Source of the DNA: Podarcis gaigeae | Taxonomy: Eukaryota | Reading direction: 5' to 3' (one strand) | Assembly (NCBI GenBank): GCA_964106915.2 | Contig: OZ066916.1 | Length of the DNA: 64,000 bases | Shown: positions 1 through 64,000 of the stretch, in pieces | Position numbering within the stretch: the first letter of the stretch is position 1 | Layout of the letters: the number at the start of each line of letters is the position of its first letter | Made by a program: the position numbers and the translations under genes | Notes under the pieces: model-generated | What the model was told of the DNA's origin: nothing | Seen by the model: the letters and a program-made list of their open reading frames with translations, nothing else | Database searches by the model: none

Positions 1-430
1 TGCATGCTATAAATTTATTTAGAAATAATTGCTTGTTGATGATTGTTGAGGACAATCTTTAAAAAATATGCAAATACATTAATGAGAGAACTGAAACTGC
101 ATTCTTACTATGCAGCAAGTTGCTAAAGCTGAGATTTTATATCAAGTTATTTCATAGGCACTGGGGAAAGTTTGTGAACTTTCTGACTGCACCCTAGCAG
201 GCAGGTTGTTATTTTCTAAGTTATTCAAATTCTTGTGGGCATGAAGTAAGTCAAAAGTATTTTGCTTCAGATGCTAATTAAAATTCCTCCATTGAAAGAA
301 CGGAAAGATAGAAGGTATCCATGGGTTGCATTAAAAATCTTTTTGCTGGGATTTGGCATGTTTAAGCCCAAATATGAATGAATCAATGAACCTCTCCCTC
401 CCTTTATCCTCTTCTTCCATTCCATCCCAG

Positions 431-1658
431 GCTCTTTAGCAAGCAAAATACGCCGTAGGGATACTCTTGCAATCAAACTTGGCAACAGGCCATCGAAAAA
501 AGAACTGGAAGACAAAAACATCTTGCCGAGAACATCTGAAGAGGAGAGGCAGGAAATCAGACATCAGATTGGCACAAAGCTAGTGAGGTATCGGTTGTCA
601 TCTGAGCACATTTTGAGAGGTGGGAAGAGAGAATGGAGGCAGGTCTGGGGTCTGACCCAGATGTTTTCCTGTTCTGTGAGCTGAGGCATGTCCTAACATT
701 ATAAAATAAATCACACTTCATAATTATGAACCCACTACAGCTATGACACTTGATCTGACTTTATTTGTTTTAGTAGAAGGAATTTGCTATTGTTCAACAC
801 TTCCCCACACAAAACCGCAACAAAAATAATACAGCTGTTAATCACTGATATCTTGGTCGCATTCCCATCCTGCTTACTCATGTGTTTTGGATAGAAGCTA
901 GGCCAAATACATAAAGCAAAACAAACAAATAGCATTTCAGGTATGAATCATTTTAACTGCAGGTGGTTGCTGCTTCGTTTTGTTATATGACAAGTACTTA
1001 GCTGGCTTGAAAAATCTGAACTTCAAACATCTTGTTGGGTAATTTTTCTGATCAATTCACATCTTACATTGATACAACTTTTATGTACTACTTCTGAAGT
1101 TACTTGATATAAAGAGCATTTTGCTTTAACTGAGCATGTTTTTCTAAGCCTTTTGCCTGAAATCTAGCCTTTTATTTTCTTCTTGCATCATCTGAGCAGA
1201 TTCCCTCATGCATTGCCTGAGGATGGTGAAAAAAATGAGTGTCTCCCACTGTTACTTAATGGATTATTTGCTTTATGATATTGAGGGTTGTTTTTGAACA
1301 ATCAAGAAGTTATATACATTTTATGAAATAAAAAAGTTCAGATACACAACTGATCTTGTGAAAGGTTAAATGTGATTTGATAAGCACATTAGTATTTAGT
1401 AAATGCTAAATACACATCTATTTCCAAACCCATGTTAACCCCATTCAGCAACACATTTGATACAGCCACCATTAGTATAAACTGGCATTTGACATTTTTG
1501 GTTTGAAAATAAATTTAGCTGTTGCATTTCAGTTCTCTGCCTTAGTGACTGAAAATATGCATTATTTTCCTTTTTCCCCCCTGTTTGCAGGAGGCTTAGC
1601 CAGAGGCCTACTTCAGAAGAACTAGAACAGAGAAACATCCTAAGACGTAAGCAGAGCA

Positions 1659-1693
<35 letters not shown>

Positions 1694-4600
1694 CGTATGT
1701 TATGTATAAATAATTTCTTTCTCTTGGAGACTAAGATAATGCATGATCATATCAGATGCCAACCTGAAATCTGGGTCAAATGAATTTAGAGATATTCCCG
1801 GAATTCTGAGCCATGACAGGTGAATGAAGATAGTTTATAACATTGTAGAGCTGCTTGAATCAAACATCTTGTTTTGTGACCATGGCATATTGCCTATGCA
1901 ACTAGTTTGCAGTTTTCATGACAGCAAAAAGGTTAAATATCTTCACTCCTTAGCACCGAGTTTCATTAATACCCATCTAGCAAATTGCAGATCTGGAGCC
2001 TTAATGTCTGTGGGCTTTGCCATCTTGCCAAAACGAGCTTTCTAGAAACACGTCATAGCTCTATGTGCCAGCTGAAGAATATTAATGATTATCACTACAT
2101 GTAAAACCAGCAGACAGAATCTGCTTTCTGTAGTATTCCAGTATCCCAGAGCTCTGTTTGTCTTTTCTTTTTCATTTCCTTAGCAAGCCTACAAAGTTAT
2201 ATAAACATAACTAATCCCCAGAGGACATGATGGAAAATTCAGTTTTATGCTGTTGGATTACATTAGAGCACAAAACTGAACTGTGTGTGACCAACAGTCA
2301 GTCAGGTGGACAAAAAAACCTGTGAAATTAAATAAACAGGAAGGTAGTATGGTACTATATAAAAAGGGTTGCTGGCAGATCAAGACGAAGGGCTATGAGC
2401 GTACCTTACAGGATTGGTGCTTCCAGATTGTTGGTATATTCAGGTGGGGTTCAATCACATGCCAGCAAATTCAGGGCTCCCAATTATAGTGGATTGGGAG
2501 GTCTTGTGCAACCTGCTTCCCCCAAAGACTGGATTTTTTTCAGTAAGGAAAGTGATGGGGAGATATACTGGAAAATGTGGAATAACACTGACTCTGATAC
2601 AACATCAGCTCCCCTCAAACAAATCAGGATGGATGCTAGTTATGCAGGATGTCTGAAAGCAACCACTTTGCCTAAGGTTATTCATGGCACATTCAGTTTA
2701 ACCATTGCTTCTTTGGGTTTCTTGCTTTCTCTACTTTGATTGGTAATAATGAAGGCTGTCCATCTGCTGTTCCTCATCTGGGACAGTGACTGTAATGTGC
2801 TGAGAAGTAAAAAGGGGAGGACACCAGAATGAGTTAGGAATAAAGTTGAAAGCTTTTGTTCTCAAACCGGCCTAGTGCTATACAGTAGTTAACATACCTT
2901 TTAATTATTCCTACCTTTTCTCTCTTTCATCTAAAAACAGAAAAGAATGAAGAAGAGGAACAAGAAGCTAAAAGAGAATTGAAGCGCAGTCTCAGCAGAA
3001 AGGTACGCAAAATGTATTCCATATCCCAGAGATTTCCAAACTGTGTGTCACACATGACACATTGGTGTGTCGACTGCTGTGTGTAGGTGTGTTGTGCGAA
3101 CGCTCCCCATGCTGGAACGGGAGCGGGTAGTCCACTGGTTTTCTAGGAAAACTGAATTACTGTGTCGTGGAATGATGCATGTCTAAATCAGTGTTTCCCA
3201 ACCGGTGTTCCGCGGCACACTAGTGTGCAGCGAGACGTTGCCTGGTGTGCCGTGGGAGGGAGGCGGGCGAGTCGGGCGGCGAGAGGCGGGGCGTGGCAAG
3301 GTCTTGGTTCGTGTGTATGAGCTGCGGGAGGAACTTAAAGTGTTTCTGACAAATGAGAGGTCAGATTACGCAAAGCTGCTTGCAAGTGATGAGTGGTGTG
3401 CAAGGCTGGCATACCTGGCAGATATATTTCATCATCTGAATGAACTGAACACACGAATGCAAGGCCGAAATGAAAACCTGCTTACAAGTACAGATAAAAT
3501 AAATAGATTCCGTTCAAAGGTGCAACTCTGGCATCAACACGTGGAAAGTGGCAATCTTGAAATGTTCACACTCACCAAGCAATGGCAAGGTGTTCACACT
3601 GCTGCACTGTGTGAGATAATAGGTAAACATTTAAAAACTCTCGAGGGGAAGTTGTCATTTTATTTCTCTTCAGTCTCCACTGAATGCCTTGACTGGGTTA
3701 GGGACCCTTATAGCTCAGCATCAGTTGGTGGACAGGACATGACTTTACAGGAGCAGGAGGAACTAACTGAACTGAGACAAAATCGTGGTTTCAAGCTAAG
3801 ATTTGCTGATCTACCTTTGGACAGTTTTTGGTTGGAAACTGCCAAGGAGTTCCCCCTTCTGGCAAACAAAGCTATTTTGACATTGCTCCCATTTTCCACT
3901 ACATATCTCTGTGAGTTGAGCTTTTCAAGCATGATTGCTATAAAAACTAAATACAGAGAGAGACTGAGAGCTGTTGACGAAGAGCTACGTGTGTGTCTTT
4001 CTTCGATTCCAGCCAGAATATCAGCTTTGTGTTCAGCCAAACAGGCCCAGGTTGCGCACTGAATAAAGTATTTTATAATTTTTCATATTTCTGTTTACTT
4101 ACTATTTCATAATAAAGTAATTATAAAATACTTTCTTTGTGTTTATTTGATTCCTATTAAAGAGAGTTACTTTATATATAGTCAATATAGGCACAGAGTT
4201 AATTTTTTAAACATTTTCTAATGGTGGTGTGCCTCAAGATTTTTTTCATGAAACAAGTGTGCCTTTGCCCAAAAAAGGTTGGGAAACACTGGTCTAAATA
4301 ATGTGTCACCAACATGAAAAGTTGGGTATCCTGATAACAAATTGGGTCCTGCTTATCTGCAGAGCGTGTCTTTTCCAACATTAGTTGGTTTGTTCACCTA
4401 GCCTTCTTTTACAGCTCAGTCTGAGACCAACAGTGGCTGAGCTGCAAGCAAGAAGAATCCTGCGTTTTAATGAGTATGTGGAAGTAACAGATTCTCCAGA
4501 TTATGATCGCCGTGCTGACAAGCCCTGGGCAAGGTTAACCCCTGCAGACAAGGCAAGAGACAAATATGGATTATAAATGCAACTTTGTTTCTGTATCTCA

Positions 4601-7138
4601 GAAATTTTCTTTGCCCTTATATTTTCCAGCAGAGACTCCTGCTAATTCCTGCAGCAGAGGTTGCTTCCAAATATATGTATGTACCCATGGACAGAGCACA
4701 TCCATCTAGAAGGAAAAATACACTGACCAGATGTATTTTCTCCTTTGGCCCAGGGACTCTCCCTGTCTGGCCCTGGGAGTTCTCTTCAAGCCGTATCCTC
4801 TCATCCTAGCCCCCAGCCCCAGCCTAATTCATACCCTTCTTGGGTGGAATATTATCTTTGAGCTCCCTCAACTATTTTTTTTCTGGTTGGAGGATAAAGA
4901 GGAATGATTGAATGTGTGCAGAAATGAGTCTACTGTACAAAGGTAAAAGTTGCTGTCATTGCTCTGTCCCCTTTTTCTTCTGGCCCTACACACCACTGGT
5001 GGGGAATGTACCCCCAGAATGTTGCCTAGAAGGGAATGCAGCCCTGCAGCTGAAAAAGATTCCCTACTGTTGCTTTAAAGCAGGCATAGGCAAACTCGGC
5101 CCTCCAGATGTTTTGAGACTACAGTTCCCACCATCCCTGACCACTGGTCCTGTTAGCTAGGGATGATGGGAGTTGTAGTTCCAAAACATCTGGAGGGCCA
5201 AGTTTGCCTATGCCTACTTTAAACCATAGCTCAAGGCGCGTGCAGCCTTCTTTCCTCTCCCGCTTCTTCCAGCATTCCAGGGAGCAAATTCATGCTACTA
5301 AGTTTGGAACTAGACAGCTTGGCATCTCTACCTCCACTTCCTCTCCCCACACCTAATGTTCAGTAACATAAAACTCATGATGTGACGTCGCCATTTGCAA
5401 GTTTCCAGTGCCTTGCTCCACTTCATTCTCTGACAGTTTCGCGTTACTGAACATCACTGTCAGAAAAAGGAGAATGTAAATTCTATTTAGGTGCTGATAC
5501 CTAAATCCCACAGCTTTTAATCACCATGTTGCACCCACTTGGCCCCACTATGTATTGGGTTGTGAGTAAGGTCTTTTACCTTTAACATATGCAACTCTAT
5601 ACATGTAAGGCCTGTATATGTGGTTAGAAACCCTGGTTGGGTCAAGGTTCCCAATCGCACATGACTGTATTGAGGGGAATATGAGAGGAGGTCTCTAATT
5701 CTGGCCTAATATGCTAAAGTAGGAGATATCTGTTCTGGTACTTAACACTTCATTTGCTATTGCATAACTCTTATGCTTCAACATCACTATGAGAATTATG
5801 CAAGATAATCCTCTTCTGAAACAGGAGACTGCGGTTAGAGATATATCATTGTGGTGACACAGCATAATAATTGTTTCGAGCTGCAATTCTGTCCTGCACT
5901 GAAAGATTTCTACTTCTAATGAGATGCCTTTTATAAAGGATTATTGAGAGATATTAATGGTGTTTTCAAAAAACAAAATGCAAGCATAGAATAAGAGTAG
6001 CTATGACCTTCATGGAGCGATGGGGGCGAAAAGCAGCGATTATCATAAAAGTATTTGTGGTAATAGCTGTACGCAGATAGCTAGCCTTTTTAGAAAATTA
6101 CTATGGAATAAATGAAGAGATAGGAAAGTGATTAGTTTTTCTTTTTAAATGTCAACTCTCATTACCAATGTAAAGTACACTGAATGGCTACTTTGCTTTT
6201 TAATAATCTGTCACCTGAAAACAAAGGCCTAGAATGTTGAAATATTTCACCTGATGTTACAGAAAACTGAAATAGGAGCTAATTTCTAGACAGGAAGCAT
6301 TATTCATCTTACATGCCTCATATCTTGTCCTCCGTCAAGAAAAGCAGGAATTCTGCAGTTCTTTGCAATTGCTGTGCATGAAGTATTAGTCATCCACTAG
6401 ACTAGAACTGTATTCTGCTATAATCACTTTGTGGATGCCCATTAAACAGGTGGCTGGTTCGCTTTCTGTTTCTACCTCTGCAAGACCTCTATTCCCAGCA
6501 CTTTTTGTAGTTAGAGCCATTTTCTATTGGAATTATCTTATGAACCATAAATACTGTTTTAGATAAAGAAGATGGGAAGAAAAAATTGACTTTGAGCTGA
6601 GACAACATAGCAGGGCCTTGTATGTCATTTCCTGTGTCTTGTGAAACACACCTAAGAATGTAGGTGTGCTGAGGTTGTGAGAGCAGAACAGTGGCGCACA
6701 TTTTTTTTAATATACATGAATATTTGTGTATTATAAAAGAACTGACATAAGAGCAAGATCATCAAGCACTACCATGTAAGTGGAACACGTGAAGCAGCCC
6801 TGAATTGCAGCTATTCAGCAACAAGTCCATAGATGTAAAATCTAAAGTGGGGTTTGGGGGGTCTCTTTCTGGATTAGGTATTGGATTTCACCTGTCAGTT
6901 CAGGGGGTGGGTCTGTCTTTTTAGCTACACTTAAAACATCATGGTGTACAACTTTGCATGGTATAATATTCAAACTGCCTAAATATGGGGTTGCACTGAG
7001 ATATGAAGAGAACAGAAGTTTAACTGTATATGTTATGACATAAAAATGGGCTAGACACAAAATAATACTTTGCTCTTTCCAGAATGGTGAATACATTACA
7101 TAAAATATATATATTCATTACATTATTACATTGTGTGC

Positions 7139-7173
<35 letters not shown>

Positions 7174-9316
7174 CTTATCTCATACTTTGTTTTTTAAACT
7201 AGGCAGCAATAAGGAAAGAATTAAATGAATTTAAAAGCACCGAAATGGAAGTACATGAAGAGAGTCGGCAGTTTACAAGGTAAGGAAACTTGGGGGTTCA
7301 ACCCAGATTGTATTTCAATTTTCAGAAGCAATATTTTCTGATACCTTACTAGGTTCCTTATATACCAGGTTTACAACCTGTGGCTCACCTTGTTGAACAC
7401 AGGCTATTAGCAATATGTTATAGCCTGCCGGGTGCTTGAACACACCCACCCTTGTGAAGTCTCAGGTAGGCATGAAAAGCAGCTTATTGAGTCCCTCACA
7501 CCCTGCCACATATGGCTGCCAGGTGACATTTGTTTTAAAAGGTCATCATGCAAGTATGTCATTTGCCATTGTTTGAAAATAATGATCTTTTAAGTGTGGA
7601 AGGATTCCTAGATCTGGCCCTGATGAAGCAAAAACCCGCACCTCAGCCTAGTCCTTGATTTCTTGGTACAAATGCTTGGTACAAATGGGGCCTGAGGTAT
7701 GGGCTACCTGCACAGTGTCCTCCTTGTCTTAGCAGAAATTATTACACACAACCAGGAACATGGATAACTTTTTTATGATTTTATGAGCAATCAGCATCCT
7801 GACAAAGTTCATCTGCTTTGTTTCACTTCTTTTCCTGACAAATAAAAGCCAGCTTTATAGCTTTGCATTTATCTACAGTTTTTTGACCCTGCCTCTGCTT
7901 TCACTGATGTAGCACATACGAACTTCACTTAAAGCTGAGGCAGGGGAGGGCTTGCGTTGGGTTGGGGATAACCCTTCAGAAATTTCTGGCTGCAGTTATC
8001 TTTTTGGAATGAATAGCTTATTTGAATATAGCAACAGCAGAGCCCAGTATGAAGAGGGAAGTTGATCATGTCTGGCCTGCCGTACTGCCTTGTCCAACTG
8101 TGCTCTGTGCACCATTACAGTCATACCATGGTTCTCGAACTTAATTCATTCCAGAAGTCCATTCGACTCCCCAAACCGCTCAAAAACCAAGGCGCGGCTT
8201 CCGGTTGGCTGCAGGAGCTTCCTGCCCTCAATCGGATGTTCAGCTTCCGAAAAACGTTCGCAAACCGGAACACACAGTTCTGGGTTTGTGGCGTTCAGGA
8301 GCCAAAACGTATGAGTACCAAGGCATTCGAGAACCAAGGTACGACTGTACTTCTTAGCACATAGGGCTTCAGCAGTAACTCTGTACCAGTAGTAGGCAAG
8401 TTGCATTTTGGAATGCTAGCTTCATTCTGCTGCTTTTCAGCATGGCACATGAACAATTTTGCACATTGCTGTAGCTTTCAATGGTGTTTTTCCAGTGGGA
8501 CATCCTGAGTCACTATGTGCTAAATGTCTCAAATAAATGCATAAAATGTACTAAAGACAGGAGAAGATTCTAAATACCTTACAAAGTGGTTCCTCTGATG
8601 GACTGCTTTAAATGTAGGCATTACAGAAGCCCATGTTGTCTGTGTTTCTGAGAGTGGCTTCTGACATGATCAAAGCACAAGGTTTTTGCAACTCCTGTTC
8701 CCTAAACATTGCTTTTCTTTCAACTCATGCAGCAAGGCAAAAAGCTCTATTTCTAGTATGTAAGAGACAGGAAATGCAAAGTACTTTTCCCCCCATCTCC
8801 AAAGCAATTGCCAATCCCCTAATTTAAAGTAATAGGCAAAGTGGGAAGGCATCCTGCTGTTAAATTAAAAAGGATTACCAAACCATTCTAAATGTAATCT
8901 AAATAAAGGATTGCCATCAACATCTCTTCCCCCCAGTTTTAAGAGGTCAAAATTAATCACAAGTTTTAAGCCTTCTGTCTTCCACAAATGTCCATTCAAC
9001 TTTCATCCTTTCAATCTCTGTAATTATTAGAACGTTATTCCAGATCCAGCAGCCCACAGAGAGCCAAGAAGCAAGCGTTTACATTGTCAGTCATGGAGAT
9101 TTGAACATTTTAGCAGGCATTTTATATCCATGTTGCTCAGTTCAGTCTTAAACACGCTTGAAATACAGATTCAAGTCATATACAGAGAAAACAGAATTTG
9201 AATGTTTTGGCTTTTACAGATATTTGGACCCATGCTAAATCTCCAGGAACAGGAAGAGAGATTTGAAATAAAGGTTTATTTTTCTTTTTATCTACTGCAG
9301 GTTTCACCGTCCATAA
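431..9316 (+). CDS. PHACTR2: Phosphatase and actin regulator 2, 3' portion (coding exons 431-587, 1591-1646, 2941-3002, 4415-4552, 7203-7279, 9301-9316; 5' exons lie upstream of the window)
   Basis: The spliced translation reads [167 protein letters not shown]. This is three RPEL repeats plus the PP1-binding C-terminus. Phases are consistent, all acceptors are AG, donors are GT except GC at 4553, and the stop is TAA 9314-9316. Position next to LTV1 supports the PHACTR2 paralog. Confidence 0.96.
1659..1694. repeat. (GT)n(GC)n microsatellite
   Basis: Read directly from the sequence just downstream of a PHACTR2 donor. Confidence 0.9.
3027..4333. mobile_element. Older degenerate hAT-type MITE interrupted by the 3189-4291 element
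   Basis: Decayed terminal inverted repeats CAGAGATTTCCAAACT (3027) and AGTTGGGTATCCTG (to 4333), with TGTGTC/GACACA subterminal motifs. No TSD could be recovered. Confidence 0.5.
3189..4291 (+). mobile_element. hAT (Charlie/Buster-like) DNA transposon, internally deleted non-autonomous copy retaining the C-terminal transposase ORF (3205-4062)
   Basis: Perfect 15-bp TIRs CAGTGTTTCCCAACC / GGTTGGGAAACACTG and perfect 8-bp TSD GTCTAAAT (3181-3188, 4292-4299). The ORF has [30 protein letters not shown] and the hAT dimerisation region FW....EFPLLANKA...[15 protein letters not shown]...IKTKYRERL. Confidence 0.96.
5081..5216. mobile_element. Short fold-back hAT MITE
   Basis: Nearly fully self-complementary (CAGGCATAGGCAAACT..CCCTCCAGATGTTTTG / CAAAACATCTGGAGGG..AGTTTGCCTATGCCTA). 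TSD matches 7/8 (CTTTAAAG / CTTTAAAC). Related decayed copies lie near 12290, 22650, 45110, 53980 and 62090. Confidence 0.85.
8118..8347. mobile_element. Tc1/mariner-pogo (Tigger-like) MITE
   Basis: TIRs CAGTCATACCATGGTTCTCGAA / TTCGAGAACCAAGGTACGACTG flanked by TA on both sides. Confidence 0.85.
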
Positions 9317-11483
9317 GTGTTTGAAAATATCCTGCAATCCAGACACACACAAACTACCAACATGGGGGGAGCGCAGCATCTCAAGAGTGCCCTGTAACTG
9401 AAATGTCTGCAGCAGTTTAACCTGAAGTCATTGAACAATGTGGCCTCCACATTTAACAAAAGTGATGAATCTAAGAGAGATCCTGGAAGGAATGTGAAAG
9501 CAGTTGCATAATAAGAGAGGAAATGGTATTGAGGTCATCTTATTCAGAGTAAATTATACCTTTTTTTGGCTAGAAAAAAAAAGAAGTGAGGCTAATTGTT
9601 GCCAGGATCCACTTTCATGTAGGTTAGAAACAGACAGAAGAGAGTCCCTACCTGTCAGCCAATAGAATAATGTTAGGGTGAAATTAACCTAATGCTATAT
9701 GGGGGTATTGGATAACTTCTTAAAAGTGCAAACCCAAGAATGTGAGCAATTCTGTGTGTACTGTTCCAGAATCCTCAACTTTTCATAGCCAAGTGGAGAA
9801 CATAAAGTTCTCTCTTCATAAACAGGGCTTACAATACAGTGCAGTGCCAGTGAATTTGCCAGTAATTAGTCCTAGCTGGATTCATAGGCTTTTAAATAAT
9901 AATAATAAAAAATATATGACTGTCATGCTTTTTAAAAGTGCATTGAGGCTACAATCTTGAGCAGAGCTGGGCAGTAGAAGGAGGTCAGAACTTTTGAGCG
10001 TGCAACTATGTCCAGGATTGTAACATAGATTTTTTTTTTAAGGAAAATCATGGTCCTCCATAATCATGTACTAATTTGAGAAACATGTTGAGGAAGGACA
10101 ATTTGTGAAATTGTAATGAAAAGATGCAGATAGAAATGCCTTTTGAAAAATCTGGGTTTTGAAGTCGGGGCTGAATTGCTGACTTCTAGCCTTGCTTAGG
10201 CTACGAATCTTGACAATCAAATTATGAAGCCAAACAGAAATGAAAGTGAACAATAAAGCAGTTTAACAAGTAGTTTGGGTCTATTTTTTATCTTTATAGC
10301 TTCAGCTACATTAACGGATTCTTGGATCAGAGTACATAGTATAAGACCTAGAAGCTGTTCATCACTTGCCAAGACTTTCCCTCTAAATTGCACAGCCTCA
10401 TGCTACTGCCGTGTGCCAGCACTCTCGTAGTTGGCCATTCCAGGGCAGAAAGAGCAGACTTTTTTTGATGGACAACATCATTTGCTGGCTACAGAATATA
10501 TGGGTATTACATTGCCTTTGTGTTTGGGACTATGTGCAGAGAATATTAGTATGGACACGGCCCTTCCCTATGTGACCACTGTGTCCGCAAATGGGGGGGT
10601 TGGGAGAACCTATTCCACATAACAGAGCCTTGTTTCTCCTCTTTTAGCAAATGTACACAGGCATTGTGTCAGGACAGTCTGAGGAATGAGGCTGCCTATG
10701 CACATTTCTTACATCTTTGTCCAGCCTGCTTGATCAAGTCGAGGGGAAAGGGCTGGACAGTGAATACAGATCTCAGGTCCTGCTTGTGGACTTGCCATAA
10801 GCATCTGGTTGGCCACTGTGGGAACAGGATGTTGTACTTGAGGGGCCATTGTTGTGACACAGCCGGCTCGTCTTATGTTCTTATCTCCCATTCCCTAAAA
10901 GGTATATCTATGTATCCATGTACCAAACGGGTGAAACCAGAGCTCTGTCATGCCCTTCAGGGATCTCTCAGCCAGTGGACTCTGTGCCTGTGTGGGGAAG
11001 GGTTGTTCCGTAGGTGTCCCTACAACATCCCCATAAAGGACCTTGTGAAAATTATAGAAAGGCCTTGGAACCTACAGCCTGTATTTGTTGTGTGTTAATA
11101 ATGCAAAGCAAATTGTCTACTTTTATACTATCTTGTAATTGTATTTGTGAATACATGTTTAGTTAAGTTTAAATAGTATACGGTGGTGAGAGAGGCAATA
11201 TGTGCTTTATTATGTTGGCCCTGAGTATGTTGGCTTATTATAAGCCTATGACATTGTTTACACTAAAAATTGTCTTATATTAGCACTTATTTATCCTTTT
11301 AATGTACACGGTGAAACTTCTGGGCCTGAAATACACAACGGCATGTATTGCAGTATTACAATATATATATATATATATGCTATTTATCCTTTTTAATGTA
11401 TGTACATACTACAATTTATTTTTGTCTATGTGCCCTGTTTAGTTCTTAATTATAAAAGATATGTATTTTTTTCAGGCAATAAA
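9317..11483 (+). other. PHACTR2: PHACTR2 3' UTR with candidate poly(A) signals (AATAAA 10252-10257, 11478-11483)
   Basis: AU-rich sequence follows the stop. AATAAA at 11478 is followed by a U-rich tract. The true 3' end cannot be fixed without RNA data. Confidence 0.5.
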
Positions 11484-12552
11484 TGGTCTCTGTCACTTAA
11501 TTATTATTTTTTACCTCAACACTTGTATTGTATTCTTCTGGGTTAGCTTTAGTTATAAAAGTTAAGAATGTCCAACAGTGCAGTCCGGTTTGTGTGTACT
11601 CTGACTTAAGCCCCACTGAGCTCAAAGGCTCAAACAAGTAAGTTTATGTGGGATCGCAGCCAGAAATCTTTAAAGAGTGGACACACAGTTAAGCTGGTAA
11701 TATTGTATCATGTTCATTACTAATACATTTACATTTGCATTAAGTGTAGTGGGCTGTATTCCCCACAACTCCAAAATAAAAAATAATTGTATTTCCCAGT
11801 CTTATCATATTGAAATACACATAGTTTCTAAATGTTGGGTAGGTGCACAGGGATATTGCTAACAACTACTAATAACCTAATGAAACATCTGAATGCCTGA
11901 CATAGCAAAGAAAAATAATCAGTATTGTTCTGTTCCCATGGAGAGGGCCATGGGTGTGGGCAGGTAGGCAGCTGCACCCTCCCAATCAAGTTAAACAATA
12001 AAAATAACTAACTGACCAATCATGTTGATTCTGCCCCCCCCCCCCGAAAAAATCCTTGCTACTACACGGCTGAGGAAATGTTTTCTTCTGCCATTGGCTA
12101 GAAGTGGAATTAAAACAGTGGTTTAATTAAGGACTTAAATTGAGCTATATAACCTAGCAATGCCTGTTCCCTTACCCAAGATCTTTTATGTTTACTGAGA
12201 AGTTCCACTTAACAGAGGTCATCTGCACCTTTAATTAGAACCTTCCTCTTGGCAGCTTCTGCCCCAATTGTTTCTTATGAAGTGAGCTAGGGATGATGGG
12301 AGTTTCAGTCCAACATCAACTGGAGGCTCAAGTTTGAGAAACAATGTGAGCGCCTTAATTACAGTACTTTGTTCCGCTCATCAACTTTCAGATCATGACA
12401 GGTTGCTTGGGGAAAACTACCACAAATCACCTTGCTTGGGGGATAGGCTCTTATTGCCAATTTGCTACTAGGCCAAGTTCAGTGTGTTGGTACTAACAAT
12501 TAAGGCTCTATACAGCTCAGAATCAGGTTATTTGACAGACCCTACCCCTTAA

Positions 12553-12744
12553 ATGCCCAGTAGAATAATAGATCACTGTATTCTGAAGGAGTTTCTTCTG
12601 CAAGTTCCAAAGATCTCAGAAGCCTGCCCCACATTAATCTGGAGCACTGCTTTCAGTGTGGCTGCCCCTGTTCTGCGGAATAGCATTCCTGTCAAGAAAC
12701 AACAGGTAAGATTTTTGTTCACACAGGCTTTCCCAGCTGGGTAA
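12553..12744 (+). mobile_element. Degenerate L2-clade LINE 3' fragment
   Basis: The translation STAFSVAAPVLRNSIP...FLFTQAF resembles the conserved L2 ORF2 C-terminus (AFS.AAP.LWN.LP...LF..AF). Confidence 0.6.
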
Positions 12745-12895
12745 ATGGGTCTTTGCCAGGAGTGTCTATTTTGCATTGTTTTAGTGTTGTTTTTTAAAAA
12801 AATGTATCGATGGATTTGTGTGTATGTGTGTCCGTGTTCCTGTTTTTATTATACATTGCCTTGACATGATTGTGCATCAAGCATTTATTTACAGA

Positions 12896-12927
<32 letters not shown>

Positions 12928-13599
12928 CAATAAATAAAGCTCCTGACACAGCAATAAAAGCAAAAAAAGACAGTTCCTGAGCTGTCACTTTAATTTAAGC
13001 AAACAAGAAGGAAAGGCAGAAATAAATATATCCTAATTTCTGCAATGGTGGGGGTGGGGGGCTAAAATGTGTTACCCTGTCCCTGAGTTCTCTCTGGTGA
13101 AAGAAAGGTTCGAATCGCCCCTAAGATAAAATAGATTGTAGCATTGTAGCACACGAAAGATGATGCCGCAAAAATGAAGTCACACGCCATTGCAGTACAC
13201 ATTGGTGCTTTCCGTATACTGTACATACAACCACAGTATACATTCATTTGCCCCTATTACTTCAGGCACACAGATCTCCCAATAAGCTGAGGTTTCACCA
13301 CTGAGATGCCGTGGGATAGAAAGACATCACTTTGAGACCATAGAGACTCACGGCCAAGAGTGGGGCATTTCAATTTGTACCAGAGCTCCAGTGCCGCTCC
13401 GTTTCCCACCAGCACTTCCGCCTGGCAGATAGGGTCAACACCATTGAACTCTTTTGCCGGGGGTGGTTTTTTGTTTTTTTACTCCGTGTAACTTCGTACA
13501 ATAGCAGACACGGCAACTTTTTCTCTTAACGATAAGTATTTCTACATTAGTGCTATTCAAATGAAGTAGAAATAGAGTGTGTTCTCCCACTGCTCCCCT

Positions 13600-13810
13600 C
13601 TTTCCGAGCAGCCTAGTATGAATTGGTATGTTCTAACGATGGCGGACGAACGGACGCCATAGAGAAGGGAAACCAGAGCGACGCCGGAGCCGGAAGCACG
13701 TGAAACGGAGTGGGCACGGGCAGCTGCTGTGCTGGTTTTTAAAAAGTCGCGTGCTGAGGGGTCTTGGAACGTTCGGTGGGTGACGACGGCGACGTCCGTG
13801 TCCTCGCGCC
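13600..13810 (+). promoter_or_regulatory. LTV1: LTV1 CpG-island promoter and 5' UTR
   Basis: CpG-rich stretch with a YY1-like GATGGCGG (about 13638) and an ETS CCGGAAGC (about 13690), leading to GCGCCATG followed by the donor GTAGGT. Confidence 0.75.
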
Positions 13811-16800
13811 ATGGTAGGTGGCTGGGCAGGTGAAGGCGGCTTGAGGAGGAGGAGCCTGCGTGCGCGCTCTGAGGATGACGCTCCTCCTCGCGGGGTCGCG
13901 CTGGCAGCCTCGGGAGAAGTTCTGTTGTTGTTCCTCCGGCCTCTTCCCTGCCGGGACGGGGCTGGAGACCTAAGGCCACAGTGGCCTTTTCTTAGCAGTT
14001 GTGGGGGGGGGGGGATTGAGTAGGCAGAACAGTGGGGCAGAAATGGAGGCAGATGGCACGGGCTGCATACGCGCCATACGTTTGAAGTGCATTTCTCCTC
14101 ATCTCTGGGAGCTGTAGCTTACCCTCAACATGCTACAATTCCCAGCAAAACTACACTTCACAAAAATTCCTGGGGAGATGTGCTTTAAATGCATGCCGTG
14201 TAGGCAGCCAAGGTCTCTCAAATATCACTTTTGTAATCTTGATATTTGTTTGCACAACAAACAAAGAAACATTTGTTTTGCTTTCCTTATGGGTATCCCA
14301 AGGCGTTTCGGCACCTGAGGTGAAATGCGCCACTGCCACCCTTACGATGGAGCGTAAGAGCTCTGTTTCTCCTTGAGGAGCCCTTGCAGAGTCTCACCCG
14401 CCAAGCAGCAGGGTGAGATTCCAGATCCCCTGCTCCTACCCAGCAGATAAGTTTTGCACCGGCTTCTCCTGCCACACCACCAGACGGGGAGATCTCAACC
14501 CTGCCTGGTGGCAGTGCTGGATGGCAGAACACCTTGCCTCCCCTCTTGTTGACCCAGCGGAGAGACCAGCAACAAAGCTGGTTGGTGGAACGGGTATGCT
14601 GCCCCTTGGGGGTTGCCACCTGAGGCAGCCACCTCACCCTGCCTCATGGTTGGGCCTGCTCTGGCTTTCTTACCCACCAGGCAAAAGGTATTTGGAACAC
14701 TCAGGATCTCTCCTACAAGAAGCTGAGATCTGTAAGCCCATGTCAGAGACATAAAACAAGTGCATAAATGTTGGTTGCTGCAAGTGTGTGTTTGTTAACC
14801 TAGGGATTGTCAGTTTTGAAAACCAGCAAAACTTTCCTGGGTACCACACACATACTCCATGCAGCCAAGCACACACCACAGCCTAATCTCTTGACTACAG
14901 CAGAATGCTTATTTCAAGCCAGCAAGGAAATGATATCATGCGGGTGCCAAGTGCATGTGTGTCTCCAGGCACCAGATCAGTGGGTAAGCCTATAATCCAA
15001 ACAACTTTTGACTAATTTGCTTTGCTTTTCAATTTCAGATAGTTGTAAAAGTTATTGGAAGTTTCAGTCAGAAGCGGTCCGTATAGTTAGGCAGAAAAAT
15101 TGTCAATTATGGATCATTCTTAAGTATCCTTACTTTGTTTTGCAGCCTCACAGGCGGAAGAAACCCTTCATAGAAAAGAAAAAAGCCGTAACCTTTCATT
15201 TAGTACACAGAAGCCAGAGGGACCCCTTGGCAGCAGATGACACTGCACCCCAGAGAGTTCTGTTACCTGCACAGAAGGTGGTTATAAAATACAGTGTTGT
15301 AGGAAAGTGGCTGAGCTTTTACTTTTCAGAGGATTGAGCCAGAAATTATTTCAGCCTTGAAGTTTTGGGGTTTGTAATAATGTGTAATAATTCCCTAGCA
15401 CTTATTTGCATTACAATTTTTGCATTTTGAACCATGTGGCATACATACTACACTCTGTAGTTTTCAAGGAAGTATAGTTCAAAGAAAAATCTAATTGGGC
15501 TACTTGGAGGTGAGGGAATGCTAAAATCTGTGTTCACACACTTCATAAAAAGTGTTTAGAAAGTTACTGTATCCAAAGTGCCTGCTTTCTCCCTGAAATA
15601 TTTGCTTCCTCGTAATCTATGTTCAGGGATGCAGGTGGCGCTGTGGGTTAAACCACAGAGCCTAGGACTTGCCCATCAGAAGGTCGGCGGTTCAAATCCC
15701 CACGACGGGGTGAGCTGTCCACGACGTTGCTACCCTGCTTCTGCCAACCTAGCAGTTCGAAAGCATGTCAAAAGTGCAAATAGATAAATAGGTACCGCTC
15801 CGGCAGGAAGGTAAACGGCGTTTCAGTGTGCTGCTCTGGTTCGCCAGAAGCGGCTTAGTCATGCTGGCCACATGACCCGGAAGCTGTACGCCGGCTCCCT
15901 CGGCCAATAAAGCGAGATGAGCGCCACAACCCCAGAGTCGGCCATGACTGGACCTAATGGTCAGGGGTCCCTTTACCTTTAATCTATGTTCAGCAAAAAT
16001 ACTGGGCAGATGCTTTTATTGATAAACTGCTTTGAAATGTTTCATAGGAAGTGATTCATAACTGGAATTATTACACAAATAAATAAATTTGGGACCTCTC
16101 CCTCAAAAAAAAACCTTTAGGGGGTTGATGAAAAAAGAAGAGAGGAACAGAGGAAATATGGAGTATTCTTTGATGATGATTATGACTACCTGCAACATCT
16201 CAAAGAAGCTTCTGGACCTTCTGAGCTCGTTCCATCAAGCATACCCAGTCAACAAGGCAGGATTGTTGTGACCACAGAAGGAGAGGTACACGAGGAAATT
16301 CAGCAAATTCCAGTAAGTACACAATGTACTTGTCATGGTACTCTCATAAGGATATTCAGCAAAGACGTCGTGTTTTTTTTTTAAAAAAATTAAAGGCAGG
16401 ATTGAAATTATTAAATAAAGTATTCTGAAAACTTCTAATAAATGTTGTGATGAAACATTGCGGCCGTTTATCACACCTATGTTGTTGTTTTTGAAATCTT
16501 TGAGGCTTCAGCCTATGAAACTTCCTACCTTAATACCTAATAAAGTTCTCAGGCAGGCCTTAACGAATGTTGCATTCACTATAAAACCTTTAACCACTGC
16601 CACCAAAATAAATCCTCTATGTCTTGAAGAAACCCAGGAGCCTGCTTCCTGTGACATAGACATGGGATTGACAACACAACTAGAGGCAGATGAACAAACT
16701 TGATTTTATTGTTAAGTGAATTATTTACATAAAAAAGTGTTGCATTTCAGGTGGTAGGATGCAATTTCTTAAGTGTACAGTTTGCAGTTAACCAGGGTAT

Positions 16801-19800
16801 CTGCTGCTACAGTTCCTAACATCTAAGAGGGTTTTTTGCAGCCAGATAAGCCCCCAGTAGTTTTTCCCTGGGACCCAATTTGCTTGACCTTCACACCGGG
16901 CAGCCATAAGGAGGAACTGATGCTGAGCAGCAGACTTCTTCCTATTGACTTCTAGAATAGTTCAGATGTTTGCTGAAATCCACCCTCTGGTCAAGAGCTC
17001 ATCTTGAAACCCTCTGGTTCTGGATTTTGGTGCCTACTTGAAGCTTCACCACTACCTCAGAGCATGCCTTCATGCTCTCCCCAGCTGCCAGTTCATTTCC
17101 CAGCAGTTTTCTCACAGTTTTCTCACAGACTGCCAGCATTACTTTTTCCAAGCTGAGCTCTGCTCTCCTCTAGTTGGCAGCCAGCTGACAGATTGGCCTT
17201 TTGTTCTCCCTCCAGCCAGAGCCTTCTGACTACTTGTGTCCTTGCCCCTGTCAGGGAAGCCTGACCTGTCTGTCTTCTTTCAGGGACTAGTCAGTGATTC
17301 TACATGAACAAATTCTAATGGGCAGTTGAATTTGTGGACCCCTTGATGAAAGCAAATTGCATTTTAGTCTACACCTGGTCCATCTATAAACAAAGGGAGC
17401 TTCTCCCACTAGTCATTTTCAGACAGTCATCGTGAAACCTCCCTCCTTAGCAACTGTTACTAAGGCAGCCATAAGTGTTTTGTGACCATCACAAAGTCAC
17501 AGAGCTAGGCTTCTGGTCTTTTGGGTTACATTATAACCTCAGCCACACGTTTCTCTCAGAATATAAATGTTACTAAGTATTATCATCAGTTTATTTTGTA
17601 ATCAGCCTTGCCACAAAGAACTACGCTCAAAAGCAATGTACCGTAGCAATGAGAACAAAAATGCAACTGCCTCTTTCACTGATTGATTCTGTGAATTTTG
17701 TTACAATGGACTAACATGGCTTTTTAACTACTATTGGTGTGAATAAGTCTAATAATAGTAGCTAATAACACAAATGATAAAGTTTTGTAATTTTTAAATT
17801 CAGTTTCTATCAAGCAGATTTATAGAAGCCCCTTTCAACCTATGAGATTGTAGCTGTATGTCTCTTTGGGGGCCATTTGGAAGGATTAGAGGTGTGGAGG
17901 GAAGATTTTTACCAAACACGTATCAATTAACAAGTTGGCTAGTGGTGATGGAACATACTGCCATAACATCATAGTTTGTGCATCTACAAAAAAAAGGGGG
18001 GGCATTTTCAAGAAGTTACTTATAAGCAGGATTTAGGATTCCAGCAGCCTTGCTTGTCAACTTGCACTCCAGAGAAGCCTCTGTAGAAGAAATTCTTACA
18101 GATACTAGTCCACTAAGGGGGGGGGGGAATGAACATACATGTGCTGTGTCTCCAATTTCAGAACAGGCAAATATTTTTTAAAAACAGTAATAATATTCAG
18201 TGGTTTTTGTGTCTTGAGTAATTTTTTAGGGGGGGAAATGACCTCTGTTTTGTTCTTTTTGCTTTTTAGGCCCCCACCATTAACTTGCCCTCATCAGTGT
18301 TTGCATCAGAATTTGAAGAGGATGTGGGATTGTTAAACAAAGCTGCTCCCATTTCAGGTACTAAATTTACACTGCAGTCTGGTTCATATTTACTAAGAAG
18401 ATATACTATGTTAAATGGAGGCTACTCTCTAGAAAGTGACTATCAAAGTATAAGCTTAAGCTGTCTCTTTGTCATAGCATCTATTATTACAGAATACTTT
18501 TGTTGCAGAATTTCTATATGAGCAGCAGCAGCATCACTATGTAATCTAATAGAAAATAGGAGGTGAAACTATTTTCTATGTGCTTTGGGATTGCCTAGAT
18601 CTCTTTATTCTTCATTCAAAATCAAATTAGCATCAATTATGCAGAACAGATAAATGTTTTTGCAAGATGCATTGTTCTACCATGCTGGAAGTAAGTCTTC
18701 TGGAAACAGGGAAAAGGACACAACTTTTATTTCAGTTTTGTAAATACTCAGAATAGACCCATTGAGATCATTGGACTTGTCCATTGATTTTAGTGGATGA
18801 ACTCAAAGTCTGACTTAGGACTCAGCTATACAGCTGCAAATAAAACATTTTAAGTGTGGTTTAAGTGCAATATACAATGTGACACTAGATGGCAATGGTG
18901 AGCCTTGTGGAAAATTCAATGTATTTTTTTATTTAAAAAAACCTTTAAAAAAAGCACTGTCAGAACATTTTTTATATGTGTGTTGTTTCCACCTCAAGTT
19001 GGCTATCATACTCATTCTTCTATTCACGTGTGGTGGGGAATAGGTAAAAGGTAAAAAGTCAAAGGTGACTATTGGGTGCAGCGCTCACCTTGCTTCAGGC
19101 CGAGGGAGCCGGCATTTGTCCACAGACAGCAGGGGAAAAACTCTTGTAAACTGTATGAGAATAAAGTTCTACCATAAATTACTTACCCTGAAAAGCAGGC
19201 TAGTTTTGGGTTTGTCTGTTTGTTTTTTTAAGTTGTGTACTAATAACCATTTCATCAGCTTTCTTTGTATTTTTAAAAGAATTTGGCAGCAGCCTGTTTA
19301 AATATAGCAAAATCACTTATTGAATTTTTTTAAAAAATAGTAATTTGAAAACAAAAGCAGATGCTATAACACAACTCCTCTCATAGAACACAGTAAAAAT
19401 TAATTAATCTAATTTTCCTCACCCTTTTCTAAATTAGCTCTGGGCCCCAAAAGCCTTCCCATTCAAGTGGGGGGTCTTGCAACACTTCTAAAAGGTACTC
19501 AGGTTTGAGTCTGCCATAGAAGGGGATTCTATAAAGGGAACAGCCACAATGAATGGTTTTCTATGCTTGGCTAAAGACTAGTGTTTACAGCAAACTGGCT
19601 GTTTGGCTCTGACACTTTCTGAGAAATGGCTTGTCATAACTCGTTTATAAGGTGTTATTTTATCTATCATTAGGGCCTAGGCTGGATTTTGATCCTGACA
19701 TTGTTGCGGCACTTGACGATGACTTTGATTTCGACAATCCTGATAATCTTCTTGATGATGACTTCATTTTAAGGGCTAATAATCAAGGAAGCACAGAGCA

Positions 19801-22800
19801 GGAAAAGGAAGCTTGTTGGTAATGGAATGGAAAAGTATTACTGTCCTTCGTTGCCTTTCTGTTCTTTGTTTTGTGTTTTGCCGCTGGGCAAAACGTCGCT
19901 AAGGAACTATCTTCATGCTCCTTTTCATATAGACACTTTTCAGTTTCTGAAAATCAGCACCTCATCAGCTATTTAACTGTAAAATAAGAAAAGTAATGAC
20001 CTATGACCTGGTTAGACAAGAGGTCCGAAAAGAAATGAGGTGAGGAGGAAGAGCAGCAGCCTGATAGAGATCCATCAGAAGCTCAAGTGTACCACTTTCA
20101 ATTTAGGGTAGACCTATTGAGCACTTTATTTCTTTACCAAGGAAGGCTTAAGACACTTCTCATTCTTAGGGCTTCTGGCAAAACAAACAATACATTCAGA
20201 GTTCAGCTTCATCCTCCCCCAACCACTTACATTGTTTCTCAAATCTCTGTAGCTTCTTCTCTCTATAAAGTTTGCCCAACTATCCTGTCCTCTCCTTACT
20301 GTTTCTCACAGTGGCAGTCTATCATTGCCTATGACCCTGAGGCAAATGGAAATAGAGTGCCTTCTAGAAGCAATGCTGCTGCAGCTGACTCTCTTTTCCC
20401 ACCTGTCTGCCTTGTTCTATGCTGCCAGAAGAAGCATAGGCACCCACAAGTTCTGCCCATCGTCACCTCTGACCCACCTGTGTTTACTTTCCATAGTGGC
20501 GAGGCAGTCATATATGTTTGCTGCCGGCCCCTGACAGCCTTCTAGACAATAATAATCAATTGCAGCTGCAGAGAAAACAAGTGGCTTCAACCCCCTTCCC
20601 CTCTGCTGTTGCCTTACAGCAGCCATTCCATCAAGCTATGTTTACATGTGGTTATAAAAACTGTCAGAGTTTGCTTTTCAACCTCCTTTCCCATCTCCTT
20701 TCCTTCTATGCTTTGACTTTTTATTGGAAGCCTTTCTACCTCTGTTTCAAATGCCATCCTGGGAGCCATTTTGGCTAAAGAGCAAGATAGAAATTATTTA
20801 CGACTTCTTTTTTTAAAAATGAGATAGCTGGGTTTCTTTTTCTTTTTGGCTGCTCTTCCTAGGGAGTCTGGAGATGAAGATGAATGGGAGGACGTGGAGG
20901 AAGAGGATGGAGAAGGCACCCAGAGTGATGTGGATTCGGATGGTCCTTTGTCAGATGACAGTGAGATTAAAGGAGAAATGAAAGAATTTCTTTTCATGCA
21001 AGAAGAGACCAAGAGCCGTTTCACAGAATACTCCATGACTTCTTCAGTAATGAGAAGGAATGAACAGCTGAGCCTTTTGGATGAGAGATTTGAGAAGGTG
21101 AGGTAACCTAACGGTAATGATTCTGGTGACGCTTAAAGGGTTTTTGGCAAATATTCCCCCACTCAAACTCTGATTCTGATACAGGCAGATCAAAGCCCTG
21201 TTTAAATGGCTACTTATTATTTATCCAATGATAGAAAGACTGCTAAACAATCATACACTGTAATATGTACCTTACATATTTTTGTTCAATATCGAGTAAC
21301 ATTTATTCTTAACCATAGATATGTTATTGTCAATCAGCACTGTAGCAAATAAATTTGTATTAGTTTTTACATAAAGGAGAAAGAAATTAGGAGGATGAAA
21401 ACAATTGTTTTCAAAACTCTAATTCCTCTCCCTGTGCGGTTTAGATTTGTGACTGTAGTTATATAATTAGTTCCAGATACGTTCATATTGAGTGTTGTGT
21501 TTTTTGTTTAGTTCTTTGAGCAGTTTGACGATGATGAAATTGGAGCACTGGATAATGCCGAATTGGAAGGTTTCATTCACAGTGACAGTACGCGGTTACA
21601 GGAAGTCTTGAATGACTACTACAGAGAGAAGGCAAAGAAGTACGTAGAATGTCCCAGCTGTCTGATTTCTTGGTGTGAATTAAAAGAATTTCTATAGAAC
21701 CCTTCGACATCAGGGTGATTTACAAATGTTGGACACAAGCTACAATCAAAACATTAAAAGGCCATTTAAAAAAAATGAAATTATTTTAAAAGGCTAATCA
21801 AAAGGCCATTGTGTAGCACGAAAAGGACAGTTGCATGAGCACTAGGGAAGCCTCCTGGGGAGGGGATGTTCCGAGTCCAAAGATGACGACTCACATAGAT
21901 AGCCTTAGCTCCCAGCTTCAGCTTTCCCATTTTATGCTAGGAAGGGAAGCGTCTTTGCTGGTTTAGTGTTTATGTATTCTATTTACTGATTAATTTCCAG
22001 AGACTACATTGAAAGCTGAATAATTTTTATTTAAAGGCATTGTCATGAAAAACACTATATTTCCTCTAATTGTTTGATTTGGTTGTGATTTATCTGGTTC
22101 ATGGGGGAAGAGCTCAGTTGGATCTCTTGTTTATATTCATGCTTGACTGCTGTTACCGATGATCAATTGCTATGTTAGAAGAAGAAAGCCAAAGTCTTTT
22201 AAATATATAGCTTTTGATGGCAAAATGTTTGGCTTGACGCATGTATTGATATTTACTTCATATTGACGCAAGATAATCAACATTCTCTGCCTCTAGCAGC
22301 AATTATAAAGTGTGTGTCAGATTCAGAAGAGGCAATTGTGATGTCCTGTCAAGTATCTGATTGAAGGAAAAGGAGGAGGGAATGTACTTCAGCAGGGTTT
22401 AACATTCAGTATATACATTTTATGAAAAATAAATAAATACCTTTAATTATATACAACTGGGTATGCCGCAAACAACATAGGCTGTATTAAGAGAAAAATA
22501 TTTAGCTTTTTTGCAGTTGGAATGCCTGCTGATACTGTGCAAAAAAAATGTATTTTATTGTGATGCACAATTAAGGGGAACTCCTTTGCCAAATTACACC
22601 TTTCAAAAACATAATGTATATCCACCATTTTCTGCCATACCAGTTGTTGCCAGATTGCAACTTGCGTTATCCCTGGCCATTGACCATGCTGGCTGATGAA
22701 TTCTGGTGTCCAAACAAAGTGTGGAGAGCATAAATTAGCCACCGCTGCTCTAAGGGATACTGATCAATGGAAAAGCAGCTAGAGGCAGTTTTAAATTTAA

Positions 22801-25489
22801 ATTTAAAATGTTTTTAATATGCCTTCATGAATCTTTTATTTTTCTCCAAAAGCTGTGTCAAACATGAAGGTCTCGAAATCAAAGAAGATTCAAAGCTGCT
22901 CCCCAGTGAGGAAGAAGATGAGACAGAAGAAATTGCACCTTTGGTTATTGAAGAACCCAAAGAAAAGTGGGATTGCGAATCCATTCTGAGTTAGTGTCTA
23001 GAGCTACATGTTTTTTCCCCCCAATGGCTAAAAAATGCAGGGATTATACTGCTGCTTTTGTGTGTCAAACTAGCACACACAGTAACTATTAACGAAAAAG
23101 GCCAATGAATAAGAAATTATTAATAGTTTGGTCTATAACAAAAGTTTTAAAATCATAACTGGGGCAGTAACTGATTGATTACTCAAACTTGTGTCTCTTT
23201 TTTTCTCCTTAAGGTACCTATTCAAACTTATACAATCATCCAAAACTTATTGAGGTTCCACAAAAGGTAAATTGAAGTTTCTATTTTATATCATTTTAAG
23301 AATTTTGACCAATAATAGGCACATCCAAGAATTTCAGCATGCCTAGTGTGATTTTTTTGCTTTAAAGGAAAAATAAAATAGCAAGCCTTACCATCTTGAA
23401 AATGGCTTTTGAAATTAAAAGCCATGTGGCATGGAAAATGATTGTCTCTGGGTTGTGTAGATGATTGTCTCTGGGTCATAACTGGTTGTGTAGTTCTTTG
23501 GTTCCCTATCCCAGTAGCATGTGTGGTCATAAGCTTACATGTTTTGGGATAATTGTAAGTGTTCTTCAGACCTGTTTGTCATTACTCAAAAGTGATCCAG
23601 CATAGACTGGTTGGTGTCTTTTCTCTCTTCCTTTCAGCAGTATTAAATATTTTTGCATTTATTGCTCTCACAGAAAACAAGTTCTTAGTAACTTGTTTTA
23701 CCTGGAAATCGGAAGCTAAAAAATTATCACTATTCTCTGCTTTAAATACTAAACATGCATGCACAGTTTCAAGTAATTTCTATGTAATCTGCCAAAGATT
23801 TTCAACAAGTATAAGGAAGCCATTTAATAAATATTGCAACAGAACAAGAATACATTTTTATTATTATTTAATCATAGCCAAACAGACATTCCTGCCCCCC
23901 AAGCAAGGTTATAAATTCTGCTTTGACTGAGCATTGATTTGACACTTAGGGCCTATAGGTTCTGCTGCAATGAACTTTGGACTGGGCTGATTGGGGAAGA
24001 AAGCCACAGTGTTATTGCTGGCTTATACATGACATGAAAAAGTATAGCAAGGGGTGGGGGGGAAAAACCACATTTGTTAGTTTGTTTGTATGTATTTACT
24101 TTTCAGCCCAAACCGATTGAAGTGTCAAGTAAGACAGGAATCCCTCTGGGTGTTTTGCCCGGAAGAGGACTTACAGCTAAGCAGGCCGAACGCATGGAAA
24201 TGATTAACGACAGTGACCTGCCGAGAGTAGCCACACAACCACGATGCAAAAACGAGAGTAAAGAAGATCGGAAAGCTAGAAAACAAGCTATTAAAGAAGA
24301 AAGAAAGGTAGGCTTCTTTCACTTTTTTCAGCAAATACTGAAATGTGCATTTGTCTGATTGTCACTTTCACTAAAGTAGTTGGTCAGTTTTAACTTGAAC
24401 CAGAGCCATTTACATCCTAACTTTTGAACATGAACCCAGGTAACTTCACTGTTTCCAGGTTGTCTCCCATAGATAAGCACCAACAGACTGAGACCATATT
24501 AGGTGTATGCAGGCGTATTTCTGCAGCATATATGTCTTTTGACTTCTGTCCTTTTACAATATGCTAAATTGTTGTTATGAAATAAAGGGTGCAGAGGGCA
24601 ATGTACACTGGGCACCACAGTGACACTGGTCCTGATCAGAAGGTGATCACCTACTCAGAAGGGAGTAGGTAAATGTAACTTAATCAGAAGGTGACACTAT
24701 TGTGCTCTATATTAGATCCTTATCAATTGTTAATCTTTATCTGATTGGGAAAAGATGCTGCTTTGTTCTAATGGTGTTTCTCTGTATGGGTTTAGGAGGG
24801 GGCAGAAGTTCCTTTGTTCCATTTCAATTGCTAATACCAGTATTGGATTTATGCTAATTTTTTACAGATCTTTGCTCATAGCAGTTGGCTGCTTGCAAGA
24901 ATCTTTGTATTCTTTGTGACCAGTACAATAAATTTAAAAGTGCAGCCCAGAAAGAACCCAAAAACTGGCATGTATATAGTTGAAAGGATTGGTAAATCGG
25001 TCACTTCATTCTGAACTCTCTACATGTTACTTGTGATAACAATAGAAATAAACTAGCTTTTTAAATGAGATGCGTTTCTGCAGCATTTGTAGCATGGAAT
25101 AGCCAATGTGGTGCCCTCCAAAGCTTGCGGAGGGTGCATTTGGGTTGTATCCAATGCTGCCTGTGCACAAACAGAATGGATTTCTGTTCTGGAAGGGACT
25201 TCGCGTGCCTCCTTCTCCCTGCACATCCCTCAAAAACTGTTTGGGAGGGTTGGAGGGTCTTCCACAGATGACTGGAGAGCATGCGAGGGGCTGCAGAGGC
25301 TGCATACTATTTTATTAAGGAAACTGCTTTGGGAACTTCTTTGTTGAAATGTAAATAAATGGTTTATCTGTGTAGGAACGCAGAATGGAGAAGAAAGCAA
25401 ACAGATTGGCCTTCAAGCAAGAGAAGACGAGGCAAGAGAAAGAGCTGCTCAACCTGAAACAGAATATTCAAGGGCTCAAGCTGTCATAA
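13811..25489 (+). CDS. LTV1: LTV1 ribosome biogenesis factor (exons 13811-13813, 15146-15277, 16121-16312, 18270-18357, 19674-19818, 20863-21097, 21512-21639, 22853-22989, 23214-23266, 24107-24307, 25376-25489; 1428 nt, 475 aa)
   Basis: The translation reads M|PHRRKKPFIEKKKAVTFHLVHRSQRDPLAADD...YGVFFDDDYDYLQHLKE...LPSSVFASEFEEDVGLLNKAAP..GPRLDFDPDIVAALDDDFDF...ETKSRFTEYSMTSSVMRRNEQL..LDERFEKFFEQFDDDEIGALD...EKWDCESILSTYSNLYNHPKLI...ERRMEKKANRLAFKQEK...QGLKLS*. All introns are GT-AG with consistent phases. Confidence 0.97.
15627..15979 (+). mobile_element. Sauria SINE, full length
   Basis: tRNA-like head (GGTGGCGCTGTGGG A-box, GGTTCAAATCC B-box), ACCTTT tail, and 14-bp TSD TAATCTATGTTCAG (15613-15626, 15980-15993). 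Confidence 0.9.
19043..19130 (-). mobile_element. Sauria SINE 3' fragment
   Basis: Reverse complement of the tail and 3' body seen in the 15627 and 31999 copies (GGTAAAAGGTAAA...GCGCTCA..TTGCTTCAGGCCGAGGGAGCCGGC). Confidence 0.65.
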
Positions 25490-25666
25490 TGAAAAACAAT
25501 TGCTTCTTGTTAAGGACACTCAGCTACCATACTCTTTGCTGACACCTTTTGGAACTTCTGTCTTCAGCCTGACAACAGCAAAGTTTGAGATAATGACTTT
25601 TTGAATTCAGATATAGTCACTTATCGGCATCTGGTTACATCCAAAATAATTTTTGGGTACCACTGA

Positions 25667-25672
25667 AATAAA
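25667..25672 (+). terminator. LTV1: LTV1 poly(A) signal
   Basis: AATAAA about 180 nt after the stop codon. Confidence 0.65.
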
Positions 25673-26155
25673 ACTGCTGTAATATTTTCTCCTATGGAAG
25701 TGTTGCAGGCATTTGTTAAGATGGGCAAACTCCTCTATAGTAAAATCTCTTTACTAGTCACTTTTGTCTGCTATCATTATAACAATTAGACTTTCAAAAC
25801 TTGGTTTAATATTTAAGTTAATACTTCTGTGTTGCTGCTTACAGGAATGGTGTTCAAGAGGAATTAACTCCTGCGATTGGAGAGGCAGGGTGTTATCTTA
25901 AGAACCTCATGTTAAAGTATCAGGCCATGAGTCAAATGAATTCAACATAGCACTAAGGAGATAATCAGGGGCATTTCTGCTTGCCTGGCAAAATGATTTT
26001 CCCTCTCTTCACCCTGCGTGCTATTCTGGGGATTCTCCTGAACCTCCCGAACAGATTTGTGGGAGGAGAGGAAAGCCATGTTGCGCCAGCAGCAGTCCTT
26101 GCATGAGCTTCCACTAGCAGACCCATATATTTCAGCACTACTGATGAATATGAAA

Positions 26156-27189
26156 TGGAAGCACCTTTTTCATATGCAGACTTTCTGTCTAATTCTTTTT
26201 CTAACTTGATAAAGGGCTATTTATTGGCATGTAGCAGCATATACATTGAGCATGATCTTCTTCCAGCCTCTGTATTCTGCTGCCTCTGAACATGAAAATT
26301 CTATCTAGTGCTCATGGTTATACATTACTAGCCCAGCCTCCCAGCATTTCCCTCAAAGAACCTTTCCTGAGCATCTTGTGGTTCCTACAACACATTATCA
26401 CTGTCCACCTAAGGAGGGACGGGGTTAGTGGTAAACAGTTCACCTTGGCAAATCAAACTGCTAACTTCAAGCTTGCCTCTATTAGTTTTAACTACTTTAG
26501 AAGTTTCTGTAGCTGAAGAAGCAACTGCCTTATTGAACATCTATTAAGTCAAGGTGTCCCATTACTAACACTCACTGATAACTGTCTTGTAGAGGAAACA
26601 AATGTATTCAGAGTAGCTTAACTTCTTTTTTCATGTGCAGCATTGCATGATGGAGGGGTTGCATGTGTCATAATTGTTTTAACTGTCAGCCAATGACATT
26701 TAACTTGGGCTTTTACAAGTAAAGGAGCTAGATAAGCAAGAGTAAACTACCTGGTGCACCTGTCTCCCTGAAAAGTATTAAAGGCAGAATTTGATATCAC
26801 TGCACTATGAGATGAGTGTGATTCCTGGGAATAAAGCAGGAGCTGTAGGTATGTAATATCCTCAATCTTTACTTTGAGCTGTAAGTAACTTTTATCAGTG
26901 AATGGTTTTGCACAGGCTCTCTGCTCTTCATTACATTTAAGTAAATGTTTGTCCGTACTGGCTGATATTTGCAGAAGCTATTCATAGAAATATGTCAAAC
27001 ATGTTGAACAGACCACAGTCATGGAAGCTACCCTCATTCATGCAGTGAGTATGATAAGTAATACATCACTCAAAGTATTAACCTTGTAACATCCTTCTGG
27101 AAGCACCTTTTTCATATGCAGACTTTCTGTCTAATTCTTTTTCTAACTTAATAAAGGGCTATTTATTGGCATGTAGCAGCATATACATT
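26156..27189 (+). repeat. 92-bp spaced direct repeat (26156-26247 and 27098-27189)
   Basis: TGGAAGCACCTTTTTCATATGCAGAC...GCAGCATATACATT occurs twice, 942 bp apart, with 1 mismatch. Confidence 0.92.
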
Positions 27190-30100
27190 AAAAACAATAT
27201 TAGTTGGATTAATATCACGAGAAGAGGGGAAGCACAATTGGAAGAGAAAAAATGAGATTGTGTGGATTTCTTGGATGTTAGAAAACCCTGGATAAGTAAG
27301 TAATAACTTGTATTCTTCCATTTCACACAGATGCTAGCAGCCAGAATTTGCTTTCTTGTGAAATCTGTGGAAGACATTTTACACAGGATGCACTGGTAAA
27401 AACAAGACAATTAACCACTGAATATATTTAGTGACATAAAAGCAACCGTAAGATAATTGACCAAGCAAGAATGGAAATGACTCTGTTAATGAATGAATTC
27501 AGTAGGCTGGTTCACAACTGAAGTTAACCTTACAGCAGAAGCTTTCATAGACTGCAGCTTTTAAGGAATTCAAAGCAGAAATAGCAACAGGCAAGTACTT
27601 GGAAGTACTTGTTAGTGTTTACAGTAAACATCCCTCATCCCCGCCTTTTATTCAATGCAAAGAGAAGAAAAATCAGTAATAAATGGAAGCTCTCCGCATA
27701 CCTCACGTATCTTAGAAACAATTCCCAATGTTTCCTTCACAACATTTTTACATATGTTAATGTGTTTCTCAGTCCCTTAGCTCTGGGCAGTTCGGACCAA
27801 TTCAAGTTCATGTACTCAGGAATCCTTTTGAATATTGGATGACCATGCTACATTTTCACTTCACATTTAAACTACCTTTAATTGCCACTCTTAGCAGCTG
27901 CCACCACATGAATATCAGTAAACACAAGAGCTGGGTCCCCTCCCCCATTTACTTATTTTTAAATTTACATTTATGTATCATCTTTCCTGGGTCTCCCCAC
28001 TCCATTCTGTCCTCACAACCACCTTCTGAAGTAGGTTAGACTGAGGAGACACCGTGAACTTCATGACTGAGTAGGGATTTGAACCTGGGCCTCCTGGGTA
28101 CTTAGGTGTTCATATGCCTTCCTTCACCGCTTAGCTAACATGCAATTAGCAAGGGGAATTCAGAGTTACAAGTTTTAAAAGTCCCTTGTTCAGGCCATTT
28201 TAAAGTGTCCAGGGTGGTTTATACATTATCCTCAAACTAGACTTTTGCCAAGCCACGCAGCCTTTACAAAGGCATTACATTGGACCCAGCATAAAAACCA
28301 AACATGAAAAACCGATGCTGCTTTTTCTAAAAAAAAAAGTTTTTAAAATCCCTGTTTACAAGATTATATCCTTACAGGTGCAACAGCCTGAGCCAATCAA
28401 AGGTGAACAAGCCACTTGACTTGGTTGGCACTACAGCCAAATAATTACACCTCTGCTAGGGAAAACATGCACACCTACCTTACTAATATTTAACTTGAGA
28501 AAATGAGAAGTATCCCAGATTAGTCAAATTAGGTACCCACATTTATTCCATGTCCAGGATAGATTTCAGACACAGGTAATTAGATATACATACAAGTTAG
28601 GCATCATCTCCTTTGCTGACTCCCAAAAGCTTGGGCACACTACACCAAGGCTTGACTTAATCATGCCTTTCATTTTTGGAACCCTACATTTAGAGCTCAG
28701 TATAACATTATTTTGATCAACCCTTACTTGGCAGACCTTTCTCTGTCTCTCTCCATCTTAGGCACGACATGAACCAATATGCAGAAAAGTCTTCAACAAA
28801 AAGCGCAAGCCATTTAATTCCTTGAAACAGCGACTGCAGGGAACTGACATTCCAACAGTAAAGAGGAAGCCACCCCCGAAGGTATTTTTGAATTAGGCAT
28901 GCAACTTGACTCAAATATCTCAGTTCAGGGATGTTTCACAAGAGTTGGGGTGACTTATTTGCCAGACATAAGGACTGTGCTAATACATAGGGTTGAAATG
29001 TCCTGTAAAAGTTACTGTAGCACTGAGTCATAGATTAACCCTCTGACTCTGCTTCCCTTACATTGCCTACTAGGAAGTAAGTGCATATTTCTTCTTCTTC
29101 CTCTTTACAAGCCCTCCAAGACTTCTTCATTCACTATGAAACTGTGCTTTTGGAACCATCCATTTGGAGCTCATATTAACATCTAGTTTAATTGCTATTT
29201 CCTGGTTCAGAAATAAAGATCCTAAGAATACATTATGCTTCCCTCAAAGAAGAGGTGAGCATTGTGATTCCATGATTCTTCAACTCAAGATTAAGAAATT
29301 CATCTACTTGCCCTTACCCACCAGGCTCTCTAATCTCTTTCCATCTATACACAGGCTGCCATACCCTCCCTCTTCAAATCTTCCACCAAGCCCAGGCTTT
29401 GGCTGCCACCTAAATCCACCACGCTCCTACCCCAAAACCCATCCTTCCTACCCACTCATTTGTTAGAGGTGACACTGTCATAGTTATCTCCCATCTTCTG
29501 CACCTGGCACAAGAAAACCAAGGAACTGTATTACCTGTGTTTAATAGATAATTAAACTTTATTATTGCTTGTTATTGTTTCATCATTATAACGCATTTAA
29601 CATCTCTTGAAATTCTCTTTTCAAAAACAGTTTAGGACTATGTATCTATTAATGCACCCTCAGACTGAAAAATGTGATTCAAGTATTTCCTTTTCAGAGC
29701 CAACCAGAGAGAAAATCTCATTGGAGACAACAACATGAGGACTTCATTAATGCAATCCGATCAGCCAAACTTGCCACTATAGCTATGAAAGAAGGCCGCC
29801 CTCTGCCTCCGCCACCGCCTCCAACCATTAATCCAGGTTATTTACTTGCATTGAAGCTGTTCATCCTTGTTTAAAAATAGAGGGTTGGGTCCAGGCTCAC
29901 AGAGGGTCCAAAGATTCAGAGAAATCTCCTGCAGAGAGGAAGAAATATTCACTTCCTTCACATGTGGGAACATCCCGTGGATACAATTCTGCCCAAGGGC
30001 AGTCTGGGTCTAACTCAGAGAGTCATTTGAACAATTAACTAAAACAGAGCTAGTGGATAGTACTGGACTTCCACTCAAGAGAATAATTTTCAACTCGGCT

Positions 30101-33100
30101 ACTGTTTCAGTGGGAAGTCTCTCTCAACCAAATTTCTTCATCTGCAAGATAACAATCATAAGCCTGATTCACACATCATTCTAATTCAAAGCATGACTTA
30201 GCATGAATGTGCAGGCTACTGGAGAGATTGTGTCTGCTTTGCTCCCCGCCCCCCGCCCCCGAGTTGTTTTGCTACTGTGCAATGCTGAGCTAAACCATAG
30301 TTTGGCTCAGCATGTTGTCCCAGCCTGGGCTTATTTTAGCTTTCTCCAGCATAACCACAAGCTGTAACCAAGCTGTCCTGTGGTTTATAACTCATGGTTT
30401 GTCCAGGAGAGTTAAGCCATGAACCTGGATTCAGATGACAAAGGGAAACTGGCTCATTGTGGCATATTCACATTATTTATATATTTTACGTTACAGATAA
30501 GTAGCCGTGTTGGTCTGCCATAGTCAAAACAAAAAAAATTCCTTCCAGTAGCACCTTAAAGACCAATTAAGTTAGTTCTTGGTATGAGCTTTCGTGTGCA
30601 TGCACACTTCTTCAGATACACTGAAACAGAAGTTACCAGACCCTTCTATATAGTGAGAAGGTGGGGAGGGGTATTACTCAGAAGGGTGGTGGGAATGGCT
30701 GATTGGCAGATAGCTGTGATGAGCCTGTTGACGACTCTTAACGACTGCAATAGGTCTTACAGGAAAAAGCAAGGGGTGAGAAGGTGAAAAATGGCTTTGT
30801 CATGTATAATGAGATAAGAATCCAATGTCTTTGTTCAGACCAGGTCTCTCCATGGTTTTAAGTTTGGTGATAAGTTGCAATTCAGCAGCTTCTCTTTCCA
30901 GTCTATTTCTGAAATTCCTTTGTAGTAAAACAGCTACTTTGAGATCTTGTATAGAATGTCCTGGGAGATTGAAGTGTTCTCCTACTGGTTTCTGTCTTGT
31001 GATTCCTGATGTCGGACACAAATACCCCTCCCCACCTTCTCACTATATAGAAGGGTCTGGTAACTTCTGTTTCAGTGTATCTGAAGAAGTGTGCATGCAC
31101 ACGAAAGCTCATACCAAGAACTAACTTAGTTGGTCTTTAAGGTGCTACTGGAAGGAATTTTTTTTGTTTTTTTATATATATTTTATAACAGTGATGTTGT
31201 CTCCCAGGTACTATATAAATTGCTTTTATAGCTCTCGTTCCTTTGTTATATTCAGATTATATTCAGTGTCCTTACTGCATGAGGTTTAATGAGGCTGCAG
31301 CAGAAAGGCACATCAATTTCTGTAAAGAACAAGCAGCCAGGCGTGCATTTGCTCCAGGTCAGAAAGGATCCAAAGCACCCCCTGTAAGTAATTTTATTTT
31401 ATTCAAGCCATTAGTCACATTTTTGTCCCCTCCTTCTTCCAGGGGCTATATAGAATAATAAAAACAAGGAGGAGCGCTGCCAAATGTATCTCCGTTAATT
31501 CTTTCACTTTCCCATGAATTCTGGAGAAGGGTTGCGGTTCAGTACTGGAGCACCTGCTTTGCATGCAGAAGGTCCCACATTCATTCCCTGGCATGTACAT
31601 CTGGAACTGGGAATATCACCTCCCTGAAACCCTAGAAAGCCTCTGCCAATCAGTGTAGGCAGTAATGAGTCATGGTCCATGCCTAAGCATATATTATATT
31701 ATGGTCAATGAATACTTGTTCATTGCAACATTATTTATTTTCTTCTAATTTTGCCACTTCACTCTAAAGGTTCTAGAGTACTCTTCTCCCATTAAAAGCT
31801 GAATGCCAAATGTTTCCAAATGTCACATTTTTTTGAGCTATAGAAAAGACTGATGGATGAATAAACCAGTCAAACCAGAATTTGCAAACAAAAAAAAACT
31901 CATAGGAAAATGTGCAGAAATATTTTAACCAACAGACTGGAAGGTTTTCACCTTTTTAAAAAATACATAATTTTTTTAGTCCCTGTAGGGTTGCTATAGG
32001 GGACGTGGGTGGCACTTTGGTCTAAACCCTGAGCCTCTCGGGCTTGCCAAATGGAAGGTCAGTGGTTCAAATCCCCACAACAGTGAGCTCCCATTGCTGT
32101 GTTCCAACTTTTGCCAACCTACAAGTTTGAAAACATACCAGTGCAAGTAGATGAATAGGTACCGCTGCGGCAGGAAAGTAAACGGCGTTTCTGTGCGCTC
32201 TGGCTTCCATCACTGTTATGTTGCACCAGAAGTGGTTTAGTCATGGTGGCCAAATGACCTGGAAAGTTGTCTGGACAAACATCAGCTCCCTTGGCCTGAA
32301 GCGAGATGAGCGTCACACCCATCACCTTTGACTGGACTTAACTGTCCAGGGGTCCTTTACCTGCCATAAAGCAATTTTTCTAAGGTTTTTTTCTCCTCCA
32401 GTTTGACTTGTTGGAAATTATGAGAGGTTTTGGGGAGAATCTAAGTACTCTAGCTAATACAGTGGTATCTCGGGTTAAGTACTTAATTCGTTCTGGAGGT
32501 CCGTTCTTAACCTGAAACTGTTCTTAACCTGAAGCACCACTTTAGCTAATGGGGCCTCCCGCTGCCGCCACGCCACCAGAGCACTATTTCTGTTCTCACC
32601 TTGAAGCAAAGTTCTTAACCCGAGGTACTATTTCTGGATTAGCGGAGTCTGTAACCTGAAACGTATGTAACCTCAAGTGTATGTAACCTGAGGTACCGCT
32701 GTACACAACTTCAGTTAGTGAAGGGCTAATGTGGTGTAGTGGATAGTGTTGGATCAGAGAAATGTTGGTTTGAATTCTGCTGCCCCACACTGCAGAATAT
32801 TTGGGTAGTCAGCCACTCTTTACCTAAACATCCTAGGATTGTTGAGAGGATAAACATATGATAGTCCCAAAGCTCCTTAAGCTTTTTGGATACAAATGTG
32901 ATAAATCAACTGTACTGCATAATGAATGTATGCTAAAACGTTCTTTATATATTTACTGCGTATTTTCCAGGGCAAACAAGCAACTCCCAAAAAAGAACCA
33001 ACCCTAACAAGTGCTGTGGGAACACTGCTTCAGAACAAGACACAGGAAGGCACTGATCCAAGCCAAGTAGTAATAGGTAAGTAGCAAAAATAACGTTGAA

Positions 33101-34809
33101 TTAATGCTCCAAAATATTTGAGGGTCACAGAAATTATTCCTTTCAACTGCACCTCCCAAACTTTAATGTTAAACCATTTCATTGCATTTCACATTCATTA
33201 GCTAGTATGCCCTATTGTGAAAACCACCCTGTAGAAGAGATTCATTTTTGCTGCTGTTGCATATTGCATGGATGCCTTTACTGTTCTGGTTAAGCCAATT
33301 TTGTAACCGTTAGAACTACTCTAACAGTATCATAGGGCTTAGTAGGTGAGTTTTCTGTAGTTTACGATGGCTTTATAGACTACTTTTGAACTAATAATTT
33401 ATTAATTGATATGCAATATAATTTGCTTTTTGGATTTTTTATGTAAACTATCTAGGGAGCCTATTTTGGGGCTCAAAGGGCTAAGTAGGATAGAAATAAT
33501 TCTAGAAACAGTGGAAGGGATATAGCATTTGGTTTGAAGTGAAATCAATATTCAAAATTATTCTGCTATATACTCTTGCCTTTGGTTTGTATTTTAAAAC
33601 TGAGTTATGGAAAAGCCCACAAACTTAGACCAAGCAAACCTTAGCATTGTGATCTTAAGACTGGAAATAATAACAGTCATGCACTTTCAAAATGCAATGA
33701 AAGTTTAATGCTTAAAGCTTCAATCCTATACTCACCTGGAAGCAAGCCCCACTGAACTCAGTGGAACTTACTTCTGAGCAAACATGTATAGCAGGGATGT
33801 CCAACACATCAATCACGATCTACTGGTCGATCCCTGTGAGGTTTTGGTAGATCGCTGGCCCCCTTCTGGCCCTGGGCCCCGCTCCCCGCATAGGCCTCTA
33901 TTGTTACAGAAGGGAAGCCAGAATTTAGAAACCAGCCGTAAGGTTAGTGGCTGCTTCTGTTCCTCCCTCAGAAGAGCTGCAAAAAAGTCCCTAACCCTCC
34001 CTCCCAAAAAACGGGGGTAGATCACTGCCAGATTTTAATTCTGAAAGTAGATTGTAGTCTCTTGGGAGTTGGCCACCCCTGATGTAAAGGAATGCACTGT
34101 AATTCTACAAATGAAATCAGTGCTTGACTTTTTCTGGACTATGCCCAGAATGTATTTTTGCAAAGGATTTTAAAGAGGTATAATTGATTTGTTATTTTTA
34201 AGGGCGTGCTGCAGAAACCTCTGGTGGAACGCTGCAGAAAAAAGCACCTGGAATTCCCTCTGGGAAGGAGCCTGGGTAAGAAACAAAGTAACTACATCCC
34301 TGGGTTTTTACATGAGTGATCCAATCTTAATTCTCTTAAAAGCCATGAAAAACAGTTGAGAAACAGACCAGTCAAGGAAAAATGACAATTCCAAAGAACT
34401 TTTTATATAGAATAAATAAGCTTGTAAAATGTGGAAATACAAAACTTACTGCAAGTGCCAGATACCTTAATGTAAACATGACATTTTGCTATTTGTATCC
34501 ATTTATGTAACTCTCATTTCTTCAGCATATGGCCTACAATATCCATTTTAGTAAACAAAATCATACAAAATAACCATGTATTGCTATACCAGCATCTGTA
34601 TCAGGGGTATAAAAATAGATCAGTTTCTCAAGGTTTTCTAGCTGAACTATTTCAAAGTGGTCTTGATCTGTACCTTGAAACAGTCTTAACAGAGTCCACC
34701 TTCAGAGAAAAGAGAAACTTATACCATTGTATATGATCTGCTTTATTTCACAGCCCTCCTAAATTAATGTTTTACTGCTTTTAGGGTTCCAGTACAGGGC
34801 AAAAAATAA
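26812..34809 (+). CDS. ZC2HC1B: Zinc finger C2HC-type containing 1B (exons 26812-26848, 27331-27395, 28762-28881, 29698-29836, 31256-31383, 32971-33076, 34203-34275, 34785-34809; about 230 aa)
   Basis: The translation contains CEICGRHFTQDALARHEPICRKVFNKKRKPFNSLKQRLQGTDIPTV, KSHWRQQHEDFINAIRSAK, EGRPLPPPPPPTINPDYIQCPYCMRFNEAAAERHINFCKEQ and PKKEPTLTSAVGTLLQN. Introns are GT-AG and phase-consistent. The first and last two exons rest mainly on splice signals and phase, so they are less certain. Confidence 0.9.
30582..30619 (-). ncRNA. Minimal hammerhead ribozyme motif (PLE family A, minus copy)
   Basis: Exact reverse complement of 31077-31114. Confidence 0.75.
31077..31114 (+). ncRNA. Minimal hammerhead ribozyme motif (PLE family A)
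   Basis: GUAU-CUGAAGA-A-GUGUGC-AU-GCACAC-GAAA-GCUC-AUAC. It has the core boxes CUGANGA and GAAA, a 6-bp stem II, a 4-bp stem I, and palindromic AGCU in place of stem III. Confidence 0.75.
31999..32362 (+). mobile_element. Sauria SINE (older copy)
   Basis: Same head, body and GGGGTCCTTTACCT tail as the 15627 copy, but more diverged. Confidence 0.85.
32460..32701. mobile_element. Tc1/mariner-pogo (Tigger-like) MITE
   Basis: TIRs CAGTGGTATCTCGGGTTA / TAACCTGAGGTACCGCTG with TA flanks. Same family as 53718-53940. Confidence 0.88.
33792..34081. mobile_element. hAT MITE
   Basis: TIRs CAGGGATGTCCAAC / GTTGGCCACCCCTG, TSD 7/8 (ATGTATAG / ATGTAAAG), and GATCTAC/GTAGATC subterminal motifs. Confidence 0.8.
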
Positions 34810-34956
34810 GGGTGGCATGTTCCCCCTTGCCTCTGAATAAGAGCACTTACTTTTTACAGCCCAGAAGTCCAGCAAACTAGTCCACCGATAAACATGTATC
34901 CTGTGTCTCATGAAACCTGTATGACTTTACGAACTATGCTTTACGAACTATGCAAT

Positions 34957-34962
34957 AATAAA
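34957..34962 (+). terminator. ZC2HC1B: ZC2HC1B poly(A) signal
   Basis: AATAAA about 150 nt after the predicted stop. Confidence 0.55.
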
Positions 34963-35620
34963 AGAAACATGATCAAATTCCTGGGAGTTGACTCAATATT
35001 TGCAGCTGGCATATACACAATAGCAGCAAATGCTTATGGACGATGGAGTGATATGCACACACACATGCTGTAATTTTAAGTTCAAGCCAAGTGTTTCCTA
35101 TTTGTTCACCATTACATCCCCCTCCATTTTATTTAAGTATTTCCCCCCTCATTATATTGGTTAGCTACATGTAATCACTGGGTTGTGCTACTAATGAAAG
35201 AAAAATAATCAACAGACTAATCAAACCTAGGTGACCTTATGTGATGGATGTGGAAAATATGTAATACATATGTTGTGCAGCCTCCAGTCATTTTAATGGT
35301 AATTAAAAGAGGACTGCATGAAGCAGAGTAACAGCAACCCTCAACTAAAAGTATGGGGGGCCATTGCTTCTGTACATGTCCCCAAATATTTGAGAGCAAT
35401 TTCGCACTTAACATATAACATTTTGAAATGCAGGTATTTAGTTTGCCCTGTGCAGTCCATTACAGATGAATCCCATGCAGGTCTACTCACAAGCAAGTCC
35501 CATTGACTTGAATGGGCCTCACTGGGTTCAACGGGACTTGCTCAAAAATACAGCCTGACCGACGTCTCCTGTATAAATTAACGAATCACCACAAAACAGA
35601 TTAGAAGGCGGAGTGTGGAA

Positions 35621-35626
35621 TTTATT
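35621..35626 (-). terminator. SF3B5: SF3B5 poly(A) signal
   Basis: TTTATT on + (AATAAA on -) about 400 nt past the stop, followed on the minus strand by a GU-rich tract (TCTGTTTTGTGGTG). Confidence 0.7.
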
Positions 35627-36024
35627 AGAGAGTTGCCTAAATTCCTCCAAAAAAAGTTACAAAATCTAGAGTGAGGCGGGGGAGGGGACGCGTCGCTTTC
35701 AGGCCTCTTCCAAGAAATTCACGCCGCCTCCGAGCAAGGAGAACCACCTGCCTCAGTCTCTCGCGATGGACGGGCTTTTCACAGTTCGCGGCAGAATTGG
35801 GGGAAGTTCACAGCCGCGCTCTCCGAAGGCGCCTGGGACTCGAAAGGAAGTTGGCCCCGGGAGCGCAACAAGGGGGAGGGGGGCAGGATTTGTTCCAGAG
35901 AAGGCGGCCTCAGGCGAAGGAAGAAGCCGCGTCCCGTCGGCCCTCCTCGTCGCGGCGCTTCCCAAATTTCTCTCGCCCCGGCTGCCCTTTCCCGCCCCTT
36001 CTCTCCCGCGGGGCGCCAGGCGGC

Positions 36025-36285
36025 TCAGGCTTCGTCGGGCTTGTCGACGGGCGGCCCGCACGGCTGCAGCATCTTCTCCATGAGGTTGAAGCGGACGCGG
36101 GCTTTGCTCTCGTTCTCGGCGATGGCGAAGTAGTTGAGCAAGTCGAAGTGGCCCATGTAGGAGCAGTACGAGTCCCGGTGCTGGTTCACCAGCCACTCCC
36201 ACTTGGTGGTGTCCGCGTGGCCCGTCCCGATGTACTTGGACTGCAGGTGCTCCAACTGGCTATGGATCGTGTAGCGGTCCGTCAT
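36025..36285 (-). CDS. SF3B5: Splicing factor 3B subunit 5 (SF3b10), single exon, 86 aa
   Basis: MTDRYTIHSQLEHLQSKYIGTGHADTTKWEWLVNQHRDSYCSYMGHFDLLNYFAIAENESKARVRFNLMEKMLQPCGPPVDKPDEA with a strong Kozak context (GCCGCCATG). Confidence 0.99.
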   Translation of the reverse strand: MTDRYTIHSQLEHLQSKYIGTGHADTTKWEWLVNQHRDSYCSYMGHFDLLNYFAIAENESKARVRFNLMEKMLQPCGPPVDKPDEA

Positions 36286-36660
36286 GGCGGCGACGAGGAG
36301 GTACAGGAGGAAGGCGGCAACCGAGGCGGCGGCGGTGTCTCAAAGCCGGCAAAAGCGATGCAAGAGGACGAAACCGTATCAGCTCGGCCGAACTGGCCGC
36401 CTCTGCCAGGCCGCCGAAAAGCACCTCACAAAATGGAGGTCGGAGGAAAAGGAGGGACCAGACACGCACTTCCTTTTCCGGATCAACCTTGGCGTTATTG
36501 CGGTAGCTAGGTAACGTCGCTCTTGCATCGTAAACGTTCGCTCTCTATGGTCGCAATTCGCCGCGCCGAATGTGGGGCGGGCCTTGCTCACGGCGCAGCC
36601 AATGTTAGTCCTCCCTGCCTGCCTTTTAAACGAATGAGGCAAATGCTTTCGTTTCGCATT
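36286..36660 (-). promoter_or_regulatory. SF3B5: SF3B5 CpG-island promoter and 5' UTR
   Basis: CpG-rich, with tandem ETS-like CACTTCCTTTTCCGG (about 36467), a GC box GGGGCGGG (about 36574) and CCAAT (about 36599). Confidence 0.7.
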
Positions 36661-36934
36661 CACCGCAGTGGTTCCCCCCTTTGTTTCCGTGGTTCTCGGT
36701 ATGGAGAGCAGAAGTTAAAATCCCCTGTGAAGGTCCGTGGGGAATCGCTTTTTCCAAAGCAGCGCTTCCTCAAGCCCTGTAGAAAGAATGAGAGTGTGTG
36801 CTCATTAAATAAACACAAGTTCATCTCTCTTGTCGGGGTTCAGCCTCGGGTCATGCGAAGTAATAATGCGAAGGCGTGCCTCTGAGCACGCGCAGAATCC
36901 CTTCTCTCCCTAGGTAAGTGTAGTAATTATAATT

Positions 36935-36993
36935 TATTTATATCCCGCCCATCTGGCTGGGTTTCCCCAGCCACTCTGGGCGGCTCCCAACAG
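36935..36993 (-). mobile_element. Short LINE 3'-end fragment (L2-like stem-loop plus AT-rich tail)
   Basis: Reverse complement of 60992-61085 (CCCAGAGTGGCTGGGGAAACCCAGCCAGATGGGCGGG..ATAAATAA). The family assignment is tentative. Confidence 0.6.
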
Positions 36994-37724
36994 AATAATA
37001 AAAATAATAAAGCAATAAAATATCAGAGAGCAGAGACTGACAAACGAGGTGCCGCAACTTTCCGACAGACTTGAGCGCCGAGCTCAATAATCTAAATTAC
37101 GACCTTTTTTTCTGGTTCCCCCTATTCTGAACCTAGAGTCGAAATCCACCGTGATCACCGACAATCCGAGGAAAGAGAGGTGACTGTGTCGAATCCCTCC
37201 CGTAGGAAAATAACTTTTGCTTGTTTATTCTGCTTGTAGTCGGTGCTCTTAAATAAATTCCTGAAATTACTGTGTAGAGATTGGTTTAAAAATAATTGGA
37301 AGTTTTGCCTGTGCAGTTAATCTGAATGGCCGCTGGATGTCGTAGTAACCTATTCGGGAAAGTCAACTCATTTTTATTCTTGATCGATGCTGCAAAAGCC
37401 AGCATGACGGCAACAGGGCGTTTCTAGGAATAGGGGTTAATGTGAAGGCAATGGCTTGAATATTTTATCCAAATTATGAAGTCTATTGCATTACTGAGTC
37501 CTTTGCTAGTGAAGACACACATAATATGCGTGACTGCGAAGACCAGTGGAATGAACACAGCGGAAGCCTTCCATTGTTTTGTTGACTGGGAATTCACCTT
37601 CAGATAATGACTGAACATTTGCTGACATCACAGCAGTCCTTAGCTTTGGTTTGTTTTGAGAAAAAACTATTTCATCCAGGTGAAGTGGAATAAAATAAGG
37701 GGAAATGGGGTTATAGGGTATATA

Positions 37725-37760
<36 letters not shown>

Positions 37761-37762
<2 letters not shown>

Positions 37763-37924
37763 TTTCGTAGATTTTCACGGGTACAGGAATGCAGGTTTTG
37801 GTGTCCTCGGGTGTCTTCCCGTGTAAAAGTTGGGGTGTCTAGGCGATGACGAGTGAGACCTCGTCGAAACGTCGCCTAGACACCCCAACTTTTACACGGG
37901 AAGACACCCGAGGACACCAAAACC

Positions 37925-37929
<5 letters not shown>
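37761..37929 (-). mobile_element. Miniature Penelope-like inverted-repeat insertion (family B) in a (TA)n run
   Basis: 58-bp perfect inverted arms 37789-37846 / 37872-37929, a 28-nt one-sided tail 37761-37788, and a loop holding the 3' part of the hammerhead. The sequence matches the ends of the 58971-60046 element, and (TA)n lies on both flanks. Confidence 0.85.
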
Positions 37930-37962
<33 letters not shown>

Positions 37963-38394
37963 TATATATATGAGTTTTCTAGTTTCTAGGATGTTCCTGA
38001 TTCAGAAACCAATCAACCCAAAGTCAAGAAAATACGGGGACAACAGTTTTAAAACAGATGCAGTAGCCATTTTATGTGATTCCAAACACCCAATGGCAGA
38101 CATTTAGTGACTGGCGCCCACGGCACTTCTTTAAAATTGCAAATGTGACCACTGGCCTTTCAAGTTTAGACACCCCTGCTATACTGGTATTTTAGAACAT
38201 TTCACATAGCGATGTTTTCAAATTATTTAAGCTAATAAAACTTTCCAAGATAACTGATAATGCAACTCTTACACCTGTTTACTCAGAAACAAGTCCTACT
38301 GAGTTCAATGGGATTTAATACAGTGTGTATGGGTTGGATTGCAGTTTCAGAAAGTTCCAGGCTTTCAGGTTAACCCACTAAATACCAAGCTGTG

Positions 38395-38718
38395 TGAAAT
38401 ATACTCAAGAGTCGAGAGTGGATTTCATGCTCTTTATTCAGCTTATAGTGGTGAGGAGGAATGGAAGTTCCCCCAGAATGTCTGCTTTATATACATTATT
38501 TACACAATGGCTAATTCCAGGATTCTCCTATAGGCCAATCAGGTTGTGGATTCACTTCCACTTGGAGCTGGATTGGGTGGCTCCTGTGGACCAATCAGAT
38601 TGCTGCATTCTGCAGCCAATTGTTCTAGGACCAATCAGGCTGCTGCATTCTGAATCCTATTGTTCTAGGACCAATCAGACTGCTGCATTTTGGATCCTAT
38701 TCAACTCAGTACACAACA
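38395..38718 (-). mobile_element. Solo LTR
   Basis: TG...CA ends with a 5-bp TSD CTGTG (38390-38394, 38719-38723). Read on the minus strand it shows three roughly 40-bp CCAAT-containing repeats, then TATATAAAG, then AATAAA. Confidence 0.85.
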
Positions 38719-40089
38719 CTGTGTTTTCCCTTCTTTAAACCAATCTCAGAAAACATAATGTCGAATGAGAATCTCTGCATATATTTCTGTGATCCCAAAA
38801 GTACTTTTGGGAGCCACAGAGATATCACCAGTCACTGCAACGTTTACTTGTGTATGACATCTTCACACAGCACTTCCATATGTCTGCATCTCATGGCAAT
38901 TCATTATGTATGCTCACATGTTATATTCAACAACTGTTCATTCTGTGCACACAAACAGTGCACACAAATAATTCAGCTATATACTTGCACAGTTGTTCAC
39001 ATGTAACATTCAGTGAGTGTACAGTCTGTGTACGCTTGCAAATAGTTGAGCTGATACCTGTCATTTCATCACTAACATGACTGACCAGAATGGCTCATCT
39101 GGAACAGCTGGAGCACAGATTGCTGTTTGATATTGGTAGGCAATCTTGATTTACCATTTCTATAATTAATCATTATCACATTGAATATTTGACAAATTCC
39201 AAGTTGAAAATTCAAAATGGAAGGTTATATACTTCCTGTGGCTCATACAGGCATTAATTTTACTGTCTCTTGGAAATAAACCACAGACTAAAGCTCAGCC
39301 TCTGTTAACATGCTGCCCTCCATATTTCTTGTGGTACAATTCCTAGTAACCAGCTAGCACAGCTTTTGGGAACAGAATGCCCCTGCCAGACGTGGGCGGG
39401 CAGGTCTGGAGCTGTGGTTCAGAAGCATGGCAGACGTTCAAGAATCTGCTGTTGCAATCCTTTGCCTCTGAGTCCCAGACTCTGGCTGAAGTGGCAAGTG
39501 ACAGCCCTGTGGGAGGGAAACTTCTACATACTATTCATCAAGATAAAGATCTGGTGCAAGGATAGTAAAGTAAAAAAAGAGGGCTGGGTGACCTTTGTAA
39601 GTCAATGTACACATTGTGCGAAAGTTTTTATTTGAAAACTCATTGGGCGGTATTCAGCAAATTACTTGTGTGAGTGGAATGACTTTTTCTTGTGCAGTGG
39701 GACTTCCATGCCACCCCCAATTCTGCACCAGTGGGTTGGGGGGGAGGCCAAAACAGATTTTGGGGGCACAGAAGGGAGGAGAATGGGGAAAGTCCTGTTG
39801 TGCAAATAGAAGTTGCTCCACTTTCACAAGGAGGTACTTCATGCTACAATGAATACAACTCAATCCTATCCTCCATTTCTCAGTGTCTGTCATAAGTCAC
39901 ACCCTCCCCTTCTGACCTCACAGAAATTCAAGTGCCAGTTACAGGGCTCTAGCAAATGGAGGTGGTTTAAGTCCAAGGCTTTAGCCACCAGAACCCACCA
40001 GTCCTCTTCAAGCTCCTCATCTTCCTTCCACGAGGAAACTAAAAAGTCCAAAACTGCCAGATGTGGGGGATTGACTGTCCTACCTCTGG

Positions 40090-40565
40090 AACACATGGGA
40101 TCACACAACCTCAGATGCCACAACAACATTGGGACAAGATCAGGGCAGTTGTGATGTCAAAGCATTATATGATGGTGGTAAACATTAAACAGGTGCTAGA
40201 AATCAGGGCGATAGAAGCAGTTCTACAGGACCAAAAGATTTACTTCAATTCTTTCTTAGTTGGCCAAGAATAGCAGGGAGCTCAGGCTCATCTTTGACCT
40301 AAAGCGGCTGAGTGACCTAGTCCCAGAGGAAGAGGCATGTTCTGATGCAAACATGGAGATGGCTCATAGCACCCACAACAGAGGGCAACTTCATGGTGCC
40401 CATTTACCTGACAAATGGTTTCTGTGCTTTTGCTACTGCACTTCCAAGACAGAGCCCTACCATTCAGATTCACTTCAGCATTTAGAGCAGTTACCAAGAT
40501 CCTGGTGGCATTGGTAGCCCACCTGACAAAACAAAGGGTGGATTATTCTATGTTCATACCTAGAT
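40090..40565 (+). mobile_element. Decayed DIRS-type (tyrosine-recombinase retrotransposon) reverse transcriptase relic
   Basis: Frameshifted motifs appear in the correct order: WDHTTSD, IRAIEAV, YFNSFLV, AKNSRELRLIFDLKRL, HFQDRALPFRFTSAFRAVTKILVALVAHL, YLD. They match DIRS RT consensus blocks (W..ITSD, GAIE.V, FLVPKK.G.LRPILDL, FQF.ALPFGL.SAPR.FTK, YLDD). Confidence 0.72.
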
Positions 40566-41904
40566 GTCACATGGATCCACTCACCATCCACAGAACAGAG
40601 CCTCTGGGGTTTTCCAATGACACAGGAGTGCCTCAGGGCACACAAGTTTGTAGTGAAGACTGCTAAAAGTGCTTTGGTTCCCATGCAAAGTGCAGAGCGT
40701 CTGAGGGTCACTATAGACACGGTACAGTTCCAAGTGTCACCTTGGTTGGAGAGACAAAGGAAGCTATAGGTCTTGGTCCATGTTGTACTGGAAGGCAGAA
40801 GGCATGGCTCTGGCACAACGGCTGGGGATGGTGATATTGTGCCAGGACTGGAGTGGTTGAAGTTTCATATCAGTGTTTAGATGTGAATCTAAATGTGACA
40901 TTATAGCACTTATTAGATGTGAATCACAAAAACATAGAACAGGAGATAAAACACCAAGGAGCCCTTCTGCTGGTCCAAATTATCTGGGGAGCAAGTTAGA
41001 GGCACCTTACTTTTCAGCTCAGTCAAAAGTTGGTGGGTCCTGCTACTTTCTGTGTGTGGGTGGAATCCAATCCTGAACAGTTTTCAGAGTACCATCTGTG
41101 AGTCATGGTAAGTAATTTCCTTTTCCCTGTCAATAGCTCATCTGTCAAAATTAATTTTGCTACAATACTGTTTCCAGTTACCCGGGAGTAAGCCCTATTT
41201 AATGCAAAGAGTTTTATCACTGAGTAGGCATGAATAGGTTTGCACTGTTCATCTGGCACAATCTGAGAGTCTTTCCATCTGTTACCTAAATGTAATTACC
41301 GAGCTTAGGGAATTCCACTCAAATATTGAAATGAAGATAGAATTGTTTTCAAACTCCAAGACAAGCAGTTGAGCTGCAGGTGGGTTGCCTGGAGAGTAGA
41401 TGTGATTAATAAAAACAAACCACTAGGAAATTAACTTGATGGATGAGGAAGTAAGTACACTTGAAGGTTCCACAGGAAATATTGCTAAATAAGAGGGAAG
41501 GAAGAAAAAGTAGATTACACACTGGTGTGTTTGCAACTTGATTTTCAAAGGACTAAGGGCGTTTTCACAGGTGAAGCTTAAATTGGATTTTCCTTAAATA
41601 TGTTTATAATGCAAATGCCACACAATTAGTTCAGGAAAGGCTAATAGGCACATACTAATTTTAAATATGAAAGCACTCATTGTGCATGGCTATACTGCAA
41701 AGTAAATCAGGAGCACCACACGACACGGATAGCAAGGAGAAAACTGAAATTCAGGGTGCATAAACCACAACAAAACCTATACTGGAAAAGCTCCCCCCAC
41801 CTACCACAGAAGAACTGGTCTGAGTCACACACAGCATAAGCACATGGCTATAGAGACTAAGGGACAAGCCTTGGCTGCTAAACCTTAGGAAACCAGAGAG
41901 ATGC

Positions 41905-42060
41905 CTTATGCCATTCATCCCTCTAGTTCAGCATCATCTAGTGACTGGCAGCACCTATCCAGGGTTTCAGGCAAGAGTCTTCCCCAGCCCTGCCTGGAGA
42001 AACCAGGGACTGAACCTGGGACCTTTTCCATGCAAAGTATGTGCTCTGCCACTGAGCTAC
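41905..42060 (-). mobile_element. tRNA-derived squamate SINE (non-Sauria family)
   Basis: The minus strand reads GTAGCTCAGTGGCAGAGCA...GGTTCAGTCCCTGG and shares its body with 31530-31670, 43582-43760 and about 48075-48240. Confidence 0.7.
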
Positions 42061-43274
42061 AACCTTACATGACTTTCCCTGCGGTATGCTGTATTATCCC
42101 TGGGTTGTTCTGGACACAGCACAGAAAGATCGTTGGTTTCTGTATGATCCACTCCAGGCCAGTCATAGATAGAATTGCCATCTGGCTGTTTTGCTATCAC
42201 TTGGCTAGACTTGTTAATGCTTGAGCCAGCTGCTTGACATTGAAGAAGGCAGGAGAGGGAGTCTGGACTATCAGGCATCCACAGCCCCTTCAATGGATAA
42301 TCATGACTCTGACATTGCTAAAATCAGACAGGGCACACAGCTACTGGGACTTACCATGTTAGGCAGATCAATTTGTTCTCTGTTGGTTCATGGTAACACT
42401 AATAATGGACATCAGGCAGCCTGGTGGACCACCCCTCTACTCGTAAAGCTGAGATTAGGAAAACCGCCATTTCAAATTCCTAGTGTAAGCACAGGCCTAC
42501 CACTATTCATCAACATCTCTGCGAACATAAATTAATAGTATCTGTTCCACACTGTTATTGTTATCAAGTGCAGTAAAAGAATGAGGATTCCTTCATGCTA
42601 CCTAAGACTAATTTAGGTCCATTAAAACTGCCTGAAGTCCATGATAAAAGTTACCATGTCTTGATGGAGAGAAAAAATGGATTGGCCTAATAAATTATAG
42701 TTTCCTGCGTTGTCATTCCATGCACATCAATGATCCATCACTTACTTCACTGATATGATTTCATCTCACCATATATTTCTAAAATCCTGAAGAACTAACA
42801 CTTAACAGCCCAGTAAATTGAACAGAGAGGCACTCTTAACTGGGAATAAATCCTATAGAACTCAGTGGGACCTACTTCTGAGTTGATATACATCTGTGCT
42901 GCAAAGCCATAAGTGAATTGAAAAATACCCTCATACTTTGACATAATGCATTACTTCCCTCCACTCCATTGAGGAAAATACAGATGGTCAAATTAAAAGT
43001 AATTTATAATACTTTGTTCATTGCCCTGTTATTCTAATCACCATAAATTACTCATATAAAGTGTGGCCATGAGCCAATATAGACTTTTAAAACCCATAAA
43101 CACAGTGGATTAGATCCAGAGGAGTGGCTGAATCTAAAGGAGTCATGATTAGTTCCACTAAAATCAATCGGACTTGTGTTAGTCATGACTAACTCATCTA
43201 ATTTATTTTAGTGGAACTGAAGTTTGACTTACTTCTTCTAGACCCAACCCACGGAAATAAATCGGCCTAAGTAC

Positions 43275-43515
43275 AACCTAGCAGTTTGAAAGCACGTCAA
43301 AGTGCAAGTAGATAAATAGGTACCGCTCCGGTGGGAAGGTAAATGGCGTTTCCGTGTGCTGCTCTGGTTTGCCAGAAGTGGCTTAGTCATGCTAGCCACA
43401 TGACCCGGAAGCTGTACGCCGGCTCCCTCGACCAATAAAGCGAGATGAGCGCCGGAACCCCAGAGTCGGTCACAACTGGACCTAATGATCAGGGGTCCCT
43501 TTACCTTTACCTTTT
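43275..43515 (+). mobile_element. Sauria SINE, 5'-truncated
   Basis: Matches the 3' two-thirds of the 15627 copy and has an (ACCTTT)n tail. Confidence 0.85.
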
Positions 43516-43581
43516 TACACCTTACAGTGTATTGCAATATGAAGCATGTCTTTCTTGTCAGGTACTCTAGAAATTGGACCC

Positions 43582-43760
43582 TGGCTTGGTGATAGTGCAC
43601 CTGCTCTGCATGCAGAACATCACAGATTCAATGTCTGGCATCTCCAGGGAAGGCTGAGAGAGATTCCTGCCGGGAATCCTGCAGAGAGCCACTGCCAGTC
43701 TGTGTAGACAATATCAATCTAGATGGACCTATAGTCTGACTCAGTGAAAAGCAGCTTCCT
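43582..43760 (+). mobile_element. tRNA-derived squamate SINE (non-Sauria family)
   Basis: Decayed A/B boxes followed by the shared body CATCTCCAGG...GAGCCACTGCCAGTCTGTGTAGACAAT...CTGACTCAGT..GCAGCTTCCT. Confidence 0.7.
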
Positions 43761-44746
43761 CTGTTGCTACCCAACAATGAGCTGCAAAACACTGTATTCT
43801 TTCTCCACAAATTCTCAAATAAAAGTTGCAAAAACTATCCATCATCCCACCTTCGGTTGTCAAAAAGAGAAGCATTTTCTTTTCAGTTTCAGACTGTGCA
43901 GTGACGAGGTGACTCTGAAGCCGCCCCTAACCAGGTTATCTCAGAGGTAAATCATGTTGTTTTCAGGGGGAACCAATTCCCAAGTAAATACGCTTAGAAT
44001 CACAGAGTAAAACAGATTATGGTCAAAGGCTTTTCTTGAGATGGATGAGAATGGCTTCCAGATGCTTCCCTAGGGTAGGGTGATTGTCGAACAACACAGG
44101 GCAGAAGATGAGAAAATATGCTGTATGGCCAACATGCATTAAACAACTATGACAGGCGACTTACTGCATGGATGACGTGAGTTTCTCTGACAGCTTAAAA
44201 TTAGTTCCACTGCTTTCTCCTGTGTTTAATCATTTTGTGTAGTGGCTCTATCAAAAGTTGCAGTCAGCTAATATACGCTGTAATCTGCCATCTCTTTCCT
44301 TCAAATGCAAGACAGAGGATTCTTCACTGATCTGGTATATGATGCAGTCTTCACTGGCTTAGCAACCATTAAGAATTCATGTACAAATGATGAATCTTAA
44401 GAGTTGTGGACAGATGCTGGTGTTGAGGTTAATAAGGAATTCTGAAGTGCTGGACCTATTGCTCATGGCAAATGCCTTTGAGGCATAAATGACAAAGGAA
44501 ACCAAACTCTTTCCAAGTAATCCGTGGCTAGATTAGTGCAGGACTGGCTTAATCTGTTTTGTTGCTTGGGGGGGGGGAATAATTTCACTGCTCCCTTTGA
44601 GCTTATTTTAGATGCTTGGTCCGTTGAGGGTGGGGGCAGAGAAAAGAGTGTGTGGTTCCTCCTGAAGCATTTTTCCTGTTCCACACAAGTGAATGGAGTG
44701 GAGTGGGGGACTTTCGCTCCATTAACTTGTAGGGAATAAGGAAAAA

Positions 44747-45419
44747 TGGACTAAAAGCTTTTCTAAACTTCAGACATTTCTTTGAAAATCGGTAACCTTT
44801 CTGCCAGATAATGGTGTTTCAGCATGTATTATATAAAATAATAATAATTGCTAGCGTGGTTCAAAATCTAGACTGTAGTGCCTATTAATATGTAATAATA
44901 TCTATTAATATGTATGATACATGAGGCAGAAATTGGAAACTTTCAGTCTTGAGCCCCTAGAATTCTGTGACCCAGGCAGCCATTTGTATTGTGTGCTGGT
45001 CTTTCTGATGCCTATTGTGCTAGCTTATTGTGCTGGTCTTCCTGATGCCTATTTTGCTAGCCTTTCTTACAGATCTTAAATTATTGGATTGAATGGCTAG
45101 TTAAAGCAGCTATGGAGAACCTGTGGCCCTCCAGATGCTGTTGGACTCCAACTCCCATCAGCCCCAGCCAGCATGAACAATGGTCAGGGAAGAAGAGTTG
45201 TACCAACATCTGGAGGGCTGCAGGTTCACTACCCCGAGTCACAGTTATTAAGGTTGTGACCCTGTGCTCACTTATCTCTTGAATTCATAAGGCTCATGGG
45301 ACTTATTTCTGAGATGGCATGTATAGTATTGCATTGTAAGTGGACTAAAAGCTATTCTAAACTTCAGACATTCCTTTGAAAATCTGTAACCTTTCTGCCA
45401 GATAATGATGTTTCAGCAT
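44747..45419 (+). repeat. 79-bp spaced direct repeat (44747-44825 and 45341-45419)
   Basis: TGGACTAAAAGCT..CTAAACTTCAGACATT..TTTGAAAATC..TAACCTTTCTGCCAGATAATG..GTTTCAGCAT occurs twice, 594 bp apart, with 4 mismatches. Confidence 0.88.
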
Positions 45420-47629
45420 ATATAGAAGGCCTAACTCATACTACCTTCCAGATCCAAATAATATTGACAGCTGCAATGCAATTATCATATATATATCATT
45501 TATAAAGCATACTTGTCTCTTGGATCCCTTTCAGAAGTGTTTGTTTCTGATACAAAACCTCAAGATTTTTCTATCATATAAAAACTGTTTGACATTCTAT
45601 TGAAAAAATATTGTTTACTGAAACCGAATAATCCCAAACAGAGGGAGGAATTTATTCACATGATATATTGCAAATTAATCTGTGGATTTGAAAGTAAGTG
45701 TTTGACCTCAGGTCAAGAAAAAGCATTTGCTAATGTCATTCACCATCACAGCAATGATGTCCTGTAACTAAATTTCTTCATTGGTAAAATTGTAAGTAAT
45801 AGAGTGCTTGCGAACTACCAACTTTCCGTAAGCCATTTAGAGAGAAACAGTTTACAGATTATAAATCAGTTGATGGCTGAAAGATACTGTATGAATAATA
45901 TCTTTTTTAATACATTCATTGCTCTTACAAAGGGAAATAACCCAGTGATGTTATTTTAATATGTGTGAGGGATGGTTTCAGCATTACTGTTATCTACTTG
46001 CATCTTTAAGATGCATGAAGGAAAGCAACTAAAGTGAAGCTTGAAACATATCTCTCACCCACACACTTTAAAACACAACTTTCTTTTTCTACCAGGTGGC
46101 CAACCCAATATGTTGATGGAGCTGGACTATGAATGCCCTCAGCTCCACAGCTAGTCCTGTCATTGGCTGTGTGTCCACCTAGTGTAGGCCTCTCTGCCTC
46201 CTGTCCTACCAGTCTCAATGGACATTAACCACAACTGCCAGATCACCTTACCACATTTGTAAGTAAGTGAGGCAATGCACAATGCTGTCTAAAGAGAGAT
46301 CCCCATAAGACCATCTGAAGTGAGAGTGAAGTGATGTACATTACCATCTAAATAAGGTCCCCTATAAGTCCATGAAGGGCAAATTCTAAAACAAATTAAC
46401 TGCATCACCATGTGGCCAGGGAGTCCTATTGTCCTCAGGTACAGAGCACAACTGTGCTAAAAGTCTGTTGCTTCCCAGTCTGGGTTCTTGTTTTGTGTTG
46501 GAGTTTTTCTTGTCTTGATAGATTTTTTCCTCCCAGGTACTTGAAATGCAACATGTTAGCAAGTGGAGGGGAAGAAGCTTTCGAAAACCAGAAGTTGAGT
46601 AATTTAACAGCTTCGGTAAATCCAGCATTGCAAACGTTCTGCAAGCTTGTACATGCTAATGCTATCTGATTGAGACAGCAAATGTCAAAGATGCACTTGT
46701 GTGACACACGCTGAATTAATGCAAAGAACGGCACAGGATCTGACCACAGTTCTCATCTTTGCTCAAGCCGAAGTGTCACATAAAGCTGTCAACACAGAAG
46801 TAAAGCTCTCCTATCCGATTATGGTGAAGACAAACCACAAGGCTTGTGTGCAGATGTGGGCCTTTTGAGGGAAGTGGGAAATGCAAATTGGGAGAAGACA
46901 AAAAAAGAGGCTGTGCTCCAAATAAAGTCCATCACACTTCAGTCTCACTGGAATCATAGGGTTAGGGTTACATGAATAGTGACCAACTTGCCCCATAGAT
47001 ATAAATCGGATTTTAGCACAAGGTGCTTTAACTGTCATAAAATCAGAGAGATTGAAGGAAACCTAAAAGCTAATCTTGTCCAGTCCCATAAACCAGGTTT
47101 CATCAACCTGGCTTGCTCCAGATATTTTCAACTAAAAGTCCCATTAGGTATTGCCCAAATGTTGATTTTGAATTTTTCTTATGGACATGCCTGGCTTCCT
47201 TTGTTTTTTATATTTTATATTTTAGCAGTTCTTGTTGCACCTGTAACTTTGTATTGGTCCTCCTCAGTTTAAAAGGGTTAAATGAATTTTTGGAGACTGT
47301 GCTCATTTGTGGACACTAACCCAGATGGCCATGTCTGTAAACTTTAAAATGATTGCACCCTTCAGGAACTTGTTATGGAACCAGCAAGAGGCATAATTAT
47401 ACTCAGGATCTGATGCAAGGAGGTAAATCTTGTTGAACCAAATGATTAAAAAAACACACAAATCTATCCCAACCACTCTGATGTATGTGAAAACCTCCTT
47501 AATCCTTAAAGTGGACATAGATCTATGTGAGCAGTTCTTTGAACAAACAAACACACATTCCTTCTATCCTAATTAATGGAGCAGACCTTGCAGTCAATAT
47601 ATTTATGTTTAAACCTTAGTGAGCATCAT

Positions 47630-47664
<35 letters not shown>

Positions 47665-49490
47665 GTGAAGCACTTAAAGTTGTATTAGCCATGCATGGGT
47701 GTCCGGTTGCATGATGATAAGTTAGTTCTATGCTTGACATACGTGTGGGTTGGAAATTGCCCAGAATCTAGTTCAGTCATATTTAAATTCAAAAGGGGAA
47801 ATTACTCACCAAGGGGAGAGGATTAGTTGAAAGGAAACAAAAATAAGAAATTTTTAAAAAAATCAGTTAGGAGAGAGCTGTATACCATACTTTAGTGGGA
47901 TTTGTTTATTTTAATGGGACCTAAATTTCAAAAGTAGGACAGAGCATGGGCACATTCCTTTAGGAGATTTAGTGGGTATATGGCCAGCATTCCTTTTCTC
48001 ATCCCAGCAACTGCAAACAGTAAGGAAACTACTTCAAATATTTACGTAAACTCACATGCAGGGCGGGGGAGAACCATAGCTTAGTGGTAAAGGGGGTGCA
48101 TTGCTTCAGGTTAATAGGTTCAGCCCTTGCCCTCTCTGGTTAGAAGGATCAGGCAGCAGGTGGAATGGAAGATCTCTGTCTGAGTTCCTCAAGAGTTGCT
48201 ACCAGGTGGAGTAGTCAGTACTGAGCCAGATGGACAGATAGCCATAGATTCATAGCATTGGAAGTGACCTCAGAGTTCCTCTAGTCTAACTCCCATCAAT
48301 GTGGAAATTCACCACTACAGTATCCCCAAATGGTAGCCTTCTAGCCTCTGTTTAGAAAATGCCAAGAAATGAGAGTTCGCCACTGAGGAAGTCTGTCCCA
48401 CTATCAAGCAGCTCATAAAATCAGGAAAATCTTCCTAATGTTTCATCTAAATCATTTTTCTTGTACTTTTAATCAACTGGCACAGGTCCTACCTACACAT
48501 TTGTGCCATCTTCTATGTGACAACACTTCGAAGATTGCCATTATATTGCCTCTTATTTTTTTCCTGCTCTAAAATAAATATACTCAACTCCTTCAAACTT
48601 TCACTATCTTTACCACCCTCCTCTGAATGAATGCCAGCTTTGTTAAACTGCAGTTCCTCAAACTAAACACTGTACTAAACACAGTAGCAAAAAGCAGAAT
48701 CTTTGTTTCATCTGATCAGGAAAATATGCTTCTGTTGATGCAACCATATTTTCACCTAGTTGGCAGAAGGCAGCCTTCCTCTATTTCCACAGGCTGACCA
48801 GAATGAGGTAACTCCAAAGCAGTGACTCATACAAAGACGCAACAGGCAGATGCCTCTGAGGCTGGGTCATTCTGCTGTGTCTCTGCATCAGGAGGGACTG
48901 AATAATTCAACCATACTTAATGCAGAGATGTAGCAGAGTTACCAGCTCCCAGAAAATGCAGTGAATCATGCAGGCACCTTCCTGGGCAGCAGGCAGCCAC
49001 CTTCCTGAATGGCAGCCACCTTGAGCACACAGGAGCTTTGAATAGTTAATTGATAATGTCTTATTGCACACACAAAGTGGGTCTCTCATTTGATTTGGTC
49101 TTGCCACTCCAGAGGGAGGTCATGATCAGAGTTGACACAAATATCATTGCAATGGCTGGGGGTGTGGGCAGTTTGCCTGCAGGCTGAGATAAGTTCTGTG
49201 CAGAATGTGTCTGAGGTCCAGACTGGACATGGCTTTAAAAGTCTTGATTTCTCTACCTAAAAAGCAGGTGCAGAAGGTCCCATTTGGATTGGGACCGTTA
49301 TGCTGGAGGAGATGTTTTTAAACAATAAACAATAATGTGCTCTTCTGCCATTTCTCCAGTTTAAATCCACCCAAAGCTGTTATTAGCTGGAAGGGAGAGG
49401 GGGAGAGAGAGAGGTACAATGTGAGCACATATTCCCTTTAACTGTGGCTAAAAGAATATTTAGAAGGCAATTTAAATTAGTGGGACAGTG

Positions 49491-49625
49491 GAAGCACCAC
49501 AGCACCAGCCAGCACCACAGCCCTGCACCACAGCCCTGCAGCTTATCAGACCTCCGCCAGCACCACAGCCCTGCAGCTTTTCCGCCAGCACCACAGCCCT
49601 GCAGCTTATCAGACCTCCACAGCTG
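49491..49625 (+). repeat. Short GC-rich tandem repeat (GCACCACAGCCCTGCAGCTT units)
   Basis: Several imperfect copies of CAGCACCACAGCCCTGCAGCTT(ATCAGACCTCC). Confidence 0.8.
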
Positions 49626-52402
49626 CTTTTCAGCAAGGAAAAAGATGTCAGGACAAGAGAACTAATCATAGATCTCCCATGTCATGTCTAGCTTGTCTCT
49701 GATGAAGAGCATCTTTGGCTGTTTGCAGTTGAAATTGATGCACAGACTCATAAGGCTGTGAGTTGTCTGAAAGCACCTTAGGGAATGCAGAGCCTTTGGA
49801 TGGATCTGTTGCTCTGTAACCGTGTTGCTTGTCATCACTTACTGTTTGTTATACTTATAAATAAACCAAATATTACAAATGCACCTTAGCCATCTCCAGT
49901 GCTTGTACTCTCGTCTAAAATAAATGTCCCACCGCTTGGGAAATTGAGGAGTGTGTACCATTAGTGTTCTGTCTCATCTCTGTGTTTGTTTTTCGCCACC
50001 TTGCATCTTTCCTGTCAACATCATAGTGTCTGGAAAAGGGACAGAAAGGCAAGACATTGATCATAACGGCTCATCTTCCTTAAAGGGAAAAAAAGACTAA
50101 GGATGTGGCAAAAAAAGGACAACTGTGGAGTCAAGGGAGTATAAAATCAGGAGGGGTGTGAAGGGTGAGAAAAAAGTCATTCACAACCTCTCACGATAGG
50201 AGCTAAGGATTATGCAGTTAAATTTGCAGCAGCAGCAGCTTTCAGAGAAATCACTTCCCAAATAACTTTTAATAGAGGTTAGGATGGAGTCATACATAAT
50301 GATGATCACATGGTTGTTACCTCAGAGGACTGACCTCGATGGATCATTAGCATGACACAGCATGGGAATTCTTACATGCTCTCTCCAGCAGTAGCTGGGT
50401 AGCTAATTTCTTAATTGATCAGTTCATACTTACAGTGTGACTTCCTGCAGGTTCCCTTGAAACATCATCTGCCCATTACCAGAGAATGGTTCAGTTTGGT
50501 TTTGGAAATGAGTTTAAGCCACCACTACCTCTGTCCTGCCTATAGTGTCATGAAATATAATAATCTTGATTAGGCACTGTAGCAATGTCTGGACACGCAA
50601 ATCCCACATTGCCTAAGGCCTTTGTTCAGCAATGCATGGATGTACATGTCTATCTTTAAACATAATCCCAACATGTAATCAGCTAGGAATGTGCTCCGGT
50701 CTCTTGAGATGAGCCCTCGGTCAGTAACAGAGCAGCCAACATGTATACACATGTATACGCAGTAATATGTGCACAGCCAGTCACAATGTCACAGTGCTCG
50801 ATGAAATAGAGTCATGTGACAAAGACATTCCTGATGAACTAGTTCTACTGACATAGCTAGGATAGTCTCGGGACCAGAATTTCAGAAGAGACAATAAATT
50901 GAATTTGGTTCCACTCCTATACAAATTAGCAGCACTAGTAAATATAGTTGATTCCATATTGAGAAGTATGTGGAGCTGGAGGCTCGGCTGCCTGCTCTCC
51001 AAATAACTGTTGGCTGAGGGAGAACACAGAGCCCTATAAGGCCTGCTTATTTTAGCTTTGAAACTGTTTCCAGTCCCATAAGATGAAAACAATTTGCAGA
51101 TTAAGGCAGCTGGAGGCATATATTGGATGTAGAAATGCATCATCACAACCACAAAGGAGGTTTTGTGCCTTTAAGACAGGAGTGGTCCAGCTTTCTGAAG
51201 TCATTCAAACTCAGGGGTTACGTTCCCTCAGGGTCTGTTCTCCATCCTGGAGGCTTAACTTTATTCTAGAGCTTGTGGCTGTAGAATGAAGGGTCCTTGT
51301 GCACCCTGACGTACAGCAGATCAATTTTGTCTCCTGAAATCCAAAATGTAGTTTCTTCATTGATTTTACTAGGCATGGGGTGGGCCTCTCCTTCAGGATA
51401 AGCCTGGCTATTCCTGACTTGTGTAGAACTCAAGAAGATGGAAGTCCAGCACCCTAAGAAACTTCAATCCAAAACTTTTAAGAGGGCAAAGTCCCCAGCC
51501 TCATCCTAGCACTCCATCATTAACTCCTTAATTCTAGAGAAAGACAGTCAATCCCCACTCTCACACTGTCCCTTCCCAATTTTTAAGCATCATTTAGCAA
51601 TGTCCCAGCATGTATGTTTGCTTCAAAAACAAAGCCAATTTTCATGAATTAGGAGCATGGACTTTCCCTGGATGTCTGGTGCAAGCCTGGATCTGGTGGT
51701 GCTCCTGGTGTTTTTCTTCCACCAGGGCATTCCAGGAAAAGAATCCCTTTACCTCATTGAAAGAACTGAGAACCTGCTGTTCAGCAGAAGGAAAACCCAG
51801 CAAAACATAACCTATTAGTTTAGCAAAGAGCTTTAAAGAACAGGGTGCCTTGTTCTTTTAAAGTTTGCACAATAACAGAAAAAAGGAATTCCCACAGAAG
51901 GCAAATGATGACAGATCAGTCACTAGACCAACTGTAACAAACAACCCCAAAACCCACAAGTCCACCCACACTTCCTAGAATAGACAAGACTGGGTTACTT
52001 ACAGCCCCTTAAAAGTGAAACAAAAATGGCTTTCTGGAAAGACTCTTAGTTGCTGAGTTATGTTCTTTTGTGGGGTAAGAAAGGGTTGTGTGGGGATTTA
52101 AAAATGAAAACCCTGATCCTAACCACATTGTAACCCAATTTCATGCATGTTTACTCAGAGGTAAGCCCCACTTTGCTCAATGGAGCTCACCTAAGTCCTC
52201 CTGTTCCTGAATTGTTTCAACCCCAGCAGCTGGTTGTTATATCAACACTATTGTTGAGAACTGGTGCCTGAGTTTGCTTTTTCCCTCCTCCCTCCCCACC
52301 CTCTTTTCCTTGTATCACTTTTTAAAAAAAGAATGTATGTCTGCCTTGTTTTAAATTATTGTAACATAAGCCGCTCTGGAAGAATTTTGGCTGAAAGCAG
52401 GG

Positions 52403-52454
52403 CAACAACAACAACAACAACAACAGGAAGAAGAAGAAGAAGAAGAAGAAGAAG

Positions 52455-52483
<29 letters not shown>
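52403..52483. repeat. Compound (CAA)n(GAA)n microsatellite
   Basis: Read directly from the sequence. Confidence 0.95.
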
Positions 52484-52485
<2 letters not shown>

Positions 52486-53096
52486 GTGCAGACAAACTTA
52501 TGATCTTATTCGGAAATAAGTCCCATTGGGCTATAAGGCTGCAATTCTATGCACACTAATTGTATGTCAGGATTTAAGTGGGACTGTATGTCTGAGTCTG
52601 CATGCATAGGATAAGCAATGAAGAAAGATATGACATTTTAAAAGTTCACAGCCCATCCCTCAGCTGCAAAACTCTAATACTTAAGCTAATGAAAGGAAAA
52701 CAAGAGTATGTCTCAACCAAATCTTAATAATTTTATGAGCTATCATTATGCTTCTCATCATATGCTATGACTCAAGTGTGGGGATGGCAGGAAAAGAAAA
52801 TAACAACAATTCACCTAAGGTGGGGGAGGGAGGGTTAAAGATACTGGGTTCTAAGCATGTCTAGAGAGCCTTTGGACAGCTGAAAGATGGAGTGTTCCCT
52901 TGATCACAGGGATATAGCCAGGCTTCCTTCATAAGCAGGAATGTGACTCTTCCAGTAGGGCATCAGAGAAAATAAAAGCCAGTAATTTCTTTACAAACAA
53001 CAGAATCTTCTACACTACAGCCTCACAGTCCCAAACTTTCATGGGATTTGGTGCTTATGAGTTGTTGGCAACGGAATGCCAAGTTGAATCTGAACT

Positions 53097-53680
53097 TGGT
53101 TGTTGTTGTTGTTTAGTCGTTTAGTCGTGTCTGACTCTTCGTGACCCCATGGACCAGAGCACGCCAGGCACTTCTGTCTTCCACTGCCTCCCACAGTTTG
53201 GTCAGACTCATGTTTGTAGCTTCGAAGACACTATCCAACCATCTCGTCCTCTGTCGTCCCCTTCTCCTTGTGCCCTCCATCTTCCCCAACATCAGGGTCT
53301 TTTCCAGGGAGTCTTCTCTTCTCATGAGGTGGCCAAAGTATTGGAGCCTCAGCTTCACAATCTGTCCTTCTAGTGAGCACTCAGGGCTGATTTCCTTAAG
53401 AATGGATACGTTTGATCTTCTTGCAGTCCATGGGACTCTCAAGAGTCTCCTCCAGCACCATAATTCAAAAGCATCAATTCTTCGGCGATCAGCCTTTTTG
53501 ATGGTCCAGCTCTCACTTCCATACATCACTACTGGGAAAACCATAGCTTTTACTATATGGACCTTTGTTGGCAAGGTGATGTCTCTACTTTTTAAGATGC
53601 TGTCTAGGTTTGTCATTGCTTTCCTCCCAAGAAGCAGGCATCTCTTAATTTCGTGGCTGCTGTCACCATCTGCAGTGATC
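53097..53680 (-). mobile_element. BovB (RTE-clade) LINE, 5'-truncated 3' end
   Basis: Uninterrupted frame ITADGDSSHEIKRCLLLGRKAMTNLDSILKSRDITLPTKVHIVKAMVFPVVMYGSESWT...RRRGRQRTRWLD...WRALVHGVTKSQTRLND*, a (CAA)n tail, and 12-bp TSD TGAATCTGAACT (53085-53096, 53681-53692). Confidence 0.95.
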
Positions 53681-53717
53681 TGAATCTGAACTAAGGAACA
53701 CAAAAAGTTGCCTTATA

Positions 53718-53940
53718 CAGTGGTACCTCTGGTTAAGAACTTAATTCATTCTGGAGGTCCGTTCTTAACCTGAAACTGTTCTTAACCTGAGGTACCACTT
53801 TAGCTAATGGGGCCTCCCGCTGCTGCGCTGCCACCATGCGATTTCTGTTCTTAACCCGAGGCAAAGTTCTTAACCTGAGGTACTATTTCTTGGTTAGCGG
53901 AGTCTGTATCCTGAAGCGTCTGTAACCCGAGGTACCACTG
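53718..53940. mobile_element. Tc1/mariner-pogo (Tigger-like) MITE
   Basis: TIRs CAGTGGTACCTCTGGTTA / TAACCCGAGGTACCACTG with TA flanks. Confidence 0.88.
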
Positions 53941-54599
53941 TATATCAAGCCAGACTATTACTTTTTTGTCTTGCCCAGGGGAAGCCAATTTGGTGTCCTC
54001 CAGATGTTGCTGAACTGCAGCTCCCATCATCCCTGACCACAGGCCTTGCTGGATGTGGCTGATGGGAATTGGAGTCCAACAGTATCTTGAGGACACCAGG
54101 ATGGCTATCCCTCCCTGGTCTAGTCTCACGGGCAGACATTATCCAGGGTTTCAGGCAGTGATCTTTCCCATCACCGGATCCCATTCTTAAGAATGTAAGA
54201 CAAGACCCGCTGGAATGGACCAAAGGGCCAGCCCATCTAATCCAACATCTTTTTCTCACTGTGGAAACGCACAAGCAGGGCAGCAGATATGTGCAATGGC
54301 ACTCTCCTATCTGTGCTGCCCAGCGACTGTTGCTTAGCGGTATTGAAGGTGAACATGAGATCTTATGCATGCAACCTATGTGCTCTACCAATGAACTATA
54401 TAGTCTGTTCTCATGTTTGGGTGGGCGGGGAACACCTTTTAAACCTATCCAGGTTTTATTTGAAAAGAAAATCACATTCCTCCCCATATTTACATCCAGA
54501 CTCTTCCAGGCATTTATGATGAGCCACTTTCCCTTATTTGCGAGTTGTGCGTGTGTTTTCATCCTTTAATGCCACTTAAATCACTATTCTTTTCAAAAT

Positions 54600-55051
54600 C
54601 GCCCTAAGCGGTAGTCCGATGGGCGTCTCGAGGCCGATGCTGACTGACACACAGTGGTTTAAAGGCACCCCGCTTTTACCCGCGGTGATTCAGGAGGCCT
54701 GGGGCGAAAATGACTGGGGATTCATCCCTCGTCGAGGAAACACGATCCCAACATTGTTTCCGACTTTCTCAGGCAGCCTCGAGTTGTGCCTTTTCACAAG
54801 GCGGCAGCCAATCGCTCACCCGCGGCATCCACTCGCCGCCACCGCGTCGCCCATCACTTGCGGGGGAGGGAAAGGGAACCAATGGGCAGCGCGCGGGAGG
54901 AGCCGGGGGCGGGGCGAGTCAAGCGGCGGGGGAAACTCCCCCCCCCCGGCCAAGTTGACCTGCTCTTGCACCAGGCGGCGTGTTTTTGGCTGGGGCGTCT
55001 TTGGGGCAGCAGCGCGACGCGAGGCTCTCGTCTCTTCCCCAGTGCATGCGG
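54600..55051 (+). promoter_or_regulatory. STX11: CpG-island promoter and non-coding first exon, probably syntaxin-11
   Basis: CpG island with two CCAAT boxes (about 54808 and 54879), a GC box GGGGGCGGGGC (about 54905) and a consensus donor G|GTAAGT at 55051/55052. The gene name comes only from synteny (STX11 follows SF3B5 on the + strand and has a non-coding first exon); no STX11 coding sequence is in the window. Confidence 0.55.
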
Positions 55052-56369
55052 GTAAGTGCTCGGGTCCTTATAGCCCTGGAGGACGGCATGGAAATATCCT
55101 TGGGGGGGGAATGGTGATGGGGCCAGGCAGCAAATCTATCTATCTAAATAGGAAAAGAAGCTGTGCCTCCTCCTGTCTTAGGTTAGTGGGACTCGCTCTT
55201 TCTTTTTTACGTCCAGCCTGAACTTCTTCAAGGAGTTGTGTGGACGATCACGGGGGGGTGGCCGGCTCCGGGAGAAACTTCTGTTTCTTGGGCTGGAGGG
55301 GAAGTTTTGGTGTCTTGGAGGAACAAACTTTTGCCGTCGATGCTGAAGCGCTTTTTGGCGATCAGGCAACTAGTGATGAGCTGTAAGAAGAATTTGTCTG
55401 ATTTAGGGGAACTTGGCCTTCTTTTCTCCACTGTTGCTTCAAGGTGGCTTATATAGGGTACCCAGGCGGTCCTGGGTTGCAGTCCTGACCCCCTGTACTT
55501 GGTGTGAGTTACCAGTGACTTCGGCTGGAAGTGGTTTGTGCCCATTGCCTTGACTGTCAAGCTTTGCACCATGCGCATAGTAAGGGTGCGCAAGATTACA
55601 GCCCCCCTCCAACCTGCTCACACACTGAACGCAAAGTGGGCTTATTGCTGAGGAAACTTTCTGAGGCTTCGGCTTTGCCAGGCTTCCTTCCCTGAGTTAA
55701 AAGTGGACGGTCTGTAGTGATCATGAAATGAAGGCAGCAATATTATCCACACTTACTTAGGAGTTTGTCAGTTAAGGGGCGCCGAGGGAAATGTTCTGCC
55801 AGACTTCCATAACGTTTTGTTCACCTCGTATCGAACTAAGGGTCTGATTGTTTAAGTGGATGTGAACCCGAGTAGCATTTGGTTGGAAAAAAAACCTGTG
55901 TTAGCTTTTTAGTTTATTATTACAATCCTCATCCTCCTCTTCTTGTTATTAATGACATCTGCATGCTTCATAACATAGTTATTTGGGGGCATATTAAATT
56001 ACATCGTCTTAAACTGGCTGTCAAGGAAGAGCTGGCTATCTATACATGTGTGAAGCTGGGGTAGTCAACATGGTGGCCCGCGGTGCCTGCAAAGCTTCTG
56101 AGCTCCCCCCCCCCCTCACTATTCACCATGAGATTGCCAGGATGCTTCATCACATGTCCACTGTCAAGCCAGGATGCTTACCAAACCCCCTTAAAAAGGA
56201 GGAAGTTAGAACAGCGACACTCTTTCCCACTTCTTTAAGTTCTACAGTATGTACCTTTCAGGGCTCAGCTGAACAGAAAGCAAAGCAACCAAGAGGAGGG
56301 GAGGGGAGTGATCAGGGAAAGGTGGGGAATAGAGGGAAGGGGGTGGGGTGAGAAAACGGGGTGCCATAG

Positions 56370-56406
<37 letters not shown>

Positions 56407-56840
56407 TGGGGTTTGAGGAGAGAGAGAAGGCTGGAAGCAGTAAAATGGATTCTCTTGAAATGTTGTATTTCTTCACACATCACCACCCCCCCCACACACA
56501 AACAAAACCATCAACTCAAAGATCATATATCTGTTTTCATTGACTTTAACAATTATGGACCTGATCTGAGGCACAGATCCTTATAATTTTTACAAGGGAT
56601 CCCCTCAGAATTGACATCAAATTATAGGTCACCTCTGTGTTCACAAATGTGTCCTGTGCTTTGTGGTTTTACTATTATTCTATGTAAAAATCACAAACAT
56701 ACATGAGAATCTGTGTTGTGGGCCAATGTTTCTGGACCTGTGACTTTGAAAAAACCACGTAAAATGATTTGCATTCCAGAGGATCTGTTTCACTTCTGCT
56801 TTCTGAATCAAACTTTGGGGCAGAGCCCATGAAAAAGCAA

Positions 56841-56841
56841 A

Positions 56842-56901
<60 letters not shown>

Positions 56902-56902
56902 T
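56841..56902. repeat. Perfect 62-bp palindromic (GT)n(GC)4(AC)n microsatellite
   Basis: Self-complementary about 56871/56872 with arms of equal length. Confidence 0.9.
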
Positions 56903-59024
56903 GCCTCACTTTCTGTCTGTCAAAAGGAAGTGTCACAGGGGAGAGGTGAGAAAAGCATGGGCTCATCAATGTTGACAACTGCTGGTATTAGTGATTAGAA
57001 AACCCTTGTTCATCATTTCTTTATAACATCAGGGAAATCCAAAAAGAAGCAAACAAATATAATCTATTTTAATACTGGGTTCTAATTACACTGAATTGGA
57101 TCTAGTTAGAATCCAGTAATTAGAAGTATGTATTGTAGCATGATGATATTACTTTACCTGAACCTTTTATATAGGGAGAATCAATATAATTCAGATATGA
57201 AAAGCTATTTGAGGAAATTTTCATTTCTTCCCCATTTTTAAAAAAACTGGATTCTCTTCCTTACTTTTCCCTTTCACTTTATTCTCCTAGGGCCTAAATG
57301 GCTAAATAGAATGCTTATCAATTAATTAAGATCAATCTCAAATAGGTGATGAGTACTTAAATTGCAGATTTAAGATAGCTCCATTTTAATTTTAAAATCA
57401 TAACTGATCTATTACCTTAGACTTCTCTCTATTTTTAGAGTGTGTTTGATTTTTGAAGGAACATGATTCCTCAATCCAGGAATTGGGAAGCAAAATCAAA
57501 TAAGTTTGGGTGGGGAGAATTTCTTTTAAACTTAAATTTTATTGTTTATTTTATTTTTTTTTGTTTTTGTTTTAAATTTTATTGTTTATTATCCAGAAAA
57601 CAGTTTGTTGTGGAAGGGAAACAATAGGTCTGATCTAGATTAAAATACTGAAACTTGGTTTCCATTGAAATCAATATGAAAAGTTAGCAAGGGCTGAGTT
57701 AAATTGCATTCATTTCAACTAACATGGACCGTATCCAGCTCAGTGTTAAAGAAGAACTAAGTTTGAGTAAGCTGTTCCTGTAAATTTCTAAGTACCTGTA
57801 ACTAATTTCCTGTGTGCTTTGGAAGAGTAAGAAGTTTGAAGGCAGTTGTGCAAACCTGTTGTTTCCATTGCTACTGCATTTACTGTTAACAGCTCTCATT
57901 CTAAAAATGAAACAAAAACTTGAATTTGGAAATGAAGCATTACTTCCTTCGTGTCTCCTCACAATCTCTTCTCTATCCCACCTTACTGGTGTTTTAGAGG
58001 ATGCCCCTGTACTTTGCACACACAGTGTAGTGAGGCAAACCGTGGTGACTCCCGCTACGTCTGGGGTCACTGCAACTTCCCTGGATGGTACTGGGGTGGG
58101 ATGCCCCACAGCTGCCACCAGCGTGCCCAACCTTGCTGCTATCCTGCCCCACCCTGGTGTCATCCAGCTAAGCTGCACCACTTTCTGTGTCCATGAGAGT
58201 AGCTCTACCTCACTACACCAGCCAATACTGAAAAGGGTCCCTATTTTTTTCAGGGTGGGATTTTTCAAGTTCTCTACACTTTGATTATGGCAGAGGCAAT
58301 TAAAAAATATACTGTCCTGGTTCACACATCATCATAAGGCAAATGGTTGTTCTTGGGTACAGCTTCTGGTTAGTGAGGATAGAGCTTAACAATGAACCTG
58401 GGTTCAGACAACATGCTAAGACAAACCTTGGCTTAGCTGAGCATGTGCGAGAGTAAAAAATATCAGGGAGGAGCAAAGTTGCAGTGAGCTCCTTTCTGGA
58501 GACAGTACATTCATGAGGTCCTAGTAAACTATAGGTGAGCTTACCATGAACCAAGACTGTGTTTTTCTGGTACAGTATTTCAGATGGCAGGATGTTAGCT
58601 CCCTTTCTATACAGTCTTCCATAGACCCATGGCATAGCTCTGTTTTATAGTAATTATAGATATTTATGTAGACACTTGTGTATCCTTTAAGGGGTTTTTT
58701 AGGAGCCACGTATGAACTGGGACACTTACCAATTAATCTAATGTGCTTGAACCTCTTGTAAATGGAAGCTGCAGTGTTATTCATTTTATATGAAAAATCT
58801 CTTAGGCTTCTTCAATGCTATACCAGCTTCCTGGGAATAAGTCTGATGGGGAGTAAGCCTCAGTTGGGTTTACCTCTAGGCAGACCTGGAGAGGACTGGG
58901 CTGGTTATGGTTTGAAATAGTTAGACCCAGAATTGGGTGTGATCAAATATATATACGAAAGCATATATATATGCAGGTTTTGGTGTCCTCGGGTGTCTTC
59001 CCGTGTAAAAGTTGGGGTGTCTAG

Positions 59025-59062
59025 GCGACGTTTCGACGAGGTCTCACTCGTCATCTTCAGGC
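59025..59062 (-). ncRNA. Minimal hammerhead ribozyme motif (PLE family B, minus copy)
   Basis: Reverse complement of 59927-59964. Confidence 0.7.
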
Positions 59063-59926
59063 TGGTGCTTTCGGCTTCTTGTTACTGGAACAGAGCGGGA
59101 TCTCAATGTTTGAGTTCCTATAAATACTGTAGAGGGGGTGTGGTGTCTAGCCTCCAATGTTCTGGGCAGAGAGGAAGTTCCCAGGCTAGTGTGCCTTTTC
59201 TTCTTTTGTTCCTTAATTACTTGAGAGATACCTTGAGTGATTTCTTGAGTGATATCCTGAGTACCACTTAGGTGGGTCATTAGGTGTGGATTAGTTGCTA
59301 AAGTCTTTGTGTCTTGACCTCTTGAACTTTGTGAAGAGTTTTCCTGAGAAGATGGCTGTATTGCACTTAGTTGTGCTTTGGCTTGGCTTCGTGTATAGGG
59401 GCGAGCTGTGGTTTTGTGGCTTGTGTCAGCCAGATCTGTGTAGGGATTGCAGGGGGGGTGCAGCATCCGGAGGTGCCACCATGGATTGGCTACTGGATGG
59501 TGTCAGTAATTCATCTGTGGAGAGGGTCTAGGTCCCCTGCAATCCCTACACAGATCTGGCTGACACAAGCCACAAAACCACAGCTCGCCCCTATACACGA
59601 AGCCAAGCCAAAGCACAACTAAGTGCAATACAGCCATCTTCTCAGGAAAACTCTTCACAAAGTTCAAGAGGTCAAGACACAAAGACTTTAGCAACTAATC
59701 CACACCTAATGACCCACCTAAGTGGTACTCAGGATATCACTCAAGAAATCACTCAAGGTATCTCTCAAGTAATTAAGGAACAAAAGAAGAAAAGGCACAC
59801 TAGCCTGGGAACTTCCTCTCTGCCCAGAACATTGGAGGCTAGACACCACACCCCCTCTACAGTATTTATAGGAACTCAAACATTGAGATCCCGCTCTGTT
59901 CCAGTAACAAGAAGCCGAAAGCACCA

Positions 59927-59964
59927 GCCTGAAGATGACGAGTGAGACCTCGTCGAAACGTCGC
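59927..59964 (+). ncRNA. Minimal hammerhead ribozyme motif (PLE family B)
   Basis: GC-CUGAAGA-U-GACGAG-UGAGAC-CUCGUC-GAAA-CGUC-GC. It has the core boxes, a 6-bp stem II, palindromic ACGU at stem III and a GUC cleavage triplet, but only about 2 bp of stem I. Confidence 0.7.
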
Positions 59965-60991
59965 CTAGACACCCCAACTTTTACACGGGAAGACACCCGA
60001 GGACACCAAAACCTGCATTCCTGTACCCGTGAAAATCTACGAAAGCAAAGCATATATATATATATATATATATATCTACTAAAATGTGCTGAAGAATAAA
60101 ATGCAACTTTAAACCCACAAAAGGTTTTAACATACAATAAAGATATGGATAAAATTACTACAGTACAATAATATATTCAGAAAATCTGATCTGACAAACA
60201 AACAAAAAATATCCCAACCCAACACTTTTTGACCCCACAAAGGGTCTTCCTCGGTGTTCAATGAATTTGTGACACATTATTTGTCACCAAATTCCACATG
60301 GATTCAACATTCATAGGAAAAGTCTTTGAGTGTATTCTATTTGGATGAAAACATTAGGTTGGAATTACCCCTTTGACTTCTCTTCCTTTGATCAACTGGA
60401 ATGGCATCTGAAATCCTGCATGTTTTCCTTGCTTGTGACATCTGCATTTGAGAGTCTTGTAGGTGGTTGCATGAATACGTACAAATATACATCATGGAAA
60501 ATGTGCAGTATAAACAAGGCAACAAGAATCTGAGGCACTCTGGGAATTTTTGATTGGTAACAGCTTTTATTTCATAATGCTATGTGTACATGCGATTGTT
60601 GTAATCATGAGGTTACAGTCACTTGATAGCATGTGACTTGTAGGGATAATGTGGTTGAGAAGTTAGATAATAGAATTAGAGCTCTTTGAATGTATGATAC
60701 AGTGTTGGTGCTTAGTAATCTTACCTGCATACTTGGCTTCTTAGCTGTTATGAGTCAAGTAGTCATTAACAAGGAAATATATAAGATGTGTCTTATGACT
60801 TGCATTACACCAGTATTGTAATGTGTGCATGTTTAAGGGTTACTGGGAGCTACTTTGGTTCTAGCTTCCGAAAAATAGTGAAGTAGGACACCTTTATTTT
60901 CAGTTGTTCATTAGGCGTAACACCTGTGTTTTGTTTTCTGCTATCATGAGAATAACCTAAGCTATCTTCTCTTCAGTCTTTGATTACTTTA

Positions 60992-61085
60992 ATCTGTTGG
61001 GAGCCACCCAGAGTGGCTGGGGAAACCCAGCCAGATGGGCGGGGTATAAATAATAAAATTATTATTATTATTATTATTATTATTT
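60992..61085 (+). mobile_element. Short LINE 3'-end fragment with (TTA)n tail
   Basis: Same sequence as 36935-36993 in the opposite orientation, ending in (ATT)n. Confidence 0.6.
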
Positions 61086-61769
61086 AATATTCTTTGACGC
61101 ATGGGCCTAATTTTACTCTGCCTCCTAAGTTGGGGCCAAACACACTAAGTTGGGGCCAAACTAGAGGTGACTTGAGAGATCTAAGGAAAAGGATCTCCTA
61201 CACTTTAAAAACAAATGTTCTTAGCAAGAAGAGATTCAGACTGGGACCCTGGTGCTGGAGGAGGAGGGAGTAAAACTCTTTCCTCTGCATCATTTCCTCA
61301 TTTTATTTCCTTTACCAAATAAAAGTTAGGGATGGGGGAAATGGAGCAGGGCAGATAAAGTTAAACCTTGCTTTCCCAGTACAGCAAAGATCTGTAGTTT
61401 CCCGGACCCAGAGTGATTTTCTATACAGCACACAGAAACCTAGAAAAATGCTGGCTGATATGCATTCTGAGTTGTCCCTGAAGGGGCACTTAAACAACAA
61501 GTCAAACAGGACTCTCATCATTTGAACAGTTAGTCCCCCGAGTCTTAAGGCAGCAGCTGTTAATTGCTTGTGAGTCCTGTCTGACTAGTTCTGTTGTCAT
61601 CAGTGTAAGGCATCCTAAATATTCAAATATCAATGAAAACAAAGCCAAGGCAGGCCTGAGACATTCTGGTGCGTCTTATGCTGCACTTGAATATCTTTAC
61701 ATTGAGGGCATGGAGGAGAACTACAGTATAAAGGATTTATATGACTTAAGTTGGGTTGTAGGGAAATGT

Positions 61770-61990
61770 TTCTGGCAAACCAGAGCAGCGCACGGAAACA
61801 CTGTTTACCTTCCCGCCGGAGCGATACCTATTTATCTACTTGCACTTTTGATGTGCTTTTGAACTGCTAGGTTGGCAGGAGCAGGGACCGAGCAATGGGA
61901 GCTCACCCCGTCATGGGGATTCGAACCACGACCTTCTGATCGGCAAGTCCTAGGCTCTGTGGTTTAACCCATAGCGCCACCTGCGTCCCT
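61770..61990 (-). mobile_element. Sauria SINE, 5' portion
   Basis: Reverse complement of the head and body of the 15627 copy (GGGACGCAGGTGGCGCTATGGGTTAAACCACAGAGCCTAGGACTTGCCGATCAGAAGGTCG..GGTTCGAATCCCC). Confidence 0.85.
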
Positions 61991-64000
61991 ACAGAAGAAA
62001 CTGTAGATGTAGCATAAAGTGCTGGTGGGGCCGAAGACAGGAGTTACAGGCTGGATGTTCACCCTGTAACCTGAATGCCTGTTTCTTCAGGGATAGCCAA
62101 CATGATGCCCTTCAGACGTTCTGGACTACAACTCACCCATCACAGCCAATCGTCAGGGGTGCTGAGAGTTGTAATCCAAAACATCTGAAAGGCACCATGT
62201 TGGCGATCTCTGTACAATTAGCAATGGCTTTGACTTTCTGTGGCCTAGAAAAATAGTTCAGTCTGAACATGTATCTAGAAATCTACATGATACATGGAAA
62301 AAGGCAGGAAGGAGGGAGGGAGGAGTATGGGGAAAGCACAGAAGAAGTGTAGAGTGAAATTATCATGCTGAAGTCAAAGTACATGGTATGATTTTGCATT
62401 TCAGCCAATCTCTTCTCTTTCTTTGTTTTGCCTCAAATTATAACAACATTGCTATCGCCCACCTGCCAGCTAACAGACTTATGGATAGCTCCCAAATACT
62501 GTTGATACTTCAACTGCTCAGTCCTAGGTCTGCTGTAATGTGCGTATTTGTTGCTAGTTAAATCAGATATGTCTTCAAACTACGCATACAATGAAATACA
62601 CTTTCAGTTTCACACACTAATGCTGTAATTTGGTTTGCTTAAAAGTTAAGACAATTAACAGTATTTCATTCCTGAACAAAATTAATTTTATGGTACAATA
62701 GCTTTTCTGTATCCCATGTTAACCAATATGGAATGCTCCTCTTGGTTAATTTACTGGAGGTAGAGATCATTTTACCACACCTTAACTGCTCTGAGTATAA
62801 GGTTCTAGAACTGTGAATTTGCGTGGGGGGGGGTGATCTCTGGTCAGCTGACATGTCAAATATTGGTCAAGTAATTTGGAATATATCCACTTAAAAAAAA
62901 ATCACTGAACAGTTCAACTCAGTCTTTTATGCTGGAACACCAGAGTCCGTCTCTAATTATGAAAGGTTGTATCAAAAATTAACTTTCTAACATATAGAAA
63001 GCAAAGTAACAGTAAATATTAAACAACAGCTGTTTAAGGCAGTATGCAGTGGACCACTTCTTGTAATTTAATCAGCATCATGGCTTCATGGAATATTTGA
63101 CTGTGGTTAAATTGGTGGTTGATTGACAAGACTGAACATTTTGCCAACATGTTAACCCTGATTAAATTATCTTGCTGAAGCAGAATCTGAATAAACCACT
63201 TCCATGTCATGGCCTGATGTTACAATGGTAGAGACATGAAGGTTGTTGGTTCAGTGCAGTGCCAGATTTAGGGCAGTGTGCACGGTTCCCCTACACAGGG
63301 TGCCAAGCCATGGGAGCAAAAACAACAACAACAGCAACAACCTATATTTATATGAGTAGCTATGTAAAGTTAGGTCCCAGTCAGAAGGGCAATAGTGTTG
63401 TGATTTAGGGGGGAAGGTGATGGGGAGGCAACTTTTGTTCTTGCTCAGAATGCCCTATTACCAAAGTCTGCCTCTGGTTCAGTGAGTCTGTTCTTGTCAT
63501 GACTTACTCCAGATCCAACCCATGGATATTGCTGCTTGTAACTATCACCACTGTGATATCACACCCTGGCCACATGGAAGCATTTTACTTAAGTCTGTTG
63601 CTTGGTTGCCATGAGAGCCAGTGTGCCGCACAAGGCAGAGTGCCGGACTTAGATAATGAGAATCTGTCTTCCAATCTCTGCCCAGGCATTAAGCTCACTG
63701 GTGATCCAGGGCAAGCTACTTTACAAGGTTGTTTTGATGAGAACATTGGTTGCGTGGGTGCCACCTTGATATATTTGGAAGGATAAAATGTACCTTATTT
63801 ATTCATTCTTTAATTCATCAGGCCTTGGAGGGAAGCCAAAAGGTATTAACCTAGAGCATAATTGTATTAGAATAGACTAATAAATGTGATAGATAAATAA
63901 ATAAATGGATTAATTATGCTTATCTGCAGTATGCACCTTTAAACACTGGCCTTGAAAAAAGTTTAGGACGATGTCATTTACTTTTGGATAGGAGAAAGAA

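Follow-up and report, generated by a model that had tools for sequence, protein, structure and literature searches.

The present comparisons support a model by which PLAGL1 was lost from squamate genomes, rather than moved within them, most probably through a single ancestral segmental deletion. Four major squamate clades lack PLAGL1 at its locus, whereas turtles and birds have it there, and among the matches listed the PLAGL1 clade contains no squamate protein. The proposed deletion would have run from just past the 3'UTR of ZC2HC1B to just past that of SF3B5, removing the whole of PLAGL1, and would date from the common stem of all living squamates, later than their divergence from turtles and archosaurs and earlier than the divergence of crown squamates, possibly even earlier than the split from tuatara. 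ZC2HC1B and SF3B5, with stop codons and poly(A) signals preserved, now lie tail to tail, 0.8-3 kb apart, and squamates retain the paralogue PLAGL2. In mammals, PLAGL1 (ZAC1) is a tumour suppressor and regulator of embryonic growth, imprinted at human 6q24 and a hub of the imprinted gene network, and its over-expression leads to transient neonatal diabetes; the imprinting is a mammalian feature.

The ZC2HC1B-SF3B5 interval in Podarcis

The window, by which is meant the whole 64-kb stretch of DNA analysed here, contains no N letter over its entire length. LTV1, the upstream neighbour of ZC2HC1B, is marked by exons on the plus strand at 15138..25494, the span of blastn blocks conserved with bird, turtle, gecko and skink LTV1, and the matching gene in the compared loci is annotated with the Pfam domain LTV. 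The coding region of ZC2HC1B (26812..34809, plus strand) comprises eight exons, located by tblastn with the Podarcis raffonei protein (P0185) and from exon translations: exons 1-4 at 26812-26847, 27330-27401, 28762-28875 and 29689-29844, exons 5-7 at 31240-31383, 32971-33081 and 34202-34276, and a last exon at 34786-34809, read from its translation, which closes with a TAA stop codon at 34807-34809. The C-terminus of the Podarcis raffonei protein, ...GKEPGVPVQGKK, is the same as that read from the window, the last seven residues (VPVQGKK) coming from the final exon. The name of the gene is taken from named matches to one exon (31255-31383); as a single query, this exon retrieved proteins named ZC2HC1B in geckos, tegu, snakes, turtles, birds and mammals. 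C2HC fingers (PF13913), best matches bearing the name ZC2HC1B and the adjoining LTV1 are all in keeping with this identity, and the exons are conserved in the snake, gecko and skink loci. In lacertid annotations the ZC2HC1B product has 224, 229, 231 or 234 aa, with the coding sequence ending at two places: in some models the exon at 34202-34276 (...GKEPG) is the final one, and others continue into the short exon that follows (VPVQGKK). The two ends may be either alternative 3' ends or annotation noise.

The gene that lies downstream of ZC2HC1B and convergent to it in the window is SF3B5, not PLAGL1. Its coding sequence is a single exon on the minus strand (36025..36285) encoding 86 aa, with a Pfam SF3b10 domain (PF07189, E 2e-40) at residues 3-79; the protein clusters with vertebrate SF3B5 and is identical in five lacertid assemblies. 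The stop codons of ZC2HC1B (plus strand) and SF3B5 (minus strand) are 1215 bp apart. A putative AATAAA poly(A) signal for ZC2HC1B is found on the plus strand at 34957..34962, starting 148 nt past the stop codon, and one for SF3B5 on the minus strand at 35621..35626 (TTTATT on the plus strand), starting about 400 nt past the stop codon. Both are conserved in six of six lacertid sequences and, judging from their position and conservation, both are likely to be used. The spacing of about 660 bp between convergent signals at 34957 and 35621, as given in the initial annotation of this DNA, proved accurate (664 bp, start to start). The collapsed interval, 34810..36024 and assigned to neither strand, is thus made up of two 3'UTRs separated by about 630 bp of intergenic DNA, and it contains no remnant of PLAGL1.

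The same annotation had described PLAGL1 as missing with all neighbours intact, and had seen no C2H2 zinc-finger exon, PLAGL1-like terminal exon or assembly gap; this description holds, as LTV1, ZC2HC1B and SF3B5 are all in place and the window is free of N. No canonical C2H2 finger occurs in any of its six reading frames, and no long terminal exon ending in ...LPHFHHAF[RK] is present in it. Searches by tblastn of turtle (full-length), alligator, bird and shark PLAGL1 against the window gave no match at E<=10, whereas the full-length turtle protein gave matches of E=0 in the owl, chicken and turtle loci. An Rfam scan of 34810-36024 returned nothing, and no DNA similarity was found between the turtle PLAGL1 locus and the window. 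Alternatively, PLAGL1 might remain at the site in a form too diverged to be recognised, a reading that could at most appeal to the general fast evolution of squamate genes. However, the squamate interval is 0.84-3 kb long and consists mostly of two 3'UTRs, whereas the coding sequence of the outgroup gene takes up about 2.3 kb over six or more exons, and the interval holds neither a finger-bearing open reading frame nor a tblastn match at E<=10, so that this reading is exceedingly improbable.

Beyond SF3B5, at 37790-37994, the window carries a hairpin-forming element with sub-threshold Rfam matches to several unrelated miRNA precursor families, the best being MIR5084 (71 bits against a gathering score of 110). 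Short palindromic or MITE-like repeats typically give such a pattern.

The junction across squamates and the locus in turtles and birds

The same arrangement recurs throughout the squamates sampled. Five chromosome-scale lacertid assemblies match the window at 91-95% identity over 20 kb around SF3B5; two of them, including that of Podarcis raffonei, are the closest, at about 95%. In each of the five, SF3B5 is followed by a convergent zf-C2HC_2 gene and then by LTV1; the stop-to-stop interval measures 1203-1265 bp without N and is collinear with that of the window over its whole length, at 92-97% identity and with no indel of 25 bp or more. The corresponding interval is 2981 and 2993 bp in two Crotalus assemblies, 1573 bp in the gecko Eublepharis macularius and 843 bp in the skink Tiliqua scincoides, in each case without N. 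In Protobothrops mucrosquamatus it measures 3020 bp without N on one contig (L010) and 6351 bp on another (L009), where it is gapped by 1142 N. Each of these two contigs of Protobothrops (GCA_001527695.3) carries SF3B5 followed by the last exon of ZC2HC1B, and the pair probably represents haplotigs or the duplicated end of a scaffold. None of the squamate intervals at these loci contains a finger motif or a PLAGL1 tblastn match.

The window and ten other squamate assemblies all have intact LTV1, ZC2HC1B and SF3B5 genes in their ancestral orientation, and the tail-to-tail junction of ZC2HC1B and SF3B5 is common to Gekkota, Scincoidea, Lacertoidea (Lacertidae) and Serpentes (Crotalinae). The occurrence of the same collapsed junction in other lacertids, pit vipers, gecko and skink indicates that it is squamate-wide and not a misassembly. 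An artefact in which the PLAGL1 segment was dropped or collapsed during assembly is accordingly a negligible prospect, as the junction is gap-free in ten independent assemblies of ten squamate genomes and the five lacertid sequences are collinear with the window over the entire interval. The comparison across squamates that the initial annotation had proposed, as made here for gecko, skink, lacertids and pit vipers, returned the same junction in every group. That annotation had assigned the event to "this squamate lineage"; the absence of PLAGL1 stands, but its restriction does not, gecko, skink, lacertids and pit vipers being alike. As the junction is shared by Gekkota, Scincoidea, Lacertidae and Crotalinae, the event dates to the squamate stem or earlier.

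That a single event was involved is a matter of parsimony, because no intergenic sequence can be aligned between squamate families. Several independent deletions in separate squamate lineages could be imagined on the same ground, given that the interval varies from 0.84 to 3 kb and holds no alignable sequence between families, and the gene may be prone to loss, as frogs and teleosts likewise seem to lack PLAGL1 among the matches listed. However, neutral DNA is not expected to remain alignable after some 200 million years, all four sampled clades, including Gekkota, share the tail-to-tail junction and have kept the 3' ends of both flanking genes, and one event is far more parsimonious than several. 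Repeated deletion is thus very unlikely, and one ancestral deletion remains the preferred reading.

In turtles and birds, the locus resembles that of squamates in that LTV1 is followed by ZC2HC1B, and PLAGL1 is then found convergent to ZC2HC1B; the locus of turtles, crocodilians and birds differs from that of squamates, where PLAGL1 is absent and SF3B5 occupies its place, tail to tail with ZC2HC1B. PLAGL1 is present at this site in four outgroups (chicken, barn owl, Chelonia mydas and Mauremys mutica), in which a gene of 775-786 aa lies convergent to ZC2HC1B and 4.5-8.9 kb beyond it; the distances are 4.5, 6.3 and 8.2 kb in chicken, barn owl and green turtle, respectively (776-786 aa). The terminal exon of this gene (chicken L014:23412-24575 and Chelonia L013:42262-43563, both on the minus strand) contains a zinc-finger block and a C-terminus reading LPHFHHAFK/R, with LPHFHHAFK in chicken, and the matching database proteins are named PLAGL1. 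From these sequence features the convergent gene next to ZC2HC1B is unmistakably PLAGL1. The initial annotation had given the human order as kept in birds too, and on the ZC2HC1B side this is borne out by chicken and barn owl. Birds have been said to have no PLAGL1 orthologue (Biol Open 2012; PMC3575645), a claim that no longer holds, as the chicken and barn owl assemblies have PLAGL1 beside ZC2HC1B.

The Mauremys locus gives a scale for the deletion. There the PLAGL1 coding sequence spans 50,151 bp (L017:10001-60151), with ZC2HC1B 8.9 kb beyond its stop codon, a placement that an alignment to the Chelonia locus confirms. The 10 kb upstream of Mauremys PLAGL1 contain no called gene, no ZC2HC1B lies within 10 kb of turtle SF3B5, and the 10 kb downstream of turtle SF3B5 (L006) have no overlap with those preceding the PLAGL1 coding start in Mauremys (L017). 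The human order puts SF3B5 beyond PLAGL1, and on this basis SF3B5 is presumably the next gene in sauropsids as well. The stretch in Mauremys thus comprises 8.9 kb, the 50 kb span of the PLAGL1 coding sequence and more than 10 kb further, against 0.84-3.0 kb without N in squamates. Measured on the turtle locus, the deleted segment would amount to at least 59 kb (8.9 kb plus 50 kb) and probably to more than 70 kb.

PLAGL1 elsewhere in squamate genomes

If PLAGL1 had been translocated, it would survive elsewhere in squamate genomes, unannotated or under another name. Two protein queries bear on this scenario: the turtle PLAGL1 terminal exon (433 aa, with lengths of 238-758 aa admitted), for which the best 120 of 453 matches were considered, and full-length Macrochelys PLAGL1 (732 aa, with lengths of 403-1281 aa admitted), for which the best 120 of 1094 were considered. 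PLAGL1 of turtles, alligator, birds, salamanders, platypus, marsupials, eutherians and sharks is among the listed matches, and no squamate or tuatara PLAGL1 is among the best 120 in either case, even though squamates are well represented in the same protein collection, as is seen for ZC2HC1B and PLAGL2. In an IQ-TREE tree the PLAGL1, PLAG1 and PLAGL2 clades are supported at 99/98, 100/98 and 100/98, respectively, and mammalian, sauropsid and shark PLAGL1 form one clade, so that the mammalian gene is the ortholog of the sauropsid and shark gene. Four squamate proteins occur among the listed matches (Anolis sagrei, Pantherophis, Phrynocephalus and Phrynosoma), and all four fall inside amniote PLAGL2 with support of 100/100; a phylogenetic separation of PLAG1 and PLAGL2 matches, also suggested by the initial annotation, thus assigned all four squamate proteins to PLAGL2. 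The unnamed Logan matches are bird-like or mammal-like PLAGL1, or else PLAG1 or PLAGL2.

As these lists hold the best 120 matches per query, a very divergent squamate orthologue scoring below the paralogues would escape them. However, PLAGL1 orthologues as distant as those of sharks outscore the paralogues, and of the many annotated squamates in the collection none has a protein in the PLAGL1 clade as listed. A translocated copy hidden by its base composition is likewise disfavoured, as the PLAGL1 exons of the outgroups have an ordinary GC content (38-50%); PLAGL1 is for the same reason not a hidden or hard-to-assemble GC-rich gene. In this respect the case differs from that of the "missing" GC-rich genes of birds, which likewise seemed absent from the annotations of a whole clade but were hidden by assembly problems, whereas the squamate locus is gap-free in long-read chromosome-scale assemblies. 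Translocation is therefore unlikely. Where deletion and translocation had initially been left side by side, loss is now favoured, as none of the squamate proteins among the matches listed belongs to the PLAGL1 clade, and PLAGL1 would appear to be missing from squamate genomes as a whole.

Tuatara, whose ZC2HC1B is known from UniRef, is absent from the PLAGL1 protein lists as well; this absence hints at an older, lepidosaur-wide loss but may equally reflect an annotation gap. As a separate observation, no frog or teleost protein is in the PLAGL1 clade among the listed matches, and among amphibians only salamanders have PLAGL1 there; vertebrate lineages other than squamates may thus have lost the gene on their own.

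Gene losses confined to one lineage and caused by segmental deletion are already known, and PLAGL1 adds to that catalogue in squamates. A recent survey reports 53 genes lost in squamates, including IL34, WNT2 and SSTR4, by segmental deletion (Salve, Sonal & Vijay, BMC Biol 2026; PMC13005343). The losses described there resemble that of PLAGL1 in that the flanks are conserved, the intergenic distance is collapsed squamate-wide, and the gene is kept in turtle, alligator and chicken, but the main text of that study does not have PLAGL1 among its 53 genes. Its pipeline required an intact Xenopus tropicalis orthologue, as the study describes it, and PLAGL1 would probably have been filtered out at this step, as the only Xenopus match listed here is PLAG1 (a Xenopus tropicalis "hypothetical protein", P0367). 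A literature search found no report on the status of PLAGL1 in squamates.

The PR/SET domain and the nature of the apparently lost gene

The loss adds a well-known developmental regulator to the genes that squamates have lost by segmental deletion. An order of more than 11,000 species, many of them viviparous and placental, apparently develops without PLAGL1, which bears on whether the gene is indispensable outside mammals and on which paralogue or pathway may stand in for it, as well as on how growth control in placental squamates compares with that in mammals.

The form of the gene outside mammals also changes the assumption as to what was lost. Mammalian PLAGL1 has about 460 aa and no PR/SET domain, whereas the sauropsid, shark and amphioxus homologues carry one; the sauropsid outgroup protein, of about 775 aa, combines a PR/SET domain with seven C2H2 fingers. 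An N-terminal PR domain, ahead of the PLAG-type fingers, is found in turtle, alligator, bird and shark PLAGL1 and in the amphioxus homologue (Pfam PRDM2_PR, 4e-27 to 2e-38, mostly with an additional SET match; proteins P0407, P0410, P0411, P0329 and P0415), and it is absent from mammalian and salamander PLAGL1, from PLAG1 and from PLAGL2. Given this domain in non-mammalian PLAGL1, the gene lost by squamates was a PRDM-like protein. The PLAG family may descend from a PRDM-type gene, and a literature search for PLAG1 or PLAGL1 together with a PR domain or PRDM returned nothing on the point.

A broader scenario, for and against which the balance is about even, can be built on this domain. In it, squamates, and perhaps all lepidosaurs, would have deleted an ancient PR/SET zinc-finger protein that belongs, cryptically, to the PRDM kind. 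Its conservation would extend from echinoderms and amphioxus to sharks and on to turtles, crocodilians and birds, and mammalian PLAGL1, PLAG1 and PLAGL2 would be N-terminally truncated derivatives of it. PLAGL1 would have been lost independently in squamates and possibly in frogs and teleosts, and its "essential" role in a growth network would be a mammalian speciality. The PR/SET domain also raises the question of how mammalian PLAGL1 originated. The PLAGL1 loci with a PR domain lie at L014:23412-28900 in chicken and L017:10001-60151 in Mauremys, and precomputed Pfam annotation gives a PR domain to the echinoderm and hemichordate homologues too.

Follow-up and report, generated by a model that had tools for sequence, protein, structure and literature searches.

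The 1-kb palindrome at 58971–60046 consists of two 5′-truncated copies, set head to head, of a young Penelope-like element (PLE) that is probably of Poseidon type. It is a real, young and ordinary member of a known architecture, and its value lies in rules that run through the whole family. As judged from the sequences of the locus and its relatives, the palindrome was probably made in a single insertion by twin priming, with its ends set at positions +82 and +112 of the element's open reading frame (ORF). The window is the whole 64,000-nucleotide stretch that was analysed, and coordinates are counted from its first letter.

Structure, age and source of the palindrome

The preliminary description had claimed mismatch-free 485-bp arms around a 78-bp gap, and self-comparison gave the same result, 58971–59455 and 59534–60018 being exact reverse complements (485 nt, 100%) with 78 nt between them. 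The outer ends are asymmetric, the right arm extending into a 30-nt tail (60017–60046) that the left arm lacks. The 78-bp spacer holds no foreign DNA but is the longer 5′ part of the left arm, its final 4–5 nt representing a junction insertion or one mismatch. The tail-less arm terminates at ORF position +82/+84 and the tailed arm at +112. The inverted Penelope-like ends with minimal hammerheads suspected at the outset are thus two head-to-head PLE copies. The parts of the locus, and a second pair in the window, are as follows.

58954–58962, + strand: 9-nt stub identical to the last bases of the tail, within the AT run (BLAST of the full-length copy)
58958–58972, + strand: left copy of the target-site duplication, 15 bp, equal to 60047–60061
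58971–59533, − strand: tail-less arm, a 563-bp 5′-truncated PLE copy (unit positions 2488–3049, 99.6% identical to the full-length copy L066)
59025–59062, − strand: mirror hammerhead motif of the tail-less arm, assigned from sequence
59456–59533, − strand: "spacer", the unpaired 5′ part of the longer arm, from the C-terminal coding region of the ORF
59534–60046, + strand: tailed arm, a 513-bp 5′-truncated PLE copy (unit positions 2565–3077, 100% identical to L066)
59863–59870, + strand: TATTTATA, a probable promoter element at −72 relative to the beginning of the ORF, with its mirror at 59119–59126 on the − strand
59927–59964, + strand: minimal hammerhead motif with its core at 59929–59935 and a 6-bp helix II
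60017–60046, + strand: 30-nt tail, ORF +83 to +112, on the tailed arm only
60047–60061, + strand: right copy of the target-site duplication, continuing into (AT)12 up to 60075
37760–37929, no strand assigned: second, miniature head-to-head pair of the same PLE family, between AT runs

The left duplication copy takes in part of the 9-nt stub, which preexisted in the AT run and is likely the trace of an earlier or aborted priming event. If its last AT is assigned to the element, the target-site duplication is 13 bp. The tail followed by AAAGC at 60047 is an end found nowhere else in the genome; because it is unique and lies within the target duplication, telomerase-like repeat addition was ruled out as the source of the doubled AAAGC. 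The miniature pair has a tailed arm of 87 nt on the − strand and a tail-less arm of 85 nt on the + strand. Four genome matches starting at one base suggested that the pLTRs of this family might be 485 bp long. We dropped this reading, since the search in question gives preference to rare junction words and 5′ ends are scattered in a sample taken without selection.

The preliminary description named a fold-back chimera as what would undo its reading. Perfect arms are what such an artefact, or one of assembly, would give, and among the matches listed, in an output dominated by other repeats, there was no contig piece bridging the arm junction. Against it stand the tail present on one arm only, flanks that differ and carry a 15-bp duplication, and 101 such pairs with varied junctions, as well as the two others in the window, so that we regard an artefact as extremely improbable. 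The claim that the insertion is very recent is borne out by the family, whose segments differ from L066 at only 200 of 141,136 aligned bases, and by a site that seems empty in a relative. In a sequencing run of a related species, a contig of 5,892 letters falls on the right flank, and its 4,960 leftward letters do not fit the arm; the PLE family is deep in that run, yet the flank contig does not enter the arm, which points to an empty site. A second individual's contig begins 39 letters before 60085, fitting either a filled allele with stutter or a stub-only allele. A search for empty sites in paralogous repeats, made to distinguish AT runs that came with the insertion from those present before it, returned only self or nested matches.

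Genome matches extend the palindrome sequence upstream into a reading frame with reverse transcriptase (RT) and GIY-YIG domains. The full-length copy L066 has a 2,965-bp unit with an intact 991-aa ORF, which starts at hammerhead helix II and has its stop codon 11 nt into the next unit. Pfam finds RVT_1 in the protein at E 7e-16 and GIY-YIG at E 7e-4 (below the curated cut-off), with GIY at residue 705 and YIG at 718. The closest protein match, at 94% over 697 aa, comes from Podarcis muralis, and an Anolis protein is 45% identical. The single ORF with RT plus a GIY-YIG domain at the C terminus is that of an EN+ PLE. The tandem or partial-tandem units (pLTRs) of this group are present as well, with 192 exact tail-to-ORF read-through sites, several of them spaced 2,965 bp, as is the inverted 5′-truncated copy with a 30–40-nt tail at one end. 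The C-terminal endonuclease and the 45% Anolis identity would favour a Poseidon placement; in a tree built without named Poseidon, Neptune or Naiad references, the L066 protein and the Anolis proteins do not form a single clade.

Genome-wide counts are 4,313 for exact tail 28-mers, 3,499 for exact tail-less ends running into AT and 6,685 for exact hammerhead cores, with 0 matches to reversed control patterns. There are therefore at least 7,812 exact PLE ends, from which, at 87% pairing, we extrapolate roughly 3,400 near-perfect palindromes. A second PLE family, present in the window at 30526–31170, has 11,067 exact hammerhead copies.

The one-tail rule and the origin of the pairs

A census of 233 segments in 108 stretches of one contig (contig 1) shows how ordinary the locus is. 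The census was anchored on exact end patterns, so that old or odd ends are under-sampled, and three listed clusters beyond 31 Mb lay outside it. Head-to-head pairs, 101 in number, account for 202 of the segments, and 31 are unpaired. Stems have a median of 318 bp, reaching at least 300 bp in 54 of the 101 pairs and at least 485 bp in 38. With most segments paired and so many stems as long or longer, the palindrome at 58971–60046 is not the special object it was first taken for, and its architecture has been published (PMC3846280, PMC8557442). Segment ends are binary, with 119 of 233 at +112 (42 of which run on to +115–118) and 102 at +84, a position equal to +82 plus an AT common to element and target.

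The two end types combine by a rule. By sequence, 91 of the 101 pairs are mixed, 4 two-tailed, 4 tail-less and 2 unclassified owing to an interrupted arm, so that exactly one tail is present in 91 of 99 classifiable pairs; two of the eight exceptions resemble nested pseudo-pairs. The coordinate lists agree, with mixed ends in 64 of 70 adjacent head-to-head pairs against 35 expected, among the matches listed (100 ends with a tail and 75 without, reaching as far as 23.5 Mb on contig 1). In a stretch sampled from both end types, 72 of 80 pairs are mixed where 40 are expected (p 5e-14). The second PLE family, scored by eye at 30 loci, has one full tail in 14 of 15 pairs and two in none.

Arm lengths carry further information. 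The tailed arm is the shorter one in 63 of 91 mixed pairs, and a shorter arm that carries the tail is not a plain copy of the longer one, so that two priming events are needed. In 39 of the 91 the arms lie within 35 nt of each other (shuffle mean 7.3, maximum 19 in 10,000), and among these near-equal pairs the tail-less arm is longer 33:5, mostly by 1–21 nt and at most by 29 nt; with arms over 135 nt the ratio is 19:2. The other 52, unequal pairs have no length bias (30:22, p 0.33). The locus at 58971–60046, with an arm difference of 78 nt, belongs to the unequal class, in which the gap reaches 2.3 kb with either arm longer.

The two arms of a pair also share private variants. Of 14 doubleton substitutions (seen exactly twice in the sample), 10 fall in the two arms of one pair where 0.08 are expected, and one pair has a 12-bp deletion common to both arms. 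Both arms thus share a template, unless gene conversion, from which the shared variants could also come, homogenised them. Another 24 rare differences are confined to one arm, and at recurrent variant sites a few pairs disagree between arms (for example, 2535G in one arm only). At the junctions, microhomology of at least 2 nt occurs in 35 of 64 insert-free cases against 13% simulated, a count taken from BLAST ends that may run slightly high, and each of the 15 inserts measuring at least 8 nt has its template in the element or close by. In the 4 of 99 pairs whose target is not pure AT, the target duplications are 9, 12, 14 and 16 bp, compared with 15 bp at 58971–60046.

Twin priming would join these features in four steps. 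The GIY-YIG nuclease would nick both strands of an (AT)n run about 12–16 bp apart, a spacing taken from the target duplications. Each 3′ end would then prime reverse transcription at an internal position of the RNA, +82 for one of them and +112/+115 for its partner, sites adjoining A, AU or AUAU that could pair with the primer; the end positions are observed, and priming at them is our interpretation. Both cDNAs would copy one RNA molecule or one source locus, as the shared private variants suggest, probably through a coupling of two subunits in which the enzyme at +82 runs ahead by no more than the 30-nt spacing. This coupling, drawn from the arm lengths, is the weakest step. The unfinished cDNA ends would finally be joined by host microhomology-mediated repair with templated inserts; the junction features are direct observations and the pathway is deduced from them.

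A real rival is fold-back synthesis with a short second priming, in which one cDNA, usually that from +82, folds back and copies itself, while the other flank primes a short cDNA at the other site that anneals and supplies or omits the tail. It accounts for the one-tail rule and for the shared private variants, so that shared doubletons, which gene conversion would likewise give, do not settle the matter, and near-equal arms with loops of 1–30 nt are equally expected from it, which counts against twin priming. However, 3 of 39 near-equal junctions have loops of 1–2 nt, too tight for a hairpin, and fold-back gives no reason why the tail-less arm should lead only in the near-equal class and never by more than 29 nt. 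We therefore consider it unlikely, though deserving of attention. The published self-priming model, in which hairpin DNA forms first, possibly from an antisense template, and is resolved by an endonuclease so that one end keeps a tail (PMC3846280; PMC8557442), would give arms that lie head to head, share variants and have the tail on one side. It fits poorly with fixed 3′ ends and scattered 5′ ends, which indicate that synthesis begins at the 3′ ends on sense RNA, with the agreement of both end types with the sites at which the anole element's RT starts in vitro (PMC11167929), and with the freedom of either arm to be the longer by kilobases; we give it little credence. As a point against twin priming, Frangieh et al. 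observed no strand difference in the start site, which is compatible with a symmetric target and is not a test of pairing.

A stronger form of twin priming can be proposed only tentatively, and we hold it somewhat short of an even prospect: that it is the default, programmed PLE route, in which both nicked strands are placed by a dimer on a single RNA, at two fixed sites 30 nt apart, and the RTs follow one another along uncleaved RNA, the second displacing the cDNA of the first. If so, the 30-nt tail is the spacing of two active sites, and thousands of perfect palindromes are made in this way in each lizard genome. How PLEs come by inverted ends and one-sided tails is described as an open question in PMC8557442 and PMC11167929. 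Rules that can be counted (a single tail in each pair, a shared template and a lead of at most about 30 nt) make it testable in the existing anole in vitro system, and the family supplies an intact source ORF. Its extrapolated palindromes would offer a natural vertebrate setting for work on palindrome stability and tolerance of double-stranded RNA.

Hammerhead motif, host gene and double-stranded RNA

The preliminary description placed an element about 60 nt upstream of a CUGAAGA/GAAA core in each arm, and the measured distance is 59 nt in both: TATTTATA lies at 59863 (+) and 59119 (−), and the CUGAAGA core 59 nt past this TATA element at 59929 (+) and 59054 (−). The motif reads CUGAAGA-U-GACGAG/CUCGUC-GAAAC-GUC and has the CUGANGA core, GAAA, NUH, helix II and palindromic helix III (ACGU) of minimal PLE hammerheads, with a predicted cut after 59962. 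Helix II is predicted to fold, and the motif is identical in 171 of 186 segments. The ATG of the ORF is at 59935 and the stop codon of the upstream unit at 59943–59945. Helix I has only 2 bp instead of 4–5 bp. In D. virilis there is an intron whose splicing rebuilds helix I; an intron of this kind was rejected here, inspection by eye finding no plausible donor or pyrimidine tract. An Rfam search with the motif gave no match at the gathering score nor at E ≤ 10, so that, of the earlier claim of a hammerhead in each arm, the motif stands in both arms, and calling it a ribozyme depends on the minimal descriptor given in PMC4209133.

The 5′ ends of segments fall at the predicted cut in 2 of 231 cases, and possibly in the 37.8-kb copy, leaving no genomic trace of routine cleavage and ruling out hammerhead-cut RNA as the routine template. 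In vitro, monomers of minimal hammerheads show no activity (PMC4209133), and the anole hammerhead requires protein and is dispensable for insertion (PMC11167929). The 5′ ends instead pile up from about −46 to 0 (44 of 231, where the 100 nt upstream have 19) with a peak at −5, and since this pile-up begins about 25 nt past TATTTATA at −72, we infer a start site near −42.

The palindrome likely lies in intron 1, upstream of a syntaxin coding exon. A 288-aa syntaxin ORF without a membrane anchor is found at 64505–65368 (+), just beyond the window, preceded by an acceptor-like AG at 64495–64496, and a CpG island with a GTAAGT donor is found near 55052. A single weak hint comes from a run guessed to be RNA of a relative, in which a deep contig begins at the acceptor position 64496. 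Of the original placement in STX11 intron 1, the intronic setting is therefore likely, and the syntaxin is presumably STX11, from synteny with an upstream neighbour that we take to be SF3B5.

A transcript crossing the palindrome had been expected to form a long hairpin, and read-through RNA is indeed predicted to fold into a single hairpin of 507 pairs at about −1034 kcal/mol. It would arise only through host read-through, since the TATA elements within the arms point outward. In such RNA the antisense arm would be made first and would pair with the sense hammerhead, locking the ribozyme in a duplex. The palindromes might on this basis act as self-made triggers of double-stranded RNA that silence the PLE family or affect the host gene. 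The predicted hairpin, the many sampled stems of 300 bp or more and the antisense small RNAs drawn by PLEs in rotifers (PMC3846280) are in line with this. The outward-pointing promoters are not, nor is the expansion of the family to at least 7,800 exact ends while forming palindromes at most insertions, and nothing singles out this locus. Such a role seems doubtful, although it can coexist with twin priming as the origin of the palindrome. The insertion is probably neutral for the host and its hammerheads are probably passengers.

Comparison with known systems

Inverted pLTRs with a one-sided tail have been described for EN+ Penelope/Poseidon PLEs, whose units, like those here, occur as head-to-head 5′-truncated copies with the tail at one end and have short target duplications, AT-rich targets and a TATA in the pLTR (PMC3846280, PMC8557442). 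In those papers the tail is optional or often found on one side, and the explanations offered are self-priming or resolution by a nuclease; the counts of tail pairing, arm length and shared variants given here are absent from the parts of them that we drew on. The hammerhead resembles the minimal type-I motifs of metazoan PLEs in its core, the extra base before helix II, G10.1–C11.1, the 6-bp helix II and the loopless palindromic helix III, and differs in helix I, 2 bp here against a typical 4–5 bp and found at 2 bp only in the D. virilis variant; dual hammerheads on opposite strands 100–700 bp apart were noted in the same work (PMC4209133, in part).

The closest experimental system is PAc, the Poseidon of Anolis carolinensis, whose protein cuts and extends both DNA strands in vitro, prefers AT-rich DNA and is predicted to form a dimer (PMC11167929). 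Its RT starts at two internal sites that bound the tail, one of them 111–118 nt into the ORF, which the tail end at +112/+115 matches. As in PAc, the ORF starts at hammerhead helix II and the tail equals the distance between two RT start sites. Unlike PAc, the ORF here has about 170 extra low-complexity residues and stops in the next unit's hammerhead. The 45%-identical Anolis protein is probably PAc. The main account of PAc does not connect its pair of start sites with the paired arms of an inverted insertion (PMC11167929, in the text covered). Within openly accessible literature and the main text of PMC11167929, searches listed no paper that connects Penelope elements to twin priming or that counts how tails pair, and the portion of 10.64898/2026.07.22.740005 covered adds nothing further on PLE twin priming.

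The proposed route is most like L1 twin priming, in which a single RNA is primed from both nicks, microcomplementarity joins the cDNA ends and product lengths correlate (10.1101/2024.08.27.596794, in part). A minority route in L1, it would be the default in this PLE family, in keeping with its paired segments (202 of 233). The second site is internal and variable in L1, whereas both PLE sites are fixed, 30 nt apart. The inverted segment of an L1-type product does not overlap its partner, while the arms here overlap fully and have fixed 3′ ends; where the two L1 cDNAs barely overlap, both PLE cDNAs would copy the same stretch, and the product is a palindrome.

Head-to-head pairs and a transposase-like frame in the window

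Besides the palindrome at 58971-60046, the window holds a miniature pair of the main Poseidon-type Penelope-like family, a pair of a second Penelope-like family and a further open frame.

3187-4062: open frame of 291 aa
30526-31170: second-family head-to-head pair, 150-bp arms with one mismatch, one tail
37760-37929: miniature head-to-head pair of the main family

The tailed arm of the miniature pair starts at +27 (counted from the ORF start of the main family) with 2 nt of microhomology, so that it could begin at the predicted hammerhead cut, +29. The rule that exactly one arm of a head-to-head pair carries a tail also holds in 14 of 15 pairs of the second family, whose hammerhead has a helix I of 4 bp and a core found in 11,067 exact copies by a pattern count across the genome. 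The product of the 291-aa frame appears similar to the C-terminal portion of hAT-type transposases.

AT runs beside element ends

In the contig 1 census of the main family, the AT runs beside element ends are most often about 22 nt long, and lengths around 44 nt form a second hump. The shorter run measures 19-26 nt in 50/89 pairs, exceeding the 9-16-bp duplications; target preference, slippage or added repeats may account for these lengths. Neighbouring pairs with one AT run common to both are often found on this contig (as in the sampled stretches L093, L098 and L100), and new insertions therefore seem to re-target AT runs at the ends of older copies.

Coding capacity and relatives of the full-length copy

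L066:2539-5514: ORF of the full-length copy L066, spanning the entire 2,965-bp unit and overlapping itself

About 170 low-complexity residues separate the nuclease from the stop codon, which falls inside the following unit, in the loop of its hammerhead's helix II. In a quick tree of 44 rows, the L066 protein clusters with unnamed and beetle (Diabrotica) proteins, whereas Anolis proteins cluster with other beetle proteins; a single lizard clade, a group named after the tree was seen, is rejected (AU p 8e-6). The split between lacertid and Anolis elements could stem either from independent transfers out of insects or from paralogous lineages that diverged long ago.

Tandem copies on C17

G000:C17:47241585-47256051: giant pair of tandem trimers joined head to head, some 17 kb long
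G000:C17:24646249-24647448: short tandem array of the hammerhead-to-ORF start region
G000:C17:53764896-53765270: short tandem array of the same region

Each strand of the giant pair carries three full units, the two sets pointing apart. The two short arrays, one repeating every 167 bp and the other every 172 bp, are retrozyme-like.
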